Shown: one piece after another, positions 1 to 64,000 of the stretch
How positions within the stretch are numbered: the first letter of the stretch is position 1
How the letters are laid out: each line of letters opens with the position of its first letter
DNA from: Glycera tridactyla
Taxonomy: Eukaryota
Direction of reading: 5' to 3'
NCBI GenBank assembly: GCA_965644265.1
Contig: OZ286469.1
Coordinates: 64,666,001-64,730,000, forward strand
DNA: 64,000 bases
The notes under the pieces: model-generated
What the model was told of the DNA's origin: nothing
The model's input: only the letters and a program-made list of their open reading frames with translations
The model's database searches: none
Position numbers and translations under genes: made by a program

Positions 1-13475: not shown

Positions 13476-15315
13476 TTTTTGTCACAGATACATAGGCAGC
13501 TATCCCACATCATAATATACATACGCCATAGGTGAAAGAAATTTGTGACCCTGACCTCAACGTAGTAAGAGTTCCGTAGTAAAAACTGGGGTCTGTTCAT
13601 TGGAATCAAGGTATCAAATCAACAGGAATGGCCAGCCTTACTCACACTTCAGTTTCATTTTGATGCAGAATATTTTGAGTCAAATGATGCAGTTAATGCA
13701 AGAGATTGCATGGAGAATGTATCGAAGTTGATTGCTGACAAAATCGATCAGTTTTGATCGAGAGATAATATAATGCTTGAGAATACACATGCATGAATTG
13801 AATATACCATACAGTCAGATGAAAGCACAAGCAGTTTACACAAACCCTCGGCCTCATTCAGCACTATAGAATAGTAGAATATCATCTAATACCTCAACCG
13901 ATTTACTAATCCTGATACAAGCCAAATACTCCATAGATGTTTTAATTAATACTCCCGTGGGTAGAAATACACAATTATAATGAGACTTATATAATTTTTC
14001 TGCATGAGGATGGTTTTTTGATGGATGTAGCAGCATTAACAAAATCATGATAAAATTTATATTTGAATAAGTTAGGTGGCAATAATAGTTCTATGAAAAT
14101 ATATCAGTCGGATCTTATAGAGAAACCCATGCAGCAAAGGTAAAACTTAAAACCATGAACAATGTTAGACGATCATAAGTAGAATATGCTCAGTCAAAGA
14201 AACCAGTCCAATTTGCAGAGAAACAAAATGTGTTATGTTTTGATTTCAGATGGAAAAAAGTAATTCAAAAAAGATTTGCCCAGATTTTGAAAATTGACAC
14301 AGCGTGATGGCTCATCAGCTTCATTGAAAGACCAAGAAATGAGAGATAAGGATGGAAAAAATGAAGAAAATTGTGTTAAGTAATATCGTTCGAAAAAAGT
14401 AAAACCAATAAAATTAAGATAGTAAGGACATACATAGCCTGGCTGAGGACCGGGAGGAGCGTGGGGATTGTTTAGACGTTGCTGTCAAGGTCACATGGGC
14501 TTTATGTCAAGGTCAATCGACAGCCCAACTCATTCGCCACCTGCTGGGCAGACCCGAAATGAGGGAATATGTTAATAGTTGATGAATTATCCACCAGATG
14601 ACAGTTTGAAAAGATCGTAGCCTTTTTTTTCTCATGAAAACAGGAAACTTAACAAATTGGACTGCAATATGATAGGAAACTAATAAATTACATTTCACCC
14701 CATCTTATGAATGTATAACGATGTATATACTGACCAAAAGGGTTGTAGAATTCATTTATAGGGTACCAAGAGTGGTAGCATAATGATCCAAGTTTATATT
14801 TTCTTTGATCTGAAGTAGGGTTGTTTTTTCTTCGATCTGAAGTAATTTTGATTCAATGTGAGGTACAGTATACAGAAAAGAGTACATTTACCAAGACTGG
14901 TTTAAATATTTGATGCCATAACGATAAGAAAATTTACTTGAAAATTTTGAGTCAATTCATAAGATTTAGTGAGCTAGAGAGCTGATCAACAAACCTGTTC
15001 TTATACAAAGATCTACATTCCTTGACTCCCTGCTTGGTCTTTTCTCATTTATTGACAAAACCTCCAACATATAACTTGCTGTTTTGGTCATAACATAAGG
15101 TAACTTTTTGTGAACAATGTTGTCAAGCATACTCCATCTGAAATAACATTTGTAACATAGTTTCATCCATTCAGAGCTGTGCTGTGTGAACAGGCAATCC
15201 TCGAAATGAGCGGCTTGACCTGAAATACATGAAACTCTCCTTAACTCATTTCAGAAACTCGAGGATGGCTACCCAAGTCGAGCAAGAAGGTCCAAGTGGC
15301 GTCATTATTTCATCA

Positions 15316-15490
15316 AAGTGGAACCTGCAATGAGCTTGCCCTAAATATCACTGAAAAGTGGTCTCTCAGAAAGGGGTGGTCTCCCATCAGAGTTCTATTT
15401 GACTTTAATAAATAGCTAAGCGGTTGTGAGAAAATGGTCTCCAGTCAGCGGTGGTCTTTTAGCGGGGGTCTCTCATTGCAGGTTTCACTG
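15316..15490. mobile_element. MITE of the CAGT(G/C)AAACCT family
   Basis: AAGTGGAACCTGCAATGAG versus CTCATTGCAGGTTTCACTG+TA; internal GTGGTCTC repeats. Confidence 0.75.
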
Positions 15491-16972
15491 TATCAATCCT
15501 ACTATAGGAGGGAAGATGGCGCCTGAGTCTCGATGTCAACCCAGGGAAAAGACGGCCATAACAAAGATGAGTGTGCATTTGTGAATCCATATTTTCACTT
15601 CAGTTCTGACGTGAACTAACTTCCAAGGAAGAAGGTTTGGCTCCAGTAACAGTACAACTGCTGGAGACATGATCTAAATCGGAGAGAACAAAGAGTTGCT
15701 GAACAAATGCTTCGATCCTTATGCCTCCTCAATGTGCAGCCAGGGCCTATGGCTGCTATTTCTTCTCATCAGACAATACATATACAAGTAAGCTCTGAAA
15801 TATACAATAAATCAACAGCCACAATGCAATAACCTGAAATCTGCAATACAAGAAATTCTGCAATCAGTGAGAAATCCATATCGAGATATATGTGTCTCCA
15901 GACACTAGAAAGGACACATCTGGAAATAGGCTGTGGCAAATTCCAGATGAATTGTCCCATTCCATCAAAACTCATACCTCAATGTATATGCCTGTATGAT
16001 AGCTGAAGCATGGCATCTATGTACATGTGTATTCATGAATATCTTCCAGGTGATCTCGCTACAGCATAGGTGCAGTAATCAGTAGCTGATGACAGCATGG
16101 CGATGCATTTTGAAAGCCTCTACAATGAATCTCCACAGTTGTGAGTCACGTGAAATTCCCACCTTCTCAACATGTATAAATCAAAACTTCTGTTCATACA
16201 TAAGTATTCTTTGTTATTGTTCAGAGAGCGAAACCTAATCATGGAGACAGTGAAATTTCCTCACGCACTTCGCTTCAATATAGAAGCAATTCAAGACAGG
16301 TTTATTTCCAAACTGGAATTAAACTGCTATAACCCCCAATACAGCAGTTTTTATAGGCTCCAATTGCATGGAATGATTCCCTGCTTGTGATCTGCTTGTG
16401 ATCTGCCAAATTTGCTTCCCATACACGTCATGCATAGATTTGTCAAAATGTTCAATACAAAGTCTGCAAATTATCAGTTTGGATGATTTTCAAGTGGCAA
16501 TACTGCATGAGAGTGCCAATTTTATTCATTTCTATATTCTTCATCACTGCTTCCTCATGAACATCCGTCCCTCATATAAAGAGGAAAAAGCCCATCTGAA
16601 GCCAGTGATTGTCAGAAGACAAGATGGAAGTTAGCGGCACCGGATGTCGATGACAAACGCATCTCGGAAATACGCCTTGATATTGTAATGGAGAACATGA
16701 TGTGTGTCAAGGTTCGTTATCTCTCTCGTTGGCAGAGGGCCTCGATTAACACTGGCGGCGTATGAACCCGTGATGACAACCCCACCACAAGGTGGCACTT
16801 CGAACTTTTTCCATTATTCTTTGTCTAGCCCTTCATGGAGTAAACTAATAGTTTGCAACAAACAATACAAAATAAAGAGTAACTCAATTGGCTTCTGCAT
16901 CATTCACTCTTTCCAAATATCACATACCTTTGCTGAGTTTCAACAGCAATTTGTATGGCCCATAGGTTGAGA

Positions 16973-17320
16973 CTGACTGACTGAATAGCTNNNNNNNNNN
17001 NNNNNNNNNNNNNNNNNNNNNNNNNNNNNNNNNNNNNNNNNNNNNNNNNNNNNNNNNNNNNNNNNNNNNNNNNNNNNNNNNNNNNNNNNNNNNNNNNNNN
17101 NNNNNNNNNNNNNNNNNNNNNNNNNNNNNNNNGTGAATGGAATGACTGACTTGAGTAACTGACTGACTGAGTAACTGACTGACTGAGTAACTGACTGAGT
17201 GACTGAGTGACTAACTAACTGACTGACTGACTGACTGACTGACTGACTGACTGACTGACTGACTGAGTAACTGACTGACTGAGTAACTGACTGAGTGACT
17301 GACTAACTGACTGACTGACA
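16973..17320. repeat. (GACT)n with GAGTAACT variants, spanning an N-gap (16991-17132)
   Basis: Read directly. Confidence 0.9.
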
Positions 17321-17465
17321 GAGTGACTGCTGTCCAACAGGATGTTGACAATCTATGGGATTATATATATGCTGCACGTCCCAGATCCATTATATCACTG
17401 TATCACAATGGACTGGTGGATGGATCGATCATTCAGAGTTATCATGGGGATTGGGTGAGGGTGGG

Positions 17466-17467
<2 letters not shown>

Positions 17468-17538
<71 letters not shown>

Positions 17539-17553
17539 TGAATGTGTGTGTGT
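17468..17553. repeat. (TG)n microsatellite
   Basis: Read directly. Confidence 0.95.
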
Positions 17554-20500
17554 AGGGGGGGGCGGGCGGGGGCGGCTCTCAGTAGCCATTAGCAGTCAGT
17601 CATAATTGCTGGCAGGCCAGTCAAAAAGCAACTGGATATACAGTATTTCCAACAAATTTTCCCCATAGAATATTCACCTTCAACAGCATCTAACACAATA
17701 TAATTTTCACCTTCACATGCGACTGATGATAATGTGGGTCTATGCATGTATTGCCACAACAAATGCATGTATTCATTAATCCAGCGTGCAGTACAATGCC
17801 TCTCGTAGGGTCCATAATAAATTTCATGGAATCAGACAAAAAGTCGCCCTAGTGCACGAGCTGTCAGAGCTGTCAGTGATGTCGGAGTATGATTAAGCAA
17901 GTGGAGGGGTGAGGGTGTCTAGAGTGGGTGTGTTATCTGGGGGAAGGGTGGTGCATCAGTGCATCACTTCATGCAGAAAGTGGACGCATCATTGGTCATC
18001 CCACAAGTGATAGTGAACGCAGCCCATTAGCATGATCATGCAGTCCCTTTGTCAACACGGTATGCCTATAGAATGCTCCACGCTCAACATATTTTATCCA
18101 ATTTGTGAGCTATTACTGCCACCATTTACGTATTGACTGCTGAAGCCATGATGTCCAACTCCCCATGACCACTGACCAAACTCCACGAAAAATTCTGAAA
18201 ACACCAAAGGTATGAGCTCAATGTGTAGAATTCCACACTATCAGTAAAATTATCCAAAAGTTGAATTGGGGAGAACTCTTTGACTTGATCGTTTTGCATG
18301 TGGAATGTATTTCACTACCTGATCGAGTATCTTGTGGAATAATGCAAGATGACCGATCTTAAATGATTCGGCTTGTAAAGGGTGTCATGCTCCATCATGC
18401 AGCACAAACATGGAGCTGACATGCAATTTTAACTCATTCTTATCACCATTCAATTTCCATGTACTCTACTTTCCAATGATGGGTTGGTAAGAGTTGAACT
18501 ACATGTCTGAACACAAGTTTTGTATGACATGTGTATCTATGATAGCTAGTTGCTTCATACCTGCAGGCTTCACACTCACACCCTGAACACGAAATTGTGG
18601 ATGAGGGGTTAGAACAATTGAAAAATGAGAGTAGATGTCAGTTAAGACACAACTCTACCCACATGACCACAGCACACAACTAAATACCGGGCAGGTGGAT
18701 ATTTTTGATGTCATTGCTAAGGTCCATTGTTCACGTACAATATGGGTGCATTATACTCCTGATCACGTTCTAACAGAGGGGACCATCAGTTTACAATCAA
18801 ACTTGAAAAAGGAGAGTGTTTGTGGCTGAATGTTCAATTGTACCCCCAGGTGTTCTGTCACTCAAGCCATGATGAATCGGTGTGACAAAAGAATCTGTGA
18901 GGAGAATTCCATTTGATGCTACTCCTACGAGACCTAAAAACAAGCCAGTCATGATGCATCGGTGGTCTCCTTTGAGAGGTGGTCACTCACCAATCTGCAT
19001 GCTGGATAGAACTGGATAAGGACAGGATTTGGTCAAGCTACATTCAATCCATTATCTCACATTTCATTGATTTTTTATTTTCAACCCAACACACTCAGTG
19101 AGTGACAGTGCCCAATTACATGTTGGAATTCACAGGACCTTTATGAAGTCAGTGAACTTGAAATTCAAGGTAGCCCTCCTCAAATCAAATTTGTGCTTGA
19201 TAACCCCACAAATTTGTAAATCATTTTCCAGAAATCTAAGATAGGTTTACCCTGCATGCTGCAGGTACAATCAACTGCCATGGTTTTCTCAGTCATTTGC
19301 CATACTTTCCTCAGAAAGCCATGACATCTGAAAGCATCTTTTGCCCTTTTGGGGAGAACAAAAAGAGCAATTGCACAGTTTGTAATGATTTAACTTGTTC
19401 TATATTTTGGCAATGTCCAGCTTCATGTACCTGCCTGCCTTACATGCAGGTTGATGAGAACAAAGCTTACTATGACGAGGATCTAGCAATTGTGTGCCCG
19501 ACTGTCATGCAATTGTGAGCCTAGCCATCATGCAATTGTGTGCGTAGCTGTAGATACCCTGAGACTCTAGCCTAATCCCAGTAATCAAGCAGCCACTCAC
19601 ATCTACCAGTAATTAACTGCACGGTGCAAATAAAAAAACTTTTGTAATTTGAGCGATCACAATAAAAAAGACATGAAAACACAATTGAGCCCCTAATCTG
19701 TTGGCTGAATGGAGACTCAGTGATGCGGCCAAACGAAAAACCGATGCAGCTGATCAATGAAATGCAGATGAAGATTCATACGAACACATCTTTGTTGCTT
19801 CTTCGCAGCCATCTTGTAAAAATGCGTCGGCGCGAGCGATGTTTTAGCGACTGTCATGGAATACGGGAGTAATTAGCTGGCTGATGGAAGAGCATACAAT
19901 GCATCAACACTCGAGAAACCATCAAAAGCTCGCCGTCAACCATCATAAAAACATGATTTAATTAAGGCAGACATAGGAGACATATAGGAGAGGTGACACC
20001 TCAGGTATCCTACTTCATTCCACATCTACACTTCAATCATGTTGCTCCACTGAAGGCCGTGCCAGCTAACGCTCTCTCTACTTGATCATAGATTGCAATT
20101 TCCACGATTTCTACCCAGAATAATATGTCATGTCTGCATTTTACCTCAACTCAATCATGGAAAATTCTTTGTAGCTTCCGTATTTTCCACCATTGATTGA
20201 GGTAAAGGCATTCATATGACACTCCTACACACAAGTTTCTTCAATGAGTATATGATCTACATCATTTCAATAAGTGATGAATAATTTTTATGGTAACTCT
20301 ACGACAGCATCATACTTGCCTGGAATGACAATAGACAGCCAAAGCAAAGTTCGACAGATTTTCACAGAAATACCGACTTGAGGTCCGGGGTTCTGGCACT
20401 TTGAATTTCAGACATTGTGACCCTTGAAGACAAGAGACATTGAAGGCTAGCCAAGACTGAGAGAACCTGGCCCGTGTTCATTTTTATCTGCGTTTATTCA

Positions 20501-22902
20501 AAGACAGCCCGTGAATCCACAATGATTGCATAGCATCCTGAGAGTAGGTATGAGCTAGGAAGAAAGTGAAGGCTCAGACCACAGAACTTATTGGCACTGG
20601 ACGAAGACAATGAGCAGTTGGGAACGAGGATCCATGATGAATACTCTGACATCACCAGAGAAATGAAGACAAATCATGATAAAAAAGATGACACCCTACT
20701 CATCCATCTTGATTGGCATGGAAATGGTAGACATGAGGAAACTAGCATGCACACCACCAGTGAATACAATTTATTATTCACATGTCATTCCCCCCCCCCC
20801 CCCCCCCATCAGTACACTATTATTCACAGCATTCAAGAAAAGTTTTCGGCACTGTCTGACATTCTGTCATAAATGAACTCCCCATTTTTGACAATCTCTC
20901 ACTTTTACATGTTTCAATGTAAGATGACTAGGAGATGATAGATAGTGGGCCACAAAAGCAAAAAAGGCACAAGACCTGACTACTGGATTTCATTTTTTAT
21001 TTGTACATCTCTATTGTATTTCTTGTAAGATATATATGATAAAGATATGTCATAGTCTCAATCCTACCTGAGTGAAACTCATTCAAGCTTAACGCCATCA
21101 CTGGGAATGATTATAGAAATTTATCACATGGCATACAGACACGATATCCATGGTCAATCCTGCTTGATGGGTCAGTGCAGGAGAGTGATGATGGTTGTCA
21201 AGGAGAAAGGTATGCGTTCCCCGCAACGCATCTCACAGCATCTTGAGTGTGAATACAGAAACTTCGAGTGAAATTGTTAGAAGTAAATAAGCTCCTTTCA
21301 TCTGGTAACGGATGGGGACCATCGAATCTACATAACGTGGTGTAAATATACACAGATGGCACGAAATGTCGCGCCTGATCGGTTTCTGTCGTGCTTGGGT
21401 CATCATTACGGCTGGACAGGAAACCGGCGATGGCGCCCGGCACCTCTTTGTAGTGGATGGCATCACTTGACCTAGGGTCTCATCCATTATCGCCCACCGG
21501 ATCCAAATTGTTTCTGCTCATCACATCACATTCTATGCCGTTTCTTTTCCCTCAACAATTCATCATCTTTGAGCTGCTGACGAAAATTGACACTGGGTGG
21601 TATTGGCACTACCCCATATACATGTTTGGTCCCTTTAATTTAGTTTGCAAGAAGAGGCAGTGGCATACAGCTGGAGAAGTGGAACAAATGTGACAACCCA
21701 TTTCTGATTCTATTACTGTTGATGTATCGATTCATATCTTTTCAAGAATTGGGCCAAGCAAAAACTTTTTTTAGAGCTCATACGATCAACCAGATATGGT
21801 ATCATATACTGAGAATGATCAGGATGGAAATGTGAATGCACTCAAGTGATCCATAAACAAGAGGTAACAGTCAAATCTTTCTAAAATGGCTACCAGAGAG
21901 CGGTTTCATGACGGGCATGTAGCCCAATTTTGCGGAGTGTTCACAGGAGGCGCCACAAACAATCTAATAATACATGATTTAGACATGGGTCAGAGCACCG
22001 TCACATTCTGAGGTAGCGGCGGTCAATTATGCTTTTATGGATGCATGACTGGCACGGAGCCGTGCATGTGCACGGCGAATAACGGTGATATATTCATGTC
22101 AGTCGTGCTACGATCATTTACATACAATCGCACAACATGAAGAATATCTCTTGCTGAGAAAATCGATGTGCATCGCGTGCCACGACAAACTTTCATCACA
22201 TTAAGCCAAAATGTTTTGTCACCAGCAACAGATATTTGTTTGGTGCAGATTCTTTTCATTGTCTGACATCAAACAGCGGATGTTTCTTGCAAACCTGATC
22301 AGCTTTCATCCAAGCTGTGATGGGCATACACTGAACTCAGCATATTGTGATGATTCTTCATCACCACACCAACCTCACATTGCAGTATAATTGCCTATGA
22401 ATATCACAAATAATTCCAGCCAAGATTTATATCTCTCAAATCATATTTATAATTGTTGAAAGCAATTTACACTTCACACGTCTCACAGAATAAAAAAAAA
22501 CACAGAAAACAATTCTCAGTGCCCCACCCCCAAAATGCATCAACCTTTCTTGAATAACCAATTGTACATTATGTATTAGTAGAAAGGTTATGGCAAAATC
22601 CGTGAGGGCCAACCACCGCTGATGGCGTTTTTCTGTAACAGTGAGAGGGGTCCAAGAACTGAAATTCACAATGTCATCAGACAAATTCTCCTGATTAGGA
22701 TGATCTACCAGGTATGACAAAGAGAATTATTTCTCCCAGATCAGGGGATTCTTATCCATGCCATCATCATTCATGAAATCAGGAAATTCAAACTGCTCAA
22801 TTTCCTGCTGTTTACTGGAGAGGGCAGATCTTGAGCTAATGTATTTGTCCATATGTTTTCGACTACAAACCAAAGTTTTTCGAATCAAATGTGTGAAAAC
22901 TT

Positions 22903-23049
22903 TAGAGAAACCTGCACTGAGAGACAACCTCAAATTTGTACAAAACAGGTGATCTCTCGTGGGACGTGTATTTTACTATAAGTCACATAAGAAAGTTGCC
23001 CTGAGAAAGTGGTTTCCTATCAGAGGTGGTCATGTCACAGGTTTCACTG
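22903..23049. mobile_element. Degenerate MITE of the CAGT(G/C)AAACCT family
   Basis: GAAACCTGCACTGAGAGAC ... GAGGTGGTCATGTCACAGGTTTCACTG+TA. Confidence 0.6.
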
Positions 23050-25099
23050 TATTTCAGCGAAATGTCAACCAATTTTCTGTGTCTAATTGATAAATACATT
23101 CTAGAGCCTCTATTCCCCAGCTCAGAATAAGCAGTGAATGGCAAGCTTGCATAGAGAAGTTTTCTCTTATTTGTCTGTGTAATATGGGGTGTGCATGGGT
23201 GATGCTGGAGTGATGGGAAGTCTTGCACCTGTTGCTACCTTCACATGCCAGCACATTATGCATTGCTGTTATCTCCCGAGCCAAACCTGCCTGACTTCCA
23301 TGACAACTTCACTCAGGATATTATGAGCCAGTGTATTTTCCCATGTGCACCCAAGACTTTTGAATGATTGCCCCTCCCCCACCCCACTCTCAAGAAAAAT
23401 ATCTGGAGATTACCGCAGCAAATTTCAGCGAATAAATGAACTAAAATTCAGAGTATTCTTGAGGTTGCACCAATGAGGGGATAGTGTAGATACAATATGG
23501 TTAAATGTACTCACAGACAACAACAAAATAGCAAATGTCATGCTCACTTAAATGGTTTGAAAGAAAGCATTTGGAAAATCCTCCTGGATCAGACATTTTC
23601 CTTCACCGAGTGAATCCAGATTTAGACCCTTATTGAGCCATACTTTCTTTCTTCTATAAATTGAAAGTGTATATCATGGTGCACAAAATACATTAGTGTC
23701 AGACTTTGGTCCCTTGTTCAATAGTCAATGACTAGAATGCACTAGAAATCACATATCTGAGGTATTCTACACCAAACTGTGGAACTGCCACTGACTCCAT
23801 CACAGCCAAGATGGGTGGGAAGGAAGATGCAGCAACGAGTCCGCTCCCAAGATCGAGCAAGTGTGGACTGGAAATGAAGCATCACTGACATGCAACAAAA
23901 TCATTCATTTTGTTACCAGCTGACAAATTTTGTTCGTATGCTGTCTCACACAATAGCAGATACACTGATAATGATTATTCCGCCTCTTCAAGGTTGTTTC
24001 AAGGTCAAAATGTAATCAGATTCAAGTCAGCCATCTGGAGAGATGTACCTAATTCAGCCCAATTTCCTTGATTTAGCCCATCTATGGCTGTGGGATCCTT
24101 AGGCATCCTATCAGCAAAAGATGAGTTCAGATGCATTCTGTAATGTATACGGAGCTTGATATTGATACTTAGTCACCAGCTAGCATATAATTCTCATATA
24201 TACCATACATTTATAAGAGTTAAATCATCCTGGCATTGTCATGCTTAGGTGTGTCTTTTCCAAGACCTAAAATGAACCCAATCAAGGGAGCCTGTGACAA
24301 CCCATCGGCAAGCGTTATATCATGAGATACATCTCTCCGCAAGTAATACCATTCTCAGGATTTATTTCCCGAGTGCCATAAAAAGTAATTTCTGATTACA
24401 TCCAGCCTGGAAACTAGTTTGGAAGATCAGCGTAACAAAAGCTTGTGACGTGATTGTCCCGTAATTTGCACGCCAAATAATGGCTTCATCATTTACGCTC
24501 CGTTCATATTTTGCGTAATTGTATGGCATGCTTCAGTGCTCCAGACATGAAAACTGATTAAATACGTGAAGATGCCTGAAGTCTCTACCAAAACCTAATT
24601 TATGTGATGACCTAATTATATGAAAAAACACAACTTTGACACCTTCAACCTTGAGCTGGATTTTTCATACGTGGCCACAGAAACATGAGTACTGTTCACT
24701 GCAATACTTCTCAAAACTGATTGGATTTTCACATTTCAAGAAGGATGCATGTTGGAACACCTAACAAGAGAGATAATATCTAGATGCATTTCTGATGTGG
24801 TTGATCGTTAAATCATACATCAAGCATATAATGATTGATGTGATGGCATAACAGGTAGCCAGACTACCCATCTAAATATGGCACATTCAATATTCTGTGC
24901 TGATTGATGAAGTTGTGTAAAAGAATGCTCAAGTGTCAGGGTGTGAGGCATATAGCAGAGATCAGAGCTGAATAATTATTAATACTATAAATGGAAACTA
25001 CTAATACAAGCTGAACATGGAGAATTCCATCCCTGGATGACTTAATTGACAGCTGAGAAATAAGAACATCCAACAATTTGATCATTCACTTACAACAAA

Positions 25100-25140
25100 A
25101 TACAGACTATAAGGCAGCATGATGGATTTCAAGATTTATT
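25100..25140 (-). terminator. Candidate polyadenylation signal of the nested GT31 gene
   Basis: AATAAA on the minus strand at 25140-25135, about 700 nt after the stop codon, followed about 25-40 nt later by a GT/T-rich element (TCTGTATTTTGTTGT). Confidence 0.45.
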
Positions 25141-25834
25141 AAATAAATTATCACCAGTTCATATCATTTCAGGCAACAACAGAATAACAACATATGTGAT
25201 ATTGTAATCAACCAGAGATTTGATTTCTGTTTCCGGTGTCCTACTTTGTGCCTCTGATAGGTACATTGGTAGACTTATCAACAGAACCTCACATTCCTGA
25301 GTACACATACAGAGAACAGTTGTATGCAATTTTCACTAAGAGAATTAGGAATTAATATCAGTAGAGTATAGAGGAATAATGAACTCGATAAGTCACTCCA
25401 TTTATTCACAATTCTCTCAAAATGATTTGTGGATGCACTGACTAGCCCCCACAGATGGAGCTTTAGTATTATGGGATAAAATTGGAAAATGGCAGTCCAT
25501 AGTGGCATCCATTGTCAAAAATAATGTAATCTCACAAGTTTCTCATCAGTAGGGTAGCACAAACCATCTATAGCGGGACATTACGACGAACCGCCAGGTC
25601 TCGTACTAAACAGGAGCCACTTCATTTAGTATAATTTTCGTGAGCTGATCTCCCATCAGTAAGCTGTATCCAGGCACCATCATATCGGCTGATCATGAAT
25701 GCTATTATCTATTCACAATCAATATCTAAAAGGATAACTCTTGAGGTGGTAATAATTTGAATTGGACCACTCTAATGATCAATATCTATTGAGGTACTTC
25801 GATGAGCATAACCCATGAGCTCATTTGCCGATTT

Positions 25835-28501
25835 TTATGCATGCACTGGAATATTTTTTCTCTTACGTGGAATTACTTTTCTTGTACGAATTCTTGTTCG
25901 TTTCACTCCATGATGATCATCCAAATCTCTCTTCCATGCAAAGTCCCATAATTTTTCTGAAACTTTCAAATTATCTTCGCGGTCAAAAAGGAATAAGTTA
26001 GGGGGTGCATCTACTGACAAAGTCTTCCATCCAACTTCTGAATGTGACACTTTTAACAATTTACCTATGATACCAGTAACATACATATCATCAATCCATA
26101 TTCTGCGAGTATGATGAGCTAGATCAAACATGCGCATTGCCAAGTCAAAGGATGTCATATAGGCTATACCTGCACAATATGTTGGGTACATATCAAACGG
26201 ATACTCTTCCCGACTCACATACCATTTACCTAACTTATTCAGATTATCTCTGATTGGCACAACGCGGGTCCACTTAGTAGAGCATAGAACAGTTTTGTCT
26301 GGTTTCTTCGATTCAATCTTTTTAACCAAAGTGTCCATTTTGAATGCATTGATGTACATGTCATCATCCATTTTCATGACATATTTTGCATTAGCACAGT
26401 ACTCTGATGCCCATTTCAAACCAAACAAAGTTTTCAGAGTCAGATTACGATAAGAATCAAGGAAATTACCCTGTACCATGTCACCATGCTTTTTGGCCTC
26501 TTTGAGCACTTTCTGCTGCAGTTCTGAATCATCACGTTGTCCCACAATGAAAACAACTTGAAATGCATCTGAATTATTTTGATTGGCTTGAGCCCATGTT
26601 TGTCGAATCAGATTTCTTCGTTCATGATGGGTTGGATCTGTGTTTATGTAGATCAACACCTGCAGGTCTTTGAATTTGTCACAGCGAGGCCCTTCATTGA
26701 TGGAGCATTCATAGTTGAAATGGTTCTCCTGGGCCCAGAATGTCTTGAATTCTTTGCCCCGGGACAGTCTGATGTAAGCATCTTTATTGAATTCTGCGAC
26801 ATGATTATCCCAAATATTCTCAAAAAACTTTTGGGTACGGCCTATATCTTCCCCATCATCATAAACAAAATAACCAGCTTTTGACCGACGTGACAGGTGT
26901 GTCAACTGTTTGGCTGGAACGGAAACATGCCTGATACGCATGAGATAAGGCAATACACCAGTTATAAAGAAATCCGCAGCTGGAAAAGTACGAGTCTTGT
27001 AAAGGCGGGCAAGTAGATTAGTTGCCACCTCTCTTGACATTACATAGGCAAACCCAGCACAATATGGTGGATGGCGATCAAATGGGTATTCAAAGCTATC
27101 AACACCCCATTCGTCAAGAACATCTTCTATACCTTGTTTTCCCTTGAAGAAATGCATGTCTGAGCAGAGCATGGACCTGGCTTCATTGTGGTTGTGAAGC
27201 ATTGACAACAGCTGTTGTAACTTCACACTGTTGAGGTAAACATTATCATCAACCTTCATCACATACTTTGTACTATTGCAGTTCTCTACTGCCCATTTCA
27301 AACCGAATATTTCATGTACTGTTGCCATATCAGGATTGTCCGGAAATGACCCCTGAACGATATCATCATAAACATCCCGTTCTTTCATGATATAATTTTG
27401 GATCCCTGTAGATTTGGCTTTACTGATCACAAAAACAAGCTTTATTGATAATGACTCTAAATGTCTTCTGGCGATACTACCCCAAGTATTTCGGATGATA
27501 TTACGCCGTTTATAGCTGGATGGCTTGGAATTAACATAGATAACACAGTCAATACTACCTGTACATTTTTGATTGGTTTTTACAATATAGTCATATGGGA
27601 ACTTGAAGGAACCCTCCCAGAAGTCCACCATGTTTGAGTATTTGTATGTGATTACGCGTGATTTTTTCAATGCAGAATGATCAAATTTGAGATTGCGATC
27701 ATTATAGGCTGCAGATGTTCGAAGTGCTGGTGGCAGCTCATTATGTGATGTGTTTTGCTCTGCATTCAAAGCATCCCCAACATCATCTACATCTAGTCTC
27801 ACATGGTCCGCATCTTCCTCCTCGCCATCCTCTGCTTCATCCTCATTCCCTTCTTCGGCTCTGTTATCAGGTGCATCCCAACGACTCATGTGAACTTCCT
27901 CATCATCCTCATCATCATTCCCTTGATCTGGCTCCAGCACATCACGTTTTTGTAAATTCAAAACTCGAGACACCACCTCATCTTTGTTTTCCTGAGGAGT
28001 TTGGCTCTCAGTGGTTGTTGTGGTTGTTGTGGTCGTTGTGGTTGTCGTGGTTGTTGTGGTGTCATCATTTGGCAAGATTTTGTTTGCTCCATTTTGTGAT
28101 CCATCATCATCTGAGATGGCTGCTGCAACATCTCTCACTTCGACTGGATGCACCAACTCCATATCCTCCAATATCTCCTCAATCTCACACTTTGTAGAAT
28201 TATCACAATCCACTTTATCACTTTCAAATTTTGTCACCACTAACGATCTATTTCTCTGATTGAATACATTGACTATCACATCATATTTGCGTTCATATCT
28301 GACCAGGCAGTTGTTTCCAAGCTGGCAGGTACCAACAAGAACACCGGTTATTATCACACATGTAGTTATTGCTAACGTGAAGAAGTAACAACGTAAACGT
28401 GACATATGCACCATACTTCCACAGCAGCTAACGCACATCACCTTCATTGTGTTTTCAGGATTAGTAAATGTCATGATGTCATCTTGATTTTGCGCCCCCA
28501 T
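25835..28501 (-). CDS. Tandem two-domain GT31 beta-1,3-galactosyltransferase/GlcNAc-transferase-like type II membrane glycosyltransferase (888 aa from the first ATG)
   Basis: Uninterrupted ORF. The track start at 28540 is TTG with an in-frame TAA three codons upstream; the first ATG is at 28501. It has an N-terminal TM (YFFTLAITTCVIITGVLVG), a Thr17 and acidic stem, then two Galactosyl_T-type domains, each with RRxxIRxTW, VF, D(I/M)VQGxF, FGLKWA, KYVMKxDDx, EYPFD-x2-PxYCAG and D-x2-(I/V)TG motifs. Confidence 0.93.
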   Translation of the reverse strand: MGAQNQDDIMTFTNPENTMKVMCVSCCGSMVHMSRLRCYFFTLAITTCVIITGVLVGTCQLGNNCLVRYERKYDVIVNVFNQRNRSLVVTKFESDKVDCDNSTKCEIEEILEDMELVHPVEVRDVAAAISDDDGSQNGANKILPNDDTTTTTTTTTTTTTTTTTESQTPQENKDEVVSRVLNLQKRDVLEPDQGNDDEDDEEVHMSRWDAPDNRAEEGNEDEAEDGEEEDADHVRLDVDDVGDALNAEQNTSHNELPPALRTSAAYNDRNLKFDHSALKKSRVITYKYSNMVDFWEGSFKFPYDYIVKTNQKCTGSIDCVIYVNSKPSSYKRRNIIRNTWGSIARRHLESLSIKLVFVISKAKSTGIQNYIMKERDVYDDIVQGSFPDNPDMATVHEIFGLKWAVENCNSTKYVMKVDDNVYLNSVKLQQLLSMLHNHNEARSMLCSDMHFFKGKQGIEDVLDEWGVDSFEYPFDRHPPYCAGFAYVMSREVATNLLARLYKTRTFPAADFFITGVLPYLMRIRHVSVPAKQLTHLSRRSKAGYFVYDDGEDIGRTQKFFENIWDNHVAEFNKDAYIRLSRGKEFKTFWAQENHFNYECSINEGPRCDKFKDLQVLIYINTDPTHHERRNLIRQTWAQANQNNSDAFQVVFIVGQRDDSELQQKVLKEAKKHGDMVQGNFLDSYRNLTLKTLFGLKWASEYCANAKYVMKMDDDMYINAFKMDTLVKKIESKKPDKTVLCSTKWTRVVPIRDNLNKLGKWYVSREEYPFDMYPTYCAGIAYMTSFDLAMRMFDLAHHTRRIWIDDMYVTGIIGKLLKVSHSEVGWKTLSVDAPPNLFLFDREDNLKVSEKLWDFAWKRDLDDHHGVKRTRIRTRKVIPRKRKNIPVHA

Positions 28502-28700
28502 TGATGTACTGTCTGTCGGACCACTTGATGTCTCATCCAATTTCGTTTAATCCGGCCTCTTTTGTTATCCTCCGATGAAACCTAATTGGCTCACCTCGAC
28601 TCTCTCTCCACCAGTCAATATGTATCTCACTTCAAAAAACCCTGCTTCTTGAGATGCACAATCGGTAAATTTGACAATCGGCAGAATTTCTTGATGCAAT

Positions 28701-28732
28701 CTGGAATCAGAACAATAACATCTTCTTAGTCG
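28701..28732 (-). promoter_or_regulatory. Candidate 3' splice site of the GT31 terminal exon
   Basis: Minus strand GACTAAG (branch-like) ... GATGTTATTGTTCTGATTCCAG|ATTG, about 200 nt upstream of the ATG. Alternative acceptors exist near 28790 and 28812. Confidence 0.35.
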
Positions 28733-29845
28733 AGAGTGCCCACTGGAGAGGGCAGGTGACCTTCATTCATATAATCAATTCTACATCCTTCTGGTAACAA
28801 TTTTTATGATGCTAAGAATAAAATTTTGTCACTGATGCAATCTTTAATGAATACTACATGGGGCCCAGAAAACACTACCAACAAACTCTTGAAATCCTTC
28901 ACTTCAGATTTCAACAAAAATGGGTGACTGAAGAACCTCGAGGATGTATGAGCAGGAATACATGTGCATATATCTGGAAGGTCCCCATGCTCCACTATCA
29001 ATGTTCACTATTAAAGCGATGAAACAAATGTCGGACACATTGGCACAAATCTCAATACGAAACCAAAATTCAGCACAAGCACTTCAATTGTTTACCCGAT
29101 AAAGACATGACTATAGAAGCAAAGCTAGATGAGTTTCTGTCTGACAGACATCAGGTGCTGGAGCACCTCAACCACCCAGGCATATTCAATATTTACTGCA
29201 ATCAAACTTGCAATAATCAATAGGATCAATTCAAAATATTACTGCTACTTATTGATCAAAGGTTACATTCACTAACATATAAGTGAACAACAGATTATAT
29301 CGGCACTCTCATCAACTTTGACTTTCTGAGAAGCAACTGCTTACATTCATTTCAAACTTGTATGCCACCACACTCTGATGAACAAGGACCTGGATATGCC
29401 AGTAAAATGAATAGGGACAATTCTATGAAGACACATTCCAATGCCCGGGAATCAATTTCTAATCCCAAAATGTAGTGTATCTAAATATTAAACTCATCTC
29501 TGATATCCTCATCTCAATAATTATTTCATGGAAAACTTCACCCTATTTTTGAGATATCCAGACAAAAAATGGTGCCCAATCCAAACAGGATTGATCAGGA
29601 ATCAGTGAGGTATCAACAGATCAAGGATCTTTCAAAAATCCAAATTCAGTGAAAGAAATATAGAGGAGATTGACATTTCATGACCAGTGAGCTCATTCAA
29701 TGAGATTCTAGCATATATCATCATAATTCTTCTAGAAAACTGTGGCAGCAAGGAATGTCCACCAATCTTCAAAAATGGCAGGACATCAGCCATGAAATTT
29801 ACATATCAAATATTATTGAACTAAAAATAGAAATCATTCACTCAC

Positions 29846-30317
29846 CTTCAAAGAAATATCCATTGTCCAAATGTTGTTGACAAATCCCAGGGTAGATCAT
29901 GCCACATCGAAGCTCCCGAAGTTGATATAACCTCCATATTGCTTCAACTGCTTTTTTCTTTGGTTGCTGTTGTGAGTGGTTTCAATTCTCGGTCAAGGAC
30001 AAGGAGTGATAGTTGGTGGTTTTTCTTGTGAGCCCAACTTGGGCTATACTGAGATGCCCATCCAATAATTCAAGGTGGTAGTCCCAGGAGGGAGGTAGGA
30101 GCAGGGATGAGCTGTGTGTTCAAATGACCACACCTCAACAGCTGAAGGTTGTTTTAATGAGGCAACCCACCCACTGGCCTAAACATCAGCACAGCTGTAG
30201 CAGGCCAGCAACAAAGCCAACAACTGCAAGCTGTGCACCATACTTGCACAAATGGTGCAAGAATTATCAATTTTATATCGAATAACTAATTAAAATCCTA
30301 TTTGGGGACCACAAACT
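29846..30317 (-). other. Candidate non-coding exon (GT31 5' UTR exon or TIA-1 poison cassette)
   Basis: Consensus donor AAG|GTGAGT at 29845. Acceptor GTGTTTCCCCTTCAG at 30319-30318 (alternative TATTCTATTCTAG at 30348-30347). No long ORF. Confidence 0.25.
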
Positions 30318-32629
30318 CTGAAGGGGAAACACGTAGTTTGTGAGATCTAGAATAGAATATGCGCATCAATTAATGGTTAACTGATGGGTTCACTGTTGCT
30401 CCTCCCACACCCAAGTGAAGTTCAAATTCGTGTGCTTGCACTGGAAAAGGCATGAACTCTGCCTCAAATGACCACCTGCCTAAAATGACAACCCAATTTG
30501 ACCCCAAAAGCCATGACTATGCAGATAAATTGAATGATGAATATGACATTCATAAAATACTAACGAGGAGAGATTCTTATAAATAAGAAATTATCAAATA
30601 AAACCAAAGTGGAATGATTCCCACAATTCTGTGTGAAATTGTAGCAGTGATGACAAAAACCTCTCAGGAATATGGTTAACCTCTCTAAGAGTATCCGAAA
30701 GCTTGATTTTAGCACCTTCTGAATTTCAAATGTTTATGCAAATTTCGAATTTCAGAAGATTTTCCAGAAATATGCCTCTCTAAATATTAATGAGGGATGG
30801 AAGAGGGTAAAATGGGAATGGGGTGAAGAATGTCAGTATCAGCATCATTACCTGTGCTCTGCCCGCATCCTTAACATATATCAAGAGATGCGAAATGGCA
30901 TGCTACCATTATCCTACACCCACTACACCCCATCTCCCAAAATCAGTTTTATGTTGACATCAATCAAAATCAAGGTGCACGGGTGAGCTTTCATCTTAGT
31001 TGGTGTATTCCAGTCATGAAAGTTAAAAACGTAGCATTAGCTTTGACCCGTTCCTAATCAGCAGTCGGCGAAACGTTGTTCATTTCAGTCACGACCACGT
31101 GGCCTCCTCGGGGCCAGGCAATCACCACGCTCAACTGATTCTAGTGCTAGCCAAGCCTCAAATCCATACACACTAATCTCATCCATGGCAACATGAGACA
31201 CCATCTTCCAACTTCTGACATGCTCATAACTACTGTAACCTGCCACGCCCGCGTCTCAACTAATCCAAACTCGCACAAATTGTCGCAAAATACCGCATTC
31301 AATCTTGCCATTCGAGTTACATTCCCTCACCACAACGAGAACAAATGCATTTCATATGATGCATTGAGCAGAATGATATAAATTAAAACAATGAAAGTAT
31401 ATTATCCCTGCTTAAAATCAGATTATCAATACCAAAAGTGGTTGAATGGAATGGATTTCAATACAAATAGACAATATCATCCCTACAACAAGGATCACCC
31501 AGAGTAATCATGACTATCATAATTAATAATCTGCATGTACAACGCTGTATCTCCACAAATAATAGTCCAATTTTCTCAATCTAAATAAAAACTGAAATTC
31601 CAGCATGAAATGATCCTCTCTGGTATTCTATGGTTACCTTTGCCCTAAAAAAAAACCCACAGGGAAACCTGCTTATTCTGGGAATCATCACACCCTGCAT
31701 GATGAAGTTGAAATAAATATGAAATCCTGGAGGAGAGGTGGTGAGTAAGGATGATCTGATGTGGAGGGAACCTACGTTTGTTGCCATTCGTTCATTGAAG
31801 GCAGGATATCAGTGTTGTTGGCATTATCGTGATTGGGTGAGAACCGAGGACGGCTTACTGATCGGCAACTTAAATCACCTCTTCACCAGCCTCAAGCATG
31901 TTTCCTCCATTAGCCGTTCAGGGGCTTGAGCCGCTGGCCTGCAAACTTCACATGGAGATACCCCATACATGGGTCAATCAAACCCCCAAATCCCCATTGT
32001 CAACCCCCTCCCCCGTCACTCACTACACCAACTACACCAGACCAGTCTATTCCAAACAGATGTAAATAAATTGCCATAGTTTTCTGCTGGAGGCAATATG
32101 GTGATTGACCCTCTTGAGTCTCTTGATACTAAAGTCTAACCTGTGCTGAACATGCTCTGATATAAGGGAGAACCTTTTTCAAGAAATGATGCTGTTTTTC
32201 CACATTTAGTTCATATATGGGACACCCAAAATGGATCAAACACAGGAAATACACAGGAAAACTCCAGCGACTGATGACCAGTGATCATGCCTTGCCGAAT
32301 CAGCAACCTTGGCAACATGTATCTACGTACATTATCGTACATTATCGGGCACAGGTGGTACATACATTACCAGGCGTAGGTGGCAAAAGCTTCTGACCTC
32401 ACAGCTACTGGATTTCAAACACAGCAGGTTCAATAACTAACTATCCTCTGATGAAATATCCATCTGCCTATGTGGAAAAAAATTGTATTCATCATCATCA
32501 TATACTAGAGTGGGTCTGACTGACCTCCTGAAGAAAGACTAAATATGTTTAGAAAGAGTATATTCATGGAGCCTCAGTATCTGAACTAGTGAAATATACA
32601 ACCACCTGTTGTGTAAGACCACCTTCTAT

Positions 32630-32730
32630 TGTTGCCGCTGGATAATGCTCAGTCGATCAAAATGCGGTTGTATTTATTGTAAATATGTTTACGAGTCGAA
32701 ATAAAGTATGTTTGAATTTGAATTTGAATT
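32630..32730 (+). mobile_element. Possible 3' end of a non-LTR retroelement
   Basis: AATAAA (32699) followed by a (TTTGAA)3 short-repeat tail, the layout of CR1/L2/RTE-type 3' ends; no RT sequence is recognisable. Confidence 0.3.
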
Positions 32731-34712
32731 GTAACCCAAGAAGCCCTCTCATCACAGGTCATGGTATCAACGCCTTAACCATCTTGCATCTAGGGATAAT
32801 GATTCAAATCATCACTATCAGAAGCCTCTATCAAATAGCAATTTTTAAATCCAATTCTGAAGTATACTGTGTTATCTCTTGACAGCCACAATAAAGGAAA
32901 AGAACTCAAAAATGCAAATTGACAATCGAATCACAAGTGGTTTTGCTGAAGTTTGGGTTGATTATAACAAGGGGAGGGGGTGGGGACAAATAAATTGCAA
33001 TAATCAGTCAAACACACTGAGTAAAATGCAGATTAACAACATTAATGGGGTGCTGAATAAAATTTATCACTTGAATGCTATCTAGACGGAGTGGTCCGTA
33101 ATTGTCTGTGTGGCCGACGATACATCAATGACGGATATACCGTTTAACGATTAGAGGTCTCGGGCGTAATCAGGCAGATGGATTCTGGGTAAGTGGGTGA
33201 GCCGCGCGAAGGACACTCATGGCTGGTGTTACAATGGCGCAAAGGATAATGGCAGTCGATGAAAGCCAGTTTGCTTTGTACAGCGTTAAATATCGGTACG
33301 CTTCTGGGCTGATCAGTGATGGACGATCGATACATGCTGATATTCTCAGAGACTCAACGGCCAGTGACAATACAACTCATTACCAATATCCCCGTTGAGC
33401 TATAATTTGGGACTATCTGGACACAGCCTAATTCTGATTTCATGTCATAAATCTCTCCCATGGAACTCATCTGGAAAGACTGCTCCTTTATGGCTTCTGC
33501 AATAACTCCTGTAATTCCATTGCCGAGTTTCCCCGGCCTCAAAAACTTGCCGAAATGGAGTTCCGAGTACTGCACTCAGAAAATTAAGTCCTTCTCTTCC
33601 ATACTGTTGGAGCAAGAGAGATTGATTCTGACTTCATCAATAACCAGACTAAGGAAGATCCATAAAATCAGGGGTGAATGAGTGAGGAAATTAGGTTACT
33701 GCAATCATTGCTGGTGAGAATGTTCCCCATTATCTAATTAATTCTGATAAAGAGTAAAACGCTGATCCAAAATAGGTAAATACTGTTGACTCTGACCTCT
33801 ATCTTACACAGACATATGTGATAAGAAAATACATGGTACCAAAGTCAAGCACAGCTATTTCATTTACTTTCCTACTGGAGATCATCATATCACGTGATCC
33901 TCCCAAATCCTCAGGTCAGTGAACTCTCAGCAGCGAATGTCACAGTAGCCATCAGCTGAAGAAGTGATACAGATGCATTCCAAAAGCTCCGGAAAACGCA
34001 AACTTTTCACTGTGAGTTCCATCATCTCTTCAGCAATGCGGGAGTTATATCAGAACACTGGCCACCTCCAGCAGTCGTTAGAAATTAACATGCTTCAACA
34101 CTCAGTGACCTATATACCCTGAGAGACTCATCAGAATATTTTTCATAGCTGTCATATGGGAGAGGATGGAAATATGTTTGCATCTTCATGAGCTAGTCCC
34201 CTATGGCATTCATGATATGATGCATTTTGTGACAAAAAATCTCTGGTCCCCCTAATGATGCATTCACATTCTAGCAGTGAGCAGATTTTGTATAATTCTA
34301 AGGAGAGCCAGATCCAAAGAAATGTCTGATTAATTCTTTAGTTATGACTTGGGCCAAAGCACAATAATGAGGATGTCTCCATACCACTTTGAAGCCTATA
34401 ATCAACCAACAGGTGGCGCTGATCCCAGCGTCCTCTCAGGGCCATCTACTGGCTGATGATAGGCTGTGGCATATCTACATTCCTTGTACATTTGCTCACA
34501 CACCTGTTAGTGTGAATCATATCAGGACATCAAAATCTGGGAGAAATTATCTACCTATGAAGACCCTATCACTTCATGGTAAGTATCCCAAACTGACGAA
34601 ATGGCTGTGAATATGGTGATGGAAAAATCTGCAATTCAATTCAATTGTCGATGGTGATGTCAATCATCGGGAGCATGTGGGGGAGAAGTGTGAAAAATGT
34701 ATGGATACTCAC

Positions 34713-34800
34713 GAGATTTGTCCAAAAGGTGCAAATGCATCTCTAAGTTGATGAGTTTCAATGTCTGGACTCAAATCTCCTACAAATATGTGAAAGTGTT
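34713..34800 (-). CDS. TIA1: TIA-1/TIAR RNA-binding protein, internal coding exon, RRM2 RNP2 half
   Basis: Translation [29 protein letters not shown](S), containing RNP2 IFVGDL. Acceptor TTCTTTCTTTTCTGTTGCAG (AG at 34802-34801), donor TC|GTGAGT (34712-34707). 88 nt; the terminal TC plus the first A of the 718 exon gives Ser in frame. Confidence 0.95.
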
Positions 34801-35368
34801 CTGCAACAGAAAAGAAAGAACGGAATCAGCAAACCTATAACCATGATGAAAAAACTGATATGTGATGGGAAAATGCACCTGAAATTTGATGTACGATACA
34901 AAAAATATGTGAAGCAAACTGCAACACATTGAACTTCATGGCTTTCTCTGAAGATAGAATTAGACAAATTTCAAATTTTTACGAAGGATGATGCCACTAG
35001 TTATGTTGTGTTCATTGGCTTGTGACAGTGATGACTGCAGAGGATAGTGTATTTAATGATCAGAAACACATTGCATACGTGTATCTTTTGGTTCGATAGA
35101 TAGACTAACCAACCACCAAACCAACCAACCAACCACTTGTCAACCATTAGCAGTTGATAATTCTCGATTCTGTTCATATATGGATGGTTAAGTCATTCCA
35201 ACTCAGTAGACACCAGATGCCTTAATGATGATTTTTTTTCATTCACAATGGAAATACACAAAGAGACTGGCACAGCAAAAACAATGGAATAATCAAATTA
35301 TTCTGCCTTGGATAAAAATAGCACCCACGTTCCCCCACACAGCAGTCTCACTAACCTAGCCATAGCAA

Positions 35369-35518
35369 NNNNNNNNNNNNNNNNNNNNNNNNNNNNNNNN
35401 NNNNNNNNNNNNNNNNNNNNNNNNNNNNNNNNNNNNNNNNNNNNNNNNNNNNNNNNNNNNNNNNNNNNNNNNNNNNNNNNNNNNNNNNNNNNNNNNNNNN
35501 NNNNNNNNNNNNNNNNNN
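35369..35518. other. Assembly gap (150 N)
   Basis: N run. Other gaps: 16991-17132, 45760-45891, 50876-51018, 53517-53721, 61444-61699. Confidence 1.
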
Positions 35519-37510
35519 GTTAGAAACCAACACAATGGAATGGACGTGGAGAACAATAACTAATCAAAATGATGCTTGTAAAATTCAGATTGCAATGACA
35601 GGAAGTATTATCAAATTAACTGAAAATGAGCCGAAAATCACTAATGAGACCAAATTTGCAACTGATCAATGAAAATTCTGAGAAAATGGAAATTTGAAGC
35701 AAAATCATCAAATTGTGATGTTTTCGCTACAGGTGAAATACGTGTAGGAGTATTCTTGGATGAAGAAAAGATCGAGAGCCTAAAAATTCCATGATATATA
35801 TTTAGATTCCGCGGGGAATAGGACTGATCAAGTACGGAATCGAGGGATTACGAAGATCCAGCGAGAGGATTTAAACAATCCTCCGGTTCTGATTGGCCAT
35901 TTGCTCAACTTCTTGGCTCTCGTCGCTCTTTATAAGCTGCTCATCGGTAAAGGTCAGCTACTGTACTGACCGTCATTTGTATACTTGTCCCACTAACCCT
36001 TGGAGACCATCCCACACAGACGCCAACCTTTAATGACCACACTTAGTAATCCAATCCAATTCAATTCAATTTATTGAATTGAATTTTAAATACGTTTATT
36101 CACATCACGGGAAATACATAATGAACAGTTATGCAAGATGTTCATGCAACCATATCGGTACATAATAGGTAATATCATGAGTTTGAATTCTAATGATTCT
36201 AGTAATAATGCCAGTATTTGCAATAATCAAATAAGAGGATCAGGAATTTCTAGTGAGTGAAGTTACACATGAAATGCCAAGATTTTTATACAAAATGCAT
36301 AAACATTACTCTGAAATTGTGTTAGTTGGCATCTTCGCTATCAACAACAAAAAAGAATGGCAGGATTTATACTTTCAGTGGTGAAATTCTTACAGAGGAA
36401 CGGAGTCTCACATACAGGCAGATGGTATAATGTAGCTATCCTTGGGAGTACATTGATGTGGTGGGGGATGATTATTGGGATGTTTATGGTAGTTGACATC
36501 TGTAATCTGCTTTCAGGCCTGCTGATAGTGTTTGTTGGCAATGAGTAAAGTACTTTATTATATTGTGAAGTGGTATACTAATCTTATTGAGGCGAGCCTG
36601 ACGTTTATTATGCCTGACAGCCATGCACTCCAAACTCATCTCTCTCCATCTCAATGCAACAACCCACCCACCTTCACCCATCCCAAACCCTCTGGGATCC
36701 GATGCTCTGAAAAAAGTCTGTATGCATGGGCACCCACACACATGCATATACACACGTACCCATACATTCACCCAGCCCCCCCCCCCCCCACATGCACACA
36801 CAATGAATTTTCAGCCACATAGATTTCGATATACTTGGAAAAGAATTTCTCGACTCAGCAGATAACATATATCAACTCTTCACCTAAATCAAATTTTCAC
36901 CCAAACCTAAAGTTTAGAGAATCATACGTTGCCCACATCTATATCTACATCTGTAAAATTTACTGGACAATTTTACTTGCTCTCAGCGATAGGGCAACTT
37001 GTAGCATCAAGCTCTGCCCAGATAAGGCAGTGATATGATTATGGTGCTAAATAATACAGAAGGAAAGGCAGCAATAGACTGGGAATGATCAGCGCTATGG
37101 TCTGTCCTAGGTGATCAACATCATGTGAGGTAATTGACGGGAGTACCCCATACAATCAATGGCACTCGAGGTAATTGAGCACTGCCATCTGTAACGACTA
37201 TGTTCCAGCACACTGATTGCCGACAAATTCCCAAGGTTGACTCGAGCAATCGACAGTACCCGCTAGATTCACACTCCCGATCCATAGATCTCACTCAGCC
37301 ATCATCAAATCCACTCCAGTTTCACCAAGAAATCTGTTTTTCTCTCCCCCTCATGGTTCAAATTGGACCACTGATTTTGATCAAAATCATCATATATGTA
37401 ATAAGTAGAGAATTGTTAGGGGAACTGAAACATTACTGCACTACCCATCCACAAGATAAAAGCTGTGAATTCTCACAATCAATCAGGGGCAGATAATACA
37501 ACTGAAGGTA

Positions 37511-37585
37511 CAGTCAAACCTGTCTACAAATGCCACCCTTGGTCACAAGACAACCAGTCTTTGTTGTGAGGTTGTTTAAGATATA
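37511..37585. mobile_element. MITE fragment (left end)
   Basis: TA+CAGTCAAACCTGTCTACAAATGCCACC; no right TIR found. Confidence 0.45.
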
Positions 37586-40500
37586 ACACTGCTTCTGTTA
37601 GGTTTGTCATGGTTAGATGGCATGTATCAATCTATGGTGAGATGCATGTACATGCACATGATGATGGCAGTCAAGTGAAGCAACTGTCAGTTCATACACG
37701 CACAGACCTACACCCACTCTATCGACATTATCATTTCTGAATGAAATGATTACATGTGTTATTCTACAACTGGAACCATTAATGATTACTGCATCAGATC
37801 ACAAATTAACTGAAAAATAGCATTTTATGTGAGAATAAAATCTCGCTCCTAATTGAGCGTATTCAAGACAGAACCCTGCACGCCATGTTTGTGCAATATG
37901 GCACCATTAGCCGGGCACATCAACGGTATTAGCGGAATATGCAATGATCACTCCGCCATATTTATCGGGATGCAGACGGGCAGTCAAGCATTGACGGCAC
38001 GCCGAATGTGTCATCGTTATAAACGAAGACAACGGGCGGACATGAAAGAGGTGGAGAGGGTGTGTCTGCTACATCAGGCAATGACGAAGATGATCTAGGC
38101 GATCAGATGATGAAAAGACATCTAGTGGCCAGATCGGAAAAACGCACATCTAATAAAACCCTCGTGCAGTCTTTACAGCCACTTCCGATCATTCGATTTT
38201 CATCGTGATTCATGAGAAGATGCGGAAGTATCACACATGTAAATAACTGCATAAAAGCGTTGCCTGACCTGAGGCAATGACCACTCAAAGAAGGATAGAT
38301 GCTATCTCTTCTATCTTGATATCAACATGGATTCATAGAAAATATATTTCTGTGATGCCTATATGAAGGCAAGGTGTGATTTTACGCCTTCCCCACCACC
38401 TTTTCTTTTTTCCACTACAGGATTCTTATTTTTGTAGGCTGAATTTCTCAGACTCAGAAAAATGCCAGGCTGTCTTCATGACAAGCATTGCAGCAATATA
38501 TGCATCTGGGAGGAGTAGTGTTTCCATAGAAACTGTTCCCTAGGCAACATTTTTCTGGAGCCAGTAATGGGATGTATGGGTGGTGTGATACATGGGTTTC
38601 AGGGCACCAAGTAGCACAACATTATGTATGCAACGGCCCAACAGAGCTGTCCACACCTGATATATGACAAATAAGGTTAAACGACCATGTACCGTTGCTA
38701 ACCTGAAGTGCACTAATGAGAATTTAGAGCAGAATTGTCAATGTGCACATTATGTGCATATGGAGCGCACAACCTTTGCCCCCCCCCCAACCCAGCCTGT
38801 TCTATACAGTACTAGACCATGTGGCAACCAACCACCAGCCACTGGTCATATGTGAAACACCTTAATGCATGTTTTTGAAAAAAGAAAAATAATTTCTAAA
38901 ACAATGGAGAGCAAGGCTTAGTGACGGACACTGAAAAGCGAATTTCCATTTCTGGCCAAATAAAGGATGCTCTGGGCATATAGAAGCTGCCAGGATGTGC
39001 CTAATAAACATAAACAATTTCCTTTAGGGATATCTCAGCCAATGATACCTCAAAACTAGAGATATCCTATAAGATATTGCATGTTTGTATCAAGTGAACA
39101 TGGAAGTAGCTGGGATTTGATATGGGTGTTCTGGTGCCGGCGGTGAACCACACATCCACACATCGTGGCTACGCTGTTATCGGGATGAAAATTCGCATCA
39201 TAGTGCCGCTGCTGGTGGCATCGACGTCGTCATCGTCATCATCTCGGCCAATCAAACGTGCCAATCAGATGAGCACCAGCGAATTAATGGCGGCACCATT
39301 CTCATCATAATTGGGTTACATGCACCACTAACCTTACCGGCAACATTAATCTTTTTTCCCCAAGCTTTCACCCAATACCAACTATTTTTCAATGTCATCT
39401 ACAACAATAGTAGCTATTTTTAACCTAATGACCAGCAACTGTGACTATTTGTACTTCTAATTTGGCGACAAGGACAACTAACATCGCCACTTTACTTTGT
39501 TCTCTACCTCATGTTGCGTGAAACTCAAGTGAGGCATTTGATTGGCTAATGAAGCAACATCATCGGGAAATTGGTTAGCTGGCACCCCTGGGCTCCAATG
39601 TGATGCCCATGCAGTGGGCATGGGAAGACATCCACAAGAGTTCAACTAGAATCAAACTTGAAAAAGATGCCTCATGAAAGTCAGGACACTTGAAAATTTG
39701 TACAAAATGTGAATTCTTCTGAGACAACAATAACCCCCCCCCCCCCCCCAACCCGATCTGGGAGCCATCATGTTGTTCCTTTGTTCCAAAATATGAAATG
39801 GAAATAGAAGTTACACTAATTGAGATGGCAAGATATGATCCCTGGATGTCACGACATTGAACAACTTCTCATTTTCACTCGTTGCGATGGCCAAGAACAA
39901 TTGGTATTGAGTTTTAGCACTGATACAAGGGCATAATTACAGGCTAGTGGGGAGAATCGGCTTACAAAAATGAGGACTAATGCATATCAATCATAGCTCG
40001 ATCTACATCTCACATGATGGATTATCCCAAATTAACGCTACCAGACACTCCGATCTTCTCTCCTCATGGCCACGTATACTGCTGAGAATATTGTCTGACA
40101 CAGCCAATTCCGGCAGTCCTCGTGCCTCATGATATTTGAATTTCTCTCGAAATTAGGTGAACTTAGCGGCTGGAAATAGATGTAGGCGTGGACATTTTTT
40201 GTGGATGTGGGAAATTTCCATCTTGTTCTCGGTAGAATATACGCCTTGAGTAGGTGGGCTGACAGTGTAGCAATAATGGACTTGGTAGCAATCGCGATGA
40301 CAACAATAATAACAAAATCTGCATCACAATAGAGAATGTTCAATCAGGCTGTGACATAGAAGACACACAGCACAGGCGTCTAATACATCATATCGGGGCC
40401 GACCTTACGAGTCGTGCATTCACTCCGATCTACGCCAACTTACGTCATTCTTACATCTCGGTAAGGATGCGAGGAACCAAAATGGCAACCAGTAGATATT

Positions 40501-40861
40501 ATGAATAAGTGGTAAATATTCTTGAACTACTCCATATACTTTGTGAAGTTACATACCTAATGAGCTAAGAAACTATGTGATGCAATCGTGAGCGCGCACG
40601 CACACACACGCTCACACACACATACACACAAACTATCTATAAGTGAACAATCAGGGAGGGGGCATTTGTAAAATGTACCTGTCCACCAGGCTGGTAAATT
40701 TAGAATCTATCAACCTACCCCAAGCAGTTGGAAGGCTATTTCTTAACACTGAAAAGGTTTGGTTTGTTTGAGGTTTAACCACATGTATCAACCCACAGGA
40801 TTTAACACTGAAAAATTAAACTGCACAATCTCTTTGGACGAAGGGAAATGAGGGTCAGCAT

Positions 40862-40948
40862 GCAGGCTTCATAAAGAAGCAGGGATGACCAGCACCTGTG
40901 GTGGCAGGCTTCATAAAGAAGCAGGGATGACCAGCACCTGTGGTGGCA
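40862..40948. repeat. Perfect 42-bp tandem duplication
   Basis: GCAGGCTTCATAAAGAAGCAGGGATGACCAGCACCTGTGGTG occurs twice. Confidence 0.95.
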
Positions 40949-43900
40949 CTATTATCACAAGTCTTAAGCCCCATATGATTTAAAGTCATTAATGTTATGC
41001 TCGGGGACATGGCATCTCACATTTGGGTATTATCCACTTACCCAGCTGGCAGCTGCCACTTAAGCCTGGGTCATCGGTGGTGACTTGTACCCACCCAGCC
41101 TCCTGCTTTATCCTTCTAACCTCGGATGAGTCCCCCACCTAACACATGATGACAAGTTGCTGATGTTAGCAGCTTCAGCCAATAAATACATTATCTATCC
41201 TCCACTGTGTAACAAGCCGCCAGAATTCATTGGGCATAGCATTAGCCTTTAACTTCGGGTAAAACTTCTGACCCGTCTCGTTATCTGAAGTATCCCTACA
41301 CTCAAACACGCTTCAAAGCTCACCTGCCTACAAAGACCACTCTAGGGAAGTATTTCTATAATCAAACACCTTCAAAAACAGATTTCACTTCAAGGGTTTC
41401 ATCTTTCACGTAGAAAATGACAGAGTCACAATTTCAAGGTTAATTTTGTATCGTAAGAGGGAGATAAAAATATCTTTGCAAATCTATCTATACCACAATC
41501 TCAGGCAGGCTGTCCTGGATGCCTAGTCCTGGGTGGGAAACATCAAAATCATGACTAGTTCAAGGAGACCAGAGGAGGATATGACCCACTTTAACTGAAT
41601 ATATTTTTAGTGAAAAATCAGGTATATCCGGAGACATATTTTGCTGGAAGGGTATCAATGTCAATGATCATTTCAAGTGTAATACGGATGTAACTCCATG
41701 CAGAAATAATCCGATGTGTATATAAAAGTTCACTACTGTATTACCCCTGCAAGTAGGACCAAACCTGCATCCTATACTATTCTTTTATTTGATGGCTTAG
41801 CCAAGAATGAGGTGGGAGAATCTGTGTCACTGACCACTGTGGGTAGGTAAATGTCATCAAAGCCATGGGACATGGGACGGTAATGTAACACAAACTTTTT
41901 ATCATTTCCAAAGTTTTAATGTATCCTTTGGCTACAACTGAAACAGCACACATCAAACCCTTCTCCAGCTGGATTGAAATTACCTCGTATCTGATGGAAA
42001 TACATCTCATCCATGTGATCTCTCTCTCTCTCTTATAGATGTCATATTTTTTATTCTTTGGATTGAAGCTCTATTGTGTTTCTGTGGCTATTGAAAAATA
42101 ACAATATGAAGCACTGTCCAGCTTTTTTGAAAGATTGATTTTGCAGTGAAAGTGTTTTACACAGTGCAATGGCATATTGGTGGCAAGTGGCAGGTTGAAC
42201 GAGGGCCATGGACCATCTGTGTTGGGCCCTGTGCGTCAACATCAGAGAAGATAACACTACCATAAAGTGGCACAGCGACGAGACCCCGAAGCGCAGTTTG
42301 CGATCTGTCTCCCCTTACAATTATTCTTACTCTTGAACTCCAACTATATTCATCATCTTGAAACGTGTGACGGAGCTACACAATAAGCCCGGACCCACTT
42401 CCCGTTCTCCCTCGATGCTTTTTGCGCTGCGGCGCGCATAATATCCTTACCGACATTTGTTTTACGCACCGCTTTGTCTTGCACCTCCTGAGATATATCG
42501 CTCCTTTATTATACGCTTTTAGGGAGATGATCCATTTTGCTCATCACAGCTTCATAAATGTGCAGTGCTTCATCTTTCATGAGTGAATGAACATCATTTT
42601 AGCGACGCTCTGATCACAGACTCCCCATTGTCCACTGCTAATCCATTCACCGCCACAATTCGAATCAACAAAACTACTGTGCCAAAGTGGAACAACGTGC
42701 CCAACGTTACTCACACACATTTATCAGTGAATGAAATTGCCGCAGTATTCATCTAATCAAAAAGGGAAATCTTGCCAAGCAAGACCTCTGAAAACCAATT
42801 TATTGATGTCATGAACCTTCAGCAATTCACCAGGCAATCCAAAAGTTCAAATCTTCAATGGGAATCTCATTCTTCTGGAGTTGCATAGAATTGTGCTCTT
42901 AAATCCAAATGTGTGGAAACGAAGAGCGATGTTCCAAGACGGCTCATAAAATTCACCATACGGTGAAAAGATTACATGATTTGGGGGAACATAGAAGTAT
43001 GAAATGGTACATAGAAACATCATCATTGTTCCTGAAAATTCATTCATTTTCCTTAGTCCCTAAATACCTGATCAACATCAGCCATGACTTTTTTTCACTT
43101 AGAGGTTTCAGGAAGTTATATTTCCCAATAAATCACAAGAGACCCTTGAATTATCTGTAAATGTTTCACATCCTTTCAGTTTTACTGTATTAATTGGAAT
43201 GGGGATGCTGAAGAGAGAGGCCCATGGTCAGGGGACACTCCCCTGCTCTGTAAAGAATAGCAATGGTACTCTTCATGTATATCAGATCTATTCAGGGGGT
43301 TTGTCGTGTGTGGATTGTTGTGAAGGTACGAGGTTGAGGTTGTGGCAGAGTAAGTCTGTTCATGTGCTGGCATTGTGCTTTGTAACCATATTATGCCGGC
43401 AAAGTTGCAGGGAAAAATGAAGGCAGTGTGCAATAATGCAAAATATCACCTGATATGAAATCCAAACAAAAATTTCTACTTTCATGACAGCCCACGCCCT
43501 GTATGCATACATGCTGGCATGTATGTGTATGTATGGGTGGGTGGGTGTGTGTGTATTTCCATGCTTACTTGTATGACTATACAAATTATGGCAGATTTCT
43601 GAAACACATGAAGATTCACTCGACATCATACTTTCAGGTACATTGATACTGTTTTCAGAGCTATCTCATATTTATATGTGCCTCAGACCATTTATTCTTA
43701 TCTGAAAATGTACACTGCATGTGCTTTATAAGTACAATATAAATGCGTGTACATGCCTTTTTCAAACTTTACGAGCCTACAGTTCTGAGTACGGAGATGG
43801 GATATTCCTCAATTTAATGGGTAAGAGTTTACATTTCAGCACCTCAAACTCCCCATGGAATGTGAATTTTCACAACATCAGAAGATTTAATCCATCTTTC

Positions 43901-45119
43901 ACTTTCCCATGAGCACCAATGTGGAGTATTCAAGGGGTGCACCTCATGAGGTCTCTCTGCCGCACTTTTGATTACTAAGACTGGACACAATAAAAATAAA
44001 AACCAAATTTGGATTACCTCCACCAATGAAAGTAATCAATCGGCTGAAAAAGTCATTCATGCATACAATGAACAGACTATACTACCACCTGGAAAAAATA
44101 TTGATGTGAAAGTTGTGTGGATTGACGGGCGGACTGAGTCCCATATGCTGGTTACTGGCCCTGATTGGGATCACTAAAGGCCAGGTATCATGGATTTTAA
44201 TCTGCTGAGAGATGCAAGAAGGAGCAGCTGTTGGTGTATAGTACACGCTATTGCGAACTCTCCGCCAGAGACTCATGACAAATCCCTCGACCAATCAGCC
44301 GGCTCCATACAAATCCCAGAAGGAGGCGATGGAAACATGCTTCGCATGAAATAAAGCCATTTTTATCTTGCACATTGTACTGCTTGCAGCATGCAACCAA
44401 CCACCACACAACACCACACCACACTCAGATGTAATCACCACCAATGCCATCTCTGCTGCCACTACCACTAACACTACCCATCCATTCCGATGTGATGCCA
44501 ATAAAAAGTTACGGATTATGTGAAGTATCTGTTCTATACCTTCCAACCAGATTGCATCAACTTACATTTCGTCATATGATCATTTGGTTGAATATTACTC
44601 AATCAGTAAATCCACTCTTGCATGATCATAACACAAACCTACTGAACCACTGGACTAGGATTGAGTAAAGAAATTACCAACTTCCACCCCATACTGTGAG
44701 CTACTAAAAACTGAAGAAATCAAGCTATGGCACCTTTGGTAACATCACCAAATTCCTTACACTTCAATATCTGTAGCAATGCTCGAAGCACTCAAAGCCT
44801 GAGAGGTGCCAGTAGTCGGTTTCTATCAGCCAAGCCCAAAATCTCAAGTTATATGTGACTGAGCCTCCTCGGATTTACATCTCTGGAGGAGGTGTATGAG
44901 CACAATGGAGAAGGTGTGAGCGTTAATACCTGGCAATCAGCTCAATTGGCCGAGAGATCCAGTGTTCCTATATTAGTGGTGCTGTCATTCGGGTGTCCAG
45001 AGCAACATTGTTACAAGTAACAAGTGTTAATTAATCAGCAGTTGGTGAACATGAAGATGATGAGCTGGTATTGTGCAGACCATATTGATGCCAGAGTGAA
45101 CGCCACGCCAGGCCGACTG

Positions 45120-45170
45120 GCACCATCACCATCATCATCATCACCACCACCACCATCGTCCTCATCATCA
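45120..45170. repeat. (CAT/CAC)n low-complexity repeat
   Basis: Read directly. Confidence 0.85.
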
Positions 45171-47489
45171 TCCGCATGTGATGATGGATGGAAGAGATGC
45201 CACAAGAAGACAGCTCCAGCATCAACAGCAGCAGCCTCCCAGTTAACACTCCCAGCTAAATAACTCTCCCCACCCAGTCTGCAGCATTCATCCATCATTC
45301 AATCCACAGCTGTGGTGGGTCGACCCCAACATCATAACTAAATATAAAATTACTCCACCCAACCTGTATGATGAAAATATTCGGATCCAAGGAGAAACAT
45401 TGATAGATGCAATCTTCATGAGCACTTTTTGACAGAAATTCGCATTGCTAGCCAAATCTTGACAAATGACAACAGTTTGGAATTTCACGTTCATAACATA
45501 TGTCTGGACTCTGTCCCATTCCGATACATAGACTACACATGTTACATTCCATTTTCAGGATTTCCCTAATATTTGAAATGATAGTCAGTTCTTAGATGAT
45601 GAAATTTTATATTCAGTAGATTTGGAGATGTTAGTCATGTGCTGATGAATGGGAAGAATACAGGGAATTCCGATCTTTGTTGAATATCTGAATGGTGAGA
45701 TATTTCCCACCTGGCACTTGGCAAAATACCCATACATATCCTTCTTTGACGCAGAGACANNNNNNNNNNNNNNNNNNNNNNNNNNNNNNNNNNNNNNNNN
45801 NNNNNNNNNNNNNNNNNNNNNNNNNNNNNNNNNNNNNNNNNNNNNNNNNNNNNNNNNNNNNNNNNNNNNNNNNNNNNNNNNNNNNNNNNNNCCCACACCC
45901 ACACACCATTTGGCATCAGGCTTCATATCTTATATTCAGTGTCAGCTGTCACACACTTGTGTCAGAGGATAAGATATAAGACGGTGGTGACACAAAACAC
46001 TAATCTTTCTCACGCCAACTCTCTTGAGCTCATACATAAATTCAATCCACATAACTCCATGGTACAGAAGAAAATTCAGGATAATAATGAAAGTGACCTA
46101 CCCAAAAAGCTTAACAGGGAATATGCATTCTCATAATGCAATATCAAATACTAAATCCCGCAGCTATGGCGGTAATTGTAATTTTTGAAACCTATTTACA
46201 TATGCTACTTCAGTAGTCCAAATATGAATATGATGAATGTATATTCGGCCTTATAGGTAACTTGACCCCACGATAGTGCCTCAAAAGTTTAGTAGGCTTT
46301 CTCCATTGAGATACATGATATCTCTATGGCTTTCTCACATATGTATCATCCCCAAAATTTGCTCAGACTCAGCTAAATTCAATTACATGTAGACCAACGA
46401 AAGATACAGTAAAGGCATCCAATATAATATCTTAGTTGTGATGCTTCACAGACATGAAAGACTTCTCAATGAGGCTCTATCATACTGACTGAATATAACA
46501 GCTCTCCAGCACCTCAGTATTTCAATTGACCTAGATGTGAATGAGTGAATAAGAACTTGGCAATAGGCAGTCATCACCTAATAATGTATTCCAGAAATAA
46601 TTCATACCACAGTAGTGGTGCCATTCCCCCTAGACAGCAGCAGCTGACTTTTGTATCCAATCAATCGGCATTGGTTGGAATTCTCCCATGTTTTTCTATA
46701 CGACGGGTTCTTTGCTAGCGAAAGTACTTAGCCGGGAATCTTCGGGAGGATTTGGGAGCAGTTGCCCAAATATCTGATTAAATGCAGCGTACATGAGTGA
46801 CCAACAACAAAGATCATGTGCAGCGAGATGGAGAAGACAGACAGGCATAACATGAATAACACATTGCATGACAGTGCCCAGTTTGTCCCTGCTTACCACG
46901 TATCTATTTCAACTAGCGCTACGATACATGCCGTGACATTTGTCCCGATGATAGATGGCGCCGCTTGACCATTCTTCTACATTTCGCCGGTTAATGGATC
47001 AGCGTGAGGACGGAGCAGCTTGTGACACATACGCCACAGGCACGACCATGCACACAAATATGGAATGAGACAGCGATATGACAATGATAAAAAGCATCGC
47101 CAATATATGCTTCCTCATGGTCTTATCTCCGGATCCATAACCTTCATGTGCATACAGCTGACCCTTCTAGCGACGATTCCTATGCTGACTGTCCTATTTC
47201 GCTTGAAACGGATTAACCTCATGTCAGGCTGTCAGCGGAGAATTCATGGATTCCCCTTTTTTACGAGCTATCTTTAGTTTGAATTCTAAATCATGAGAAA
47301 TGTGGCAGGCTAACTACAGAATGGAGAAATGAGGCTATGCACATGACCTGTCAATCATATCAATTTAAATATTTGTCACTACAGACGGCTGTATATTCTG
47401 AAGAATACATGAGGTAGGCAGACAAATAGGTACCCATGTATCATGTATTGCTTATCATAGTGAAGATGGTGATGAGGAAACGTTGATAT

Positions 47490-47715
47490 TGGATGGATGA
47501 ATGGATGGCTGGATGGATGGATGTAGGGATGGATGGATGGATGGATGGATGGATTGAGGGATAGATGAAGGGATGGGTATATATAGTGATGGGCAGACAG
47601 ACAAACAGACAGATATCCTAACTGGTCAATCTCGATGAAATGTCAGCCAGATGGATGGTTATATAAATGGGAAGACAGATGGATGGATAAATGGACAGAT
47701 GGATGGACAGACAGA
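47490..47715. repeat. Degenerate (TGGA)n / (CAGA)n repeat
   Basis: Read directly. Confidence 0.85.
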
Positions 47716-49144
47716 CAGCTTTGAACATAGATACAGATCGATGAGATAGGTGTGAAGGACAGCATACATTTGCAGGTGCTGGGCACAATATTCGGCCATG
47801 GGCGTCGAGTGTTCCTCCTCCTTGTCGTCATCGCATGATCTCCACGCGAGATATCAATCCCACTCCTCTCTGCCGCGTATATTTCTGACCGGCGTAACAG
47901 ACTATTTCGAAGCAAATCAGGCAATTTGGACGTAAAGAGTCTTGTGGATCGGCGGAAGCCAATGAAAGGGCATCGGTTATGGTTAACCAGGAAGCCACAA
48001 CTACTATACTTGTATGTAGGGAACAGCCATAAAATAAAACATGACAGCCTACTGTCCATTTCACCATCTAGTTGAAGCCATACTCAACAACTGCCACTGA
48101 ACAGAAGCTAAGGGAGAAGTCGAGACGAGATAAACTTCATCAGTTGGAAAACTCCATTCATGAGCAGCAAATACTTGGTGAACTCTTGGTGATAAACTGA
48201 TGATTTTCTCTCAAATTGATTCATCCTATTTTGATACTCCCAAAAAGGAAATATATACCTACATATGTGGAGTATCTCACTGGTGAAAATGTCATGAATT
48301 TTGATGTAAATTGAAGCTCAGTTTCTCTTATCTGATACCGAAAATGTCCAAATTGATGAATCAAGGTGAACTCTCCGAAATGCCCGGATAAGCTGAGGGT
48401 GTCCAGCGAAGATGATAGTATTGGAGGAGGAGAGGAGGGGAAGGAGGGGGGCACTCGAGTGAGGTGCTGAGAATGAGATGGCAGTCGTTGTTTCTCATGT
48501 TGATATGGAGAGTAATTTGTCTACCAATATTGGCCAGCCACTTGTCAGCAACAAGTGGCCTACTCGTGAAATTCCCAACTAAACGAACCTACTAAATCAA
48601 CCAGACAACACAAAAAAAAAAGCCTCAAAGTACTCTGAATAGTCAAAAAATATGACACTGCATAAAAAAATTACCATCTTGCACTAATTGCTTCAATTCA
48701 AAATGGTGAAGTTGATTTTTTTTGTTTTACCTGTGTGATTTGGCAATGCTGGCATTGCCTGTCATTCTATTGGCACTGTCAAGTAGCTGGAACAGCTGAC
48801 CATGAGGAGTTGGCCAACATGGCTAACTTCAGCGCCAACACGCAATTCACATGGAAGTCTCTTGAGAGGTGATAATTGTATACTTGTTCAACTATCACAG
48901 ACATATGGGTGTACCAACCCCCCTGTCATAGGCTGAAATTGTACATGTTCCTCCCAAATGTGACCTACTTCAACCCATGCAATCAAAGATTATCCTCAAA
49001 TATCTTGGGAAATTCTGTGATATTTACATTCTGGGTAATCTTTGCCACACCAATTGTGGAATAAAAGGGCCCAATTCCTACCAGGCAAGTAGGATGAGAT
49101 ACCACATTTCTCCGCCTTTTTGATGATAAAATATGGACCACACA

Positions 49145-49305
49145 TAGTCAAGCCTTTTCTAAAGACCACCTCATCATATAGACCACCCTGAGCTGCAACC
49201 ATGGTAGTATTTTCAACAGTGAATGACCTCTCTATAAAGACAACCTCCCTCTGAAGGCCCCTTCTTGATGCAAGTGAAGGTGGTCTTTATAGAGATGTTC
49301 GACTG
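49145..49305. mobile_element. MITE, 161-bp subfamily
   Basis: Reverse-complement match to 62981-63141 (core CTGAGCTGCAACCATGGTAGTATTTTCAACAGTGAATGACCTCTCTATAAAGACAACCT); right end GTTCGACTG+TA. Confidence 0.8.
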
Positions 49306-50578
49306 TAGATGGAATCGACCCGGAAGCCATGTTAACTTCCCAGTCAGGGGTTCCTCGCCAATTGAAGTTCAGCCCAACCTGTGATGAAAGACAACTCACA
49401 TCTTGGGCCACTTTTTGACCCTTTCCAATCTGATTTGATTGGAAATCAGACATCTGATTCGAATCCATATGTTTTGTTAGCTATCTTGATGATTGATGAT
49501 AGATGGCTATTGTACGTTAAATGCACCATCTTCCACTGTGGACAGGATATGTTTCACTCAATCACACATGAATTGTCTACAACAGTCGAGTTAAGACTTT
49601 TAAAGTTGGCCAATGAGCTGACCAAATGATGGCAAAGTAAGAATATTGAACACATTCGACATCTGGAAGGACACTTTTGTAGACATGTGCATGAGGGATT
49701 CACATTAAAAATATGTTGAGTCAACACGCTGAGTGTCTGAACAACCACTTGAATTCCTATAAAGCATCTTGAATGACTTGATTACATATTCAGTGATGAA
49801 CGACATTTCAAATCCTATCGTTCGTGGAAAATAGCGAGCCTCAATGAATAATGGTTGAAAAGTAGAATCTATACATACTTCCATTACAATGCTCAACAAA
49901 GGCCTGCTAAAATAAACTACCGTTATTCCTGGAACAAATGGTCCGCAATGAGAATTATTCATTGAATGCGGGATGAACGTAATGTATGTCAGCGCCTAAC
50001 GACTATTTACGTCATTCCGCCATTTCATTCATCAATTAAATTCTCCGGAAGGAATATTTGAGGTTCCGATTTCCCTTCTATCATCCACATGATCCCACAC
50101 ACACTGAGAACAAGGATGATTTTCATCGGAAATGGTACAAATGCGATTGCCTGAATACATGTGCACATGTATATGTACGCACACGCCGGCGAGAATACAT
50201 CACATTCTTCCTGAGAGCACCATTCACCTCAAGTTGATGCATTGTCACCGGCAACTCTTCCGCATCTCAAGTGATGCTTAATCATCTTCCTCCTGCATTC
50301 ATTCCTCCACGAGCAGGAATGTTAACTGTCTCACGTCCAACATGTATCAACTAAATGTCACTGATCTATGAGAACTGGATTCTCCATTACCATCACATAT
50401 TCCGAACCAAAGATGGCGGTTGTCAAGTGCAAGTAGCTATTGGTTATGCACTGCATCTATGAGAAGCACCATCTACCTTTTTTCCCTCTTTTCTTCTTTC
50501 TCTTTTATTTTCATTATTTTTGGGAGGGGTCATCCAAATAGGAGCTTAGCTCAGCATTGCTTTTGCAGAAGTGGAGTA

Positions 50579-50740
50579 CAGTCAAACCTCCTTCAAAGAC
50601 CACTTCTCTATTAAGACCAACTCTTCATAAAGGCTACCCTGAGCTCCGACCATGGCAGTAATTTCAACAGTATATGACCTATCTATAAAGACAACATCCC
50701 TATAAAGGCCACTTTTCAACTTATTCAACCGAAGGTGATG
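50579..50740. mobile_element. MITE, 161-bp subfamily, right end decayed
   Basis: TA+CAGTCAAACCTCCTTCAAAGACCAC, with a core similar to the 49145 copy. Confidence 0.65.
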
Positions 50741-63325: not shown

Positions 63326-64000
63326 TAAGTGAACAAGTTTGATTCTGAAGAACGAACCAATACAAAAAATGGTTGCACGTTTTGAACAAATTCGGGAGAG
63401 TGAATTCATTTTCAGGAGAGTGGCTGAAACAGTTTTTCGTGGAGACTGCTGATATACATTTTCCATGAAGCACTTTAGCTCCCCCTCAATTCAGGCTTCC
63501 TTATGTTCACCCACCCAAATGTTGTAGCTCTTAGAAGATTAGTTGAAATGTCAGACGTCACAACAAAATGTCAGACGTGAGCCGTTTCCACGTCTGACAA
63601 TTTGTCAGACGTGGCGAAAAACTTTTCGCGAACACTGCATAATGCTTTTCATGTCATAGCATATGCATGAACTGATACGATCTGTTTCAGAATAAATTCG
63701 GAATTCGTCCCCATGAGAAAAGCTTTCTACCAGTGCAGAGGCTGTCCCATGATCTATTCTACTGGTGTGGGACCTGGGACGGGGCAGGGCTCACTGAGTA
63801 AATGACCTGCTATTCTCCCCCCATGCCTGTCAGAATATTATTGGCGAATGGCAGCTAAGCTGTTTGACTAATTTCCGTTGGTTGATTGGTGACGAGGATT
63901 TGGGCTGGTTCGGTGATCTATAGAGGCTGGTGTTTGCTTTGTACCCCCCCCCCCCCCCCATGCCACTACTATATATACTGCTAGTGTACCAACCCCACTC

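Follow-up and report, generated by a model that had tools for sequence, protein, structure and literature searches.

A tandem-domain GT31 glycosyltransferase gene nested in the same orientation within a TIA-1/TIAR intron of an annelid

In the window, that is, the whole stretch of 64,000 nucleotides of Glycera tridactyla DNA analysed here, a complete glycosyltransferase gene lies between two exons of a TIA-1/TIAR gene and is read in the same direction. This layout raises the question of whether the two genes only share a place on the chromosome, or whether the inner gene competes for the splicing and polyadenylation of the outer one, so that their expression is coupled or mutually exclusive, as the initial annotation had suggested. 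The host gene is represented in the window by the following features:

34713-34800, minus strand: host exon A, 88 nt, first half of TIA-1/TIAR RRM2 (RNP2 side), ending in phase 2
643-718, minus strand: host exon B, 76 nt, RNP1 part of TIA-1/TIAR RRM2, starting in phase 2
719-34712, minus strand: host intron, 33,994 nt, GT..AG, enclosing the nested GT31 gene

Exon A is preceded by ttgcag and followed by gtgagt; the corresponding borders of exon B are ttgcag and gtaaga. The exons were compared with the databases singly, one by one. Exon A corresponds to residues 6-34 of human TIA-1 (chain 2mjn_A, E 3e-12) and exon B to residues 35-58 (E 2.9e-5), so that the two matches abut exactly. Both exon A and the exon following B had TIA-1 and TIAR as their top matches; the top match overall of exon B itself was the generic RNP1 of hnRNP A2/B1. 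Joining A to B is compatible in phase, with the split codon TC+A giving Ser and the frame being kept. The claim of two in-frame, same-strand RRM2 exons is thus borne out by splice signals, phase and abutting matches together. A third RRM2 exon (exon C, L017:7524-7628) is located about 12.4 kb before the window and matches residues 60-92 of 2mjn_A; exons A, B and C cover residues 6-34, 35-58 and 60-92 in order. RRM3-like exons, found by motif, lie further downstream on the same strand and in the correct order. Exons A and B each occur once in the 2.04-Gb assembly. No other ORF of at least 120 aa in the window carried a Pfam domain above threshold, and scans of the intron (719-34712) for Rfam families and tRNAs were blank. 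The host, as judged from its sequence, is the only TIA-1/TIAR gene of this annelid, a very large one in which RRM2 is split by an intron of 33,994 nt.

The nested gene and its predicted protein are laid out as follows:

25835-28501, minus strand: coding sequence of the nested GT31 gene, 888 codons plus stop, single exon
28322-28390, minus strand: signal anchor (type II membrane), residues 38-60
28010-28060, minus strand: mucin-like tract of 17 Thr in the stem, with an acidic stretch after it
26921-27511, minus strand: GT31 domain 1, residues ~331-527
26039-26623, minus strand: GT31 domain 2, residues 627-821

The 888 codons are counted from the first ATG; from an upstream TTG, which is directly preceded by an in-frame TAA, the count is 901. 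An intact glycosyltransferase frame on the host strand had been noted before, and the open frame and two Pfam Galactosyl_T domains confirm it. The whole protein matched PF01762 in two stretches with 284.2 bits (E 6.7e-85; gathering cut-off 23 bits). Scanned alone, domain 1 scored 120.7 bits and domain 2 scored 171.9 bits; their mutual identity is 30%. Motif II of the GT31 family is the DxD motif for the metal and the nucleotide sugar (PMC8022947). At this position domain 2 has MDDD (residues 710-713), which retains the motif and is aligned with the DSD of B3GALT5, whereas domain 1 has VDDN (motif at residue 413), which departs from it. At motif V, (E/D)DVxxGx(W/C), domain 2 reads DDMYVTGI, compared with EDVFVGLC in B3GALT5, with the acidic pair retained and the glycine off by one. 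In domain 1 the sequence is ADFFITGV, with Ala replacing the first acidic residue. The sole hydropathy peak above 1.6 in the protein starts at residues 36-44, as in a type II topology. From the N-terminus onwards the protein would consist of a short tail and the signal anchor, then a stem that is rich in Thr and acidic, and finally the two GT31 domains in tandem, with a basic tail at the C-terminus. The gene is best classed as an old single-coding-exon member of the B3GALT/B3GNT-like branch of GT31, and we predict a Golgi location and β-1,3 transferase activity for its product.

The reading frame is intact and under purifying selection. Contigs differed from the coding sequence by 14 synonymous changes at 551 sites and 7 non-synonymous changes at 2,113 sites (pN/pS ~0.13). 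The two domains together with the tail account for 11 synonymous and 3 non-synonymous differences, and domain 1 alone for 6 and 1, respectively. The genome contains at least 58 GT31 loci; the closest paralogue among them shares 39-40% identity and likewise has an uninterrupted frame. A recent processed retrogene was considered and rejected: no A-tract follows 25372, no poly(A) remnant, flanking repeats or target-site duplications were found around the gene, and there is no similar intron-bearing parent (best 40%). The only similarity found in the repeat search was an internal one of 77 nt between the two GT31 domains.

The borders of the transcribed unit were derived from Logan contigs of four public runs; their RNA label is the tool's guess, and contigs do not show strand, true ends or levels. 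The features obtained in this way are:

28502-28639, minus strand: minimal 5′ UTR (X1 contig 28417-28639)
25372-25834, minus strand: 3′ UTR, ~460 nt (contigs X1 25372-25835, X3 25386-25977 and X2 25400-25566)
25401-25406, minus strand: AATAAA poly(A) signal, probably used, with contig ends 1-29 nt downstream in three runs

Contigs of three runs (RNA by guess) span 25372-28639, with almost nothing beside the unit, and pass the start and stop codons without joints. Across the four runs 20 of the 22 listed contig pieces (four short low-complexity matches being set aside) fall inside the unit, which makes up 54% of the 6-kb stretch considered (binomial estimate, P ~3e-4). The 1,071 nt downstream of the unit (24301-25371) were not covered in any run. 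The presence of a poly(A) signal, as claimed in the initial annotation, was thus confirmed, but the contigs favour the AATAAA at 25406-25401 over the distal one at 25140-25135, and they shift the end of the unit from near 25100 to near 25372-25400. The 5′ UTR carries an out-of-frame uORF of 21 codons (ATG 28536-28534), whose TGA overlaps the in-frame Met10. The contigs reach no further than 28639, which leaves 61 nt to a candidate acceptor and room for a spliced 5′ leader. Neither a CpG island nor a clear core promoter was found upstream of the unit (CpG o/e 0.23 in 28701-30700); the CpG profile is uniformly depleted (~0.46), with no promoter-marking island. If the runs are RNA, as guessed, the nested gene is apparently expressed, and it may have a promoter of its own.

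Based on these observations we consider it highly probable that the locus is an ordinary same-orientation host/nested pair, in which a GT31 gene with its own transcription sits inside a TIA-1/TIAR intron. The intron (719-34712) encloses the entire unit (25372-28639), and host and guest alike are read from the minus strand. Transcription of the nested gene would start within the intron, at or above 28639, and its message would end probably about 15-30 nt past the AATAAA at 25406-25401. The host polymerase would read through the nested unit, and the whole unit would leave with the intron. The intron contains 17 AATAAA and 13 ATTAAA hexamers, which the host polymerase already passes.

An unlikely arrangement is one in which the GT31 unit additionally serves TIA-1 as an alternative terminal exon or as an intronic polyadenylation site. 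Splicing from exon A to 28700, or cleavage at the 25401-25406 signal, would then give a product truncated inside RRM2, and the two outputs would be coupled or mutually exclusive. The site in question is:

28702-28701, minus strand: AG of the candidate acceptor, whose exon would begin at 28700, pyrimidine fraction 0.71

Such competition is made conceivable by the common strand of the two genes, by an AG at 28700 with a moderate pyrimidine tract, by an apparently working poly(A) signal in the GT31 unit and by a frame that, continued from exon A, stays open for 36 codons up to a strong donor-like site, GAG/GTGAGC at 28595/28594. However, the pyrimidine fractions of the host acceptors are 0.88 and 0.82, and the intron contains 112 YAG sites that equal the candidate acceptor or are richer in pyrimidines, so that this acceptor, listed as a candidate in the initial annotation, is no better than chance. 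The contigs show neither a joint nor a loose end at 28700, none covers 28640-28900, and the X1 contig passes the donor-like site unspliced. Among the contigs that cover the unit none joins it to a TIA-1 exon. In a chimeric message, moreover, the GT31 frame would stand behind the TIA-1 frame and remain untranslated; since it is nevertheless under purifying selection, transcripts of its own must exist regardless. Still less probable is that the nested unit acts as a regulated trap for TIA-1, ending transcripts in the middle of RRM2 via the 28700 acceptor or the 25401-25406 site. If it did, TIA-1 and a lineage-restricted two-domain Golgi enzyme would be set reciprocally, possibly under the control of TIA-1 itself.

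A scaffolding misjoin could have placed the GT31 gene or exon B, in which case the true intron would be without the gene. Two N runs flank the relevant parts:

16991-17132: N run within a (TGAC)n array, placed between exon B and the nested gene
35369-35518: N run just above exon A

We regard this explanation as very improbable. The sequence from exon A (34713) to the GT31 unit (28639) is free of N, so that the gene follows 6 kb downstream of the 5′ splice site, with the partner exon further on. The run at 16991 lies within an array, with the TGAC unit occurring on either side of the run, and exons A, B, C and RRM3 are ordered correctly on one strand. The two findings that had been named as able to overturn the nesting, a misjoin and exons from different TIA paralogues, are largely set aside, as the window exons are unique and the sole intervening N run falls inside the (TGAC)n array.

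Introns are a frequent landing place of retrocopies. That the ORF, intronless and located in an intron, is a retrocopy or decaying duplicate devoid of function and transcribed only with the host intron is the least probable explanation and is largely refuted by the length of the open frame (888 codons in DNA of 40% G+C), the low pN/pS, the halt of contig coverage at the unit borders instead of its continuation through the intron, the lack of a parent gene above 40% identity and of retrocopy marks, and the fact that a single coding exon is normal for this GT31 branch (PMC8022947).

For the ordinary host/nested pair, correct gene models would comprise two separate genes, with the GT31 gene drawn as a single exon that has a 3′ end of its own near 25372-25400 and is overlapped by a uORF. 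Annotators should take care not to fuse it with TIA-1. The nesting itself would gain interest only if RNA showed TIA-1 transcripts ending in the guest or reciprocal expression of the two genes. The two-domain GT31 protein, for which no orthologue exceeds 43% identity, may prove more interesting than the nesting.

In an exhaustive search of 1.84 billion protein representatives the nested protein gave 10,367 matches, with identities of at most 43% and without a match to residues 1-290, and no orthologue was found among these representatives. A word-index search yielded no matches for the whole protein or for residues 290-888; with domain 2 alone it returned only relatives of at most 38% identity (molluscs, a fish, Capitella). 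An exact look-up found the protein not to be on record, and a metagenome scan was blank. The nearest solved relative of domain 2 is human B3GALT5 (8zwp, E 2.4e-34). With the vertebrate B3GALT/B3GNT genes, whose coding sequence is contained in a single exon (PMC8022947), the nested gene shares the Galactosyl_T domain, the type II layout, the one coding exon and the DDD at the DxD position of domain 2. Unlike them, it encodes two catalytic-type domains, a stem with 17 Thr and an acidic stretch and a basic tail, and in its domain 1 the DxD position is occupied by DDN and motif V contains Ala. Multi-domain GT31 proteins from public genomes (e.g. P0012, P0013 and P0031) likewise contain several Galactosyl_T stretches, 2-7 per protein, but are only 27-36% identical to the nested protein and no closer to it than single-domain relatives. 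No TIA-like exon was found within 10 kb of three multi-domain loci (L013-L015); as these are not orthologues, this is uninformative.

The same-strand nested layout is real but common. In mouse and human, host/nested pairs involve more than one tenth of genes, and the frequencies of same-strand and antisense nesting are "broadly similar" (PMC11694760), which weakens the premise of the initial annotation that most nested genes are antisense to their hosts. A nested pair of TIA-1/TIAR and a GT31 gene was not described in the literature searched. The present locus differs from the catalogued mouse and human pairs (PMC11694760) in that it belongs to an annelid and combines a TIA-1/TIAR host with a GT31 guest. 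It resembles the same-orientation pairs among them in having a complete gene in one long intron on the same strand, and in a host that must read through the guest's own poly(A) signal.

The initial annotation placed a GT31 glycosyltransferase gene on the same strand within an intron of a TIA-1 gene, and this structural reading is right. The host exons are as follows.

34713–34800, minus strand: exon A, bounded by ttgcag and gtgagt
643–718, minus strand: exon B, bounded by ttgcag and gtaaga
L017:7524–7628 (assembly DNA on the low-coordinate side), about 12.4 kb before the window, minus strand: next host exon after exon B, matching 2mjn_A residues 60–92 (E = 2.8e-13)
about 15.5 and 27.3 kb before the window, host-downstream of the preceding exon: two RRM3-like exons

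Exons A and B enclose a GT..AG intron of 33,994 nt. The last two bases of exon A and the first base of exon B form a serine codon, so the reading frame is kept. The host exons were compared with solved structures singly. Human TIA-1 was the best match of exon A (2mjn_A residues 6–34, E = 3e-12); TIAR and further TIA-1 entries came next. The top matches of exon B were generic RNP1 structures (hnRNP A2/B1); it matches residues 35–58 of 2mjn_A, which directly abut the stretch of exon A. Splice signals, shared codon and abutting matches bear out two phase-compatible RRM2 exons flanking the guest on the minus strand. The further exons came from 40 kb inspected host-downstream of the window, and the one at L017:7524–7628 matches only TIA-1, TIAR and PUB1 among solved structures. 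An origin of exons A and B from different TIA paralogues is rejected, since each of them occurs once when the complete 2.04-Gb assembly is searched in six frames; the runner-up matches (E > 0.1) lie on other chromosomes.

The GT31 gene sits 6 kb downstream of the 5' splice site of exon A with no N run in between; the exon that pairs with this splice site must be further on. A single N run (16991–17132) lies on the way from the gene to exon B; it had been named as a possible break in contiguity. The TGAC unit borders this run directly on both sides, and to its right lie about 46 copies of the unit as a (TGAC)n array, then a (GT)43 array (stretch 16991–17553). Such flanks are more readily explained by a simple repeat that is masked or unresolved than by the joining of unrelated contigs. 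N runs in the window vary in length (132–256) and are thus not fixed-size scaffold gaps.

The open frame of the guest (25835–28540, minus strand) comprises 901 codons from a TTG just downstream of an in-frame TAA; its first ATG at 28501 yields 888 codons. Pfam identifies this intact frame as Galactosyl_T (PF01762, GT31) with E = 6.7e-85 in two matched stretches. Searched separately, residues 291–590 and 591–888 scored 120.7 and 171.9 bits (cut-off 23). The protein has a single hydrophobic segment near residues 38–60 and a stem with 17 consecutive threonines and an acidic stretch, followed by two GT31 domains and a basic tail. Domain 2 (26039–26623) carries DDD at the DxD position; its nearest solved relative is human B3GALT5 (8zwp, E = 2.4e-34), then B3GNT2. 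Domain 1 (26921–27511) has DDN at this position, and in its motif V the first acidic residue is replaced by alanine (motif definitions from PMC8022947). The domains share 30% protein identity, and over 77 nt their DNA is 75% identical, with a spacing of 882 nt. To judge from these similarities, the two-domain layout arose by internal duplication long ago.

Four runs of one study, labelled RNA by guess and stored as contigs, were compared with positions 24301–30300. Leaving out four short low-complexity matches, 22 contig pieces remained, 20 of them inside 25372–28639. As this span makes up 54% of the region, even coverage would give such a count with P ~3e-4 (our binomial estimate). None of the runs covers the 1,071 nt downstream, and the only pieces upstream are two short ones from run X1 (29003–29190 and 29928–30079). 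Both align colinearly with the genome; they may derive from host pre-mRNA, from upstream transcription of the GT31 gene or from a repeat that is expressed elsewhere. No joints were found in the contigs over 24301–30300, and both start and stop codon are spanned without a break. The low contig ends in three runs (25372, 25386 and 25400) lie just past the AATAAA at 25406–25401, which appears to be functional in the guest. The distal AATAAA (25140–25135), from which a 3' end near 25100 had been proposed, has no contig cover, and the 3' end is accordingly moved to about 25372–25400. The resulting 5' and 3' UTRs measure at least 138 nt and about 460 nt. As evidence for a processed message with a single exon this is good, though indirect, and it comes from contigs that are silent on strand, true ends and levels.

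The 5' UTR covered by an RNA-like contig contains an out-of-frame ATG (28536–28534) opening a 21-codon uORF (28536–28472, minus strand). It overruns the main ATG and stops at a TGA that shares bases with the in-frame Met10 codon (ATGA). The overlap suggests leaky scanning or termination-reinitiation, and Met10 is possibly the real start. CpG observed/expected is about 0.46 across the whole window (range 0.30–0.66) with no island, which fits germline methylation over a giant host gene body including the guest.

Contigs and window disagree at 27 positions, 21 of them in the guest CDS: 14 synonymous per 551 sites and 7 non-synonymous per 2,113 sites (pN/pS ~0.13). Residues 300–888 account for 11 synonymous and 3 non-synonymous differences. 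The frame is kept by selection, domain 1 included: with 6 synonymous versus 1 non-synonymous differences it is constrained despite its DDN and alanine substitutions, even if non-catalytic.

Coupled or mutually exclusive expression of host and guest, as initially proposed, is possible, without support here. The AG of the candidate acceptor upstream of the guest (first exon base 28700) exists but is unremarkable: its pyrimidine fraction is 0.71 versus 0.88 and 0.82 at the two host acceptors, 112 YAG sites within the intron are equal or better, and no contig of the four runs reaches it. The intron holds 17 AATAAA and 13 ATTAAA in host sense, so host polymerase routinely passes poly(A) hexamers. 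In a chimeric message the GT31 frame would trail the TIA-1 frame, untranslated; the constraint on this frame thus points to messages made by the guest itself. A would-be exon of 106 nt (28595–28700, minus strand) extends from the acceptor-like AG to a strong donor-like GAG/GTGAGC at 28595/28594. With exon A spliced to 28700, the TIA-1 frame would stay open up to this donor, and the 106 nt would shift the frame ahead of exon B, in principle a candidate poison exon. The sole contig there, from X1, runs through the donor unspliced. Among the papers searched, an RBFOX2 splicing study is the only one with both "TIA1" and "nested gene".

The absence of introns does not mark the guest as a retrocopy. 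At least 58 GT31 loci are present in the assembly, almost all of them uninterrupted frames, and vertebrate B3GALT/B3GNT genes, like the guest, have their coding sequence in one exon (PMC8022947); intron absence is thus a family trait. Around the guest there is neither an A-tract past the 3' end nor flanking repeats. The best paralogue shows 39–40% identity to domain 2. Word-index protein searches found no relative above 38% identity, an exhaustive representative-protein search gave 10,367 matches with none above 43% and none to residues 1–290, and a metagenome scan gave no match. Domain by domain, the top matches were single-domain proteins (34–40% identity); multi-domain GT31 proteins with up to seven stretches do occur among the representative matches. 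No TIA-like exon lies within 10 kb of three such relatives (non-orthologues). Another GT31 match in the assembly (G000:C7:36623154–36623741) lies inside a 1,396-codon open frame, so this annelid may have more multi-domain or fused GT31 genes.

The guest, apparently expressed in runs that are RNA by guess, is a real gene under constraint, and its arrangement is of an ordinary kind. More than one tenth of mouse and human genes belong to host/nested pairs, nested genes favour long introns in both species, and premature host polyadenylation is associated with nested-gene expression at some loci (PMC11694760). The premise that most nested genes are antisense is weak: in mouse and human the two orientations occur in "broadly similar" numbers (PMC11694760).

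Follow-up and report, generated by a model that had tools for sequence, protein, structure and literature searches.

The window analysed here, a 64,000-nt stretch of the Glycera tridactyla genome, contains an intact intron-less gene in which two GT31 domains are encoded by a single exon on the minus strand. The open frame at 25835-28540 has 901 codons and no internal stop, and an AATAAA is found ∼430 nt 3′ of it, near 25405. The gene sits within a ∼34-kb intron of a TIA-1/TIAR homologue, both boundary exons of which lie in the same window. The features used in the following analysis are:

25835..28501, minus strand: two-domain GT31 coding sequence, starting at codon 14 of the frame, which is its first in-frame ATG (28501-28499), and ending with the stop codon (25837-25835)
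28334..28390, minus strand: putative N-terminal signal-anchor, aa 51-69, from hydropathy
27578..28333, minus strand: stem, aa 70-321, a Thr/acid-rich sequence
26897..27577, minus strand: domain 1, aa 322-548, from Pfam, motifs and structure model
26693..26896, minus strand: inter-domain linker, aa 549-616, with no stop and no hydrophobic anchor
26015..26692, minus strand: domain 2, aa 617-842, from Pfam, motifs and structure model
25838..26014, minus strand: C-terminal tail, aa 843-901, with a basic end, the last ∼20 residues predicted to be disordered
34712..34825, minus strand: exon of the TIA-1/TIAR homologue with RNP2 of RRM2, upstream boundary of the intron holding the GT31 gene
595..744, minus strand: exon of the TIA-1/TIAR homologue with RNP1 of RRM2 (KSKGYGFVSF), which bounds this intron on its downstream side

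Location within the intron of another gene might point to an unexpressed pseudogene, or the frame might be a mis-assembly that merges two neighbours. However, an open frame of 2.7 kb in DNA of 40% GC is beyond chance, no run of N occurs in 25835-28540 (the nearest are at 16991-17132 and 35369-35518), and the linker carries neither a second anchor nor a second start context, whereas true merged models show an internal anchor. We regard an artefact or a dead gene as highly improbable.

Residues 51-69 form the sole 19-residue window with a mean Kyte-Doolittle value above 1.7 (2.19), and in the same scan of the whole protein no hydrophobic window, i.e. no second anchor, was found between domain 1 and domain 2. 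A type II topology with one N-terminal anchor is suggested, and because no internal anchor accompanies it, domain 2 would be lumenal only within the fusion; the protein would probably be localised in the Golgi. The stem includes 17 consecutive Thr (28060-28010) as well as an acidic region (D/E at 58 of 252 residues) and gives only sub-threshold low-complexity matches to Pfam, and it may represent a mucin-like, O-glycosylated spacer.

The earlier note expected two Galactosyl_T matches from HMMER, and the Pfam profile search indeed placed PF01762 (gathering score 23) twice on the protein, at aa 344-540 in domain 1 (120 bits, E = 1.1e-34) and at aa 640-834 in domain 2 (172 bits, E = 1.5e-50); the Fringe profile PF02434 reached 29 bits on domain 2. 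When aligned with each other, the two domains are 31% identical across 251 residues (E = 1e-48), which is far beyond chance, and FGLKWA, KYVMK, LCS and EYPFD occur once in each of them. Every motif that had been placed in the two domains by the first reading was found again at the same position. In domain 2 these are FLDSYRNLTLKT (26464-26429) with DSYRNLTLK (26458-26432), KMDDD (26374-26360, with DDD at 26368-26360, aa 725-727), YPTYCAG (26188-26168) and WIDDMYVTG (26098-26072, with IDD at 26095-26087). Domain 2 is a canonical GT31 domain with the DxD (DDD), Motif I (YRNLTLK), the xED (IDD) and the C-terminal His (H833; this residue and H538 of domain 1 are assigned by equal spacing from the TG motif and not from a solved structure).

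Domain 1 has DDN (27250-27242, aa 431-433, codons GAT GAT AAT), PDMATVHE (27334-27311) and AADFFITG (26980-26957). The metal-ligand Asp at DxD position 3 is absent from domain 1 and present in domain 2, and it is through domain 2 that the protein possesses it. At Motif I, PDMATVH replaces Y-x-N-L-T-x-K with four of the five conserved positions changed, and the uracil loop is remodelled accordingly (DNPDMATVH, 27340-27314). AADFFITG was previously read as a lost acidic motif, which holds for the first acidic residue only: the Asp of AAD (26980-26972) is retained as D523 and aligns with the catalytic base D333 of B3GNT2. Domain 1 also retains D431, D432, the G-loop YCAG and the C-terminal His H538.

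Structure prediction by AlphaFold2 gave a model with a pLDDT of 84.9, in which both domains are mostly above 85, and a full-length pTM of 0.61. The linker is mostly helical in this model, with helices at model residues 255-282 and 285-291. Domain 2 superimposes on human B3GalT5 (8zwp) with Z = 30.8 and an rmsd of 2.1 Å over 256 residues (by sequence, E = 3e-34) and on B3GNT2 with Z ∼29, and reaches only Z = 18.3 with Manic Fringe. The model of domain 1 matches Drosophila C1GalT1 with Z = 18.7 and an rmsd of 3.1 Å over 210 residues. Both domains are predicted to take a GT-A fold like that of the solved GT31 enzymes.

Conservation was measured at 43 columns, each with a conservation of ≥75% among 100 single-domain relatives. 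Of these, 39 are retained in domain 2 and 31 in domain 1, the latter number falling under the value of 34 that marks the 5th percentile for single-domain proteins. The 12 positions lost in domain 1 include Y403P, N405M, L406A and K409H in the NLTxK loop, D433N, D522A, and two charge reversals at conserved basic residues (R472E and K477E). In the structure of B3GNT2, F217, L220 and K223 provide the uracil cradle and a hydrogen bond, and D247 is a ligand of Mg/Mn (PMC7948508). By alignment to B3GNT2, the losses in domain 1 include these residues, all three uracil-contact positions being replaced, and Asn at DxD position 3 occurs in 0 of the 100 single-domain relatives. A sequencing error behind the DDN state was considered and rejected, because 11 further conserved positions are also altered.

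The first reading of domain 1 as degenerate at metal and donor positions with its fold kept was borne out, by the DDN and the lost uracil contacts on the one side and by the profile score and the GT-A model on the other. Domain 1 is probably a pseudo-glycosyltransferase module fused to an active β-1,3-transferase. Its inactivity is something that we only infer, because the base Asp, the first two Asp of the DxD, YCAG and the C-terminal His are kept and Asn is able to ligate metal via its carbonyl oxygen.

These retained residues also bear on a different explanation, in which both domains are active, domain 1 with a non-canonical donor site, and the protein adds two successive sugars or makes a repeat polymer, comparable with LARGE1 or the chondroitin synthases. 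Asn or His at DxD position 3 recurs in the N-terminal domains of further tandem GT31 proteins (DDN four times, DDH three times), and GT27 enzymes have a functional metal site of the form DxH. Yet all the uracil contacts and the two conserved basic residues of domain 1 are replaced, its states are found in 0 of the 100 single-domain relatives, and in B3GLCT, the precedent within the same family, the degenerate N-terminal domain is inactive (PMC13597200). For the bifunctional polymerising enzyme that the earlier note offered as an option, the preserved catalytic residues speak in favour and the lost uracil contacts against, and we rate it as unlikely.

The other option offered there is a single-chain pseudo-dimer. 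The predicted complex of domain 1 and domain 2 had an ipSAE of 0.34, compared with 0.00 for the best control, with a partner pLDDT of at least 76 and 0% contact agreement between runs. In the calibration of this score, which was computed without the authors' own alignments, values of ≤0.60 were obtained for only 5 of 78 solved complexes but for 4 of 4 passing mismatches, i.e. in this band a pass is wrong more often than right. The score was not counted toward a pseudo-dimer, and the models hint only faintly at intimate packing between the domains of the B3GLCT kind, in which the N-domain would be buried against the C-domain to give a cleft for the acceptor.

With regard to the origin of the two domains, the best match of domain 1 in the 2-Gb genome, and also anywhere, is domain 2 (152 bits, the next paralogue having 128), and FGLKWA and EYPFD are private to these two domains, being absent from the 166 other GT31 proteins examined. 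A careful tree of 44 rows, which omits the clades of echinoderms and hemichordates as well as three long rows (P0077_D1, P0046_D1 and own_L005), placed domain 1, domain 2 and the paralogues L003 and L004 in one clade with support of 88/86; a second, quick tree comprised 97 rows. Sisterhood of domain 1 and domain 2 is compatible with these data (AU p = 0.49, unrejected), and an alternative clade that joins domain 1 with the first domains of the ENA tandem proteins P0023 and P0056, which carry DDN as well, was likewise unrejected (p = 0.225). Thus, the internal duplication put forward by the first reading is plausible from the private motifs, the best match of domain 1 and the AU test, but the tree leaves the sisterhood unproven, and the two domains may have originated either by internal duplication or from an architecture that is older and shared.

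No ortholog was found among 1.84 billion protein representatives, the best identity being 43%, to single-domain proteins. A word-index protein search gave 6 matches for the whole protein, mostly merged gene models, and 0 matches for domain 1 alone. No other tandem GT31 gene was found in the genome, where the sole long candidate, a 1392-aa ORF on C7, has one GT31 domain.

An exhaustive protein search yielded dozens of multi-domain GT31 proteins. Tandem proteins that have 2 to 7 domains and a single anchor, with none internal, are present in echinoderms, hemichordates, bivalves and arthropods; uncharacterised examples from marine invertebrates, with a degenerate N-domain and an intact C-domain, are Antedon XP_071947460, Diadema XP_072178071, Lytechinus XP_041458621, Holothuria KAJ8026047 and Tigriopus TRY61115, together with P0023 and P0056. 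Merged gene models in the databases carry an internal anchor, e.g. P0002, P0018, P0021 and P0024. Among the 23 clean two-domain proteins without internal anchor, with the Glycera gene counted in, 15 have their degeneracy, at the base or at DxD position 3, in the N-terminal domain (16 when a change at any of the three DxD positions is accepted), and the reverse pattern, with the C-terminal domain degenerate, was seen once (1/23). The Glycera protein resembles the invertebrate tandems in its PF01762-PF01762 order, its one N-terminal anchor, its degenerate N-domain and its intact C-domain, but it shares only 23-30% identity with them, and the echinoderm family is B3GNT-like (KGDDD) whereas the Glycera protein is B3GALT-like. 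The trees indicate that tandem GT31 proteins arose by several independent duplications. The architecture, which the earlier note had treated as unusual, is therefore widespread, and its principle has been described for B3GLCT though not for Galactosyl_T-type tandems, of which we found no description in the open-access literature searched.

The pattern across animals also matters for the question of whether domain 1 is merely a relic, a decaying inert spacer whose frame stays open only since a stop would remove domain 2. Its branch is long (1.3-1.5 changes per column, versus 0.76-0.89 for domain 2), and with no ortholog among the representatives searched, none can show constraint on it. Against decay, domain 1 still scores well above the PF01762 gathering threshold, the conserved positions it keeps include the structural Cys, Trp and Pro, it is confidently modelled as a GT-A domain that is complete and untruncated, its losses are clustered at ligand-contact sites instead of being scattered, and the pattern of a degenerate N-domain with an intact C-domain is kept across echinoderm classes. 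We consider a relic fairly unlikely.

Among characterised enzymes, the closest design is that of human B3GLCT, a GT31 enzyme whose solved structure has two linked GT-A domains, the C-terminal one catalytic and the N-terminal one inactive and acceptor-docking; its N-domain, with a degenerate DxD, is regarded there as a fused duplicate of the C-terminal domain (PMC13597200). The Glycera protein likewise has two GT31 GT-A domains per chain with the N-terminal one degenerate. The catalytic domain of B3GLCT is, however, of the Fringe type whereas both Glycera domains are of the Galactosyl_T type, its N-domain has EEE and lacks the xED and the C-terminal His whereas domain 1 keeps the first two Asp of the DxD, the base Asp and the His, and, unlike B3GLCT as compared here, the Glycera protein carries a membrane anchor as well as a Thr/acid stem of ∼250 residues. 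Orthology to B3GLCT was rejected on the PF01762 and PF02434 scores of domain 2 (172 versus 29 bits) and on its nearest structures, B3GalT5 and B3GNT2; judged from sequence, the Glycera tandem is an independent duplication and no B3GLCT orthologue.

Human B3GALT5, B3GNT2 and B3GALT6 match domain 2 best in both sequence and structure and have motifs I-V in common with it, but, unlike the Glycera protein, they have a single GT-A domain and no degenerate second one. B3GNT2 is a homodimer (PMC7948508). Cosmc (C1GALT1C1) and CHPF/CHPF2 are GT31 members without DxD that serve an active partner as chaperone or scaffold (PMC7185993, PMC8022947). Domain 1 retains more catalytic residues than either: Cosmc also lacks the xED, a double loss not seen in domain 1 with its two Asp of the DxD and its base Asp. 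Moreover, Cosmc is a separate polypeptide of another GT31 subgroup, whereas the degenerate Glycera copy is fused in cis, and CHPF pairs a GT31 with a GT7 domain instead of with a second GT31 domain. COLGALT1 (GT25) and LARGE1 (GT8+GT49, both active) have tandem GT-A domains in one chain as in Glycera, but belong to other CAZy families and differ in inter-domain geometry.

On balance, we somewhat favour a type II Golgi-type enzyme that arose by duplication and combines an active domain 2 with a non-catalytic domain 1. By its motifs, domain 2 would be the working unit, a metal-dependent inverting β-1,3-glycosyltransferase of the B3GALT/B3GNT type with a UDP-sugar donor. Domain 1 would be its paralogue, with the fold preserved and canonical nucleotide and metal binding lost, and by analogy with the N-domain of B3GLCT it would most likely dock or present the acceptor or stabilise domain 2. 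The duplication would have occurred within a small GT31 clade of the Glycera genome, most simply as an internal tandem duplication or fusion. The open frame, the two domains with their motif states and fold, and the spread of the architecture are shown by the analysis, and the inactivity and docking role of domain 1, as well as the donor, the acceptor and the Golgi localisation, are what we infer here.

The Glycera gene is a variation on a known theme and no new kind of enzyme. Its value as a single gene is modest: it would be an independent case, in the B3GALT branch, of the B3GLCT design, with an inactive copy fused before a catalytic GT-A domain. Because the base Asp and the C-terminal His persist, domain 1 is less decayed than the N-domain of B3GLCT and may represent an intermediate, a transferase turning into a binding module.

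A long shot, in our estimation, is that domain 1 has been repurposed, either as a lectin-like glycan/mucin module that gives domain 2 processivity on dense O-glycans or as an altered-donor transferase, with tandem arrays forming an unrecognised class. In the altered-donor case, the protein would be a single-chain synthase of a repeating β-1,3-linked glycan. If this were true, GT31 arrays of 2-7 domains with alternating intact and degenerate units would be repeatedly evolved modular glycan-assembly enzymes of annelid-like animals, echinoderms, hemichordates, molluscs and arthropods. The survey of tandem proteins may be more useful than the single gene, and its recurring pattern suggests a general rule.

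The GT31 gene occupies a single open frame of the window, and the gene and its protein are laid out as follows.

25835-28540, minus strand: stop-free open frame, 901 codons long
28501-28499, minus strand: first in-frame ATG, codon 14 of the frame
protein start: short N-terminal tail
aa 51-69: hydrophobic segment, the sole strongly hydrophobic stretch in the protein
about 250 residues: stem, in which 17 Thr form one run and 58 residues are acidic
aa 344-540: domain 1 (D1), Pfam PF01762 match, E 1.1e-34
aa 640-834: domain 2 (D2), Pfam PF01762 match, E 1.5e-50

The earlier note had described two tandem GT31 domains in one exon, and this observation is real: its motifs and coordinates were all correct, and the PF01762 profile gave two matches, of 120 bits for D1 and 172 bits for D2 (gathering score 23). 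The two domains share 31% identity across 251 residues (E 1e-48), and an AATAAA lies ∼430 nt downstream of the stop codon. An artefact or a dead gene is very improbable. A second anchor was sought in the linker (aa 549-616) and none was found, thus D2 reaches the secretory lumen only within the fused chain. Opposite the stem region, two plus-strand ORFs (160 and 82 aa; window 27715-28259) are low-complexity mirrors of the Thr/acidic repeats (poly-Val, His/Leu-rich), and are probably not genes.

For aa 312-901, an AlphaFold2 model based on an 80-row alignment had a mean pLDDT of 84.9 and a pTM of 0.61, with D1 and D2 mostly above 85. The D2 model matched human B3GalT5 (8zwp; Z 30.8, rmsd 2.1 Å, 256 residues) and B3GNT2 (Z ∼29), and the D1 model matched Drosophila C1GalT1 (7q4i; Z 18.7, rmsd 3.1 Å, 210 residues). 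By sequence the nearest solved protein is B3GalT5 for both (E 3e-34 for D2, 2e-18 for D1). Judged from these fold matches, D1 as modelled forms a whole GT-A domain rather than a fragment. A two-chain prediction of D1 with D2, rated 'weak support', scored 0.34 against 0.00 for the best of three controls, in a band where passes are more often wrong than right, and 0% of contacts were common to three runs (partner pLDDT at least 76). The pseudo-dimer geometry is taken here as hypothetical.

To compare the state of the two domains, all domains were aligned to a profile made from 82 single-domain relatives, and the comparison used the 43 columns that at least 75% of 100 single-domain relatives conserve. 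D2 keeps 39 of these and is family-typical (single-domain mean 39.8). D1 keeps 31, fewer than the 34 that mark the 5th percentile among single-domain proteins, and its losses are grouped rather than scattered:

Y-x-N-L-T-x-K loop: Y403P, N405M, L406A, K409H
DxD position 3: D433N
nearly invariant basic residues: R472E, K477E, both charge reversals
around xED: W520P, D522A, Y525F
further loss: G373S

In the D1-B3GNT2 alignment, changed positions correspond to F217, L220, K223 and D247 of B3GNT2, where F217 and L220 form the uracil cradle, K223 hydrogen-bonds uracil O2 and D247 is the Mg2+/Mn2+ ligand (PMC7948508). The claim in the earlier note that D1 has its (E/D)D motif replaced is only half right, because D523 matches the B3GNT2 catalytic base D333, and this Asp is kept. 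Each domain also has a His at equal spacing past the TG motif (H538 in D1, H833 in D2). A bifunctional enzyme, to which these retained residues and the losses above both pertain, appears improbable to us. Asn at DxD position 3 was found in none of the 100 single-domain relatives (DDD in 94, DED in 4, other in 2). The DDN codons of D1 are GAT GAT AAT, and there may be a single-base error at this site, which would be irrelevant to the conclusion on D1 because 11 other conserved positions are changed. It is reasonable to regard D1 as a pseudo-domain.

The best genome-wide match of D1 is D2, with 152 bits versus 128 for the next paralogue (148 versus 121 by BLAST), and D2 is nearer to the canonical paralogues (178 bits) than to D1, as expected if D1 diverged faster. 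A careful 44-row tree unites D1 and D2 with the single-domain paralogues L003 and L004 in one clade (support 88/86) without fixing the order inside it. Constraining D1 and D2 to be sisters lowers the log-likelihood by 0.26 units (AU p 0.49), and for D1 with the first domains of ENA proteins P0023 and P0056 the cost is 7.7 units (p 0.225); neither constraint is rejected. FGLKWA and EYPFD occur in D1 and D2 and in 0 of the 166 further GT31 proteins examined; KYVMK occurs in 3 of them. Since the former two are private to D1 and D2, sequence comparison favours an internal duplication, or else exchange between D1 and D2 at a later time.

When 1.84 billion representatives were searched exhaustively with HMMER, no orthologue of the two-domain protein turned up (best identity 43%, to single-domain proteins). 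The search returned dozens of proteins with 2-7 GT31 domains, and the architecture can no longer be called unusual. An internal hydrophobic anchor was taken as the mark of gene-model fusion, and P0002, P0003, P0018, P0021, P0024 and P0052 were rejected as true tandems on this ground. Most other multi-domain GT31 proteins have a single N-terminal anchor, and P0056 is one unbroken ORF on its contig. Named cases, nearly all annotated as 'uncharacterized', are:

two domains: crinoid Antedon; urchins Diadema and Lytechinus; sea cucumber Holothuria
two domains: copepod Tigriopus; mantis shrimp Oratosquilla; sea spider Pycnogonum
two domains: scallops Mizuhopecten and Argopecten
three domains: clam Mya
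four and seven domains: hemichordate Ptychodera

The tandem layout is neither rare nor unprecedented in its own family. Among 23 two-domain proteins without internal anchor, this gene counted in, the N-terminal domain is the degenerate one (DxD position 3 or catalytic base) in 15, or 16 when any of three DxD positions counts, and the reverse pattern occurs once (P0035). P0023 and P0056 have DDN in domain 1 and are collinear with this protein at 26-27% identity. In a quick 97-row tree, the N-domains of the echinoderm proteins group in one clade (SH-aLRT 98) and their C-domains in another (88), hence the layout is old within echinoderms; in several other proteins the two domains are sisters, which indicates independent duplications.

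The echinoderm-wide family (P0038, P0041, P0044, P0067 and relatives from crinoid, holothurian and echinoids) combines a C-domain that resembles B3GNT (KGDDD) with an N-domain that is strongly degenerate; in Holothuria the annotation reads lactosylceramide beta-1,3-GlcNAc-transferase, and the full protein lies on 12 Logan contigs of 2.5-3 kb. Ptychodera flava proteins P0007 and P0008 (XP_070542326, XP_070547541), like P0013 and P0014, are annotated as uncharacterized; those of 2100-2160 aa have seven domains and one N-terminal anchor, those of 1245-1297 aa four, and intact-DDD domains are interspersed with degenerate ones. The Mya arenaria cluster P0011 (e.g. XP_052819735; 12 members at ≥90% identity, on at least 3 large contigs) has three GT31 domains, the third with DDN plus DN at the xED motif.

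Human B3GLCT, likewise of GT31 and solved in 2026, also has two GT-A domains; its N-domain has EEE at DxD, is missing both xED and the C-terminal His, does not bind UDP or Mn2+, is essential for acceptor docking, and arose, as the authors infer, from a duplicated C-terminal domain by fusion (PMC13597200). Cosmc (PMC7185993) and CHPF (PMC8022947) are GT31 pseudo-enzymes. COLGALT1 and LARGE1 carry GT-A domains in tandem and belong to families other than GT31. A 2020 survey of animal GT31 reported X/GALT and FRINGE/X architectures and no GALT-GALT tandem, and our full-text search of open-access papers found no description of Galactosyl_T tandems. The gene is thus a further variant of a layout with described GT31 precedent, and of modest interest.

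Given its full motif set and structural match, D2 would be active as an inverting, metal-dependent beta-1,3-glycosyltransferase of B3GALT/B3GNT type. By analogy with B3GLCT and from the recurrent N-degenerate pattern, we propose that D1 is a non-catalytic GT-A module that may bind or present the acceptor, or stabilise D2, and the stem, long and O-glycosylatable, would keep D1 and D2 at a distance from the Golgi membrane. We favour this combination of an active D2 with a non-catalytic acceptor or stabilising D1, with some reserve, from sequence, model and analogy; that D1 is an inert relic, its grouped losses set beside that recurrent pattern, is unlikely.

The gene lies inside a ∼34-kb intron of a TIA-1/TIAR homologue, on the same strand, and the intron splits RRM2:

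34712-34825, minus strand: RRM2 RNP2 exon
595-744, minus strand: RRM2 RNP1 exon

Since the GT31 gene is sense-oriented and has a candidate poly(A) signal of its own, one may ask by what means transcription of the host gene passes through it. The 2.04-Gb genome of this species (G000) has at least 56 GT31 loci, and in all but one the matched region lies in an unbroken frame, which makes a coding exon free of introns the norm for the family there. Only this gene, among the loci detected, has two domains in one frame. A 1392-codon plus-strand frame on contig C7 (L014:4684-8862, about G000:C7:36622683-36626861) was rejected as a second tandem gene, having one GT31 domain (Galactosyl_T at aa 179-365); the ∼1000 residues that follow have no Pfam match, a C-terminal extension unusually long for GT31. 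Intron-less paralogues are also clustered at 12-25 kb spacing (G000:C7:57650419-57724978 and G000:C47:21009479-21022924), the type of tandem array that could give rise to fused two-domain genes.
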